A stretch of 64,000 nt of DNA, taken from Octopus sinensis (Eukaryota). Made by a program: the position numbers and the translations under genes. The stretch's first letter is position 1. The number at the start of each line of letters is the position of its first letter. The DNA is taken from the NCBI RefSeq assembly GCF_006345805.1, contig NC_043015.1:31806001-31870000 (forward strand). Direction: 5' to 3'. The notes beneath the pieces were generated by a model that ran no database searches, had not been told where the DNA came from, and was given only the letters and a program-made list of their open reading frames with translations. Below are positions 1 through 64,000 of the stretch, piece after piece.

Positions 1-1322
1 TATCCAGTTAACTGATATCTGGTGTAAAACCAATTAGTAATATTGGCTGAAATGGATCTACTCTGACTAAGATATGTGTGTGTATATAAATATCAGCCCC
101 ACAATAAAATGCCCCTTATGCATAAAGTGAATGGTGATAGGAAGAACATCTAGTGGTAGAAAATGTGAAAACAGAAACCCAAGCTAGACATTTCTGCAAA
201 CTCCATCACATTTAAGAGTGCAGTAATGAGAACCGATACAAGTAGAAGGGACCTTTAGCACTGGGGTACAGACCAGCATTTCTGGTGCCAGTGGCAAATA
301 AGACTCATCCAGTCTACACTATTAAGGGGTATACCTCAACAAAGCCAGTTATTTCTGTCACTGAGTGTGCCAGAGGGCAGGGCCAGGTGTCTTTGTTGTT
401 AGGTGTGCAAGAGAGTAGGGACCATGTAGACAAGAGATGGGACCTGTCCAGAATTTTAGAACTGTATGAAAGAGGCATAAAATACGATGATGATGATGAC
501 GATGATATAGGTAGCGTGAAGAAGTTTGCTTTGCACCTTGAGCAAGTGTCTTCTACTACAATCTCAAGTTGACCTATGCCTTGGGAGCAACTTTGGACGA
601 CAGAAACTACAAGGAAGCCTGTCATATATATACACACACGTGTGTGTGTGTGTATCAGTGGGGGGTTGTACTGATCTCACCACTTGTCAACAGTTGTTGG
701 TTTGTTTATATCCCTATTACTTAGTAGTTTGGTTAAAGAGAGGCGACAAAATAAATGCCATTCTTACAGATAATTACTGGGGTCGACTTGATCAGCCAAA
801 CCCATTTATGCAGAGCTCCAGTATGGCTGCAACCAGTCACTGAAACCAGTAGGAGAATAAAAGAATATCATTTTTTCTCTTTCTTTTATTCCGTAATTCA
901 TTTCAGTCACTGGAAATGAATAAACGACAGACAGAAACGAATTTGTGCAAGGCCAACGTATAGAAGTAGGTTATGTGGAGCAATATATGTGCTATGGGTA
1001 CATAATGTGTATGTTATGAGTACAGTAATGTGTGTACTATGTATATAGTAATATGTATATATGTAATGTGTGTACTATGTAAATAGTAATGTGTGTGCTA
1101 TGTGTACAGTAATGTGTATAGTATTGTGTGTACTATGTATATAGTAATATGTGCTATTTGTATAGTAATATGTAATGTGTATGATAATGTGTGTACTGTG
1201 TATATTGTAATGTGTATATTATGTGTACAGTAACGTGTATGTTGTGTAAAGTAATATGTGTATAGTAATGTGTGTACTATGTATATAGTAATATGTGCTA
1301 TTTGTATAGTAATATGTAATGT

Positions 1323-1550
1323 GTAAAGTGTAAAGTAATGTGTAATGTGTACAGTGATGTGTAAAGTGTAAAGTAATGTGTAATGTGTACAGTGATGTGT
1401 AAAGTGTAAAGTAATGTGTAATGTGTACAGTGATGTGTAAAGTGTAAAGTAATGTGTAATGTGTACAGTGATGTGTAAAGTGTAAAGTAATGTGTAATGT
1501 GTACAGTGATGTGTAAAGTGTAAAGTAATGTGTAATGTGTACAGTGATGT
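1323..1550. repeat. 38-bp minisatellite, 6 perfect copies, within a TG-rich field (about 1000-2200)
   Basis: Unit gtaaagtgtaaagtaatgtgtaatgtgtacagtgatgt. Confidence 0.9.
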
Positions 1551-1749
1551 GTGTGTTGCGTGTATAGTAATGTGCATGTGTATGTATTACTTGTAGTAAT
1601 GTGTGTGATGCATGTTGTAATTTATGTTGTGCTGTGTAGTAATGCAATGTGCCATGTGTGTGCAGTATTGCATGTAATGTGTTATACATAGTAATGTGCA
1701 TGTGTTATATGCCATAATGTCTGTGTGTTACATGAGTAACATGTAGTAA

Positions 1750-1942
1750 CAAGAAACTATGACACTACAACCAGCCAGGAACAGTCTTCGCTACATTTGC
1801 GGCACCTGCCAGAGGGAGAGTTTGTCCAGGATAGGACTACACAGCCACAGCGGGAAATGTAGCAGGACACGAAATGTAAAAGCCGGACTGGACTACTTTA
1901 TGCGCAACTCCATTGTCTCCCCGAGACAAGAAGGATGCCAAC
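1750..1942 (+). mobile_element. RTE-clade LINE 3' fragment (BovB-like C-terminus)
   Basis: ORF remnant CGTCQRESLSRIGLHSHSGKC (RTE C-terminal Zn-finger motif), tail ccattgtctccccgagacaagaaggatgccaacaac; 12-bp TSD aacatgtagtaa at 1738-1749 and 1943-1954. Confidence 0.8.
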
Positions 1943-3199
1943 AACATGTAGTAATGTGTACCATGTGTAGTAATGTGTGTATTATATTTAGTTATGCACG
2001 CGTTATGTGTAAAGATGTGTAGCAATACTGTGTAGTAATGTCTGGGTAGAGGCATAGTAATGCGTGTGTTACGATTAGTAGTCTGTATACACGTGTTGTG
2101 TGTAGTAGTGGGTGCGTAATATGGGATGCATGCATTATGTGTAGTAATGTGTGTGTGTTGTGTTTTAGGAATGTGCACTTGTGTGTGTTCTATTGTAAGT
2201 ATGTGTGTGCTTCTGTGATAGGAATGTGTGTGCACGTGCATATGTACATGTACACGAGTATGTTATAAGAATGTGCTTGCGTGCTTTTTCTCTGTGTGTG
2301 TGTGTGTGTGTGTGTGTGTCCAATGCCTGCGTTGTAGGAATGTGGCAGATGGAGAGGGTTAGACAAATGTACACTGAGACAATTGAAGTGTGGATGCACG
2401 CATGCGAATGTGTAAGGCCTGTGTGTGTGTGTTGAGTACACGACGAAGAGGAGGCGTAGTGTGTTAGCCAAGAGAGAGAGAGAGTAGGAGAGAGCAAGAG
2501 AAGGAGAGAGAGCGAGAGCTGTGAACCAGACATGAATCATAATCACAAGGAGATTAGTGGGGGGGAGGAGAAGAAGAGGGTGACTGTTAGAGCAGCATGA
2601 TAGTGGTGGTGGTGGTGGTGGCGGCGGCAGTGGTGGTAGCAGTAGTGGTGGAGGCAATAGTAATGTTTATAGTAGTGGCAGAAGAGTTAGTTAGTAGTGC
2701 TAGTGGCGTTGGCAATGGAGAGTGCTGTAGTGGCGACGGCAGTGTTAGTGGTAGCAAAAAAAAAAACAAATTACTGTAGCAGTGGCAATGTTAGTGGTAG
2801 TGATGGGGGGGTGAGTGATGGTATAATAGTGGAGTAGGGACGACGGTGTTGGTGAGGGCAGCAGTGTCGTGGTGGTGGTGGTGGAGGTGGTGATGTGTTA
2901 GTGGGGTATACGTAGGGTTTTTGTATCTCTGGAAGTAGTGGCTACGATGCAGCAGTGTGGTGGAGGTGCTGGTGAGGAGGAGGTGCTACCGAGATGGTAG
3001 TAATGGCAGCGGTGTAGTATTGTACTAATACACATGGCGATGTGTGTCGTGTGTGCATGCGGTAGGAATGTGTATAAGTTTGTGCACGCATGTGGGAGTT
3101 CATGCATGCATGTGTGCAAAGGTATGGACAGTATGTATGTGTGTATATATATGTGTGTGTGTGTGTGTATGTATACATATGTGTGTGTGTATGTATACA

Positions 3200-3590
3200 T
3201 ATACACACACACATTATATACATAACTATATATATACACACACATTATATACATAACTATATATATATATATATACACACATATTATATACATAACTATA
3301 TATATATATATACACACATATTATATACATAACTATATATATATATATACACACACATTATATACATAACTATATATATATATATATACACACACATTAT
3401 ATACATAACTATATATATATATATATACACACACATTATATACATAACTATATATATATATATATATACACACACATTATATACATAACTATTATATATA
3501 TATATACACACACATTATATACATAACTATATATATATATATACACACACATTATATACATAACTATATATATATATATATATAATACAC
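3200..3590. repeat. Minisatellite cacacacattatatacataac(ta)n, about 10 copies
   Basis: Constant core with variable (TA)n length. Confidence 0.9.
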
Positions 3591-4359
3591 ACACACACAC
3601 GCGCGCATATAATGTCCCTGATGAGCCTCAGCTCTCAAATCAAGCCTCACCTCCTCTTCTCAGGCACATGAAACAGTCACAGAGTGTACCTTGAAATTAG
3701 AAAATAATTCACTAATTTTGCAGAAGGAATGGGAGTAAAAGAGAGAAAATGGATAATAGAGAAGAAAAAAAGGATTCGGGGGAGAATGTGTATGGAGGGA
3801 GTGAGAGATTCGAAGGAAGAGGAAAGACATGGATAAATATGGAGAAAAAAGGGCAGAGAGAGAGAGAGAGAGAAAATGAGTAATGGAAGAAGGGAGACGA
3901 GAGGTAGAGATGGAGTATGGTAGATGGGGAAGAGATGATGGAGATGAATTGAGGGAATGAAAGAAATGGAAAGTACAGCAAATGAGAAAAGAAATATTAA
4001 GGGGAAAAATAGAGATGGAGGAAAAACAAGGGAGAAAAATAAGGGAAAAAGTTGAGAGAAAAGAAAAGTTAAAAGAAATGAAAGGGAGATAAGAGATAAC
4101 AGATTGTGATATACAAGTGTATATGTGTGTGTGCGTGTGTGTGTGTGTATGTATGTCTATATGTGTGTGTGTGTGTGTGTGCATATATATATGTATGTAT
4201 ATATGCACGTGTGTTTGTATGTATGTCTATATATATGTGTGTGTGTATATATATGTATGTGTGTGTATGTCTATAAATGTGTGTGTATATATATGTGTGT
4301 GTGTGTGTATGTATATATAAATATATGTATATATATGTGTGTGTGTGTATGTCTATAAA

Positions 4360-4408
<49 letters not shown>

Positions 4409-4559
4409 ATATGTATGTGTTTTATGTTTTATCAGTTTCAGCTCAAAGCTGTGGCCATGCTGGGACACCACCATTTTGCTACACTGTTATTATTTAGAGC
4501 CTCCTCTGATATGTGGCATTCAGTGAATAAGGGAGTTTGATGTTGCTACCCTTATTTGC

Positions 4560-4912
4560 ACCTTCTGCTGTGAGGTAGGTTCATCTGGGACTTTCAACAG
4601 GAAGAGATCCAGTTTTGGATTACAAGCTGCTCATCCAGGACCTTTGGGAGAATATTAAAAAGCTGTTGGTTCCTGAAGTCCAGGCTGTTGCAGTAACTGG
4701 TGCTGAAGTGCAATGGCATAGCTGGGATTTTTGGCATCGTGCAGTGGCAACCCTTTCTGGCATTTGTGTAGCTTTCAATGCCAAAATTTGGCACAATCCC
4801 TTCCAGGATCTTCAAGATGTATATTACTGCATGTCTCTTCCGTTTTCTCTCCAGGGAGTAGAGTCTTAGCTGCTTCAGCCTTTCCCAGTAGCTGAGCTGT
4901 TGCAATGGAGAT
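4560..4912 (-). mobile_element. CR1/L2-group LINE ORF2 C-terminal fragment with internal deletion
   Basis: LSYWERLKQLRLYSLERKRKR...KILEGIVPN...LFNILPK, a typical post-RT CR1/L2-group motif. Confidence 0.8.
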
Positions 4913-4956
4913 GATCTCTTTTGTGAAGTTTCAGTGAATTGCTGTTAATTTATATT

Positions 4957-5024
<68 letters not shown>

Positions 5025-5231
5025 TATATATACATATATATGTATGTATTCTTTTATTCTTTAATTTGTTTCTTTTACTTGACTGTGGCCATGCTGGAGC
5101 ACCACTTTTAGTTGAATGAATCAACCCCAGGAGTTATTCAACTGGTCTCTTTTGCTGAACCACTAAGTTATAAGGATGTAAACACACCAACATCGGTTGT
5201 CAAGCAATGGTAGGGGAGGGGACAAACACAG

Positions 5232-5313
<82 letters not shown>

Positions 5314-5556
5314 CAATAAGAAAATGGAGGGGATCAATAGGTGGTTCATCAACTTTTAGACATTATATTATGTTAACTTATTTATTTATTTATTTACTAA
5401 AAGGAATATATATATATATATATAATTTCAACAATTGAGGGTAAAATTAATTAATTATTAATCAATTTCACCAAGTATTCAGTATGTAAAGGGACCATTT
5501 AAGGCGAATTCAAAATATCACATTTTATAAAGGGCTTAGTAAAATAAATTACTTTG

Positions 5557-5728
5557 CCACATACTGAACTCATTAGAAATAGCAGCCAAAAAAAATTTTT
5601 TTAGCTAAATTCTAATACTTAAAGAAAATTTCTCTCAGATAGTGCTTACTCAAAATAGCCCACGAAGTATTAGAATTTAGCTAAAAAAATTTTTTTTGGC
5701 TGCTATTTCTAATGAGTTCAGTATGTGG
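5557..5728. repeat. Perfect 64-bp inverted repeat with 44-bp spacer
   Basis: 5557-5620 is the exact reverse complement of 5665-5728. Confidence 0.92.
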
Positions 5729-6353
5729 TGCAGCAATTTGGTGTAAGCAGTTGTGATGCATCAGTGCAACAGCCGCTACATGGTCACTTGGCCTGCTAGA
5801 CATAGCAGCCAAATGTCCCTCAAACCAGTCCCGTTTCATAAAGGGGCACACTGAATAATGTTGTCCAGAGTACACTGTCCCAGAAGAAAAGGCAGTGTGG
5901 TCATGTCTGGATTGACTTTTAACTCATAGGCATGTCTGCTCTAAGATGGCAAATTAGGCCAAGTTCTTAGATTCGATAGATTGCCCTGTGGTATACTTTG
6001 CCTTTCATCCTTAAGCACCATAACATTGTAGGGCAGGTGTGAGAGGTCAGATATAGCCAGTTTGAACATGAAACAAGTAGAATAAAAGGGCCAGATATGG
6101 TCAGTTTAAACATTAAAGGGCTAATCTACCACTCCAAAACAGGAACAGTTCCTCAGACAGGTCTCTACATAATTTCCCCTCTTACAAAATTTCATTTGCA
6201 AGGCTTTGGTTGAACTAAAACTTTAGTACAAGAATATTCTTGTTCAAAATATCATGCAGTGGAATTGAACCCAGGACCTTGTAGGAGCAAGCCTAACTTT
6301 TAAACTACACAGCTACACAGCAAAGCTATCCCATAACCTTTGACCTGGTGTCT

Positions 6354-6525
6354 GTCGTTACGTTGTGAGTTCAAATTCCGCCAAGGTCGACTTTGCTTTC
6401 ATCCTTTCGGGGTCGATAAATTAAGTACCAGTTACGCAGTGGAGTCGACATAATCGGCTTAATACCTATGTCTGTCCTTGTTTGTCCCCTCTGTGTTTGG
6501 CCCCTTGTGGGTAATAAAGAAATAG
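6354..6525 (+). mobile_element. Meta-type SINE, 5'-truncated
   Basis: gagttcaaattccgccaaggtcgac...gccccttgtgggtaataaagaaata; boundaries approximate. Confidence 0.8.
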
Positions 6526-7125
6526 GTACAGGTGTGTAATTCTTCCTCATGGCCACTCTCAGGTAATTATCATTTGTGTTCTCTACCCTACCTTTTTTCA
6601 TATAACATTCATTGAGAACAGACATTCCACTGACCACAATATGAAAGCCTCCTAGAAAAAAAAATATATAAAACAAACAGCAAAAAAAGAAATAAAAAGA
6701 AAAAAAGTTAGTTTATGACATTCCTGTATAGCCAACCCCCTTGGGTCATTAGATATTGTAAAGGAAACAAATTAAAAAGAGAATCTGAAATTAGGTCCCC
6801 ACACCCAGCAATAGAAACAATAACAACAACCTGATGATCTTCTATGGGTGTGGGGGAAACTAACGCAACAATAGATCAACAAACTGTTTTTATAGATGTT
6901 AATATTGGTGTTGGTGTATGCAGTGGGTAAGGTGGGGGTGATTAAAGAGAGGAAATGACTCAGAGGGAGGAGGGAAAAAAGAGGATTTCAAAGACAAATC
7001 TTAATAAATATATTCTGATGACTGAACTGACAAGGAGATAATAGACAATCTGCTTACTTAACGATTACACCCAACGAGCATGTGAGCGTGTGTACACATC
7101 CGGTAGAATCACTTAAACAATGCCT

Positions 7126-7742
7126 ATTTCTTTACTACCCACAGTGGGATAAACACAGAAAGGACAAACAAGGACAGACAAACGGATTAAGTAGATTATA
7201 TCGACCCCAGTGCGTAACTGGTACTTATTTAATCGACCCCCCCCCCCCGAAAGGACGAAAGGCAAAGTCGACCTCGGTGGAATTTGAACTCAGAACGTAA
7301 CGGCAGACAAAATACCTATTTCTTTACTACCCACAAGGGGCTAAACACAGAGAGGACAAACAAGGACAGACAAATGGATTAAGTCGATTATATCGACCCC
7401 AGTGCGTAACTGGTACTTATTTAATCGACCCCCCCCCCCCGAAAGGACGAAAGGCAAAGTCGACCTCGGTGGAATTTGAACTCAGAACGTAACGGCAGAC
7501 AAAATACCTATTTCTTTACTACCCACAAGGGGCTAAACACAGAGAGGACAAACAAGGACAGACAAATGGATTAAGTCGATTATATCGACCCCAGTGAGTA
7601 ACTGGTACTTATTTAATCGACCCCCGAAAGGATGAAAGGCAAAGTCGACCTCGGTGGAATTTGAACTCAGAACGTAGCGGCAGACGAAATACCGCTAAGC
7701 ATTTCGCCTGGCATGCTAACGGTTCTGCCAGCTCGCCACCTT
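7126..7742 (-). mobile_element. Meta-type tRNA-derived SINE, head-to-tail trimer with one head
   Basis: Three ~190-bp units, one tRNA-like head. Core GCCTTTCATCCTTTCGGGGTCGAT resembles the Meta/Sauria-type central domain (family label from memory). TSD acttaaacaat(g/a)cct at 7111-7125 and 7743-7757. Confidence 0.85.
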
Positions 7743-8667
7743 ACTTAAACAATACCTGATATTTTTCATAAGTGCAAGTGTGTTTATATGTGTGCATATA
7801 CAGGTTTCAAATTTTGGAACCAGGCCAGTAATTTCGGGGGGAAGGGGATAAGTCAATTACATCAACCTCAGTGTTCAACTGGTACTTATTTTATTGACCC
7901 CAAAAGGATGAAAGGCAAAGTCAACCCCGGCAGCATTTGAACTCAGAATGTAAAGGCAGACGAAATGCCGCTAATCACTTTGCCCGGCGTGCTAACGATT
8001 CTGCTAGCTTGCAGTCTCACCATCTTTATGTATGTAGATATAAACATACATATTAATCCATATATATATATATGGATGTGCACACATGTATGCATATACA
8101 AAATAAAAGAAACTAGGTAAAGGTGCTTATATATGATCGCTCAACTTGTTTAGGCAAAGCAGCTAAATCTCCCTCATACTTTTCAAAAACAAAAACACAA
8201 AAAAGGAATAAAACCAGGGTACACAATAACTAATTGAAAAAAAAAAAAGATGGAATTGTCATAGTTGGAATGCCCTTGATCAAAGGTCCACTGAACCTGG
8301 GCCAACTTGGAGCTAAACAACAACAATAAAAATTCAAATTTGTAAAGTGTTCAACGAATACTAAGATTTTAGTTGCTAATATAGAAGACAACTGAAGATG
8401 GCAGAATTGCTAAGCATGCCAAGCAAAATGCTTAGCGGCATTTTGTCCATCTTTACGTTCTGAGTTCAAATTCTGCCAAGGTTAATTTTGCTTTCATCCC
8501 TTCAGGGTCGATAAAAATAAGTACAAGTTTTGCACTGGGGTTGATGTCATTGACTATCCCCAACCACCAAATTTTTAGGCCTTGTGCCTATAATAGAAAG
8601 AAATATATAGAAGACAACTTCAAACCCTAACACCAGGATACAATAACGTATATGAGTGGACATGAAG

Positions 8668-8989
8668 AGCTCAAAATCTCTCGTGGAAGCGTCATCCAAC
8701 CAAAGTACAAATATATGGGAAACTACCACCTGCGTCATCTCTTGTGAAAGGTAGAAGAGTCCAGTTTGCTGGACATTGTTGTAGAGCTGAAAACGAGGTA
8801 ATTTCTACTCTTCTCCTCTGGAAGCCATCTGCTTGCGATACCAGAGGGTGCACACTCTCCTACCCTGATGTAATCTCCAGGGATACAGGCATCCAGCAAC
8901 AGGACCTCCGTAATGCTATGATGGACCGTGAAGTCTGGTGTAACATAGTAAATTCCATTGTCTCGACTACGGGTCAACAATGATGATGA
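8668..8989 (+). mobile_element. RTE/RTEX-type LINE 3' end
   Basis: AQNLSWKRHPT...KGRRVQFAGHCCRA...AMMDREVW, (tga)n tail; 11-bp TSD tggacatgaag at 8657-8667 and 8990-9000. Confidence 0.88.
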
Positions 8990-10563
8990 TGGACATGAAG
9001 GTTAGCATATTTTATAGTAGAAATTACTCAGAGATAATACTCCATACTTCTGAAAGACAACAGTGAAGTTGTTTTTACCATATTTAATTCAGTGATCATT
9101 AAAACATTAATTAGAAATAATTGTGCAGCATGGAAAAGAGAATATTAATCAATGATTAATAACATTTTAATTACTAAGGTGACAGAATCATTAACATACC
9201 AGACAAAATGCTTGGCGATATTTTACTTGAGTTTACATTCGAAGTTCAAATTCTGCGGAGGTCGACTTCGCCTTTCGTCTTTTCAAGATTCAGCTGATGT
9301 TAATGTAATTGATTTACCTCTCTCCCAAAATTGCTGGCTTTGTGTTCAAATTTGAAATCAATATCATTTTAATTATCCTGACCCATATGATAACTCTGAA
9401 CATATCTCACCCATTCAAGCATGATCGTTACCAGCATCGCCTCAAAGAGCACCATCCGAGCGTGATCATTGCCAGAGCGGCTATCTGGCCTTCGTGCCGG
9501 TGGCACGTAAAAGACACCATTCAAGCGTGATTGTTACCAGCATCGCCTTACTGGTACCTGCGCTGGTGGCTAGATCAAGATTGAAGCCTGGTGCAGCCAT
9601 CTGGTTTGCCAGCCCTCAGTCATTGGTCCAACCCATGCTAGCATGGAAAGCAGACGTTAAACGACGATGATGATGATTGGGCCTTTCAGCAAAGATGTCA
9701 CCATATTAGCCAAAGAATACTGAAGAGAGGATCACTCAGTAGCTGTACAATATTTTACATGATTAAGTTGTAAGCCTAGTCATTCCTGTTTTATTTTATC
9801 AATATTTTATTTACATTTATTGAACCACGATGATACCAATCTGCATGTCACAAAATCACTGAAGTGTGTAATGAAATTGTCCAAAGTCAGAATATTTTAT
9901 CTCTGGTATTTCAGATTCAAAGGCCACATAAGAAGCACCCAGTACACTCTGTAAAGTGACTGGCAGTGGGGACGGGTTCCAGCTGCAAAAAAACAAACAT
10001 TTAAAAGTAGACATCATAGCTTGGCACAGTCTTCTGGCTCACCAGCTCCTGTTGAACTGTCCAACCCATGTCAGGATGAAAAACAGATCTTAAATGGTGA
10101 TGATTGACCCTTCAATCGGGATATATCCAGCCCAAATATTCTACCTGTTTTATGCCAAGACTGACCAACTCCAGCCTCTCATACCTACCCTACAATGTCA
10201 TTCTAAAAATATACAAACACACCATTGAAATCTTGAAGCTACAAGGTAGATTCCAATGTCTTTACAAGGAGTCAATTCTGCAAAGTAAAGAATGGCTGTA
10301 AGAGAGATCAAGTTGAGTGGAAAACAAAAGCAGATAAACAAATTAGGTACATTAATTACATTTAATATAATTAATGTACCTAATTTGTCTGTCTGTATAA
10401 TTGCAGCTACACACACACACACACTGGACTGCTAAATCAACAATTTTTTTTGTCACTTCCCTCTCTCTGTTTATTTTCTCTTATTCCTTTCTGTTGAAGA
10501 GCATAGGCTCAAAACATAAAACACTTTATTGCTTGTTGCTTTGATTTTCAATAAATTTCATAA

Positions 10564-10598
<35 letters not shown>

Positions 10599-13229
10599 TA
10601 TATATATACAAATGCATACATACATACATATATATATATATGCATATACATACACGCACACATTTATAGCGTGTGTATATGTGTGTCAGCTCATTTTTAG
10701 TGAAGCAAATGTGTCCCCAGCCTTAAAAGGTTGGGAAGAGCCGATCTAGAACTGAAACTATGTTGAAATTCTCAAAGAAAGACAAAAATCATTTATTCTT
10801 CAAGAAGACTGAAAGTCAATTCAGTAGAGAGTGAAAAACTCCATAATAATAATAATAACAGAAATATTAACATAAAACGTATGAACTCCACCTAAACTTG
10901 CTGCTTTTCCACTCCAAACAGAAAACTAAACATCACCAGCCTGTGGGCAATACTTGGCTTTAGAACTCCTTCGAAGACATTACAGCAATTTTTTTTCCTG
11001 CTAATAGTTGTGAGATGATCCTAGAAATTGGGATATATCTACATAAATTGTTGGAGAAAAATACGTTTTTATAGCTGGATGCTTTCCCCGAGGCTCACTT
11101 ATGAAGTACAAAGCAGAAAGTTCCATCTCATTTTCGTTTTTAGTTTTCTTTTAACGAATGTTGTTGAGCAGACTGAAGTGGTAATTACCAATTTTCATTT
11201 ACTATTATGTCTCACCCAGGGGCACAGTCATAATGAAATATAATTGGAAAAATTGGAGGGAGTGGAATCTAAGGAACCATTAGTAAATCTGTATGAGACA
11301 TAGTATTTACCTTCAGTTATGTATCATAGATTCCAAAAAGATGAAATTACTTTAACTTATGAATAGGGTAAAAAATGTAACTTAAGTTTGAGATTGACCC
11401 CTTTAAGTAATCTTTTTTTTCCCCTTTTTTTTGCTAAGTTTTTAATGAATTGTATTTTTGCTAAAATATAAATAGAAGGAGGGATTGAACAAGATAATAG
11501 AAAAATAAATTAAGAAATTGCTCTGGTCTAACAGCCTTCCATGTTTGTTTTTATTCAGTTTGTTTATATCTAAAAGTAAAATGTAAAATCCTTTGGCCAA
11601 CCTCAGCACACGTGTGAACTATTCTGAGCCACAGCTTATCAGTCCCTTAGTGAATGGTAATAAATCTACTACTAATATAGGATAAAATTTTTTTCACCGT
11701 GTGTGTATATACACACACACACACACACACATATCTGTCTGTCTTTGTGTTTGTATTTGTATTTTTCGCACATCATCGCTTGACAATTGGTGATGGTGTG
11801 TTTACATCCCTGTAACTTAGCAGTTCAGCAAAAGTGACCAACAGAGTAAGTACTAGGCTTTAAAAAAAAAGTCCTGGGTTTGAGTTGTTTGACTAAAACA
11901 ATTCAAGGTGGTGCCCTAGCATGGCCGCAGTCAAAGAAAAGATTTATCACTATTCCAAAAATGCTGAATTGTAAGACTACCAAAATAAATGTTTTGTTTC
12001 TCAATGAAAAACGATTTTTTGAATAACAGGAAATTTATGAATGAAAGGCCACACATTAAGATGGCAGATGAATTCTCAAATATAAACACAAAACATTTAC
12101 CAATAACAGTGTGAAAGACGACTTTTGTCCTTGGGTAACCACTGTTATTTCCCATTTGCTTACCCTTAGAAAGTATGTAAATGGTTAATATTTCCTTCTA
12201 ACTTTGCTTTTGTTATATTTATGCAAGCCTCAAAGAATCCCTGTTAATAGATGGCTATGATGCTCTCTCACTACTCCAGCTCATGATCAGAAATGCACAT
12301 ATTGTCAGTCACTAAGGGACATGCTGTGTGCAAATTTTATCATACAGAGTAACTGTAAAAGTAAAAATATCTTTGACCATAAAAAAAAGTCAACAAAGAA
12401 AAAACAACAAAAACTTATGAAGTTTTTTTTTTTTGTTAAAAAATGAAAATTAAATCTTCCTCTTGTGAAATCCAGCAAAGAATGTCAGGTATTCACCATT
12501 ATTAACAAAACATTCCAAGAGAACTAATTCATCACCAAACTTGTCAGCGGAAAAATGTCAAAGGAATTCCATTTCATGTTTTGCTATTTTATAAATACTC
12601 CAAAAAAACTTGTAAACTTAGACTGAACTTAGGAAAATACAGTTTATATTTCTAAAAAAATTATCTCATTTTCTCTCCATCACATCTTCCACTATCTGAG
12701 TATTTATTTCTGGTTACCATGCCTCGAGTATTCTAGCAGGAAATTATTGTCTTTGTGAATCTGTGCCAAGTCTTGAAGCTACATACATTACTAGTGTCTG
12801 ACTGGCACTAAAACATATCACTTACACAGCAGGACCAGTAAAACGTTGAGCAAATACCTTGTGGTATTCGACTTCAACTCTTCCCAATCGGAGTTCAAAT
12901 CCCACTCAGGACGATTTAACTTTTCGTCCTTCCAAAGTAACTATATTACAGAAAGCAATATTCTAGTATCGCTTCACTCTTTTGGCTAAAACCAGTAACA
13001 AATAATAAGAATACAGACGTAATTTCTTCAGACGCAATATCATCATCACCATTTTAACCTCGCTTTTCCTATGCTTGCATGGGTAAGACAGAGTTTATTG
13101 AGGCAGATTTTTTCTATACTCTTTTACTTGTTTCAGTCATTCGACTGTGGCCATGCTGTAACAATTCCTCCAAGACACCACCCTCGACTGGTACTTTATT
13201 TTAGCAACCCTTCCCCTGAACTCTTCCCT

Positions 13230-13324
13230 AGTTGTGGTGCACCTGAGCAGTTGTGGTGCACCTGAGTAGTTGTGGTGCACCTGAGTAGTTGTGGTGCACC
13301 TGAGTAGTTGTGGTGCACCTGAGC
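13230..13324. repeat. 19-bp tandem repeat, 5 copies
   Basis: agttgtggtgcacctgag(t/c) x5, no spacers. Confidence 0.92.
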
Positions 13325-13559
13325 ACTGTATACAATAATTTCATTATTATTTTTATTTTATAAAAAACTGAAAAAGCAAAATAGACTTCAGCAGGATTTG
13401 AACTCACACTCAGGGGTTTGGGAATAAATACTGCTAGGCTTCTATTTAATGCCCTAATTTCTGTCGACTCTAAAAGTAGAATGTTGTATATTTGTTAGTG
13501 CAGGTTAAATTAGGTGGGCAGGTAAATGTAGACGTGTTGAAATGAATCTGTTGGATTAC

Positions 13560-13615
13560 CTGTTACTGGCAAGACGGAGAGGTGGAGCAGGTGGTTTCTC
13601 TGGATCATCAGACAT
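13560..13615 (-). CDS. PAK3: First coding exon of a group I p21-activated kinase (PAK1/2/3 co-ortholog), N-terminal proline-rich SH3-binding motif
   Basis: Minus strand reads agtaccATG then MSDDPEKPPAPPLRLASN + AG|gtaatc (phase-2 donor). The peptide matches the recognisable group I PAK N-terminus (vertebrate PAK3 EKPPAPPLRMNSN, fly Pak DKPPAPPVRLTSN). No CRIB or kinase exon found in 1-13559. Confidence 0.9.
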
Positions 13616-13648
13616 GGTACTCAACTTTTAATGTCCCACCACTCACAC
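13616..13648 (-). other. 5'-UTR part of the PAK start-codon exon (exon 13560-13648)
   Basis: Acceptor ctcttgtattttcag| (AG at 13649-13650). The 33 nt before the ATG contain in-frame TGA and TAA, so upstream exons are non-coding. Confidence 0.8.
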
Positions 13649-14084
13649 CTGAAAATACAAGAGACGATATTTAATAACAGAAAGAGAGATGGATACAGAG
13701 ATGGCAACATTAAAAACATATTATTCCACTACAAGATGATAAAACACAAATTGAATACACCTAGCGACCTCTAATTATGACCATTAATACAAAGATGATG
13801 ACTGTCCCCTCACATGACTATCCTCCTGCTTGTATGATGGTGATGCTTATTTGACAAAAAAATAAAAACCAAATAAAAAGACTGGACAAGACATGGCAAC
13901 CACTCACTAGATGTTTAGATCAGTTTATACTGAAGGCACATGGCTTAGTGGTTAAGGTATTTGACTCACAATTGTAAGGTTGTGAGTTTGGTTCCCAACG
14001 GAGTGTTGTGTCCTTGAGCAAGACACTATTTCATGTTGCTCCAGTCCACTCAGATGGTGAAAATGTGTAGTACATGTATTTTAA

Positions 14085-14306
14085 CCCTTTCAATACCAAT
14101 CCGGCTTAAACTGCCTCTGGCTCTGTTGTACAAATGTCTTGTTTTCATAAGTATTGAACTAAATTCTTCCACCAAACCTTAGTCACAGTTTATGTTCTTA
14201 ACACTAGCTTAATGAAAACAAAGTTATTTTACTAAATTCTTTGTTATATTTAAAATTAATTGAAAGAAACACAGAGCATCTCAACAGAAATATGGTAGTG
14301 AAAGAG
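14085..14306. mobile_element. piggyBac-like MITE, second family
   Basis: TTAA|cccttt...gaaagag|TTAA; sister copy at 43017-43240. Confidence 0.75.
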
Positions 14307-15546
14307 TTAAACAGCTAGCCTTGTCACATTCTGTGTCACACTGAACTGTTCTGAGAACTATGTTAAGGATAAGCGTGTCTGTGGAGTGCTCAACCACTTG
14401 CATGTTTATTTCAAGAACAGGCTCTTCCATTGATCTGATCAATTGGAACCCTCATTGTCATAACCAGACTGCCAGTTCTATTAGATCAGTTCTAACTCAT
14501 TCATTTTTTATCATCATCATCATCATCATCTTTTAACGTCCGCTTTCCATGCTAGCATGGGCTGGACGATTTTGACAGAGGGCTGGTGAACCAGACGGCC
14601 GCACCAGGCTCCAATCTTGATCTGGCAGAGTTTCTACAGCTGGATGCCCTTCCTAACGCCAACCACTCTGAGAGTGTTGTGGATGCTTTTCACGTGCCAC
14701 TCAGGCGGTACTGGCAATGACCTTGCTCGAATCTTTTTACACATGCCACCGGCACAGGTGCCAGTAAGGCGACGTTGGTAACGATCACACTCGAATGGTG
14801 CCCTTTTACGTGCCACTGGCATAGAAGCCAGTTGGCTGATCTGGCAACGATCAGATATAATATTTTGATATTATAACTATTTTCAATTCTTGCAAACAGC
14901 AATAGATGCACTTCATCCAAAGCATTTTATTGTTTAGTCCAAAGTCAGCACAGACTAACCAACCAAAACTATCCCTTCTTTTCATATATCAGGGACCACA
15001 TTAGTCAATGAGTCTTTTTGGCTTCTAGATGGCAACGTGTCATTTCAGGGACATCTGGTTCCTACTTCTAGCATGCCTAACAACTCCTAGATATCTATTA
15101 AATCACAAATTTTAACCAACATCTAAAATCACATGCTACACTCATCTGGTTTTCTGTACCACAACCATGTTGTTACCGATATATAAGATATTATATACAC
15201 ATGCACACCGTATCTAAACAATTCTGATGTGTCTGCAGCAATAACTCACAGAGTAATAACAAAGGATAGACAAGCTCCCTGAAATTAATCCAAAGACCAC
15301 ACATGGAACTGTTATTGATTCTGGTGCTTTGTACTGGTCAAGTCTACATATATCCGACCAGCAGAGAACTGCCTATCAATACAAGCGTTCTACAGTTGCA
15401 GGTTATATTTGCATATGGATTAATGAAATTACATGCAGTGGAGTGAAATTCAAGATTCCATCTGATGGCCACACCACTCTTTCCTGTGCGTTGATGTTAT
15501 GGATTTCTTTTCTTGCCACTAACCATAGTGCTGCATCACAATTAAA

Positions 15547-15550
<4 letters not shown>

Positions 15551-15592
<42 letters not shown>

Positions 15593-16672
15593 TATACTAT
15601 ACACACACACACATATATATATATACACACAAAAAATATATATACACATATATATACATACACACACACACACATATATAGATATATATGCACATATACA
15701 TATATATATACATATATATACACACATGTATACACATATATATATATACATAGATACATATATATACACATATATATACACACACATATATATACACACA
15801 TATATACACATATATATATACATATACACATATATATATATACATATACACATATATATATATACATATACACATATATATATATACATATACACATATA
15901 TATATATACATATACACATATATATATATATATATACATATACACATATAGATATACATATACATATACACATATAGATATACATATATGTACATATATA
16001 TACACATATATATACATACATATATATATATACACATATATATATACACACATATACATACACATATATATATACATATACACATATATACATACATATA
16101 TATATATATACACACATATATACATACACATATATATACATACATATATATATATACACACATATATACATACACATATATATATATACACATATATATA
16201 CATACACATATATATATATACATATATATACATACACATATATATATATACATATATATATATACATACACATACATACACATATATATATATACATAAT
16301 ATATATATATATACATATATATATATACATACACATACATACACATATATATATATACATACATACACATATATATACATATACATATATATATACATAC
16401 ACATATATATACATACACATACATACACATATATACATATATATATACACATATAATATATACATATATATACATATATATACATACACATATATATACA
16501 TACAATATATATACATATACATATATATACATACACATATATATACATACACATATATATAATACATATATATACATACACATATATATATACATATGAT
16601 ACATACACATATATATATACATATAATACATATACATATATATATATACATATAATACATATACATATATAC

Positions 16673-16705
<33 letters not shown>

Positions 16706-16765
16706 ATACATATACATATATATATATATACATATAATACACACACACACACACACATATATATC
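15551..16765. repeat. 1.2-kb compound (TA)n/(CA)n microsatellite
   Basis: Source of the 363-460 aa pseudo-ORFs in the track. Confidence 0.95.
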
Positions 16766-17528
16766 TGTAATATAATATACGACAATTATTCGGTTGCCTT
16801 AATAAAACTCCTAGTTTCAGATTTCGGAGCGGAAACCTGCACCAGCATCTCTTCAGTTATTCAGGCAATTAAAATATGCTATGAAAACGACCGTTATTAA
16901 GACAACAGAGCAATTATAGAATGACCGTTAAATAAGGGGAAAAAAAAAACCGAAGGGAAGGAAGTAAAAAGTAAAGGAGTAAAAATGCTCATAGCAAGCG
17001 CGTATGTGCGCATGTGCATACATGCATGCACACCCACGTACATGTGTCTATATGCATATGCTCACTGAGATTCACATGAAACACACATGCACAGCCACAC
17101 ATACACCAAAATAGATGCACATATATATATGCAACCATGCACGCACACGTATAGAAATTCACACACATGCATGCACACACACACACACACGTGCACATAC
17201 CAATATGCACACAGTTATATACAAATACATGTCTATAAGTACGCACATGCTATATGCTCGCTCACACTCACATGAAACCCATGTATGTACACCCACACAT
17301 ACATGCAACCATTCACATGTACATGTACATATATACATACTCGCACACACACACACAAAATGTACATAAATGTATATCTGCAAGCACGTGTGCACACACA
17401 TGTGCAGTTATATTCATATGCACAACTAAAATATGTGCATGCTATATGTGCATATACCCAATTACACTCGCATGGAACACTCATATGTACATTAAAAACT
17501 TAAAAGTAAAAACAATTTTAAACTGTCA

Positions 17529-17566
<38 letters not shown>

Positions 17567-17699
17567 TTATGCTTATGCATATTTACATATATTTTCATAT
17601 ATATATATTTATATTTTTAATACAATAACTATTCTACACATGTATATATCTTTCTGAAGAATTTTTTCTGATATTAATTTCCTGATATTATTTCACAAT

Positions 17700-17980
17700 A
17701 CACACACACATACACACATACACGTATATATACATATACACACACATACATATATACATTTACACACATATGCACACACACACATACATTTACACACATA
17801 TGCACACACACACATATATATTTACACACATATGCACACACACACATTTACACACATATGCACACACACACATATACATTTACACACATATGCACACACA
17901 CACACATTTACACACATATGCACACACACACACATACATTTACACAGATATGCACACACACACACACACGCACACACACC
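17700..17980. repeat. CA-rich minisatellite (tttacacacatatgcacacacac...)
   Basis: About 8 variable units. Confidence 0.85.
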
Positions 17981-18769
17981 AGTTTAATCAGAGATATTGT
18001 AATAGAGATATGAAAACTCCAACCACTTTTAGATTCAGATGCTTATTTCTTCTTACTTGGTTGATTAAAATCTCCAAGAAATCAAAGAAGAAAAATGCAG
18101 ATTAAACTCGATTCAGTGATTGTACTTATGTCGTCTGTGTGTGTGTGTGGTGAGGCTATGGGTGGGTGTTAAGCACGGATGTATATGGTTAAGGAGTTCA
18201 CTTTGCATCCTTATGGTTCTGGATTTGATCTCATTCAGTTGCACTTTAGGCAAGTGCCTTTAACAACAAAGCTTCAGGTTGGCCAACGCAATGTGAACGA
18301 AATTTGGGAGCTGAAATCCGTGTGAAAGCATGTTGGTTGGCTGGCTGGACAGCTAGAATAGACAGATGGTGTGTATTTCATTTGTACATCAGCGTATGCC
18401 TTTATCACTAAAGGGAGATAACTCTCTAAAAATAGGTTTTGAAAATTGAATAAAACTTTTGCAGAATAGTGTGTCCTGGGATGGCCGGAATAAATTTATT
18501 CGTGTGTGCGCGCATGCGCGTGTATATTAGTGCACGTATCTATACATCTGTCTATAAATACAAAAACAGTAATATTCACATGCGTTCTAACCTAATCAAT
18601 TCTTGATGCCAATGAAATCAATGACTAAAAGGATGTATGGAAACCAGTATTTAATTCTGCTACCTGTAACATCAAACAGATGAGGTGGAAAGTTCTGCCA
18701 GGGGAGATATTTCTGATATCCTGCTGTCCCCTTCACAATTTAAAATCCATTTTCTTTAACTTAATTGCT

Positions 18770-19186
18770 TATTTCTTTACTGCCCACAAGGGGCTACACA
18801 CAGAGGGAACAAACAAGGAGAGACAAACGGATTAAGTCGATTATATCAACCCCAGTGTGTAACTGGTACTTGTTTAATCGACCCCGAAAGGATGAAAGGC
18901 AAAGTCGACCTCGGCAGAATTTGAACTCAGAACGTAGCGGCAGATGAAATACCTATTTCTTTATTACCCACAAGGGGCTAAACATAGAGGGGACAAACAA
19001 GGACAGACATAGGTATTAAGTTGATTACATCGACCCCAGTGCGTAACTGATACTTAATTTATCAACCCCGAAAGGATGAAAGGCAAAGTCGACCTCGGAG
19101 GAATTTGAACTCAGAACGTAGCAGCAGACGAAATACCGCTAAGCATTTCGCGTGGCGTGCTAACGATTCTGCCAGCTCACCGCCTT
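18770..19186 (-). mobile_element. Meta-type SINE dimer
   Basis: Two units, single head; 16-bp TSD ctttaacttaatt(g/a)ct at 18754-18769 and 19187-19202. Confidence 0.85.
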
Positions 19187-19793
19187 CTTTAACTTAATTA
19201 CTACTGGTCTAAACACTTTGCGACTATCATTATTACTTTTCCATGCTTGCATGAAGTAAGCCCCCTAGACCCACAGGTCTGGTTACTTATTCCATGGCAT
19301 GTAGGTGACTGACATAACAACATCCTCCCTCAACGGGATGCCACTCCATAGCAGGGTTATTCATCTACAGCTGAGTGGACTGGGGCAACTTGAAATAAAG
19401 TGTTTTTTTGAAGAACACTATGCGCTGCCTGGTCTGGGAATCAGACCCACAATTTTGTGATCACAAAGAATATGTACACTTACTACAATCATTAGACTGT
19501 ATTCATAGCTAAGAAGCTATATACAGTTAAAACTCACAAACCACTGTGCAACCAGTCAAGCTTCTATATGTAGTAGCTAAATCACCCTCAAAACCACAAA
19601 CTGTCTAAAAAAAAACAACCTAGTTGATGTAATCCCCTGATACACTGAAAAGCAGTATGTTGACGTCTGGAAACAGATTTGGCCATAAGTCTTGCTCAAC
19701 CAGAGTTAACCTGGGATTAAATAACAAGAACATAGGAATCAAGAATTTGAAATCAGGAACAGGCAAAGGCAAGGAGGAAAAAAGAAAACTTAC

Positions 19794-19850
19794 TTCTGTA
19801 TGAATGTGTGTGAAAGCTGCTTTTAAATTTAAAAACTTATCAAACCTATT
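19794..19850 (-). other. Candidate 57-nt non-coding 5'-UTR exon of PAK
   Basis: Branch point TACTAAC + T-run + gccag acceptor, and GAA|gtaagt donor; no ATG; same strand as PAK. Confidence 0.6.
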
Positions 19851-20994
19851 CTGGCATAAAAAAAAGGTTAGTAAGTAAAAGATGTGAATGTTGAAAGCTG
19901 GAAGACTAAAATCAAAAAATGTTTTGCCATCCTGTTTGTGTACCTATTTGAAGAATTGTCATAAAAGAGATAAAAGATGAGTGGTTTCTAAAACAAAGTG
20001 TTCTGTTATTGAATTCTAACATGCTTGCCAAAATGACTTGTAATGGACAATAAGGATTACAGGTAAAAAAAAAAGATATTTGTTGTGGTTCTAGGAATTT
20101 GTTTGTGGAAAGAGAAAGAAAAATAAAATATAGATTAGAGATGTAATTTAACAAGTTTGTGGCCATTACAACAGTTAGCAATATATGTACAAAAAAAGTT
20201 GAGTTGAAAGAAAGGATTTTGATACTTCAAAAGGTGTTTTAGTGGCATCAAAAGACCAAGTTTGCAGAGAGAAAAAGAACAAAGACATAAAGCTGTAAAC
20301 AGAGTTGCTTTTCCAGAAATGATGAAGTCTGTGAACACAAGAGAAAAATACAAGTAGATACGAGCGTTACAAGTTGTTTGGTAACAACTAAACCGTTTAC
20401 TATGACGTAGTGTCTCATGTGCATAACATCTTATGTTGAAAAAAACTTTGAAAAACTGAGATTATCTATGTAAATAGCAGACAAAAACTCCCTCTCAAAG
20501 GGTTTTAAATCCATGACCAAAGAAGATAACTACAATGCAATCAGCTGATTGAAGTTTTTGGAATATAAAGGGGCTGTAGATGGGAGTAAAACTTATCTTT
20601 AAAGCTAACCAGTGAAAAATAAGACAAGTTCCAGTCTTATTAGGCCTCTTCTTTATCCTGTGTATAAGCAGTGACTGTTCTACATATTTTCTATGGCATC
20701 TACACTATCTGCACCTCTCGCCCACTGGCACTCTACCTAATGCATCACCTGTGGCACCTAACCTGTGACACCTGCTCTAGGTATCATCTGTGGCACTGAC
20801 CCTCTGCATCACCTATCCTTGGTATCATCTATAGTATGCATCACCTGTGACACCCTAGGAATCATCTGTGGCACTAACACCATGCATCACATGTGACACC
20901 TAACCATTTGTGGTACCGATCTATTGTGCCTCCAGTGGATCTCTGACCAATTGAAAATGACTTCTTTGAGTCAATAGAAGAGCTCCTACATGTC

Positions 20995-21215
20995 AGTCAA
21001 CCTGCTAGAAATAGCAACCAAATCTCCCTCATATTACACCCAACCGACTTAAAATAAAAATGATACATTGAATACTACAGTAGCCTGAGACACACAGTTT
21101 TAACCCCCCCCAAAAAAAAAAACAAAAACACAGATATGATCATGGCTGGACTATTGCTGTTCAAAAGGTCTCCTCAATCAGAACTGCCCTGGAACTAAAC
21201 AACATCAACAAAAGC
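20995..21215 (+). repeat. Unclassified (caa)n-tailed interspersed repeat
   Basis: ctgctagaaatagcaaccaaatctccctca...catggctgga...ctaaacaacatcaac. Diverged copies near 5790, 8140, 19560, 37680(-), 39290(-), 44485 and 52120. Confidence 0.55.
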
Positions 21216-21637
21216 AAGCAATCCGTTATTGAGAACAACAGATTGCATGACATGTCTTGGAAATAACATTTAAAACAGTCGAACTTCCTGTGTAATTTAT
21301 CCAGAATTCAATTACAATCATTTTCGCTTTAATTAAGAAAACTGATGAAGCTCGCAGACTGTGACAAGTGATACTGGCTGACATTCCAAACACTGATGGC
21401 TATTGATACCTGCTCAACAGGTAACTATGGAAACTAAAACACCCCCACCTCCTTTATGTAATTCAATAGGTTCCCACCCCCTTACCCACATACAACTTCG
21501 TTCGCTGTTTTATTTCTCCCAACTGAATTAAGTCCATCCATACCAGGGTTTTTGTTGTTCTTTAGCTAGCAGCATAATTCAGTTGGGGTGTGGAGCCGTC
21601 TACCTTGCGTGACTCTTTTATGGAGGTGACACCATTG

Positions 21638-21944
21638 TTTGTTCCTTCTCGAGCCATGCCTGGCTCATAAGGGCCGGTTTCCCGGTTTCATTGGCATATA
21701 GGTTCCCCACCTGGACGGGACGCCGGTCCATCACAGGTGAGCTGCTAGGTGCAGGAGGAAAGATTGAGAGAAATGTTGTAGCGAAAGAGTCAGCAGAAGT
21801 TCGCCATTACCTTACCTTCTGCCGGAGCCGCGTGGAGCTTAAGTGTTTCACTCATAAACACAAACATCGCCCGGTCTGAGATTCGAACCTGCAATCTCTC
21901 GACCACGAGTCTGCTGGTCTAACCACTAGGTCATGTGCCTCCAC
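21638..21944 (-). mobile_element. tRNA-derived SINE family C
   Basis: tRNA-like head (ggcacatgacctagtggttaga...ggttcgaatctc); 11-bp TSD tgacaccattg at 21627-21637 and 21945-21955. Confidence 0.85.
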
Positions 21945-22550
21945 TGACACCATTGGGTTTGCTGTGTATGACTATATACGCATGTTGGGGCCTGGAGGTG
22001 AGGAAAAACTCAAGGGCAGCCCACAGAGGCACACCCTCTAGCTACACCACTACTTTAGCCCAGGGCTGCCACATCTGATCCACCAATCCTATGATCAAAG
22101 ACATGACCAGCCATGACTATCTTGTCAATTTTTTAATGACAGTGATTATCCCAGACAACATTACTTAATGTGTCCTTCCTTGATTGCTATTTCCTCAAAG
22201 ATGTGCGACTGTGAAGAGGCCGTCACACTGGCTCAATATTCAGGTCTTCATGCAGCAGTTTGTGTCAATGACAACAATATGGCTAAATAAGGCTTAGCAG
22301 ACCTGATTGAAGCATGGCATCAGATAAAACGTTTTTTCAATAGTTGTTTTGACACATTACATTCTGAGTTCAAATCTCACCAAAATCAACTTTGTTTTTC
22401 CATCCTTCCAGAGTCAATAAAATAAAGTACCAGATATCATCAACTAACCTTCTTCCTTGAAAATAGTTGGCTTTGCGCCTAAATAAGAGACCATTATTAT
22501 TATTACCAGCGGAATGACAGAAACAGCTGTGATGGACAAAATGCAAGGAA

Positions 22551-22582
<32 letters not shown>

Positions 22583-23287
22583 TCCTGATTCCAAACTGAT
22601 ATCAACAATAAAGAAAGAGGCAGAGCGGAATAAATGTTTTATCAACCAACCAAACTAAATCACAGTTCTTCTAACCTATAAATAGAAAACTCCCTAAAGT
22701 GATTTCCTGATTGTGGGATGGTTGAAGAGCTTGTCTTATCTTATACCTGGTGTTTATCATCTTTCTTCCAGCAAGAAAGTAGGAATTAAATAAATAACAC
22801 ACCAGGAGGAGAGAGGCCCTGAGAAGACCAGTTCCAATGAAAATAAATAACATTTCGGTGAGACATTCTCTCTCTGGTATGCTGAAGCTGGGGCTGGCAG
22901 AATGGAGGCAGTTCTATGATTGTTTATTAATTTTAACCATAAAAACTAACAGTAAAAATACTTACTACATATATATATATATATAGGGACTGAAATGTAA
23001 CATGAAGCCCAGAGCAAGAATTAAAATAAATATATAAAAAGTATAATAATAATTTTTCTCGTTTTGGTACAAGGCCAGAAACTTTGAAGGGAAGTGCAAG
23101 TTGATTACATTAACCCCCAAATACTTGACTTGTGCTTTATTTTATCAACCCTGCAAGGAGGAAAGGCAAAGTAGATCTTGGTGGAATTTAAAACTCAGAA
23201 CGAAAAGAACTGAACGAAATACTGCTGCTAAGCATTTTGTCCAACACACTAAGGATTCTACCAGTTTGCTGCCCTAAATATAAATAA

Positions 23288-23364
23288 TAATGATGATGAT
23301 GATGGTGATGATGATGATGATGATGATGATAATGGTGATGATGATGATGATGACAACGATGATG

Positions 23365-23396
<32 letters not shown>

Positions 23397-23460
23397 GATG
23401 ACGATGGCGATGATGGCAACAACGACTACAATGATGGTGATGGTGATGATGATGATGATA
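23288..23460. repeat. (GAT)n trinucleotide tract
   Basis: Gives the poly-Met pseudo-ORF. Confidence 0.9.
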
Positions 23461-25664
23461 TTTTTCTTATCTTTTTAAGGGCAGAAAGTAGGATGATGAG
23501 TTGTTGAGAAAAAAATGATTCCCTAACAAAATGGCGGAGTTATAAAAAAAAAAAAGGTATAAAAAGATGCTTTTCTGATAATCGGTTTTGTCCTCCCCGA
23601 GGAATAACTTATAAGGACAGCATGAGAAGACTAGAGGAGGGTAGTGAATACATTGGGAGGATGGGAGTGGTGTTGAGATTAAACTGGTTGCTGTAGTAAC
23701 ACCAGGACAAATATATTCATTTCATATAACACCAGAATGTGTATAATACCAGTATGTGTGTAATACCAGTACATCTACTAAATGATTCTCTCATCACTAC
23801 TTTATCAAATATAGTGAAGTTTATGCTTTGCTGAAGAGGTCTAATAATACTGAAACATATCCAAGGTTACATCTATGTGTAGTTAAAATAATATAAGTTA
23901 CTGGGCCGGTGGCACGTAAAATGCACCATCCGTACGTGGTCGATGCCAGCACCACCATGACTGGCTTCCGTGCCGGTGGCATGTAGAAAGCCAGCCTCCC
24001 CTGACATGTAAAAAGTACCCACTACACTCATGGAGTGGTTGGCGTTAGGAAGGGCATCCAGCTGTAGAAACACTGCCAGATCAGACTGGAGCCTGGTTGA
24101 ACCGTCCAACCCATGCTAGCATGGAAAGCGGACGTTAAACGATGGTGATGATGATGATGACGACTCACAGATATTATGTTTTCCTTCTGACATAATTATT
24201 TCCAATTCACTTTCTTATGTTCCCTGCATAAAATAGATTAAGTTGCCTGTCTTTTCCTTCAGATAATTTACTTCAGACTACATTGTCCAGTATGTTCTTC
24301 CTGCCTTTAGCAGGGAGTAATTTGGCAGCTATTTCTAACAGGTCAGGCCATGTAGAGAGGTAACAAACTTTGTTGTTGTTTAACTCCAAGTCAACCCTGA
24401 TCCAACTCCAGACCTTTTTTTACAACTGGTACTTATTTTATCAGTCTCTTATACCAAGTTACGGGACATAAACACATCAACAACAGTGATAGGGGACAAA
24501 CAAAGACACACACATTCACATGTATATACAACGGGCTACTTTCAGTTTCTGTCTACCAAATTCATTCCCAAGGCCTTGGTTGGCCCGAGGCTATAGTAGA
24601 AGACATTTGCCCAAGGTGCCATGCAGCGGGACTGAACCTAGAACCCTATGGTTGGGAACCAAACTTCTTACCACACAGCCATACCTGCATTTGTACAGAA
24701 AAAAAAAAGAAAAAAGGAAGAAGATATTCTGAATGATTTCATCCCAAGATGCAGCATTCCTGAATAAACGGCAAATAAATGGCAGAATGGTTACAGTTGG
24801 AACAATCCTGTTAGTCAACACCACCAACTCCAAAACTAAACTGGGACCTTATTTTATAAACCCTGGACGGATGAAAGCCAAAGTTGACCACAGTGGGATT
24901 TGAACTCAGAATGTAAAGAGTCAAAACAAATGCTGCAAAGAATTTTTATTCTAACACTGTAGTAGTTTTGCCAGATAACCACCAACTCCTTCTTATATCG
25001 ACTGAGACGGAGACAATATATCAATATACGTAGAAGCACAAATAGAGTATTGATTCAGTGGGAATATATAACTGTCACATAATTATATGTATTCTATATG
25101 CTTCACACTTTATATTTAGCTTTCATGTTTCTAGATGACAGCTAAAGCAATGAAATAATGGTCAAACAGATAAAAATCTGACATGGCAACCTCATAAATA
25201 GCAGTTAACATATATAATACGGGAAGCATCAGAAAACCAAAGAAAAATCATAAAATGAGAAAAAAAAAAACCAAATTCAGTCAATGTCCTTATATATTAT
25301 TTTTCATTCCCATCTCCCAAACAAGAACAAGAGACAACGTTGATCATGTTTCAATCTTATTCTGAACTCATCAGAGAAGAGTATCTAAATCATTTACTTT
25401 AAAAAATTTTCTATTTTCCTATCACACCCCAGTGTACAATTTTCTACATTTTCTCACTGATTCTTTCATCATAATTTTGGCAAATATAATGAAGTTTATG
25501 CATCGTTAAGAATGGTCAAAATGCAACTTAAGCATGTCTGGAATTGACTCTTGGAACTCCCTGGCAAAATTCAAATAATGTTACTCACTGATTAATATTA
25601 TTATTTCTTCACCATATATTTTTAGTTAGCAAATTAGTAATTCCAGAGATGAAATATCTTAACG

Positions 25665-25848
25665 GTATTTCGTCTGTCTTTACTTTCTGAGTTCAAATTC
25701 CGCCGAGGTCAACTTTGCCTTTCATCCTTTCGGGGGTCGATAAATTAAGTAGCAGTTACGCACTGGGGTTGATGTAATTGACTTAATCCCTTTGTCTGTC
25801 CTTGTTTGTCCCCTCTGTGTTTAGCCCCTTGTGAGCAATAAAGAAATA
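25665..25848 (+). mobile_element. Meta-type SINE, 5'-truncated
   Basis: ggtatttcgtctg...ttagccccttgtgagcaataaagaaata. Confidence 0.8.
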
Positions 25849-27432
25849 AGAAAGTAGAAGCAACTGTTGGTTCTAAAGATGAGAAAGGACTTGTTCTCCT
25901 TAAATAACAGGCCTGTCACCCAGTTATTTCCCAGCTGGATGTATTTCCACAACCAGTAATTCAAGGGGGTTTTACAGTTTTTTTTAGAATATAACTCATT
26001 TATGAAGTATGTAAGAATAATCTGATTTAGTCATGACATATTTTTGTCATCATAGCAATACAATACGAACTGGAGCAGTAAATAGTTTTAATTAAATAGA
26101 AAAAACAGAGCAAGAAGAAAGAGAGAAAAACAAGATATTATTTGGTTGAAATGCAATTCAGATTAGTATGGTGTCATTCAAAAGTTATTTCCCTACCGTA
26201 GAGGAATGGAGGGAGTGAGGGAGAGAAAGAGTGAGTGAGATAGAGGAGTGTGTGTGTGTTTGTATATATATATATGTGTGTTGTGTGTGTGTGTGTGTGT
26301 GTGGTGTGTGTGTGTGTATATATGTGTGTGTGTGTGTATATATATGTGTGTATGTATATATATGTGTGTGTGTGTATATATGTGTGTGTGTGTATATATG
26401 TGTGTGTGTTGTGTGTATATATGTGTGTGTGTGTATATATATGTGTGTGTGTGTATGTGTGTTAAAGAATCACTGCTGTTATCTAAAGAGGAACTTACTG
26501 TTGATTGATAGTTAACTGATATAAGTAAATCTAAACCCTTAGCACCTAGCACCATCATTAAGTAACAACAATCTTAAGCCACATTATCAATCACCATCAC
26601 CACCTGCACCACCACCATCATCATCATCATCATCGAGATCTTTAAACTATTTCATAACAGATTCAGGTAACAATCTTAATCCATTCTTATGCAAGCATAA
26701 TTGCCTCCCATAAGCTTAGATAGCAAACTACACCAAACAATTATTACACCAAAAAGCACTCATAAACACCACCACATGTACAGCTAAATCTGTTAATCTC
26801 ACTTAATTAGTGTGACCTAATCTACTTTAAACAATCAAGGCTTCTCGTTCATAAACAGCTAAAATAAACACAACTGAACTCCAACGTGCTGCTTATAAAC
26901 AGAAGTGCTGCCATAACTGAAGAAATGTTTTCAAAACCATTTCTTTAAAAACGCAACCCTTGTATTCTATTCTATTCTTTTTTTCTTCTTTTATCTGTCA
27001 AATAGGTGCAAGCATGACTGTGATAAGAAGCTTCCTTCCCAATGACGGTGGTTCCGGGTTCAGTCCCACTACATGGCATCTTGAGCAAGTGTCTTATACA
27101 ATAGCCTTGAACCAACCAAAGCCTTGAGAGTGGATTTGGTAGACGGAAACTGAAAGAAGCCCACCATAAATGTGTGAGTGTGTTTGTCTATAAAATTTAT
27201 GTGCAATAAAATTGGTTATACTTCTACAATAAACAAAATATTATAACAATTTTTTTATATAATTCCTAAAATTATTTAGTTATAAAAATATAATAGGAAT
27301 TTTCAAACATCACAAGTGAAGGGGTCCATAGGTAAAAAAATGGCTGAGAACCATTGCTCTACAGAATGTTATATAACTGTGTATATATATTCCTTATCTA
27401 CTGAATTATTCATCTAGAAAATGTTGACTTTG

Positions 27433-27486
<54 letters not shown>

Positions 27487-28478
27487 CGCAGGAGAGGATA
27501 TGTAAGTAGCTTGCTTACAAACCACATGGTTTTGCATTCAGTCCCACTGCATGACACTTTTGACAAGTGTCTTCTATAATAGCCTCAGACAGACCAAAGT
27601 CTTATGAGTGGATTTGGTAGACGGAAACTGAAGGAGGCCCGTTGTATATATATATATATATTTACAAACATTTACATATATATATATGTAAATGTTTGTG
27701 TGTCTGTGTTTGTCCCCTACCATTGTTTGACAACTGATATTGATGTGCTTACATCCCCTTAACTTAGTGGTTCAGCAAAAAGAGACCAATAGAATAAGTA
27801 CTAGGCTTACAAAGAGTAAGTCCTGGGGCTGATTTGTTTGACTAAAGGTGGTGCTCCAGCGTGGCTACAATCAAATGACTGAAACAAATAAAAGAATATG
27901 TGTATATGCAGCTATGCCTGTATATATATATATAGGCACTGGCATGGCTGTGTGGTAAGAAGTCTGCTTCTTGACCATAGGGTTTGGGGGTCAAATCTTA
28001 CAGTATGGCACCTTGCATAAGTGTCATCTGCTACAACCTTGGGCTGACCAAAGCCTTGTGAATGGATTTTGGTAGATGGAAACTGAATAAGTTTTTTGTG
28101 TATGTATGTATGTATGTGATTGTTGTAAATGAGTGTCACTGAGTATTCTGCAAGAATATGAGTGGCCATGGGGAAATATTACCTTGATTAGAAATGGGTG
28201 AAGGGTTGGTGACAGGATGGGCATCCTGCCGTAGTAAGTTTCTGTATGGTTCATGCAGGCATGGAAAAATGGATGTTAATTGATGATGATGATGATGATG
28301 ATGATTGCATATCTAAAGAATGTGAACCTTCTGCTTAACTGAAAGAAAATCAATACTCTATTACAAACTCTGAACATATCAAGTATAGAACACAAACCAA
28401 TACAATTTTGTAAGTATACAACTGTATGTGTGTGTGTGTGTGAGAGAGAGAAAGAGAGAGGGAGAGGGGGGAGGGAGA

Positions 28479-28652
28479 TAGTTAAGTTAATTTTTTTGGC
28501 TCAAAAAGCAAAAAGCAAGGCCATGTAGGGGGACAAGGAGTTATGTACAGGGAGGGTGTTCATGCAAAGAGTTCAGGCCACTTCTGGTCAAGAGAGACTT
28601 TGAACCGAGCGATCGTCGGCATCTTCACTATCTCATCCGGCAGCTTATTCCA
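28479..28652 (-). mobile_element. CR1-type LINE 3' end (inverted sister of 30107-30310)
   Basis: Reverse complement matches 30143-30310 with about 5 substitutions. Confidence 0.85.
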
Positions 28653-29081
28653 AGATAGAGAGAGAGAGTTTGAGTTTTCTGTGTAAACACAAATGCAGGC
28701 ATGACTAAATGGTTAAGAAGTTCACATCACAATCATGAGGTTCCAGGTTCGATCTCACTGCAAGACATCCTTGGCAAGTGGTCTTTTGCCAAAACTTTAT
28801 GTTGATCGAAGACTTGTAAGTGCAACTTGGTAGAGGGGAAACTATGTAGAAGCCAATGGGCGGTCTGTACTGAGAATTTAAAGGTCCGACATTGTCACAT
28901 ATGCTGCTTAGGTCTGAGAATTACATAAGATGTCTGTGGAATACTCAGCCACTTACATGTTAATTTCTATAACTAGGTAGTTGAAATGGTTGAAACTGAA
29001 TGCTCATCGTCGAAACAAATAAAAGATCAATAGTCTTCGGCATCACCATCATATGTCTGAGTTTATATGAGAAAGAGAAAG

Positions 29082-29485
29082 TAGGAGTGGCTGTGTGGTA
29101 AGTAGCTTGCTAACCAGCCACATGGTTCCGGGTTCAGTCCCACTGCATGGCACCTTGGGCAAGTGTCTTCTGCTATAGCCCCGGGCCGACCAATGCCTTG
29201 TGAATGGATTTGGTAGATGGAAACTGAAAGAAGCCTGTTGTATATATATGTTTGTGTGTGTGTGTGTGTGTGTTTGTGTGTCAGTGTTTGTCCCTCCTAG
29301 CACTGCTTGACAACCGATGCTGGTGTGTTTTATGTCCCCGTCACTTAGCGGTTCGGCAAAAGAGACTGATAGAATAAGTACTGGGCTTACAAAGAATAAG
29401 TCCCGGGGTCGATTTGCTCGACTAATAGGCGGTGCTCCAGCATGGCCGCAGTCAAATGACTGAAACAAGTAAAAGAGTAAAGAGT
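29082..29485 (+). mobile_element. CORE-like tRNA-derived SINE (family A, ~400 bp)
   Basis: ggagtggctgtgtggtaag head, accttgggcaagtgtctt CORE-like box, TA/TG linker, gtaaaagag tail. Confidence 0.85.
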
Positions 29486-30106
29486 ATGTGAGTATTGTGC
29501 GAGAGAGAGAGACAAAGAGAGAGTTGTATTTGAGTAAGTATTATGTGTATGAGTGAGAGAGAGAGTGAGAGAGAGAGAGAGACAGACAGACAGAGTGTGT
29601 GTGTGTTGTGTGACTTTGTCAATGTGTTACATTACTGAGAAGCCCCTTGGCTTTACAATCCAATATTTCTATTGGCAGACTTGTTTAAACTTACATTTAT
29701 TGTCTGAAGACTTCCAGAGGAAGGAAATGTATTTGTATTCAGAATGTCACAAATTGTATGGCTTCTGCTGCAAAAATATAAAACTTTTTATTATTTGGGG
29801 AAGTGGAGGTGGGGCGGGGGTTAAACATTCAAATCTTAAATCCTGTGCAAATTTTGATAATTCTACAATTATTTCCTTTAGAGAAATCAATATTAACTTC
29901 CAACAAAGACAGAAACCAGAATTTTAGAGGGCAGAGAGAAGAGACTGAAAGGTATGTATAACACCTGTAAGAATGGCCGTGTGGTTAAGAAGTATGCTTT
30001 GCAACCCAAAGATGCTAGGTTTGATCTCACAACACTTTGGGACATATAGTGAGATCTACTCCAGTAGCCTTGGGCTTGTCAGTGGAATTTTGCAGAGAGG
30101 AACTGA

Positions 30107-30310
30107 GAGGAAGGGGCTTTCTCCGTCCGAGTTGCGGATCCGTGGAATAAGCTGCCGGACGAGATAGTGAAGGTGCCGACGACCGCTCGGTTCAAAGTCT
30201 CTCTTGACCAGAAATGGCCTGAACTCTTTGCATGAACACCCTCCCTGTACATAACTCCATGTCCCCCTACATGGCCTTGCTTTTTGCTTTTTGAGCCAAA
30301 AAATTAACTA
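30107..30310 (+). mobile_element. CR1-type LINE 3' end
   Basis: RKGAFSVRVADPWNKLPDEIVKVPTTARFKVSLDQKWPELFA* followed by a 3'UTR ending ttaacta. Confidence 0.85.
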
Positions 30311-31101
30311 TACATCCTCATCATCATCCACTTTTCCCATGCTTGCAGTCTTAATGACTGAAACAAGTAAAAGATAAAAGAAATGACGATGATGAAGTAA
30401 GGTGGTTGAGAAAAAGAAGAAAAAACTACAAAGTTTAAATGCAAATATGTTTGCAATTTCATCTAAAAAAATAGAGAAAAAAAATGTTCTGACACTGTTT
30501 GTATAAATTTTATTGGAATGTCTGTATATACAAACAGACACAGACATGTATATGTATGCGCACACACACACAAATACATACATGGTGGCCGTCAACTGGA
30601 TTTCAAGCATTACTACTTTCTTTATTTCACTTACATGTTAGCTTCATGTCAGGCATGTTAGCTTCTCTACGGTGAACCCTAAGAGACTACCAAGCCCTAA
30701 TTTGGTATTAAATCTTTTTGAAAAACATCCACACACACACACACACACACACATATATAGGAAGAAATATACAAATTCCATCCCCTACCCAAAAGGGAGT
30801 GAAAAGAACAGCAAATGCTATAAATGTTGAAACTAGTGACTTCGACCATGATGCTTGAATAACTGACCATAAATAATCATAGAGAAATATAAATTCCTAC
30901 CATGTGTGTGTGTGTGTGTGTGTGTAAAAGCATGTTATGTTGCCAAAATCTAAACACTGAGGTTGTGTTAGACACTAGTAACCTTGACCTAATGACATTA
31001 GTTTGTAAAAATAAACACTACAAACTGTTGATTTTGGCATCTTTCTTTTGGGAGTTCAAAATATTCTATTACAGTGTGTGGACACAGAGAAAAATAACAG
31101 G

Positions 31102-31136
<35 letters not shown>

Positions 31137-31865
31137 TTAGCTGAATGACGTTCTACCTTCATTATACTGTTTTATAGCTTTGCACAAGCTTGGTGATAAA
31201 CCATGGAGAATATTCTGTACCATCAAATGTTCAAATGACTTAGCTGTTAGCCAGTTTGTATCAATTCTTTTATTCTTTTGCTTGTTTCAGTCATTTGACT
31301 GTGGCCATGCTGGGGCACTTTTATTTGTTTCGATGATGAACATTCAGTTTCAATCATTTCAACTATCTAGTTATAGAAATTAACATGTAACTGGCTGAGT
31401 ATTCCACAGACATCTTATGTAATTCTCAGACCAAACCAGCATAATAGAATATGTGACAATGTTGGACCTTTAATTTTAGTCAATTGAATAGACCCCATTA
31501 CTTTTTATTTTTATTTTTTAAGCCAGGTACTTATTCTATCAGTCTCTTTGGCTGAACTGCTAAGTTATGGGAATGTAAACACACCAACACCAGTTGTCAG
31601 CTTATATCTGTGAGTGTATCTTATCGCTTACTTGTTTCAGTCATTGGACTGTAAATCCTGCTGGAGAACCACCTTGAAAGATTTAGTCAAACAAATCAAC
31701 CAAGCTCAGTACTTTTATATATCATCATCAACATCATCATCATTTAATGTTCGTTTTCCATGCTGGCATGGGTTGGGCAGTTTGACCAGAGCTTGTAAGG
31801 TTGGGGGCTGCACCAGGCCCCATTATCTGTTCTGGCATGGTTTCTAAGGCTGAAGACCCTTCCTA

Positions 31866-31897
<32 letters not shown>

Positions 31898-31899
31898 GC

Positions 31900-32335
31900 A
31901 TTCCTTTCCCTTATGCATTCCTTTCCTTTCCTTCTTGGGACACAAAACTTTACTTGTGAAGACCTGTTGAGGCAAGTGAAAGTCAAAATCAAAATTGCAA
32001 TCGATCAACATGAATGGAAATTGCAGCTGTGATACCAGTGCCGGTGGCATGTAAGAGAACCATCCGAACGTGGCCATTGTCAGCACTGCCCCGACTGGCC
32101 TTGTGCCGGTGGCACGTAAAAAGCACCATCCGATCGTGGCTGTTGCCAGCTTCGTCTGGCACGTAAAAAGCAACCACTACACTCACGGAGTGGTTGGCAT
32201 TAGGAAGGGCATCCAGCTGTAGAAACACTGCCAGATCAGACTGGGCCTGGTGCAGCCTTCTGGCTTCCCAGACCCCAGTTGAACCGTCCAACCCATGCAT
32301 GGAAAGCAGACGTTAAACGATGATGATGATGATGA
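31900..32335 (+). mobile_element. SINE with RTE-like (gat)n tail (family D)
   Basis: ggttggcattaggaagggcatccagctgtagaaac...catggaaagcagacgttaaacgatgatgat. Related copies near 9400-9675(+), 14510-14850(-), 23900-24160(+), 53220-53460(-) and 56800-57000(+). Confidence 0.7.
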
Positions 32336-32661
32336 TATATATATATAGTGTTAATAATGATAAGGAGAACAGAGATTTTCAACCTCTAAAATTTTATCAA
32401 AGTTATTTACACCCTTCTTTTCTGGATCTATGCCTTTCAACTGCATCGACTTTAATTGCAACCTTCGTTTCAATTAATTTTTAAAATAATGAAGTATTTA
32501 GTAAAATAACTTTCTAATTATTAAAAGCTCTGGAATAAAAATTTTGATGGAAGATTATGATTTAGACTATTCTACCAAGTGTAACATTTATTTATCCACA
32601 TTGTTTTGAATTTATCCAGCATTATCTCGTAGCTTTGAGATTTCAATTGTATGACAGTATA

Positions 32662-33053
32662 TACTCTTTACTCTCTCTTTTACTTGTTTCAGTCATTTGA
32701 CTGCGGCCATGCTGGAGCACCGCCTTTAGTCGAGCAAATCGACCCCGGGACCTATTCTTTGTAAGCCCAGTACTTATTCTATCAGTCTCTTTTGCCGAAC
32801 CGCTAAGTGACGGGGACGTAAACACACCAGCATCGGTTGTCAAGCAATGCTAGGGGGACAAACACAGACACACACGCATATATATACATATATACGACGG
32901 GCTTCTTTCAGTTTCCGTCTACCAAATTCACTCACAAGGCTTTGGTCGGCCCGAGGCTATAGTAGAAGACACTTGCCCAAGATGCCACGCAGTGGGACTG
33001 AACCTGGAACCATGTGGTTGGTTAGCAAGCTACTTACCACACAGCCACTCCTA
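32662..33053 (-). mobile_element. CORE-like SINE family A, splitting a piggyBac-like MITE
   Basis: Reverse complement of the family A sequence; MITE halves at about 32590-32660 and 33055-33172. Confidence 0.85.
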
Positions 33054-34552
33054 TATTTTTTTTTAGACAAACAATGTAGGGTAGGTGTGAGAAATTGGAT
33101 CTGTCCAGATTGAGCATAAAACATGAAGAATATTTAGGCTGGATGTGACCGGTCTGAATGCTAAAGGGTTAAAACAGTAAGTTTATGTCATAAAACCTAG
33201 GGCAATCTCAGGCAGGTTGGTATCAAAAGGGGTAAATTTAAACCATAGTTACCAAGTGGTCACCAGTGATAACGATAAAAATAAAGCGGCTGTAATTATG
33301 AGTTATCACGAGGATATTTCATAAACACTATGGTAACAGTTTAATGGTATAGCCACCCTTTTCCTTGTTTCATATTGAAATTCTTTTCTGCAATTAATAT
33401 ACTAATCGTTAATTAGATTGATAACAGAGTGAAAGAGAGGTATGGAGGTCTTTGTCCAGACCATCTGTCTCTTATTATTTACCGACTTCTATGATTCAAG
33501 CCAGTTCTATGAATTTATTACACAATGCCTAAAAGATTAGTAAACAAACTTTTCTAAATGACACAGTTGATAGAGACAGAGTTTGTTGCTGTAGTTCTTC
33601 AGCATGGCTCAGTGGTAAGAGCATTGGGTTCACAATCATGAGACAGTGAGTTCGATTCTGGGACAGGGCTGTGTGTTGTATTCTTGAGCAAGACACTTTA
33701 TTTCACATTGCTCCAGTTCACTCAGCTGTAGAAATGAGTTGCGACATCACAGCTGCCAAGCTGTATCAGCCCCTTTGCCTTTCCCTTGGGCAACATTGGT
33801 GGCGTACGGAGATGGGAGGCTGGTAAACAACCATACCCAGACTTGTGCCTCGGTGGGTAACTCGCTAGGTGCAATCCCATGGTCATTCATGACTGAAGGG
33901 GGGGTGTCTTAGATTTGTTTAGCTCCAAGTCAATTTTGATCCAGCAGACTTAGGATTGAAGATGTTCTGGCCTTGACAAACACCATTATTATTTTTTTTT
34001 CAGACAAAATTATTTAGGGCTTGTTTTTTTTTAATTATAGACTGTAATTGGAGGGAGATGTGGCAACTAATTCTACGATATTAATCATGTATATATTTGT
34101 GTGTGTGTGTGTGTATGTGTCTATCTTTGTGTCTGCCATGACTTCCACCACTCGACAACCAGTGTTGGATTGTTTACAAATCTAAGTAGTTCAGCAAAAG
34201 ACAGAATAAGTCCCAGACTTACAAAAAAAATAAGAAAAAAAAAGGTACAGGGGTTGATTTGTTCAACTAAGCCCTTCAAAGTGGTGCTCCAGCATGGCCA
34301 CAGTCAAATGTCTGAAAAGAAGTAAAAGATAAGGAAACACATCGGGCTTCTTTCAGCTTTCATTTCCTCTACCAAATCCATTCACAAGGCTTTGGTTGGC
34401 CTGGGGGCTGTAGTAGAAGACATTTGCCCAATCTGCCACACAGTGGGACTGAACCCAGAGCCATGTGGTTGGGAAGCGAACTTCTTAACTGCACAGCCAT
34501 ACCTGTACTTATAACACACACACACACACAATACACTTATGAGGTAAATACC

Positions 34553-34961
34553 TATTTCTTTACTACCCACAAGGGGCTAAACATAAAAAGGACAGACAAA
34601 CGGATTAAGTTGATTATATCGACCCCAGTGCGTAACTGGTACCTATTTAATCGACCCCGAAAGGATGAAAGACAAAGTCGACCTCGGCGGAATTTGAACT
34701 CAGAACGTAATGGCAGATGAAATACCTATTTCTTTACTACCCACAAGGGGCTAAACACAGAGGAGACAAACAAGGACAGACAAACGGATTAAGTCGATTA
34801 CATCGACCCCAGTGCGTAACTGGTACTTATTTAATCGACCCCCAAAAGGATGAAAGGCAAAGTCGACCTCGGTGGAATTCGAACTCAGAACGCAGCGACA
34901 GACGAAATACCGCTAAGCATTTCGCCCGGCGTGCTAACGTTTCTGCCAGCTCACCGCCTTA
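34553..34961 (-). mobile_element. Meta-type SINE dimer
   Basis: Two units, single head; perfect 14-bp TSD atgaggtaaatacc at 34539-34552 and 34962-34975. Confidence 0.85.
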
Positions 34962-35516
34962 ATGAGGTAAATACCAGTGTGAGGTAGAGGCAGGCCCAGG
35001 TAGACACTTGCCACGGATATCGTTCTACATACAGAAAAGAAAGGTGAGAGACACACTAAGAAACCACTTTCTTGAACTCTTATCATGACATGAGACAGGC
35101 AGCACAGAGTCAAAAAAAAACAATGCATAAAAGCATATTACTAATTCATCAACTCAATTAGCAAACAGAGAAAATATTCATTAACTAATTACATTACCAG
35201 ACTGAAGATCTTCAACCGTCGGCAAGGAGTGCAGTTGAAATATTTTTACTACTCAGCTCAACGTGCAGATAACTGCATCTGTTCACAGGCCGCCATCTCG
35301 GCGATCTGTCGAAGGAGGCAGAGGTATTGGTGTTGGCTGAGGCCGGGGGATTAAACGAGTGCCAGGTACCAACTAAACCTGTCACTCGATGATATTCGCT
35401 GCTAATTAACTTCTTAAGGATTTCGTCTCTTTATGTAAATATTATGACATAAATGCATACATACATTCAGTTACATGCACAAACATGCAAATGATACATA
35501 CACACGTTTATATATA

Positions 35517-35736
35517 TTTCTTTACTACCCACAAGGGGCTAAACACAGAGGGGACAAACAAGGACAGACAAAGGGATTAAGTCGATTACATCGACCCCAG
35601 TGCGTAACTGGTATTTAATTTATCGACCCCGGAAGGATGAAAGGCAAAGTCGACCTCGGCGGAATTTGAACTGGCAGACGAAATATGGCAACGCATTTCG
35701 CCCGGCGTGCTAACGTTTCTGCCAGCTCGCCGCCTT
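35517..35736 (-). mobile_element. Meta-type SINE monomer
   Basis: Full head to tail; 15-bp TSD acacgtttatatata at 35502-35516 and 35737-35751. Confidence 0.85.
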
Positions 35737-35760
35737 ACACGTTTATATATATGAGTGGCA

Positions 35761-35799
<39 letters not shown>

Positions 35800-36716
35800 C
35801 ACCGTGATCGACCAGGCTATCAGATGTTGCTACACATCGCTGATCACAATGCGCTTCGCATTGCTTTAGCCTTCAAATGACGCCACCCTGCTGGCTAAGT
35901 GAGCAGGCCAACAGAAGACAGAGTGAGAGAAAGTTGTGGCGAAAGAGTACAGCAGGGATCACCACCACCCCCGGCCGAAGCCTCGTGGAGCTTTAGGTGT
36001 TTTCGCTCAATAAACACTCACAACACCCGATCTGGGAATCGAAATCGCAAGTCCACTGGGCCATTGCACCTACACACACACACACATATATATATGTATA
36101 TATATATATCCAGACAGCTAGGTGGTGCAACATCAATATTCTCCCCTATGTTTGTGAAATTTTTGTATCTCTGCAGTAAGGCTTCATATCGACACACGCC
36201 AGCTTAATTCAATTCGTCCTTAGTGGAAAGACACCTGTTATTATGTCCTGTTATTATTTTTATTACATTTATATTTGTGTAACATTGTCCGTTTTTTCCG
36301 TCCTTGTTTTTGTATACATTCCCTGCTTTCTTGCAAGGAATCTAATGCTCTTAGCTTAGTTTTTCTTTGGGGCTGGCCAGATTGGAGCAATCTCAAGAGG
36401 AGAGGCTGGTGTGCATGGGTGTCTGCTGGTCTTCCATAAACAAACTTACCCTGACTGCTGCCTCTAGGCGCAATCTCATGGTCATTCATGACCAAAAGGG
36501 TCTTTATCACCAAACATGCACACACGCAAGCTAACACAGCCACACATGTACACACACACACAACCAAGCTGTGTATGTATGTGTGTTGTGTGTGTACAGA
36601 GCAATCTATGATATGAAATTAATATTGGTTTCAAATTTTGGTACAAGACCAGCAACTTTGGGGGAGGGGGCAAGTTGATTCACTGACTACAGTGATCAAT
36701 TGGTACTTATTTTATC

Positions 36717-36911
36717 AAAGAAACCCTGGACGGGGGATCACTCGGCTCGTCCGTCGATGAAGAGCGCGACTATCCGCGTGAACTGATGCAAATTGCAGGA
36801 CTCAGTGAACATCGACACCTCAAACACACATTGCGGGCCCCGGGATCCCATCGTCCCGGGGCCCCATCTGGTCGAGAGGCGAAATAGCCCCGTGTGGGTA
36901 GTAAAGAAATA
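36717..36911 (+). mobile_element. Chimeric retroposon: 5.8S rRNA + 3' tail of the Meta-type SINE, with 15-bp TSD
   Basis: 5.8S is followed directly by tagccccgtgtgggtagtaaagaaata (SINE tail). Flanks ggtacttattttatc (36702-36716) and ggtatttattttatc (36912-36926). Confidence 0.85.
36721..36884 (+). rRNA. Dispersed full-length 5.8S rRNA copy (retropseudogene)
   Basis: GGATCACTCGGCTCGTCCGTCGATGAAGAGCGC...AATTGCAGGAC...GAACATCGACAC...CACATTGCGG and the GC-rich 3' hairpin (11-bp stem 36835-36845/36854-36864) are 5.8S hallmarks. No ITS, 18S or 28S flanks. Apparent CG>CA changes at 36822 and 36826 relative to the usual TCGAACGCAC motif. Confidence 0.93.
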
Positions 36912-37224
36912 GGTATTTATTTTATCGACCCCAAAAGGATGAAAGGCAAAGTCAACCTCAGTGGAATTTGAACTCAGAACGTCAAGACAGGAAATGCCGC
37001 AGAGCATTTTGCTGGCATGCTAACATTCTGTCAGCTCACCGCCTTTGTCTATATTCATAATGGCACTTCCAAGAATTCAGATTATTGATTCAGTCTACAT
37101 AATTAATGATGTTAAATAGATTCAGTCTTACCATTTTTCTACTTTCACTTTTCAATACGATACTAATAACCACTTGATACTTAGCTTTCTTATTTATTAA
37201 ATTTGATAAACTTCAAATACCTTT

Positions 37225-37267
<43 letters not shown>

Positions 37268-37924
37268 ATACAATCAATTTCTCTCAGACACATACATAAA
37301 CTCAATCCCTTTCTTTTTCTCACACATAAACTCAATCTCTCTCTCTCTCTCTCTCTCTTTTTCCCTCTCACACACTATTAATCTCACTGTCTGCTTCTGC
37401 CTCTCACATACATAATCTTTCACTTTTTCTGTCTCTGCTTCTCACACACTCAATCTCTCTCTGCCTCTCCATCTCACACATTCAATCTTTCTTTCTCTCT
37501 CTGTCTGCCTTTCCCTCTCTCTTATACACTCATTCTCTCTCTCACACACACATTCAATCTCTCTCTTTCTCTCTCCTCATCAGACAGTATCTAATGCCTT
37601 ACTATGAAAAGCTGCAACGTATACTTAGAACTGTAAGTAAATACATATGCCACACACAACGGACTATCTGCTGTTATTCAACCCCAGGTAAGCCCTGATC
37701 CAGCAGGTCAACAATCAACTAGATCTTAGCCATGACTATCCTGCCTTTTCTCCAGGGACAGTGCATCTAGAACCACATAATGATGCAAAGAGTCCTTCCT
37801 TTTCGAAAGACAGCAAGGCATAGTTTTAGGCAGATTTAGCTGCTATTTCTAGCAGACTAAATGACTCCGTAGAGACTTCCTTCTTCATTGAAATATTAGG
37901 AAGTTTTTAGAACTCTCTCTCTCT

Positions 37925-38337
37925 CTCTTTTACTCTTTTAATTGTTTCAGTCATTTGACTGCGGCCATGCTGGAGCACCGCCTTTAATCGAGCAACTCGA
38001 CCCCGGGACTTATTCTTTTGTAAGCCCAGTACTTATTCTATCGGTCTCTTTTGCTGAACCGCTAAGTAACGGGGACGTAAACACACCAGCATCAGTTGTC
38101 AAGCAATGCTAGGGGACAAACACAGACACACAAACATATACACACACATACATATATATATATACACATATATACGACGGGCTTCTTTCAGTTTCCGTCT
38201 ACCAAATCCACTCACAAGGCTTTGGTCGGCCCGAGGCTATAGTAGAAGACACTTGCCCAAGGTGCCACGCAGTGGGACTGAACCCAGAACCATGTGGTTG
38301 GTAAGCAAGCTACTTACCACACAGCCACTCCTGCGCC
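37925..38337 (-). mobile_element. CORE-like SINE family A
   Basis: Full-length, near-consensus copy. Confidence 0.85.
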
Positions 38338-39601
38338 TATTTATTTATTTATGCAGTTGTTGGTAGTTAAGCCTCAGGTTGACTCACTGAGAAGGTCAAT
38401 GACCCAGCACATGTGATTGTCCTGTCTGTAAATTCAGATTTAGTCTACCTAGGATTACAATATCCAACGTGATCTTCCTTTTAAAAATGCTGAGAAGTAG
38501 ATTTTTTTTTTGTGTGTGTATTTTCATCTTTTACTTTTTCAGTCATTAGACTGTGGCCATGCTGGGGCACCACCTTGAAGAATTTTATTCAAACAAATCA
38601 ACCCCAGCACTTACTTTCGTTTTAAGCCTGGTACTTATTCTATTAGTCTCTTTTGCCGAACTACTAAGTTACAGGGATGTAAACGCACCAACACCAGTTG
38701 TCAGACAGTGGCACGGTACAATTGTATGCACGCACACACACACACACAAATATATATATAAAGGGCTTCTTTCAGTTTCCATCAACCAAATCCACTCACA
38801 ATGCTTTGGTCAGCCCAGGGCTATAGTAGAAGACACTTGCCCAAGGTACCAAGCAGTGGAACTGAATCTAGGACCATATGGTTGGGAAGCAAACTTCTTA
38901 CCACACAGCCACTCCTGGAAGATTTTACTGTTATTTCCAGCAGGCTGAACAACTACCAGAAGGCTACCTGATTGTCTCCTTCGAATATATGTGATATACT
39001 GGGTGAGAGGAGCAGAAATACAGGATTAGTTATCTTACACCCTATCCCTAACCCTATGCCCCCTTTTTGTTCTGAGTTCAATTCTGCTGAAACAGACTTT
39101 GCTTTTTCATCCTTTCTGGGTCAACAAGTATCACCCAAGTGCTGGGATCAATTAGATGAATAATACTTTGTACACACACACATACAAAGAGGGTAAACTT
39201 TGTACTTTTGTTGGAAATCCTGAAGCTCTTAGCTGAATTATGCTTTTTAGCCAAGTTGTTATGGTTAAGAGACCTTCATGAATATTTTGTTCCATCCAGG
39301 CCAACCCTCACTGAGCAGAAGTATGATTAAAGACTCTGCAGGCATAATAGCCTATTTTGTTATGAGGAACAGTGTATCAAGGACTACACTGTTCAATGAG
39401 CTGATGATTCTTTACTCTTTTTTATGATGGCAGGATAGCATTTCAAAGATTTGACTACTGTTTCTAGCAGTTCAAGTAACTGTGTAGAAAAAAAGGGAAA
39501 AGACAAGATGGTTATGGCTTGAACACCTTTGATCATGGGTTGTTCAGACAGAACTGACCCCAGAACACCGCCACCGCCACAACAGCAACAAAAACAACAA
39601 C

Positions 39602-39993
39602 ATACTCTTACTCTCTTTTACTCTTTTACTTGTTTCAGTCATTTGACTGCGGCCATGCTGGAGCACCGCCTTTAGTCGAGCAAATTGACCCCGGGACTTA
39701 TTCTTTGTAAGCGCAATACTTATTCTATCAGTCTCTTTTGCTGAACCGCTAAGTGACGGGGACGTAAACACACCACCATCGGTTGTCAAACAATGCTAGG
39801 GGGACAAACACACACACATATATATACATATATACGACAGGCTTCTTTCAGTTTCCGTCTACCAAATCCACTCACAAGGCATTGGTCGGCCCGGAGCTAT
39901 AGTAGAAGACACTTGCCCAAGGTGCCACGCAGTGGGACTGAACCCGGAACCATGTGGTTGGTTAGCAAGCTACTTACCACACAGCCACTCCTA
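39602..39993 (-). mobile_element. CORE-like SINE family A
   Basis: Full-length copy. Confidence 0.85.
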
Positions 39994-40079
39994 TATGAAC
40001 AGTTATCTTAATACTTCAGCTATCTTGCCTCTAGATGTCACTTAAAAATATCATCATTGTGTATGAGGTTACTTTACAA

Positions 40080-40452
40080 TGTCACACTAGCCATCATACC
40101 TCTACATCATGTACCATTAGCCATCGTGCAACTGCACCATGTGACTTTAGCCATTCAGCAGCTGCACCATGTGGCTTCAGCTATCTTAACCGCTACACAA
40201 TGTGATTTTTAGCTATTTTATTTGTACACAATATCATCCCAGCCATACTATACCTGTATACAGTCACCTTAGCCATTCTATGTCTGTAAACCATCACCTT
40301 AGCTATCCTGTCTCAACATTAGCCATGTATCTCTACATTACATTTTAGCTATTTTATTTCCTCACAATATCACCTTAGCCATACTATATCTCTACACTGT
40401 CACCTTAGCCATTCTATGTCTCCATGCTGTCACCTTAGCTGTCCTGTCTCGT
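40080..40452. repeat. Diverged ~30-bp minisatellite (caccttagccat core)
   Basis: About 13 units with tagc(c/t)at cores; all frames interrupted. Confidence 0.75.
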
Positions 40453-41568
40453 GTCTACATTACATCTCAGTAATCTTCCTCACCATAACGCCACCTTACC
40501 CAGTCCTCCTCCTCATGACATCATGTTGGCCGACCATAGCTATTCTATCTCAGACTGTGACCTATGCTCAACTAACATGTAGCCTTTAAAAAACAAAGGA
40601 AGAAGAAAAAACAGCACAACCCGTCCACCTCCCACTATATCCTCACCTCCACTATATCCTCAAACCGATCATGTTTATTATTACCACTACCACCCACACA
40701 TCACATAGAAAACACCCCAGCTGTCAAACTTGTTCAACAGCTTATCAAAAACTTATTTTATCCAACACCTTTATTTCCCCTGCCACCGCAAACATAACCT
40801 GAAAGTTATGTTATTTTAATTTTGATAATAAACGTTAATAATAAACCTCGTTTAATAGTCCTTAACTCTCTCTTTCTCTTTTAATGAAATAAAAATCATC
40901 AAATTTTCCTACTTCCTTTTGCTATATTCTCGACCAGTTAAGTTCACATCCTCCAGTCTTTCTCTCTTCATGTGCCAAGCACAAGCAATCACAGACATTC
41001 ACACCTTTTTGTTCCCCCCCACCCACAAGTTTGTGGGTTGGTTAATCTTTATTAAACCAGCTACTAAGTCCATCTTGTATCTTCTCTCACTATTTTTACC
41101 TAAACTACTTCTTCTTTTCAGCCTCCACACTCTGCTGTCTTTCATTGCCTTCTTGTCCTTAAGCTTCTTGTCTCTTTTATGTTGTTGGGAAGCCTTGCGT
41201 TGGTCTTTGCTTGTCTTAAAGACCTCAACGTTTGTCTCTCTACCTGCAAAGGGCATCATTAGCAATGCAGTTGTGATGTGGTTCCTTAGAAGAAAATCTA
41301 CTTTACAAACCCCTTTGTTGGACATCAACTCCTGAAGATTAGCTTTCAAAATCTAACAATAAACAAGAAAGTGTGTATGCATGCACATGTATACACACAT
41401 GCACACACACACACTGAAGGAACCTTTCTACAGGACTTCACTTAACCTGCTAAAAGTAGCAAACAATTTTCCTTTAGATTAAGTCTTAAAGGTGAGTTAG
41501 TAACAAAACGCACACCACACACTGCAATGACATACATATGACAGATCGTATCCCAACTTATACCATTT

Positions 41569-41972
41569 CTTTTACTCTTTTATTCTTTTAGTTGTTTCAG
41601 TAATTTGACTGTGGCCATGCTGGAGCACCGCCTTTAATTGAACAAATCGACCCCCTGGACTTATTCTTTGTAAGCCTAGTACTTATTCTATCGGTCTTTT
41701 TTGCTGAACTGCTAAGTTACGGGGACGTAAACACACCAGCATCGGTTGTCAAGCAATGCTAGGGGGACAAACACAGACACATAAACACATACACACACGC
41801 ACATATATATGACGGGCTTCTTTCAGTTTCCATCTACCAAATTCACTCACAAGGCTTTGGACGGCCCGAGGCTGTAGTAGAAGACACTTGCCCAAGTTGT
41901 CATGCAGTGGGACTGAACCCAGAACCATGTGGTTGTTAAGCAAGCTACTTACCACACAGCCACTCCTGCACC
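41569..41972 (-). mobile_element. CORE-like SINE family A
   Basis: Full-length copy. Confidence 0.8.
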
Positions 41973-43016
41973 TTTTGATAACTCTTGCAAGATCTCTAAA
42001 TACTGGCAGTTGATTTTACTGCCAGGAATGTTGCACAAGAAAATCCACAGACCCCAATCCTTGATATCTATATTACAACTTCTGACCCAAAATAACTGGG
42101 AATAAATGAATATAAAATTAAAAACAAAAACAAAAAACAATAAATAAATAAATAGACTGAATAAAAGATATAAGAATTCTATTCTGTAAACTTCAATGAG
42201 CTTTGAATAATATTGGATTGTGGACTGAGACTATTGACTAAAGTTGACCAGAGACAGCTTTGTGCATTCTGTCCCTACCCAAGTACTTATTCTATCAGTC
42301 TCTTTTGCTGAACTGCTAGGTTACTGGAATGTAAACACACAAACACCAGCTGTCAAGCAGTGGTGGGGACACACACATACACAAATATATATATACATAT
42401 ATACGACAGGCTTCTTTCAGTTTCTGTCTACCAAATCCACTCACAATTTTTTGGTTGGGTCTGAGGTTATAGTAGAAAACACTTGCTCAAGAGGCCATGC
42501 AGTGGAACTGAACCTGACTGATACGGGGTTGTTACCTTAAGGTTTTCTGAAGTATCTGACCAAGATACCTTATAATACTTTGAACTCCTTCTTCTTCACT
42601 TCAATTCATGACTCAGTGAAAAAAAAGGGAAAAAAAAAAACAATAAGATCCCTAACAATTTTAGTTATTGATTAGAAATTTAAATCTCTATTTATGTTCT
42701 CATGGAAAACATTTTACAAATAGAATCAATAAATGATGTTGAGTGAGAGAAAGAGAAAGAAAGGAGAGTGTAAAACTTTGCAAGTCCTTAGCAACAGAAA
42801 ATGTGTTGCTAAGGACCAGTGCTTGTCAGGTCACGATTGTGTAGTGGTATGGAGTGGTGTGGGTTTTCTTGAAAATAAACAGATTAACTCTAAGAAATCT
42901 CCACACCTACCACCATAATCCACTCCTCCTTAGCCGTGGTGTCAATCAAAGAGTGGAACCTCAAAATAGGTGAAAGCTGCTTGCTTTACTAAACAGAAAA
43001 CTTGTAAGACATTAAA

Positions 43017-43240
43017 CCTTTCGTTACCAACCCGGCTGAAACCGCTTCTGGCTCTGTAATACAAATATTTTGTTTTCATAAGTTTTGAATGAAATCTTCC
43101 ACCAAACCTTAGTCACAATTTATGTTCCTAACACTAGCTGAATGATAACCAAGTTATTTTACTAAATTCTTTGTTATATTTAATATTAATTGAAAGGAAC
43201 ACAAAGCATCTGAAAATAAATACAGTAATGAATGAAAGGG
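43017..43240. mobile_element. piggyBac-like MITE, second family
   Basis: TTAA at 43013-43016 and 43241-43244; body matches 14085-14306. Confidence 0.75.
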
Positions 43241-45184
43241 TTAATGTGGCCACTTCCAATTTGTTGGTGTGAAATGGCAGAAGGTTCAATGCCATATTAA
43301 GAAAGCTGGTCTACCATGAGTAAGATATTCAGGAAAGAAGATATTCCGATACCCTATTGCTAACAGCCAGGTGGGCTGAACAATAACAACTGGATTATTT
43401 TAGATTGATTTATGACATCTTGTTCAGTAATTTTGTCAAAACCCTGCCTGAGTCAGTCCACTTTAGCTTTTCATTTCCTCCTCTCTTGCTAAATAAACAA
43501 AAACACCCATGAGTCATTGTTGTAATTGTGCCAAACCAACCCCACAATGAACATAACAGATACTGAAACGCTAATCCAGGTCACAGTTCATGCTAGGTCT
43601 TGTGTTCCAACCATATATACCCATATATATACCCCGGCTCTGTCAAAGAGGTTTTAAAGAGAGTTCAGTGTTTTTTTTTTCTTTTGTCTTTTATCTTTTA
43701 CTTGTTTCAGTCATTAGATTGTGGCCATGCTGGAGCACTGCTTAGAAGAATTTTTAGTCAAACAAATCAACCCCAGTATCTATTTTTTTAAAGACTTATA
43801 CTTATTCTATTGTTCCCTTTTGCTGAACCACTTAGTCACAAGGATGCAAACACACTAACATCGGTTGTCAAATAGTGGTGGGGGACAAACACACACACAC
43901 ACACAATGACAGGCTTCATACAGTTTCCATTTACGAAATCCACTCACAAGGCTTTGGTCGACCCCAGGCTATAGTAGAAGACACTTGCCCAAGGTGCCAT
44001 GCAGAGGGACTGACCCCGGAACCATGTGGTTGGGAAGTAAGCTTCTTACCACACAGCTACACCTGGATATAAAATGAGTAGGTGAAAGCAATTATACAGA
44101 AACTCTTGACAACTCGTGTAAATACAAATAATATAAGGTGCAAAGATTAGAAAGAAATCCATTAAAGTGACTGAATGTTCCTCTCACAAACAAGGCCATA
44201 CTCCCAGTTAGAATTATTAATTGCTTCACCTTCCATCAAAAAGGTTGTGCGATCAAATTTTCTTAATGTTGGTCAGTAAAAGAACCAATAATAGAATAAT
44301 GTGCCTTGCTTAATAGAAGTGGATGCAGAGAGCAAGATTTGAACTCATGAATATGAAGTTCATGGCAGCACCATAATCTTGTATCTACCAAATTTTGGTA
44401 ACTTATAGATTAAAATCAAACACTACAACAATGAAAATATAAAAAGGTACTGCTTCATCAAAACCATAACAGTATGGTTTAACCTGCCTGAAGCCTCTAA
44501 ACAGTCAATATGCAAGAAATAGCAGTCATATCGCCCTCAAATTACACTCTTAAAAAAAAAAAAAAGATACATTGAACAATAGTCATTGATATAGGAAAAA
44601 AACGAAGGGGCGGGGATCATGGCTGGAACATCTTTTATCATAGGTCTGCTGGATTAGAGCTGATCTGAAGCAAAATGATATCAAAGTATTTGAAGAACTG
44701 ACTGAACGATTCTCCTTTTACCAAAATTCTGGCTACAGATTATCTCCCAACCATTATTTAAGAAGGGGAATAACTCTTACATAACTATTTAAACAACTTA
44801 AAAGTTTACGATTCTTGTGCAAAACCACATTGTGTTGTGAACACCTGTAAATAAATATAGACTAATTATTGTGCAAGATCATTATAATTTTCCGTCTTCA
44901 AGAGTCGCCAGAGCAAATTTTGTCTTTCGTCACTTCAGTGAAACAAAGTAGTTGTAATATAATAGAGTCATTCATAAGCAACACTGAAACTGGCTGAGAG
45001 CCACAAGGGTTTTTGCAGGGTAGGGGATATAGATCAGTGGTCCTCAACCGAGGTTCATATGACCCCTAGTCAAAGCAAAATAGTAAACTGAAGATCCACA
45101 GTTGTGGTGTTTTAAGGGTCCATGAAAAATTTTGATTTAGAATTTCTAGCAAGAAATAAGTTTCTTTCTCTAAAGTTATATATA

Positions 45185-45558
45185 GGCGCAGGAGTGGCTG
45201 TGTGGTAAGTAGCTTGTTTACCAGCCACATGGTTCCAGGTTCAGTCCCACTGCATGGCACCTTGGGCAAATGTCTTCTACTATAGCCTCAGGCCGACCAA
45301 AGCCTTGTGAGTGGATTTGGTAGATGGAAACTGAAAAGAAGCCCGTCGTATATATGTGTGTGTTTGCGTGTCTGTGTTTGTCCCCTCCCTGGTGTGTTTA
45401 TGTCCCCGTTACTTAGCGGTTCGGCAAAAGAGACCGATAGAATAAGTACTGGGCTTACAAAAGAATAAGTCCCGGGGTCGAGTTGCCCAATTAAAGGCGG
45501 TGCTCCAGCATGGCCGCAGTCAAATGACTGAAACAAGTAAAAGAGAAAAAGAGAGAGT
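45185..45558 (+). mobile_element. CORE-like SINE family A
   Basis: Starts ggcgcaggagtggctgtgtgg; ends aaaagag repeats. Confidence 0.85.
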
Positions 45559-45959
45559 ATAGTTTAATCTGTTTCTGGCCACTGAAACATGTTCTCCCCA
45601 AGAATTCTTGTGCAAAACGTTCACAAGTTAATGCATGGAAAACAAATAGGAATTTTGAAATAAGTATCTATAAAACCAGTTTTTAAACACCGAAAGGCTA
45701 AGGGGGGGTCCACCAGAATGAAATAGTAATGAAAGGGGTCCATAGATAAAAATTGGCTGAGAACTACTGGTATAAATGATTAGATGAACCCTACCACTTG
45801 ACTTCAACCCCAAAGAATACTGGAAAACAAAGTGAACGACAACTGGATTTGAACTCAGAATGTAACAGGCCATAGCTGAAAACCACAAAGTATTTTATTC
45901 TATGCTCTGCCGATTCTGCCAATCCAGTAATATACAAAGATTTACCAATGTGAAAAACA

Positions 45960-46760
45960 AGTCAGAGAGCTGGCAGGATGTTTAGAGTACAGGAGAGTTC
46001 AAATCTTGCCATGGTCAACTTTGTCTTTCATCCTCACCAGTCAAGTACTAGAGTCAATGGTACTGACCACCACCCCACTCCACTCACAACTGCTATCATT
46101 GTACCTAAATCAAAAACCATTATTACCATTATCATTATTATTATTGTGGCGACGTTCTGAGTTCAAATTCTGCTGAGGTCGACTTTGCCTTTCATCCTTT
46201 TGGGGTCAATAAATTAAGTACCAGCTGCATACTGGGGTCGATCTAATCGACTGGGGCCCCTCCCCCAAAATTTTGGGCCTTGTGTCTAGAATAGAAAAGA
46301 ATATTATTGTGGCGAGTCGGTAGAGTCGTTTGCACACTGGGCAAAATGCTTAGTGGCATTTTGTCCATCCTTACATTCTAGTTTCAAATTGCACCAAGGT
46401 TGACTTTGCCTTTCATCCTTTCGGAGTCAATAATTTAAGAAACAGTGAAACCCTGGGGTTGATGTAATCGACTAGTTCCCTCTCCCAAATTTAAGGCCTT
46501 GTGTCTATAGTAGAAAGGATCATCATCATCATCATCATCATTACAGTGGCAAGCTGGCAGAATTGTTAGCAAGCCAGGCAAAATGCCGCTAGGCATTTTG
46601 TTCATTTTTATGTTCTGTGTTCAAATTCTGCCAAGGTCGACTTAACCTTTCATCCTTTCGGGGTTGATAAAATAAGCACCAGTTGAGCACTGGAGTCAAC
46701 ATAATGGACTTACTCACCCCGAAATTACTGGCTTTGTGCCAAAATTTGGAACCAACATTT
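45960..46760 (+). mobile_element. Tandem cluster of about four older Meta-type SINEs with (att/cat)n tails
   Basis: Repeated gagttcaaat...gactttgcctttcatcc...ccttgtg(t/c)ct units separated by att/cat tracts; boundaries approximate. Confidence 0.7.
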
Positions 46761-47479
46761 ATTATTATTATGGAAGAATTTTGTATGTTTCAGATACATC
46801 AATTCAAAAAAACCAAATCAATCATCCAGCTCGGATTTCCATTTGGAATCAAATTTCACTTGTGTTGACAAATTTTAATTTCCCTTTAGCAAAAAACATA
46901 AAAATCATAAATCCAATTCTTATAATCAACACCACCATCACCAACCACTCCACTTCTTCCTTGAATATTTGTGATTTTATCAAAACATTAAAGCAATATA
47001 ACTACTTGGCTTTTTTCAGGAGATATTAAAAGAAATGAACACAGAAAAAGATTTTTTTCTTTTTCTGTGTTCATTTCTTGACCAATGTAGGTGCTGGCAT
47101 GTTCACATGTTTGAGCTTTTAATTTTTTTTTTTATAACTAAATGTCCTCCCTATCATCAACCAGTTTACTGAATGCATTTTATTGAGACATCAGCTCTAG
47201 AGAGTTTGTTATGTCCTTGATTGACAAGACTCAACCACATGCCTTCTTCAGCAATTTTATAAAGAGTACTGGATACATTTTATTACAGTGCCAGTATTAT
47301 TTGGAATTGCCTTGTACCTTGTAAAATGAAAGAGTTCCCATTACTCTACAATGTGTTTATTCACTCAAGGCAATGTAACAGAGAAGGCAGGTGGTAGAAG
47401 AGAGACTGTGATAACCAAAGAAAGACCAAAATGGGTGGATGAAAGGAATAAGACCACTACAAGGTTCAGTGCTTGTTGT

Positions 47480-47870
47480 AAAGTGGTGACTTGTGTGCCT
47501 CAATGGCCATGAGAGCTACGCCAGTGGAGCACAAACTCAGAGACTTCTATGCTAGACAGGTCAAAGGACAGAGGCCAGGTTAATATGGATCACCTCTTCA
47601 CAGAGGTAAAAAAAGGTTTGCATATTGCCAACACCCCAACCTGGAAAAAAAAAAACGCAATGTTACAGAAGCACCAATGACCATTCAAAACCAACAAGAG
47701 CTGGGAGAGGAGGGTCTTCTCTTAGGGAAACAAATTATGTGGAACAGCAAAATAAAAGCAGGGGTCCAACTGGAGAGAAGCAGAAAAGACAACCCAGAGT
47801 AAAGTGCAGTAGAGAAAAGTCACTGATGTCCTCCTATGCTCCATAGGGAGAAAAGGGTTTAACTAAGGAG
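47480..47870 (+). mobile_element. Decayed RTE-derived non-autonomous element
   Basis: RTE-like 5' motifs (gagagctacgccagtgg...gacaggtcaaagg...caacaccccaacctggaaaa) and 3' motif ctatgctccatagggag; no ORF. Confidence 0.45.
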
Positions 47871-48379
47871 CGGAGAACAAGAGTAAGATGGTAAAGAGTG
47901 ATTAGGATGAGAGAATGGTAAAGAGGAAGAGAAAGTGATGGGTAATAATGAAGGTGGACAGTGGTGTGAGTGATGGATATCAATTTATATTAAATCTTCA
48001 GCATTCAAACCAGCCACATCAGGTCCAAATATTCAACTGGGTTTTATATTTAAACTGGGCAGATGTGGCCTCTTGCACCTACCCAACAATATTATTATAA
48101 AAATAAGCAATTATGTCGTCAAAATCTCACAGGTACAAGATCAGGCATGATTGATATAAAACAGTGTGAATAAACAAACATTACATTTAACAGATTAATC
48201 CGAACACTTATTTTGTAAGTTTGTACACCAATCAAGTGAAAATATCTTTTCTTTCTTCTTCTACTAAAGACAACGCTATCAACTCCATGCCCCAATTAGA
48301 TGTACTGAATCCTTGTTTCAAAAGCCCTTCACTCACCACAGCATAATACTTTCCAAATTCTTCAAGCAACTGGTTGTTG

Positions 48380-48676
48380 TAGAGGCACATGGCCTAGTGG
48401 TTAGAGCAGTGGACTCGCGGTCGAGGGATTGCAGGTTCGAATCTCAGACCAGGCGATGTGTGTGTTTATGAGCGAAACACCCAAGCTCCACGCAGCTCCG
48501 GCAGAAGGTAATGGCGAAACTTCTGCTGACTCTTTCGGCACAACTTTCTCTCACTCTTTCCTCCTGCATCTTGCAGCTCACCTGCGACGGACCGGCGTCC
48601 CATCCAGGTGGGGAACCTATACGCCAGGGAAAGCGGCCCTTATGAGCCAGGTATGGCTCGAGAAGGAACAACCAAC
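48380..48676 (+). mobile_element. tRNA-derived SINE family C
   Basis: Same family as 21638-21944; 17-bp TSD caagcaactggttgttg at 48363-48379 and 48677-48693. Confidence 0.88.
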
Positions 48677-49300
48677 CAAGCAACTGGTTGTTGCCAATGT
48701 TGATCATCACCAGCGGTATCCCTTGGGTTCAAGAAATTATCCTTTCTTATATCTCGAGTAACACCTTCAAACTGGAATAGGATGTGATGTGGAGAAACCG
48801 TGGGAGTGGTTGCATGCATTTATAGCACTGGTACAAGATGACACACACTCAGTTATTTCACCCATCCCTCAATACCCACATCCTAACTGGAGTGGCACCC
48901 ACTCTCTGGGCCACACCTAGGTGCTAAAAATATAGCTCAAGCTCCAATTCACAAATTGATTAAAACAGAAATTAGTCACAACAACAACAAAAACAACAGC
49001 AGTAGCAGTAGTCGTGACAAAAACACCAAAAATATCAGTAACAACAACAGTAACAATAACATCAATATTTGTTCAAACCAAGTGGATAGTTTCAACAACA
49101 ACAACAACAAAATAAATCCATTCTGTCTTATTTAGTTAACAATAGCAATATATAGGTCACACACAGCAGAGACAAACACAACACAAAATGCATCTTAATG
49201 TTTAATATCTGGATCTGCCATTTACAAGGATTATTCCAGTTGTTTGACCAACTGGGCTAGCAACTGACTTATGTGTAAGTGGTTGAGTATTCCAAAGAAA

Positions 49301-49704
49301 CTCTTTACTCTTTTACTTGTTTCAGTCATTTGACTGCGGCCATGCTGGAGCACCACCTTTAATCGAGCAACTCGACCCCGGGACTTATTCTTTGTAAGCC
49401 CAGTACTTATTCTATCGGTCTCTTTTGCCGAACCGCTAAGTAACGAGGACATAAACACACCACCATCAGTTGTCAAGCAATGCTAGGGGGACAAACACAG
49501 ACACACAAACACACACACACATATATATATATACATATATACGACAGGCTTCTTTCAGTTTCTGTCTACCAAATCCACTCACAAGGCATTGGTCGGTGCG
49601 GGGCTATAGCAGAAGACACTTGCCCAAGATGCCACGCAGTGGGACTGAACCTGGAACCATGTGGTTGGTTAGCAAGCTACTTACCACACAGCCACTCCTG
49701 CGCC
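49301..49704 (-). mobile_element. CORE-like SINE family A
   Basis: Full-length copy. Confidence 0.85.
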
Positions 49705-50421
49705 TTGTACAGTTAATGTAATTCTCATGCAGTTTCAGTGTAATATTATAAGGGGTCAGGGTGAAAAACAATGATGGGCAGAATTCACTATTTTCTGAGA
49801 TTTGAACAGCCCTAAGGTTAAAGGTGTCCCAGCTACGACTATTCAGTCTGCAATTCGGACATGGCACATCTTGGAGTACATCATCCAATGTGATGGCCTT
49901 TACTCATTTTCACGGAGACAGGGTGTGAGTTGAGGAAGAACTGGCTGTTATTTCTAGCAGATTGGGTAATGATGTAGAGCAGTGCTTGTCAAACTTTTTG
50001 CTGGAGCGGAACCCCAAGGAAACATTCCACTGGCTCGAGGAACCCCTGTGCAATAATTTGATAGTCTTATGCACACATATCTGCACAGGAGACTTAAAAA
50101 TTACTGCCGATTTTAGCAGTTTTGTAACTTCTTGCGGAACCCCTGGACTGTGCTGGCGGAACCCTGATTGAAAACCACTGATGTAGAGGCTCTCTAATTA
50201 GCTCATTTTTCACCTTGATCCCTCAGTGTAAAGAGTGTGACAAAGCTGAACCTTTGAATTACAGTTGCAGTTGATCAAACAGGTTGTCACACAATTTTAC
50301 TCACAATACCTGAGTCAACCTGAGACTATGGTGGAAGAGACACTTGCTTAGTATGTCAGACTGTGATCAAACCAGAGGTCTTATGGTTGTGAAGTGAACT
50401 TTTTAACCACTAGGCCACACA

Positions 50422-50673
50422 TCATCATTATCATCATCATTGTTCGATCGTGGTTGAGACAATGGAATTTACCATGCTACGCCAGACTTCACGGTCCATC
50501 ATAGCATTACGGAGGTCCTGTTGCTGGATGCTTGTATCCCTGGAGATTACATCAGGGTAGGAGAGTGTGTGCCCTCTGGTATTGCGAGTAGATGGCTTCC
50601 AGAGGAGAAGAGTAGAAATTACTTCTTTTTCAGCTCTACAACAATGTCCAGCAAACTGGACTCTCCTACCTTT
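50422..50673 (-). mobile_element. RTE/RTEX-type LINE 3' end (same family as 8668-8989)
   Basis: KGRRVQFAGHCCRA...AMMDREVWR, (tga)n tail; 14-bp TSD cactaggccacaca at 50408-50421 and 50674-50687. Confidence 0.88.
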
Positions 50674-52499
50674 CACTAGGCCACACACACACACGCATAA
50701 TTTTCTGCACCACTACAACACATTAATGGTTCGTCTTTCCATCCCAGAACTACAACATTCTAATGTTTTAGAGAGACAAAAGAAAGGAAGATTGAACCCG
50801 GAACCATGTGGTTGGCAAGCTAGTTTCTTATCACATTCCATACAATGTTTACGCTGCACCAAGCACACTGGTCTGTCCTTGGCTCCGGGGATATATAAAT
50901 ATATCAGTTTTTCTATAGGTGTCTGGAGACATGGGTCGTGATAAGGGTCCCTTAATGATCCTTCTCACAACACAACATAGTTGAGAGAGAGAGAGTGGGG
51001 GAGAGAAAGTGGAGGTGAGGTCTGTTATATATTGTAAATATTTAAATGCACATGCAAATAACTTGTAGACGCAAATGCAAATACCGAACAACACAGAAAA
51101 CATGTAAGCATAGACACAAAGACAAACAAAGACAAACAAAAAGAAGAAGCAAACATCGACAAGTAACTAATAGAATAAAAAAACTATGCAAATAGTCCAC
51201 CAAAAGCGAATTCAAAAATACAGACACAGACTTCGTAAACACAAATACACGTGTCTCTAGATATACACAAACACCAGAACAGAGCCTCTCTCTCTCTCTG
51301 CCTGTCTGTGTGTCTCTCTGTGTGTCTGTCTCTCTCTTTCTCTCTGTGCATGTGTGTGTGTGTGTGTGCGTACACACTCACTCACACACCCTATATACAC
51401 ACACATTTAGCGACAGAAGAAGCAGTATTTAATACACACACACAAAATTACTCATCGTTGTTGTTTACAATAGTTAAACTGTCATATTGTAAGGTGGAGT
51501 GCGGGAAGGAGGAGGGAGAGGATTGGAGGAGGAGGAGGAGGAAGAGGAGACAGATGGTGAGAGAAAGAGAGAAGGGGAGGTGACAAAAAGTAGAAAGAAG
51601 AGAGAGAGGAAGAGAGAAGAAAATGTGAAAAGAAGAGAGAGAACAAAGACAAGTGAGGGGTGAACGGAAGAACAAAGACCGTGGTGGTAAGAGAACGAAG
51701 TAAGGAGAGATGTAGGGAGAGAGAGAACGAGAAGTAAAGGAAGTATGGGAGGGAGGGAGAGAGAGAAGTAAAGAAAGCAAAGGTAGTTATGGGTGGGAGA
51801 GAGAGAGAGAGAAGGAGTGATAAAACAGATGTTTTCTAACACAAAAGAATCTCTAACTTTATAAACAAGCTGAAATGACAGACTGTGTATCTCACCTATG
51901 TAATTATTACACGGAGGGTTGGAAAACTTCGATTCATTGAGATTATCCATGCAATTATTGGACAAATTCTCCCTCAGAAGTGTTTGAAAATTAAGAACAC
52001 CCAATCAAGAGAGATAACTCCAACGTAAATTTGGGGGTGGGGAGGCGGATGACTCACGTCTGAGTCATGTTTCAGATTTCAATACCTGCCAAACAAGGCT
52101 GCTATATGGTCGCTCCGATTGTTAGAAATAGCTGTCAGATTTACCTGAAATAACACCACTACAGCTTGCAGTAAAGGCAGGACACATCAGACAAGATGAT
52201 CCTTGATAATTATGAAAAGGAGGAAGGATATCGACGCCCAGGATGGACTGATCACAGACAGGTCCGCTGGAATCAGGATTGAGCTGGAGCTGAACAACAA
52301 CAAAAAACCGATTCTCTTTCAGCGACAATGAAGTGTCAGTTTATTTCATGGAACTGATCGGATTTCACAAAGCAGGGGAAGGATGGATGGATGGATGGAT
52401 ATGTTTCTTTATTAGCCACACAGGGCTGAACACAGAGGGGACAAAATACAAAGTAGAGCCTTTCTTTTTGGGGAGGAAAGAAAAAAAGTGGGGGTAGAA

Positions 52500-52717
52500 T
52501 TTAGATAGATAGATAGATAGACAGATAGGTAGATAGATAGACAGATAGATAGATAGGTAGAGAGATAGATAGATAGATAGATAGATAGACAGATAGATAG
52601 ATAGATAGATAGATAGACAGATAGATAGACAGACAGATAGATAGACAGACAGATAGATAGACAGACAGACAGACAGATAGATAGGTAGACAGATAGATAG
52701 GTAGACAGATAGATAGG

Positions 52718-52756
<39 letters not shown>

Positions 52757-52884
52757 GTAGGTAGGTAGATGGTAGACAGATAGGTAGACAGATAGATAGA
52801 CAGATAGATAGATAGATAGATAGATAGGTAGATAGATAGACAGATAGGTAGGTAGATAGACAGACAGATAGAGAGAGAGAGAGA
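52500..52884. repeat. (GATA/GACA/GGTA)n tetranucleotide array
   Basis: Direct inspection. Confidence 0.95.
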
Positions 52885-54136
52885 TGCGGAGTGGATTATT
52901 CTAGCGGAAGTAATGTGCCAAGTGGGTTGAATATATAACGCACGTCAGTTATTATATACACACACATCAAATACACATATATATGTTGTTCAGTTTGTCA
53001 TAGATGTTTGCAGCGAAGAGAGCAATCCTGCTGCACACAATGCAACTGCATGCAGGCTGGGCTGCAACTAAAGCAGTTGGCAGGAAAACTGAGCCTCTCT
53101 AATTAAAAGGTGTTTACGCATGTCAGTGCTGGCAGCACATAACCCACATGTGAGAAGTGGTTCTAGAACTACACTATGGACATGACAGGAGATGGTGGTG
53201 GAGGTGGTAACCACAGACTTTCATCATCATCGTCGTTGTCATCGTTTTAACGTCCACTTTACAGCACCAAGCATGAGTTGAATAGACATTGTAGGGTCAG
53301 ATTTTCTATGGCTGGATGCCTTTTTTTGTCACCTGACTGTTACCAAGTAGGGCAATATTTCCCCCCTGGCTGGATATATTTTCATGAAAGATTAGAAACG
53401 AAAGACACTGCTTGTAGGACAGTGGCACTTGTTTACAACTATGACATGAAGTCGAGGCAAAGAGACAGTTACATACACACACACCATAGTATTCTTTCGG
53501 TTTCCACCTACCAAATCCACTCACAAGGCTTTTTGGTTAACCCAGGATTATAGTAGAAGACACTTGCCCAAGGTTCCACACGATGGGACTGAACTCAAAA
53601 CCACGTGGTTGGGAAGTAAACTTCTAAACACAAAACCATGCCTGCACCAACCATCCTTGTGCAAGCAATAAACATAAAGCATCAAAAGGTGATTAACAGA
53701 AGGAAATCAGTGTGTTTGTTGTTTAGCCTCATGTCAGCCATGACTGAGCAGACTTATGAACAGAGGAATTCCATCCATGACCATCCATTTTATATATCAC
53801 AGATTATATTTTCCCCTCATCCCTTCATGGGGAGAGCAGATTGATAAAAAAGAATAATCCATGGTGAGTGGTGGATTGATCGGATTGACTGAAACACTTG
53901 TCGTAAACAACGGAGTAAGAATCCGTCCAAGATTGTTACTGGGCAAAAGACTTGGCAGCATTTGTTCTGACTTTACATCCTGAATTCAAATGCTGCTGAG
54001 GTCGACTTTGTCCATCTTCTGGGGTCGATAAAATTAGTACCATTCAAGTACTGGGATCAATATGACTACTTCCCCCACTAAAACTTTAGGCCTTTTAATA
54101 GAAAGAATTATTACATTGATATTATATAGAGATTAT

Positions 54137-54553
54137 TTGGATCTTTTTGGTTTGAACGGCAGTTTTTAACATAATTTCTAGGTAACTAAAAAATTTTAAA
54201 CTTCGTATACTGGTGGAATGTGTTTACAAAACATCTTTTTTTCTTGGCTTTATTGAGAAAATTCTATAGTTTGTAACATATTTTGTCTTTAATTTCTTGC
54301 ATTTCGACAATTTCAACCAAACAATGACGTCTATTGAGGTGAAAGCATTCTGTGCCATATGAATATGTCCCTCCTTTAAGAAACATTGGGTTTATTTACA
54401 TTTGTGAAGAGAAAAAGATACCCTTCCCCCACCCCTAACCGTAACCCTAAAACAGACTGAAATGCAATAGATCAATACTAGGGTCATAATTATGGGTGAC
54501 AATTTCATATGACACTGCTAGAAAAAACTGCCGTTCAAACCGAAAAGATCCAA
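54137..54553. mobile_element. Non-autonomous DNA transposon (MITE) with 31-bp TIRs
   Basis: ttggatctttttggtttgaacggcagttttt / aaaaactgccgttcaaaccgaaaagatccaa (1 mismatch); TSD not clear. Confidence 0.75.
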
Positions 54554-56219
54554 TTTTTACATTATAATATTGTCATCTCATTCAGAAGTTATCTATGGAT
54601 TATACTCTCCAACATTCATGTATATAATGTCAACCAGCATTGAGTTAAATCAACTTATAAATGCAGACTGTGTGCAGCGAAATGCACTCATATGCATTTG
54701 TATCACAATGCACTTGATGCAGTTCACATTTGAATTGAGAAAAGCAGAATGCATGTTTGAAGGATGGAATCTGATGACATGCAAATACACTGCTTTTCAA
54801 AAATTGATTTTAACAATTCGAAAACTGTTCATAATTGCTATTGCCAGTACTGCAAGAATAATTTTTCAAAAGAAATATATAAAAAAAAACCATCATTGCT
54901 CAATAGATATCAACTAAAATATATATATATATATATACAAGCTACACAAAGATAAAAAAAACATATCTCTCTGGAGCCATTTTTTAATTAACAGCATAGC
55001 CAAAAAAAAAAAAAAAAAATTGTACTAAATTATATTGTCCGCTTTGTCAAACCAAACTACCAAGCTGATTTTCACTTTCTAATTGTCGTTAGCTTCAATG
55101 TAAATCAATTATTTAAGATATTATTTAATTTAAATTAAATTCGTTTTTGTTGTGGTTGTTGTTATTGTTATATTTGTTTGCCCATCCCTCTTTAGAATAA
55201 GTTGTTGGGAGAATTGTAACAAACCAAACTTGTTTAATGTCACTGAAATAGAAAACAATATTCCACACAAAAGTAAATTAATAAATACACACACACACAC
55301 ACACACACACATATAAGGAAAGATGAATGATAGCAACTGATGACAGTCGTAATGATCATAGGCTAATTAATGAGAGAACTAAAACATAATAGCTGATTTT
55401 GATTAAATATATATATAGATAGATGGAGAACAGCAGTTTTGAAGAGGTCACAAAGTGAAAAACTTTACACAAAGTTTTAACTAAGACCTCAACCACATAC
55501 CGTGAGCCAACCACTAACCCACACTTGTGCCTGCTCCTAAGTCATGAGATAAAAGAACTTGATATCATCATCATCATTTAATGTCCACTTTTCCATGTTT
55601 GCACAGATCAGATGATGTTTATTGAGGCAGATTTTTCAATGCCTGGGTGCTCTTCCTATCACCAACTATCACCTGTTCCCAAGCAAAGTAATATTTTTCC
55701 CATGACCGGACATGTTTTTCATCAAAGATCAGAAATTAACAACATCACTTGTATGATGAAGATGTTTATTTAGAACCATCACATGATGTCAAAGCAAAAA
55801 GATATATATATATACAAACATGCAAACACTGAAACATATACATGTGTACAACAGGCTTCTTTCAGTTTCTGGTCACTGACAAACTTTAGTCAGCACAAGG
55901 CTATAGTAGAAGACACTTGCCCAAGGTGTTGCACCATGCAATTGAACCTGAGACAACATGGTTAGGAAGCAAACGTCTTAGCCACACAGTCACATCTGTG
56001 CATGTGAGACATGTAAAATACATGGGGTGTTTTATGAAGAGGTGGTGGCTTATACCTTAGTGAGAAGAGCATATTCAGTTCTGTACACTATCAAATTCTT
56101 TGCTCCTACAGCTGTTTCGATGCCCAATGAATTCAGTTTGAGGAATTAAATTGAATTGATGTTTATACGTCAGTTTCTCTGTTTTCTTTTTCTATTACTT
56201 GAATAATGTATACCCATAT

Positions 56220-56624
56220 CGCAGGAGTGGCTGTGTGGTAAGTAGCTTGTTTACCAACCACATGGTTCCAGGTTCAGTCCCACTGCGTGGCACCTTGGGC
56301 AAGTGTCTTCTACTATAGCCTCGGGCCGACAAAAACTTTGTGAGTGGATTTGGTAGACGGAAACTGAAAGAAGCCCGTCGTATATATATATATATATATA
56401 TATGCATGTGTGTGTTTGTGTGTCTGTGTTTGTCCCCCTAGCATTGCTTGACAACCGATGCTGGTGTGTTTATGTCCCTGTCACTTAGCGGTTCGGCAAA
56501 AGAGACCGATAGAATAAGTACTGGGCTTACAAAGAATAAGTCCCGGGGTCGAGTTGCTCGATTAAAGGCAGTGCTCCAGCATGGCCGCAGTCAAATGACT
56601 GAAACAAGTAAAAGAGTAAAGAGT
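56220..56624 (+). mobile_element. CORE-like SINE family A
   Basis: Full-length copy. Confidence 0.85.
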
Positions 56625-57897
56625 ATAACCATCAATGTGAAACTAACATATTCAGCAAGTGTCTTTTACTATTGCACCAGGCTGACCAAAGCCTTGTGAG
56701 TGGATTTGGTAGATTGGAAACTGAAAGACGCCCATTATAGTATGTGTGTGTGTATATATATATATCTTTGTCTGGACATCATGGTTGTAAACAAGCATCA
56801 CTGTCATACAAGTGGGGTTGTTTATTTCCCGTCTTCTGTGAAAAACATGTCTGGCCATGGGGAGATATTTATTACCCTGGTTGGAAACTGGTGAGGTTTG
56901 GCGACAAGAAGAGCATTCAGTATTAGAAAATCTTCCTCAACAAATTCTGTCTGACCCCATGCAAGTACAGAAAAGTGGATGTTAACCAATGATGATGATG
57001 AGGAGGAGGAGGAATGCTGTTTTGAGGTCATATGTAAAAAAAAAAAAACTTAGAATGAAAAAAACAAGAGTTTCAACTGAACCCCACCCCCCGCCCTAAA
57101 AGCTCCGACCCGACAGACACATGTTTCTGTATCAACCAGCAGCTCAAATTAGTGCTTGCTCCTAACCTCTCGAGGTGAAATATGTCGGGATATGGGACAT
57201 GTTGCGAAATACATGTGGTGCAAACAACAATTTTATTGAAGTTTCCTGGGGGACTCCATTACAGACTCACAAGTGTGGTGGTGGTGGTGGTGGTGGTGGT
57301 GGTGGTGGCATCGTTAATTAATATATGAGGTGCTAATGACGATGTTACGCTGTTGCCTGGGTAACCTCATAACATACTCTGGAGTAATGGGTGGTGGTGG
57401 TGGTGATAACGTTAATTACATGTGGTGCTAATGACAAAGTCGAGGTCATTGGCTAAGCAACTAAATAAGGGGCCGCAGGGTGTAGGGGTGACAGTGGTAG
57501 TAGTGACACTGAGTAACAGCTGTAACACAATGAATGGTAGCAACCATCTGACAGGGAGGGGCAATAAAATGAAATTCTAGTCGTGCCCTTATTTATATGA
57601 ACAGTTGGAGTACAACACGGGTCCCCCAACCCCTCCAGCCTAAGAGAAGACCCCAGGGAGTTTGAAGTATGACATTTCCATATTTTTCTCTTCTGAAAAT
57701 AAATCTGTCTGAGAAAAACTGGTTGATTTTTACTCAATAGTAGAATTATTAGAAGTATTCTATTGCTTGCTCCACCAACAGAATGGATTTTGATATTGAA
57801 CATGTTCCAGAGAAGGTCACAGCAGCACAAGGATCAGATGTTTTCATGTTCGTGTCTTGAAGAAACTAAATCTTTCCAGAGATCTGTGCTGCTTTAA

Positions 57898-58119
57898 CCC
57901 TTTAGTGTTCACATTATTCTGCCAAAATTAATGCTTCTTCATCCACATTGTTTTGAATTAATCCTGCATTAATCTTGTAGCTATGAGATTTTGATGAGGT
58001 AGCTGTTAATTTTTAAAACGATATTGTAGGGTTGGTCTGAGAGACCAGGTCTGGCCAGTTTGAACATAAAACAGGCAGGATACTTTTGGCCGGATATGGC
58101 CGGTTTAAATGCTAAAGGG
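57898..58119. mobile_element. piggyBac-like MITE
   Basis: TTAA|CCCTTTAG...CTAAAGGG|TTAA. Partial relatives near 6000-6120, 32590-33172 and 47990-48110. Confidence 0.8.
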
Positions 58120-58709
58120 TTAAGCAGCGCCTAGACATTTCTGAGGAATTACTTTTGAATTTCTTTATGATTTAACACCTTCCATTCATTATTGGTGTTT
58201 CGTAAAAATGTTAGGTCGCGGTCTCAAAGCGACGAAAATATTTTGACAAATGAAATTTAAATGTTGAAGTGAATCTAACGGTTTTGTGTGTTTCTTAAAT
58301 GGCTTATAAACACCTTCCACGCTGCAATTGTTAGAATACTAAGTTAATTGGTTAATGTTACGAACAATACTACGAGGTTGACTTTACCTTTCATCCTTTC
58401 AGGGTTGATAAAATAAGTACCAGTTACGCACTGGGGTCGATGCAAACAACTTATTCCCTTTGTTTGTCCCCTCTGTGTTTAGCCCTTGTGGACAATAAAG
58501 AAATAAATACTTTGAAATTAAGTCAAATACTACAGTTATATCTATTTGGATTGGGTCTGTATTCTAAATTTCTTTCCATATGAGAATTTCATAAAAGAAA
58601 AAAAAAAATTTAGCCATTTGTCCACCCTCTCATATTTGCAATCACTCTCAACACCCTCTGATATCTATCAATGATATCTCTGATATCTCTCTTGCTAATA
58701 GCCATCACT

Positions 58710-58899
58710 AAATACCTATTTCTTTACTACCCACAAGGGGCTAAACTCAGAGGGAACAAACAAGGACAGACAAACGGATTAAGTCGATTATATCGACCCC
58801 AGTGCATAACTGGTACTTAATTAATCAACCCCGAAAGGATGAAAGGCAAAGTCGACCTCGGCGGAATTTGAACTCAGAACATAGCGGCAGACGAAATAC
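58710..58899 (-). mobile_element. Meta-type SINE, headless unit-length monomer
   Basis: Begins and ends with aaatac (58710-58715, 58894-58899), exactly the repeat unit of the dimers. Confidence 0.8.
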
Positions 58900-61319
58900 T
58901 CTCTGATCTTCATCTCAGTCCTAGAACATTTCTCTCTCTCTCTCCCACTCTCCCAACCAGCACATCATCTCCCTATTTTCTGATTTATCTACAGGTTTAT
59001 TCAACAACTGCTGCTCTCCATCCTTCTTGTATGAGCTATTTCTTTTACCCCTCTCCTAAACTGATGTTTGCCACTGACCACATCTCCACCCCATCTACAT
59101 TCACTACATTAACCTCTACCCCACCATTCTCTAACCACTCTCCTCTCACACTCCAATGAACCCACCTACCCACACCTCACCATATTCAGTCTGCAATCTC
59201 TCAAACATACACCTTTTCGTACCTGGAGAGAATATTCTAATACATTATCACCAACATCTTTATCTGATTTCCAGCAAATATCAGCCCCCCCTTCCTATAT
59301 AATACCAGGTAGCCATGTAGCAAGACACCTGTCCTTCTATCATACTTGTGCCTTTCGATACCTGGCATAAAGCCACCACCACCCCTCCATTAGTACAGTT
59401 CTTTTAGTGAAGTGTTCTGTCAATGTTCTTTTGGTTCCTGCATCACATGCACATTCATAAACACAAGGCATTGATTTGCATACGTATGCATGTGTGTGTG
59501 CATTCAGTTCTTCTCTTTCTTGCAAGTTACTTGGAGACTTCAATGGTTCCAGTGTCGTAAAAAAAGAACCCAGTACACTCAACCGTTAGTGCTTGAGAAG
59601 AGCTTCCAGCCACAGAACCACTTCAAAGCAGGCAATGGAACTCAACGCAGTCCTTCAGTTTCTCAAATGCTCTCAAACCATCCAACCCCATGCCAGCATA
59701 GAAGACATATATCTTAAATGAAGGCGGTGAAGATTATATAAAGTCCAGTAAGTAACTTTCCAAAAAGAAACCCGTTTTTTAAATTTTTGATTGGCTATTT
59801 TTAACATGGGAGCGACATTGGTCAACAGTTTAACAATGGCAGATGAAGGGGCCCTCTATAGTTTCACTGCTCGACCTGTTAAAATACAATCACATGGATC
59901 TGGGTTTAGTCACACTGCATGGCACCTTGAGAAAGTGTCTCTTCCTGTAACCTTGAGCCAACCTAAGCCTTGTGAGTGGATTTGGTAGATGGAAACTGAA
60001 AGGAGCCTGGTGGGTGTGGGTGTCTTTTTTGGTCCCCACAACCACTTGACAACTGGTGTTGGTGTGTTTATATCCCTGTAACTAATCAGTTTAGTAAAAG
60101 GGGCCAACAGAATAAATACCAGGCTTAAAAAAAAAAGTACGGGGATTGGTTCGACAAAAAAATTTTCAAAGGTAGTGCCCCAACTTGGCCACAGTCTAGT
60201 GGAGGTGAATGGCTTAGTGGCTAAGGTGTTGAATACATGATCATTAGGTTGTGGTTTCAATTCCTGGATCGAGCGATGCGTTGTGTTCTTGAGCAAAACA
60301 CTTCATTTCACCTTGCTCCAGTCCTCTCAGCTGGAAAACGTAAGTAATCCTGCAACAGACTGACGTTCCATCCAGGTGGGGAATTTCTACGCCACTGAAA
60401 CCAGGAAACCGGCCCTTATGAGCCTGACATGGCTCGAGAAGGAACAGCAGTCTAATGACTGAGACTAGTAAAAGACGAAAGATGAAAGATTGCATAAAGC
60501 AGTCCAGGAAACACTAACCAAGACAGGTTAGTACTGGATTAGTCATTTTTGATTGTCTTTTCTCAATCAGGAATAATCTGAGGCTTAACAATTACAACAA
60601 CCAATGGCTAAGAATACCATGAATCAGTGCCCAGGACCGCAAATAGGTACTATCAACAATCGATGTAGCGTAATTGCTTCATTATATATAATCCTAGCAG
60701 GTAATGTGGGTATTTGGAAAATACCTCATGGAGTGATGATTGTGCCCTGCTTAGTTACAAGCTGCCCTTTGGCAAGGGACATCAGCCATTCAATCACCCC
60801 ATCAAGGATCAGCAAATTCACAGGACTGTGACATGGCAGATTGTGAAGAGGTAGTGGAGGAGCTCAACTGAGCTGATAATATTGATGCTGAACAGAGGAA
60901 TCGTAGAAGGTCAAAGGTTAAGATCATCAAGCATTATCAAGAGAACAACTGAAACACATCCACAAGAGAAGAATCCGTGGTTGTGCAATCAGCTAATGAG
61001 AAATTCACTGTGACTCAATCTCCCAATCCAAATTCCTAATAATGGAATTGGATGGTGACAGAGAATCATGGGAATCCGTGAACACATATATAGTCCTATT
61101 TTCAGTTAATATGCTCTAACTCTGAATAAACACACATCTTTCTTCATCCTTTTGATACCAATCCACCCTAGGCTGTCCCTGGTTCCATGACACAAACTGC
61201 CTGTTTTATAGTGGTCTAAATTTAAATTCTATGTTAATCTGTTCCAAACACCAGCTTAATAACGATAAAGTTATTTTAATATACTTCATGATTTTGAAAT
61301 TTAATTGAAACAAAAGGCA

Positions 61320-61710
61320 AGGCTGTGTGGTAAGTAGCTTGCTAACCAACCACATGGTTCCGGGTTCAGTCCCACTGCTTGGCACCTTGGGCAAGTGTCT
61401 TCTGCTATAGCCTCGGGCCGACCAATGCCTTGTGAGTGGATTTGGTAGACGGAAACTGAAAGAAGCCCGTCATATATATGTATATATATATATGTATGTG
61501 TGTGTGTCTGTGTTTGTCCCCCTAGCATTGCTTAACAACCAATGCTGGTGTGTTTATGTCCCCGTCACTTAGCGGTTCAGCAAAAGAGACCGATAGAATA
61601 AGTACTGGGCTTGCAAAGAATAAGTCCCGGGGTCAATTTGCTCGACTAAAGGCGGTGCTCCAGCATGGCCGCAGTCAAGTGACTGAAACAAGTAAAAGAG
61701 TAAAAGAGAG
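61320..61710 (+). mobile_element. CORE-like SINE family A
   Basis: Near full-length copy. Confidence 0.85.
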
Positions 61711-61774
61711 TATATATTTCTCTTGAAACTGGGAAAAAACCCCACTGACTCTATATTCAGTTTTGTCAGTGAAC

Positions 61775-62009
61775 AGGTCTCGGTCTCAAAGTGATGAAAA
61801 TATTTTGACAAATTAAATTTAAATGTTGAAGTGAATCTATTGGTGTTGTGTGTTTCTTAAATGGCTTATAAACACCTTCCACGCTGCAATTGTTTTCGTT
61901 CCAGCACACGATCTCAGATCAAGTCACTTGCTATGCAAGTACATCTCTGTTTTCGTTCCAGCACACGATCTCAGATCAAGTCACTTGCTATGCAAGTACA
62001 TCTCCGTAA
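61775..62009. repeat. Interspersed DNA-transposon-like repeat with internal 57-bp duplication
   Basis: First ~120 bp recur at about 58210-58332; 61891-61947 is identical to 61948-62004. Confidence 0.55.
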
Positions 62010-62550
62010 ATCTATATTCATGTTTTTTTTTTCATTTAATCTACTTGGTATTTCACTGTCTGTCAGACCCTTAGCCTCACCATAATCCGGGATTGAACTG
62101 CAGACGACCTAGTTGTCACATATTTTAATTCATGTTCTCTACACACATTACTTTTGGTTGCAATATTGAACATTCTTTCAAATGGTTACTCTGACCTCTT
62201 TTCGTCTCCACCCCCCACCCCCCGTATTCAAAACACCTACCCCTTACTGCTCTTGTTGCTCTCAAGGTTACATCAAATACCACTATTCTATGTTGACAGA
62301 TGACAGCTCATACCATTGTCTACGATACACTTCCCTCAACGGCCACATCTATTCATTAATACAAACTTAATACTCACCACTATTTCAGGATTTTATTTCT
62401 TGAATGTGGTTTGGATATTCGCTTATTTTTTTATAAACTAGATTTTCATTTTTGGTACTAACGATCGTTTTGACTGGGTACAAGGCCAACTTGGTTTTTT
62501 TTAAATTTTACTTGTGTTAGTCATTGGACTGCAGCAAAGCTAGGACACTA

Positions 62551-62784
62551 CCTATTTCTTTACTACCCACAAGGGGCTAAACATAGAGTGGACAAACAAG
62601 GACAGACAAAGGGATTAAGTCGATTACATCGACCCCAGTGCATAACTGGTACTTGTTTAATCGACCCCGAAAGGATGAAAGGCAAAGCCGACCTCGGTGG
62701 AATTTGAACTCACAAGGTAACGGCAGACAAAATACCGCAAAGCATTTCACCCGGCATGCGAACGTTTCTGCCAGCTCATCACCT
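62551..62784 (-). mobile_element. Meta-type SINE nested in a CORE-like SINE
   Basis: Full head and tail; interrupts the host motif gctggggcaccaccttgaagg. Confidence 0.8.
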
Positions 62785-62955
62785 TTGAAGGGCTTAATAA
62801 AAAAAACTGACCCCAGTGCTCATTTTTTTTTAAAGCCTGGTAGTTATTCTATCAGTCTCTTTTATTGAACTGCTAAGTTATGGAGAAGTAAACAAACCAG
62901 CACCAGATGCCAAGTGGTGGTGGGGGACAAATACAAACACACACATATATATACA

Positions 62956-63313
62956 CTAGCAGTATCGCCTGGCGTTGCTCGGGTTTGTAAGGGAAATAAC
63001 TATAAAGGATTTTTTAGAGAGTTATAGCCAAAAAATAGCAACAAAATGGAAAAAAAAGATGGTAAATTTTTTTTGATAGTTAAAAAGGTGGTTTGTATTT
63101 CTGATTGTCGACCCCATGTTGAATTTATCGATCTTTTTCAGAACTGGGGGAACTTTTCAAAATTTTCGCTGCGTTAGTTTTGAATTATGACATTGGGCTA
63201 TGTGTGTGTCAAGTTTCATCAGAATCGGTTGAAAGCCGTAGTCAGAGTGAGGGTACAAGCAAACAGACACACAGAAACACACACAGACAAACTGCCGTTT
63301 ATATATAGAGAGA
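62956..63313 (-). mobile_element. Non-autonomous Helitron
   Basis: Minus strand 5'-TC...CTAG-3' inserted between A and T; subterminal GC-rich hairpin remnant cccgagcaacgccagg; no TSD; splits a family A SINE at its CA/TA linker. Confidence 0.8.
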
Positions 63314-63483
63314 TATAGTGCACAAGAGGCTTTTTTTTCAGTTTCTGTCTACCAAATCCACATACTGATTGGCTGGGGCTATAGTAGAAGACACTTGTCC
63401 AAGGTGCCATGCAGTGGAACTGAACCTGGAACCATGTGGGTGGGAAGCAAACTTCTTACCATACAGCCTCACCTATGTCTTTA

Positions 63484-63678
63484 TACTCTTTTACTTGTTT
63501 CAGTCATTTGACTGTAGCCATGCTGGAGCACCACCTTTAGTCGAGCAAATCGACCCCCGGACTTATTCTTTGTAAGCCCAGTACTTATCCTATCGGTCTC
63601 TTTTGTCAAACCGCTAAGTGACGGAGACATAAACACACCAGCATCGGTTGTCAAGCAATGCTAGGAGGACAAACACAG

Positions 63679-63724
<46 letters not shown>

Positions 63725-63886
63725 GACGGGCTTCTTTCAGTTTCCATCTACCAAATCCACTCACAAGGCTTTGGTCGGCCCGGGGCTATAGTAGAAGACA
63801 CTTGCTCAAGGTGCCACGCAGTGGGACTGAACCCAGAACCATGTGGTTGGTAAGCAAGCTACTTACCACACAGCCAATTCTGCGCC
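63484..63886 (-). mobile_element. CORE-like SINE family A
   Basis: Full-length copy. Further older or partial copies occur near 5047, 11730, 24430, 27486, 27935, 38525, 42270, 43683, 53480, 55820 and 59865. Confidence 0.85.
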
Positions 63887-64000
63887 TATGGGGAAAATTA
63901 GAATACAAAATCAACCGAAACATGTAACAGGTGCCTCAATTCATTGATTACAGGAAAAATTCATGGATGACAGATAAAATCAATTTTGAATGAGTTTTGG

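What the first reader, a model, noticed from the sequence alone, without database searches (positions are those of the whole stretch)
36702..36926. Retrotransposed 5.8S rRNA-SINE chimera: a candidate 5.8S-headed retroposon
Seen: a full-length 5.8S rRNA (36721-36884, only 4 extra 5' nt, no ITS1/ITS2/18S/28S) is joined directly to the last 27 nt of the Meta-type SINE tail (tagccccgtgtgggtagtaaagaaata). It is flanked by a 15-bp TSD, ggta(c/t)ttattttatc, and sits antisense inside another SINE. The TSD length (14-16 bp) and GGTA-type target match the ordinary copies of this SINE in the window. The tail-side TSD copy reads ggtattt like the SINE junction, whereas the original target read ggtactt, as expected if the RNA 3' end paired with the target. 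Established: mature-RNA ends plus a TSD are the signature of LINE-mediated TPRT; snRNA/LINE chimeras (U6-L1) arise by RNA ligation or template switching; rRNA-headed SINEs are best known for 5S, which carries an internal Pol III promoter, while 5.8S is a processed Pol I product. Inference: the LINE serving this SINE captured mature 5.8S RNA through the SINE tail, either once or as a hidden family. Two CG>CA changes suggest this copy is decaying.
Basis: partly seen in the sequence, partly recalled or inferred. Interest (0 to 1): 0.83.

Follow-up and report, generated by a model that had tools for sequence, protein, structure and literature searches.

The report
One-off 5.8S rRNA–SINE-tail chimeric retrocopy
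A complete copy of the small ribosomal RNA 5.8S, fused to the last 27 bases of a local SINE, was pasted by a retrotransposon's copying enzyme into an older SINE; this is a real and unusual example of a known accident, and nothing shows it founded a new mobile family.

Summary
Rfam finds one full-length 5.8S rRNA at 36722-36881 (95 bits) and no 18S, 28S or other ncRNA in the window. It abuts a 27-nt stretch that matches 26/27 the 3' end of an abundant tRNA-headed SINE ("SINE-A"). The unit interrupts an older antisense SINE whose 15-bp core is duplicated on both sides, a genuine TSD. The target (GGTACTT) fits the strong GG(T/C)A preference of ordinary SINE-A insertions.

I recovered true rDNA units of relatives (91% identical 5.8S). 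They continue into conserved ITS2 and an A-rich ITS1. The window copy has at most 1 nt of possible ITS2 and 4-5 nt of possible ITS1, so a mature or near-mature RNA was copied. Five CpG transitions mark it as a decaying pseudogene.

Best reading: one target-primed reverse transcription event. The LINE enzyme started on the SINE (or LINE) tail and switched template to the 3' end of 5.8S rRNA, as in U6/L1 chimeras.

The "5.8S-headed retroposon family" idea is unsupported: no B box, no T4 run, one copy in 64 kb, and no host genome was reachable. New member of a known kind; moderate interest.

The parts
36627..36701 (-). 3' part of the old host SINE ('SINE-B': tRNA-type head, shared core, tail ending ...CCAAAATTTGAAACC)
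   Evidence: Aligns with uninterrupted SINE-B copies at 7800-8010(-) and 46545-46770(+). CpG o/e is 0.00, so the element is old.
36702..36716 (.). 5' copy of the target-site duplication, GGTACTTATTTTATC (host SINE core, reverse complement of GATAAAATAAGTACC)
   Evidence: It matches the host-family consensus (GTACC).
36717..36720 (+). Extra AAAG between the TSD and the 5.8S (AAAGA if the 5.8S is taken to start at the Rfam position 36722). Either a 5.8S-L-like remnant of ITS1 or untemplated nucleotides.
   Evidence: rDNA relatives show the same pattern of A-run, non-A, A-run, CCCTGG at the ITS1/5.8S border. Inference only.
36721..36884 (+). Full-length 5.8S rRNA retrocopy (pseudogene)
   Evidence: Rfam 95.3 bits, model 1-154/154. 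It is 148/162 identical to the 5.8S of true rDNA units L001-L010. It carries five CpG transitions at sites invariant in the relatives: 36790, 36822, 36826, 36866 and 36869. One compensatory pair, 36843/36856, lies in the 3' hairpin.
36885..36911 (+). Last 27 nt of the SINE-A (or partner-LINE) 3' tail, ending at the element's normal terminus ...AAAGAAATA
   Evidence: 26/27 identical to SINE-A positions 208-234. Position 8 is G here and T in all 11 ordinary tails.
36912..36926 (.). 3' copy of the target-site duplication, GGTATTTATTTTATC (one C>T difference at 36916)
36927..37045 (-). 5' part (tRNA-type head and start of core) of the host SINE-B
   Evidence: CpG o/e 0.44.

Best explanation
This is a single target-primed reverse transcription (TPRT) event that made a two-part chimeric retrocopy.

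1. The endonuclease of the LINE that mobilises SINE-A nicked its preferred GGTA(T/C)TT-type target. Here the target is GGTACTT, the antisense core of an old SINE-B.
2. Reverse transcription started at the normal 3' terminus of a SINE-A RNA, or of the LINE RNA carrying the same tail.
3. After 27 nt the enzyme left that template and continued on the 3' end of a mature or near-mature 5.8S rRNA. It copied that RNA to its 5' end, possibly the 4-5 nt longer 5.8S-L form.
4. Second-strand cleavage 15 bp away produced the TSD.

The product has no Pol III promoter and has since decayed by CpG transitions. It is a dead-on-arrival pseudogene, not a mobile element.

Shown: the anatomy, the TSD, the target type, the mature-like ends and the decay. 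Inferred: the template switch (as opposed to RNA ligation before reverse transcription), the identity of the donor RNA (SINE or LINE), and the nature of the AAAG.
For: The 5.8S is full length with no other rDNA nearby.

True rDNA units of relatives were recovered. After GAGAGGCG they continue with GAAAAT(G/T)GCATGT..., a conserved ITS2 start. Before the 5.8S they have A-rich ITS1. The window instead reads GAGAGGCG-AAA followed at once by the tail, and TSD-AAAG-AAACCC on the 5' side.

The tail matches SINE-A positions 208-234 and ends exactly where SINE-A ends.

One 15-bp TSD pair flanks the whole unit, there is none at the internal junction, and the host SINE is continuous once the insert is removed.

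TSDs of ordinary SINE-A copies are 14-16 bp and begin with GG(T/C)A far more often than chance, P about 4e-11.

In at least three arrays the tail is joined directly to an internal GGTATTT of another SINE-A unit, inside a single TSD pair. The units come from different source sequences in two of these arrays. This is compatible with a jump-prone enzyme.

The CpG content of the 5.8S part (o/e 1.09) resembles SINE-A copies (0.88-1.24), not the old host SINE (0-0.44) or the window as a whole (0.41).

Literature: LINE chimeras with U6, other snRNAs, U3, 5S, 28S, Y, 7SK, 7SL and tRNA are well documented (bioRxiv 10.1101/2025.02.02.635956; PMC4476161 and PMC2104539, listed).
Against: Only one locus is available, and the host's own rDNA, genome and long reads could not be reached.

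There is no microhomology at the junction: SINE-A reads GTT|TAGCCCC and the chimera reads AAA|TAGCCCC. At most the T could be shared with ITS2 of the relatives.

The partner LINE is not in the window. None of the 10 ORFs tested (of 21 ORFs of 120 aa or more) has a Pfam match.

The tail differs from all 11 SINE-A tails at one base.

RNA ligation before reverse transcription would give the same DNA.

Mature 5.8S is normally base-paired with 28S inside the ribosome. Pol I nucleolar RNAs are under-represented among human retropseudogenes (PMC5322556), so the event is a priori rare.

The SINE-A multimers can also be explained by nested insertion at GGTATTT with homology-mediated 5' joining, so they do not prove template jumping.
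Confidence: 0.8

Rival explanations
1. A chimeric RNA came first. 5.8S rRNA was ligated to a 27-nt 3' fragment of SINE/LINE RNA (an RtcB-type ligation, as shown for U6/L1), and the ligated RNA was then retrotransposed in one uninterrupted TPRT.
For: The DNA outcome is the same as for template switching. There is no microhomology at the junction. RNA ligation is demonstrated for U6/L1 (PMC6789731, listed). If true, 27 nt of tail would suffice for recognition by the LINE enzyme.
Against: From my own knowledge, not tested here: RtcB needs a 2',3'-cyclic phosphate or 3'-phosphate donor, whereas mature 5.8S 3' ends are made by exonucleolytic trimming and carry 3'-OH. The cyclic-phosphate intermediate, 7S pre-rRNA cut at site C2, would carry much more ITS2 than the 1 nt or less seen here.
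Confidence: 0.12
2. This is a copy of a propagating '5.8S-headed' non-autonomous retroposon family. A master chimera is transcribed and repeatedly mobilised through its 27-nt tail.
For: The tail is intact to the last base, and the target and TSD are typical of active SINE-A. The G at tail position 8 could be a family-diagnostic base. SINEs with 5S, 28S and snRNA heads exist.
Against: The unit has no B box within 2 mismatches, whereas the SINE-A control has AGTTCGAATTC at 2 mismatches. It has no T4 run. 5.8S is cut from a Pol I precursor and has no promoter of its own. There is only one copy in a window that holds about 15 SINE-A units. A 2024 review table of rDNA inside TEs lists only 5S and 28S cases (PMC10946416). 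Copy number in the genome could not be tested (searches returned nothing).
Confidence: 0.06
3. Two separate events. A severely 5'-truncated (27-nt) SINE-A insertion came first, and a 5.8S cDNA was later inserted exactly at its 5' edge. Alternatively, the 5.8S was captured as filler DNA during break repair.
For: Heavily truncated tail-only copies exist, for example the roughly 45-nt relic at 52402-52445.
Against: There is no second TSD around the 5.8S. The 5.8S sits exactly between the 5' TSD copy and the tail. A second hit at that very base is improbable.
Confidence: 0.03
4. Assembly or read chimera joining rDNA-derived reads to SINE sequence.
For: rDNA and SINEs are both high-copy and prone to misassembly.
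Against: A misjoin would not create a precise 15-bp duplication of the host SINE core. It would not give mature-like 5.8S ends without ITS, end exactly at the SINE 3' terminus, or show CpG decay relative to rDNA.
Confidence: 0.02

Closest known systems
U6/L1 and other small-RNA/LINE-1 chimeric retrocopies in mammals (U1, U2, U4, U5, U6, U3, 5S, 28S, Y, 7SK, 7SL, tRNA; see 10.1101/2025.02.02.635956, PMC4476161, PMC6789731)
   Same: The 5' part is a copy of an abundant cellular non-coding RNA with an intact 3' end. The 3' part is a 5'-truncated 3' end of the retroelement, in the same orientation. One TSD pair flanks the whole unit. The target is typical of the element's endonuclease. The product does not propagate.
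   Different: The captured RNA is 5.8S, which is not among the partners listed in the papers I read. The 3' part is a non-poly(A) 'stringent' tail of only 27 nt shared with a SINE. The target is GGTA(T/C)TT, not TT/AAAA. The host is an invertebrate, not a mammal.
MINE and bi-/tripartite chimeric retrogenes of Magnaporthe grisea (MGL LINE; PMC2104539)
   Same: These are chimeras made by a non-L1 LINE through template jumps during reverse transcription, and they show that the phenomenon is not restricted to L1.
   Different: The LINE clade and host differ. The 5' partner there is the WEIRD RNA, not an rRNA.
rRNA- and snRNA-headed SINEs: SINE3/5S-SINEs, SINE28 (28S 3' end), SINEU (PMC4994717, PMC4494074, PMC10946416)
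   Same: The architecture is a small-RNA-derived head joined to a LINE-type tail, and such families are thought to start from exactly this kind of template-switch product.
   Different: Those are multi-copy families with a means of transcription. This unit lacks a B box, is a single copy in the window, and shows no evidence of propagation.
Tailless and processed retropseudogenes of small RNAs (PMC5322556)
   Same: Both are retrocopies of non-coding RNAs made in trans by LINE machinery and flanked by TSDs.
   Different: Those copies are primed directly on the cellular RNA and are usually 3'-truncated. Here the 3' end of the 5.8S is intact and priming went through a retroelement tail. That study reported no tailless element from the abundant nucleolar RNAs in human, apart from a few 5'-truncated 18S and 28S copies and snoRNA-derived ones.

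Membership tests
LINE-mediated bipartite chimeric retrocopy (U6/L1-type) | The 5' module is a copy of a cellular RNA with its natural (mature) 3' end, in the same orientation as the 3' module | tested here: met
   Rfam model 1-154/154 on the + strand. rDNA relatives continue into ITS2 (GAAAAT(G/T)GCATGT) where the window switches to the tail after GGCG-AAA.
LINE-mediated bipartite chimeric retrocopy (U6/L1-type) | The 3' module is a 5'-truncated retroelement ending at the element's normal 3' terminus | tested here: met
   26/27 match to SINE-A positions 208-234 of 234, followed directly by the TSD.
LINE-mediated bipartite chimeric retrocopy (U6/L1-type) | A single TSD pair flanks the whole chimera, with none at the internal junction | tested here: met
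   The 15-bp TSD is a true duplication of the host SINE core. No repeat flanks the 5.8S alone.
LINE-mediated bipartite chimeric retrocopy (U6/L1-type) | The target site and TSD length are those of ordinary copies mobilised by the same LINE | tested here: met
   TSDs are 14-16 bp. GG(T/C)A follows 10 of 15 tail ends, P about 4e-11 for independent arrays.
LINE-mediated bipartite chimeric retrocopy (U6/L1-type) | L1 hallmarks: a poly(A) end and a TT/AAAA nick site | tested here: not met
   The unit ends ...AAAGAAATA with no poly(A), and the target is GGTACTT. It therefore works like a U6/L1 chimera but was made by a different, tail-specific LINE.
LINE-mediated bipartite chimeric retrocopy (U6/L1-type) | The partner LINE carries the same 3' tail | not testable with these tools
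   No LINE ORF was found in the window (only 10 of the 21 ORFs of 120 aa or more were scanned). No host genome is available.
SINE family (here: '5.8S-headed SINE') | An internal Pol III promoter in the head | tested here: not met
   No B-box match within 2 mismatches, whereas the SINE-A control has AGTTCGAATTC at 2 mismatches. A-box matches are uninformative in both. From my own knowledge, 5.8S is processed from a Pol I transcript.
SINE family (here: '5.8S-headed SINE') | Many copies with independent TSDs | not testable with these tools
   One copy in 64 kb. Scans of the metagenome, genome and viral collections returned 0. The protein-trick searches found only true rDNA of relatives.
SINE family (here: '5.8S-headed SINE') | A LINE-type 3' tail used for TPRT | tested here: met
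Functional 5.8S rRNA gene (RF00002 in an rDNA unit) | Lies between ITS1 and ITS2 with SSU and LSU rRNA genes nearby | tested here: not met
   There is no SSU or LSU in the window. Compare the true unit L004: SSU, 5.8S, LSU.
Functional 5.8S rRNA gene (RF00002 in an rDNA unit) | Conserved motifs and pairs are intact | tested here: not met
   CTCGAACGCA reads CTCAAACACA. Rfam flags three non-standard pairs. Five CpG transitions fall at sites invariant in the relatives.

The most novel reading that the evidence does not exclude
The locus is one copy, or the founder, of a hidden family of 5.8S-headed non-autonomous retroposons. Such a family would be mobilised through a 27-nt tail module and transcribed by read-through or by a cryptic promoter. 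It would be the first SINE-like family with a 5.8S head, and it would show that about 27 nt of tail suffice for recognition by its LINE.
Probability: 0.06. Interest if true: 0.75.

Novelty: new member of a known kind. Interest (0 to 1): 0.42.

Why it matters
The locus is a clean natural example of a tail-specific, non-L1 LINE system capturing a cellular RNA in an invertebrate genome. The captured RNA is a Pol I-derived rRNA that is normally locked in the ribosome, and it is absent from the lists of LINE-chimera partners in the papers I could read. The event illustrates the first step by which new SINE heads are thought to arise: a template switch from a tail onto an abundant small RNA.

As a by-product it documents properties of the machinery. 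These are a strong GGTA(T/C)TT target preference, 14-16 bp TSDs, and recurrent joining of the tail to an internal GGTATTT.

It does not by itself change any concept. Its value would rise sharply only if more copies exist.

Tried and rejected
Copy number, the empty site and the host rDNA therefore could not be addressed.

2. Searching the sense-frame translation of the 5.8S found nothing. The antisense frame did find spurious ORFs on real rDNA of relatives. The exhaustive representative search gave nothing closer.

3. The organisms behind the rDNA relatives could not be named. None of these loci contains the SINE core or the tail.

4. Full-text search for the SINE core and tail strings gave 0 papers. 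I therefore could not confirm the 'Meta-type' or octopod labels.

5. A tail hairpin as a recognition element: only a 4-bp stem, z -1.1 to -1.6, not significant.

6. tRNA detection in the SINE heads by ARAGORN found none.

7. A LINE ORF in the window: none of the 10 ORFs scanned, of 21 ORFs of 120 aa or more, has a Pfam match.

8. The idea that GGTATTT belongs to the SINE's own 3' end was rejected. In three TSD-verified insertions the GGTA motif is also present in the 5' TSD copy.

9. The 19-nt extension of the repeat (AATT versus AATA) is not seen at other insertions, so I treat it as chance.

10. One multi-locus Rfam call failed internally and was repeated on L004 alone.
Full report
**What is there.** Rfam finds a single family above its gathering score in the 64-kb window. 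It is a full-length 5.8S rRNA at 36722-36881 on the + strand (95.3 bits, E 1.3e-22, model positions 1-154 of 154). A permissive scan adds only sub-threshold miRNA hits on TG/CA microsatellites. It finds no SSU, LSU, 5S, U6 or tRNA.

Three bases after the Rfam end, at 36885-36911, lies TAGCCCCGTGTGGGTAGTAAAGAAATA. This 27-mer has 11 further matches with 3 or fewer mismatches in the window, against none expected from shuffles. Reading those places shows that each is the 3' end of an ordinary SINE of about 234 bp, which I call SINE-A. It has a tRNA-type head with a B-box-like AGTTCGAATTC, a conserved core ...GACTTTGCCTTTCATCC...GTCGATTAAATAAGTACC..., and a body ending ...GTAGTAAAGAAATA without poly(A). 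BLAST aligns the 27-mer to SINE-A positions 208-234, 26/27 identical.

**The TSD is real, with one caveat.** The flanking 15-mers are ggtacttattttatc (36702-36716) and ggtatttattttatc (36912-36926), which match at 14 of 15 positions. The motif occurs 33 times in the window with 2 or fewer mismatches, because it is the reverse complement of the SINE core GATAAAATAAGTACC. Its mere recurrence therefore proves nothing.

The decisive point is alignment A1. The sequence left of the insert (36627-36716) and right of it (36912-37045) are the 3' and 5' parts of one older SINE on the minus strand ("SINE-B", with a different tail ...CCAAAATTTGAAACC). The two pieces overlap by exactly these 15 bases, whereas six uninterrupted SINE copies carry the 15-mer once. 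The insert therefore sits antisense in a SINE core and duplicated 15 bp of it. No repeat flanks the 5.8S alone.

**The machinery is the same as for ordinary SINE-A copies.** TSD-verified SINE-A insertions have 14-16 bp TSDs:
- aggtattgtttaagt / aggcattgtttaagt
- agtaattaagttaaag / agcaattaagttaaag
- ggtatttacctcat
- tatataaacgtgt

Of 15 tail ends in the window, 10 are followed by GG(T/C)A and 7 by GGTATTT. Counting only the 10 independent arrays, at least 5 are followed by GGTA, against a background of 0.0028 per site (binomial P about 4e-11). In three verified cases the GGTA motif is also present in the 5' TSD copy, so it is a property of the target, not of the SINE end. The chimera's target, GGTACTT, fits this preference.

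The CpG content of the 5.8S part (o/e 1.09) is like that of SINE-A copies (0.88-1.24). It is unlike the host SINE-B (0-0.44) and the window as a whole (0.41). This is consistent with insertion during the SINE-A wave into a much older element.

**Are the ends those of the mature RNA?** No cephalopod or other host DNA could be reached by pattern scans. I therefore translated the antisense frame of the 5.8S copy, which is open for 48 codons, and searched it as a protein. It hit four clusters of spurious ORFs. Their contigs were fetched as L001-L010, from ENA metagenomes including a TARA scaffold, two NCBI assemblies and a Logan run. In L004 Rfam shows a true rDNA unit of SSU, 5.8S and LSU, and the 5.8S regions of the other loci align with it along their whole length. 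Their organisms could not be named.

Their 5.8S is 148/162 (91.4%) identical to the window copy. It shares the unusual start AAACCCTGGACGGGGGATCAC. In all of them GAGAGGCG is followed by GAAAAT(G/T)GCATGT..., a conserved ITS2 start, and AAACCCTGG is preceded by A-rich ITS1 (for example AAAAC-AAAA-CCCTGG).

The window instead reads GAGAGGCG-AAA and then the tail. Upstream it reads TSD-AAAG-AAACCCTGG. So at most one base (the T of TAGCCCC) could be ITS2. The 4-5 extra 5' bases could be the end of ITS1, as in the long 5.8S-L form, or untemplated additions. That choice is inference. By homology, ITS2 does not begin with the tail sequence.

**Pseudogene status and origin.** Relative to the relatives, five differences are CpG transitions at positions invariant among them: 36790, 36822, 36826 and 36866 G>A, and 36869 C>T. 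Two of them destroy the universal GAACGCA motif. By contrast, 36843 A>G and 36856 T>C form a compensatory A-U to G-C change in the 3' hairpin (11-bp perfect inverted repeat). This indicates that the source was a functional rDNA of a different lineage from the relatives, and that later decay was mainly by CpG deamination.

**Mechanism.** The anatomy has four elements:
- a cellular RNA with its natural 3' end
- a 5'-truncated retroelement tail in the same orientation
- one TSD pair around both parts
- the element's usual target

This is the anatomy of LINE-made chimeric retrocopies, known for U6 and many other small RNAs with L1 (10.1101/2025.02.02.635956, read; PMC4476161, listed) and for a fungal LINE (PMC2104539, listed).

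I therefore propose the following. The bottom strand was nicked at GGTACTT. Priming occurred on the tail of a SINE-A or partner-LINE RNA. After 27 nt the enzyme switched template to the 3' end of 5.8S rRNA and copied it to the 5' end. Second-strand cleavage followed 15 bp away.

RNA ligation before reverse transcription, as shown for U6/L1 in PMC6789731, would give the same DNA. I rate it lower because mature 5.8S ends in a trimmed 3'-OH rather than a cyclic phosphate (my own knowledge, not tested here).

In three arrays (7125-7742, 18770-19186, 34553-34960) the tail is joined directly to an internal GGTATTT at SINE-A position 50 of a further unit, all inside one TSD pair. Units within two of these arrays are no more alike than units of different arrays. 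This fits a jump-prone enzyme whose cDNA end ...AAATACC mimics a nicked target. Nested insertion with homology-mediated joining would look the same, so it is supporting evidence, not proof.

**What is not supported.** The unit has no B box within 2 mismatches and no T4 run, and 5.8S is cut from a Pol I precursor. There is one copy against about 15 SINE-A units in the window. A propagating "5.8S-headed SINE" is therefore unsupported, though untestable here.

In TPRT the target strand is the primer and is retained. In two other SINE-A insertions the tail-side copy differs away from GGTATT. What is curious is that all three TSD mismatches fall in TSD positions 3-5 next to the tail, roughly 0.04 by chance. 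I leave that unexplained.

The tail's G at position 8, against T in all 11 SINE-A tails, leaves open that the donor was the unseen partner LINE. A diverged relic tail at 52402-52445 also has G. The partner LINE is not in the window. Literature names RTE and Dong elements as potentially active in octopus (PMC9115989). However, neither the host's identity nor the "Meta-type" label could be verified.

**Comparison and novelty.** In the papers I could read, LINE-chimera partners include U1, U2, U4, U5, U6, U3, 5S, 28S, Y, 7SK, 7SL and tRNA, but not 5.8S. Pol I nucleolar RNAs are under-represented among human tailless retropseudogenes, and no 5.8S case was reported. A 2024 review table of rDNA inside TEs lists only 5S and 28S.

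The locus is thus a new member (new captured RNA, new LINE system, invertebrate host) of a known kind of event, and not a new kind. It fails the L1-specific features (poly(A), TT/AAAA), so it works like a U6/L1 chimera without being one.

**Verdict.** Interest is moderate (0.42). The family reading has a probability of about 0.06 and would be of high interest if true.

Noticed in passing
window 7125-7742(-), 18770-19186(-), 34553-34960(-); solitary units 58717-58900(-), 6347-6524(+): SINE-A forms partial multimers: a full unit followed by one or two units of positions 50-234. The junction is always the tail ...AAATA joined to internal GGTATTT(C/T)(G/A)TCTGCC, and each array lies inside one TSD pair. 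Units in two arrays are as diverged from each other (88%, 92.5%) as units of different arrays. This points to template jumps, or to nested insertion at the preferred GGTATTT target.
   Followed up: partly
window, all SINE-A 3' junctions (e.g. 34552, 58716, 62552, 6525, 7124): There is a strong target preference: 10 of 15 tail ends are followed by GG(T/C)A and 7 by GGTATTT (background GGTA 0.0028 per site). This suggests a sequence-selective endonuclease, or annealing-guided priming by the unknown partner LINE.
   Followed up: yes
TSD pairs at 7741-7755/7110-7124, 19187-19202/18754-18769, 36702-36716/36912-36926: All three mismatches seen in five TSD pairs are T/C differences at TSD positions 3-5 next to the tail, and none lie in the remaining roughly 10 positions. 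The direction is inconsistent. This may be a footprint of the priming step or chance (about 0.04).
   Followed up: partly
window 52402-52900(-): A diverged relic of the same tail (CAGCCCTGTGTGGCTAATAAAGAAACA, about 45 nt of homology) is attached to a non-SINE-A upstream sequence. It lies next to a long (TCTA/TCTG)n microsatellite and shares the G at tail position 8 with the chimera.
   Followed up: no
window about 15300-17900 and 3100-4300: TG/CA-rich low-complexity blocks produce long ORFs on both strands (up to 460 aa, no Pfam match) and dozens of sub-threshold mir-297/mir-466 hits. These are artefacts of composition.
   Followed up: partly
L001-L010 (rDNA of unnamed marine organisms; e.g. 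L004 1-4839): rDNA units were recovered whose 5.8S shares the window's unusual 5' start and is 91% identical. The SSU match in L004 spans 2605 nt, which is long. ctg82210c carries two 5.8S loci about 12 kb apart. The organisms could not be identified with these tools.
   Followed up: partly
window 36717-36723 and 36698-36701/36908-36911: The extra 5' bases plus the 5.8S start read AAAGAAA, identical to the AAAGAAA in the tail. In addition, the host AATT before the TSD resembles the tail end AATA, which stretches the apparent repeat to 19 nt. Both are probably coincidental.
   Followed up: partly
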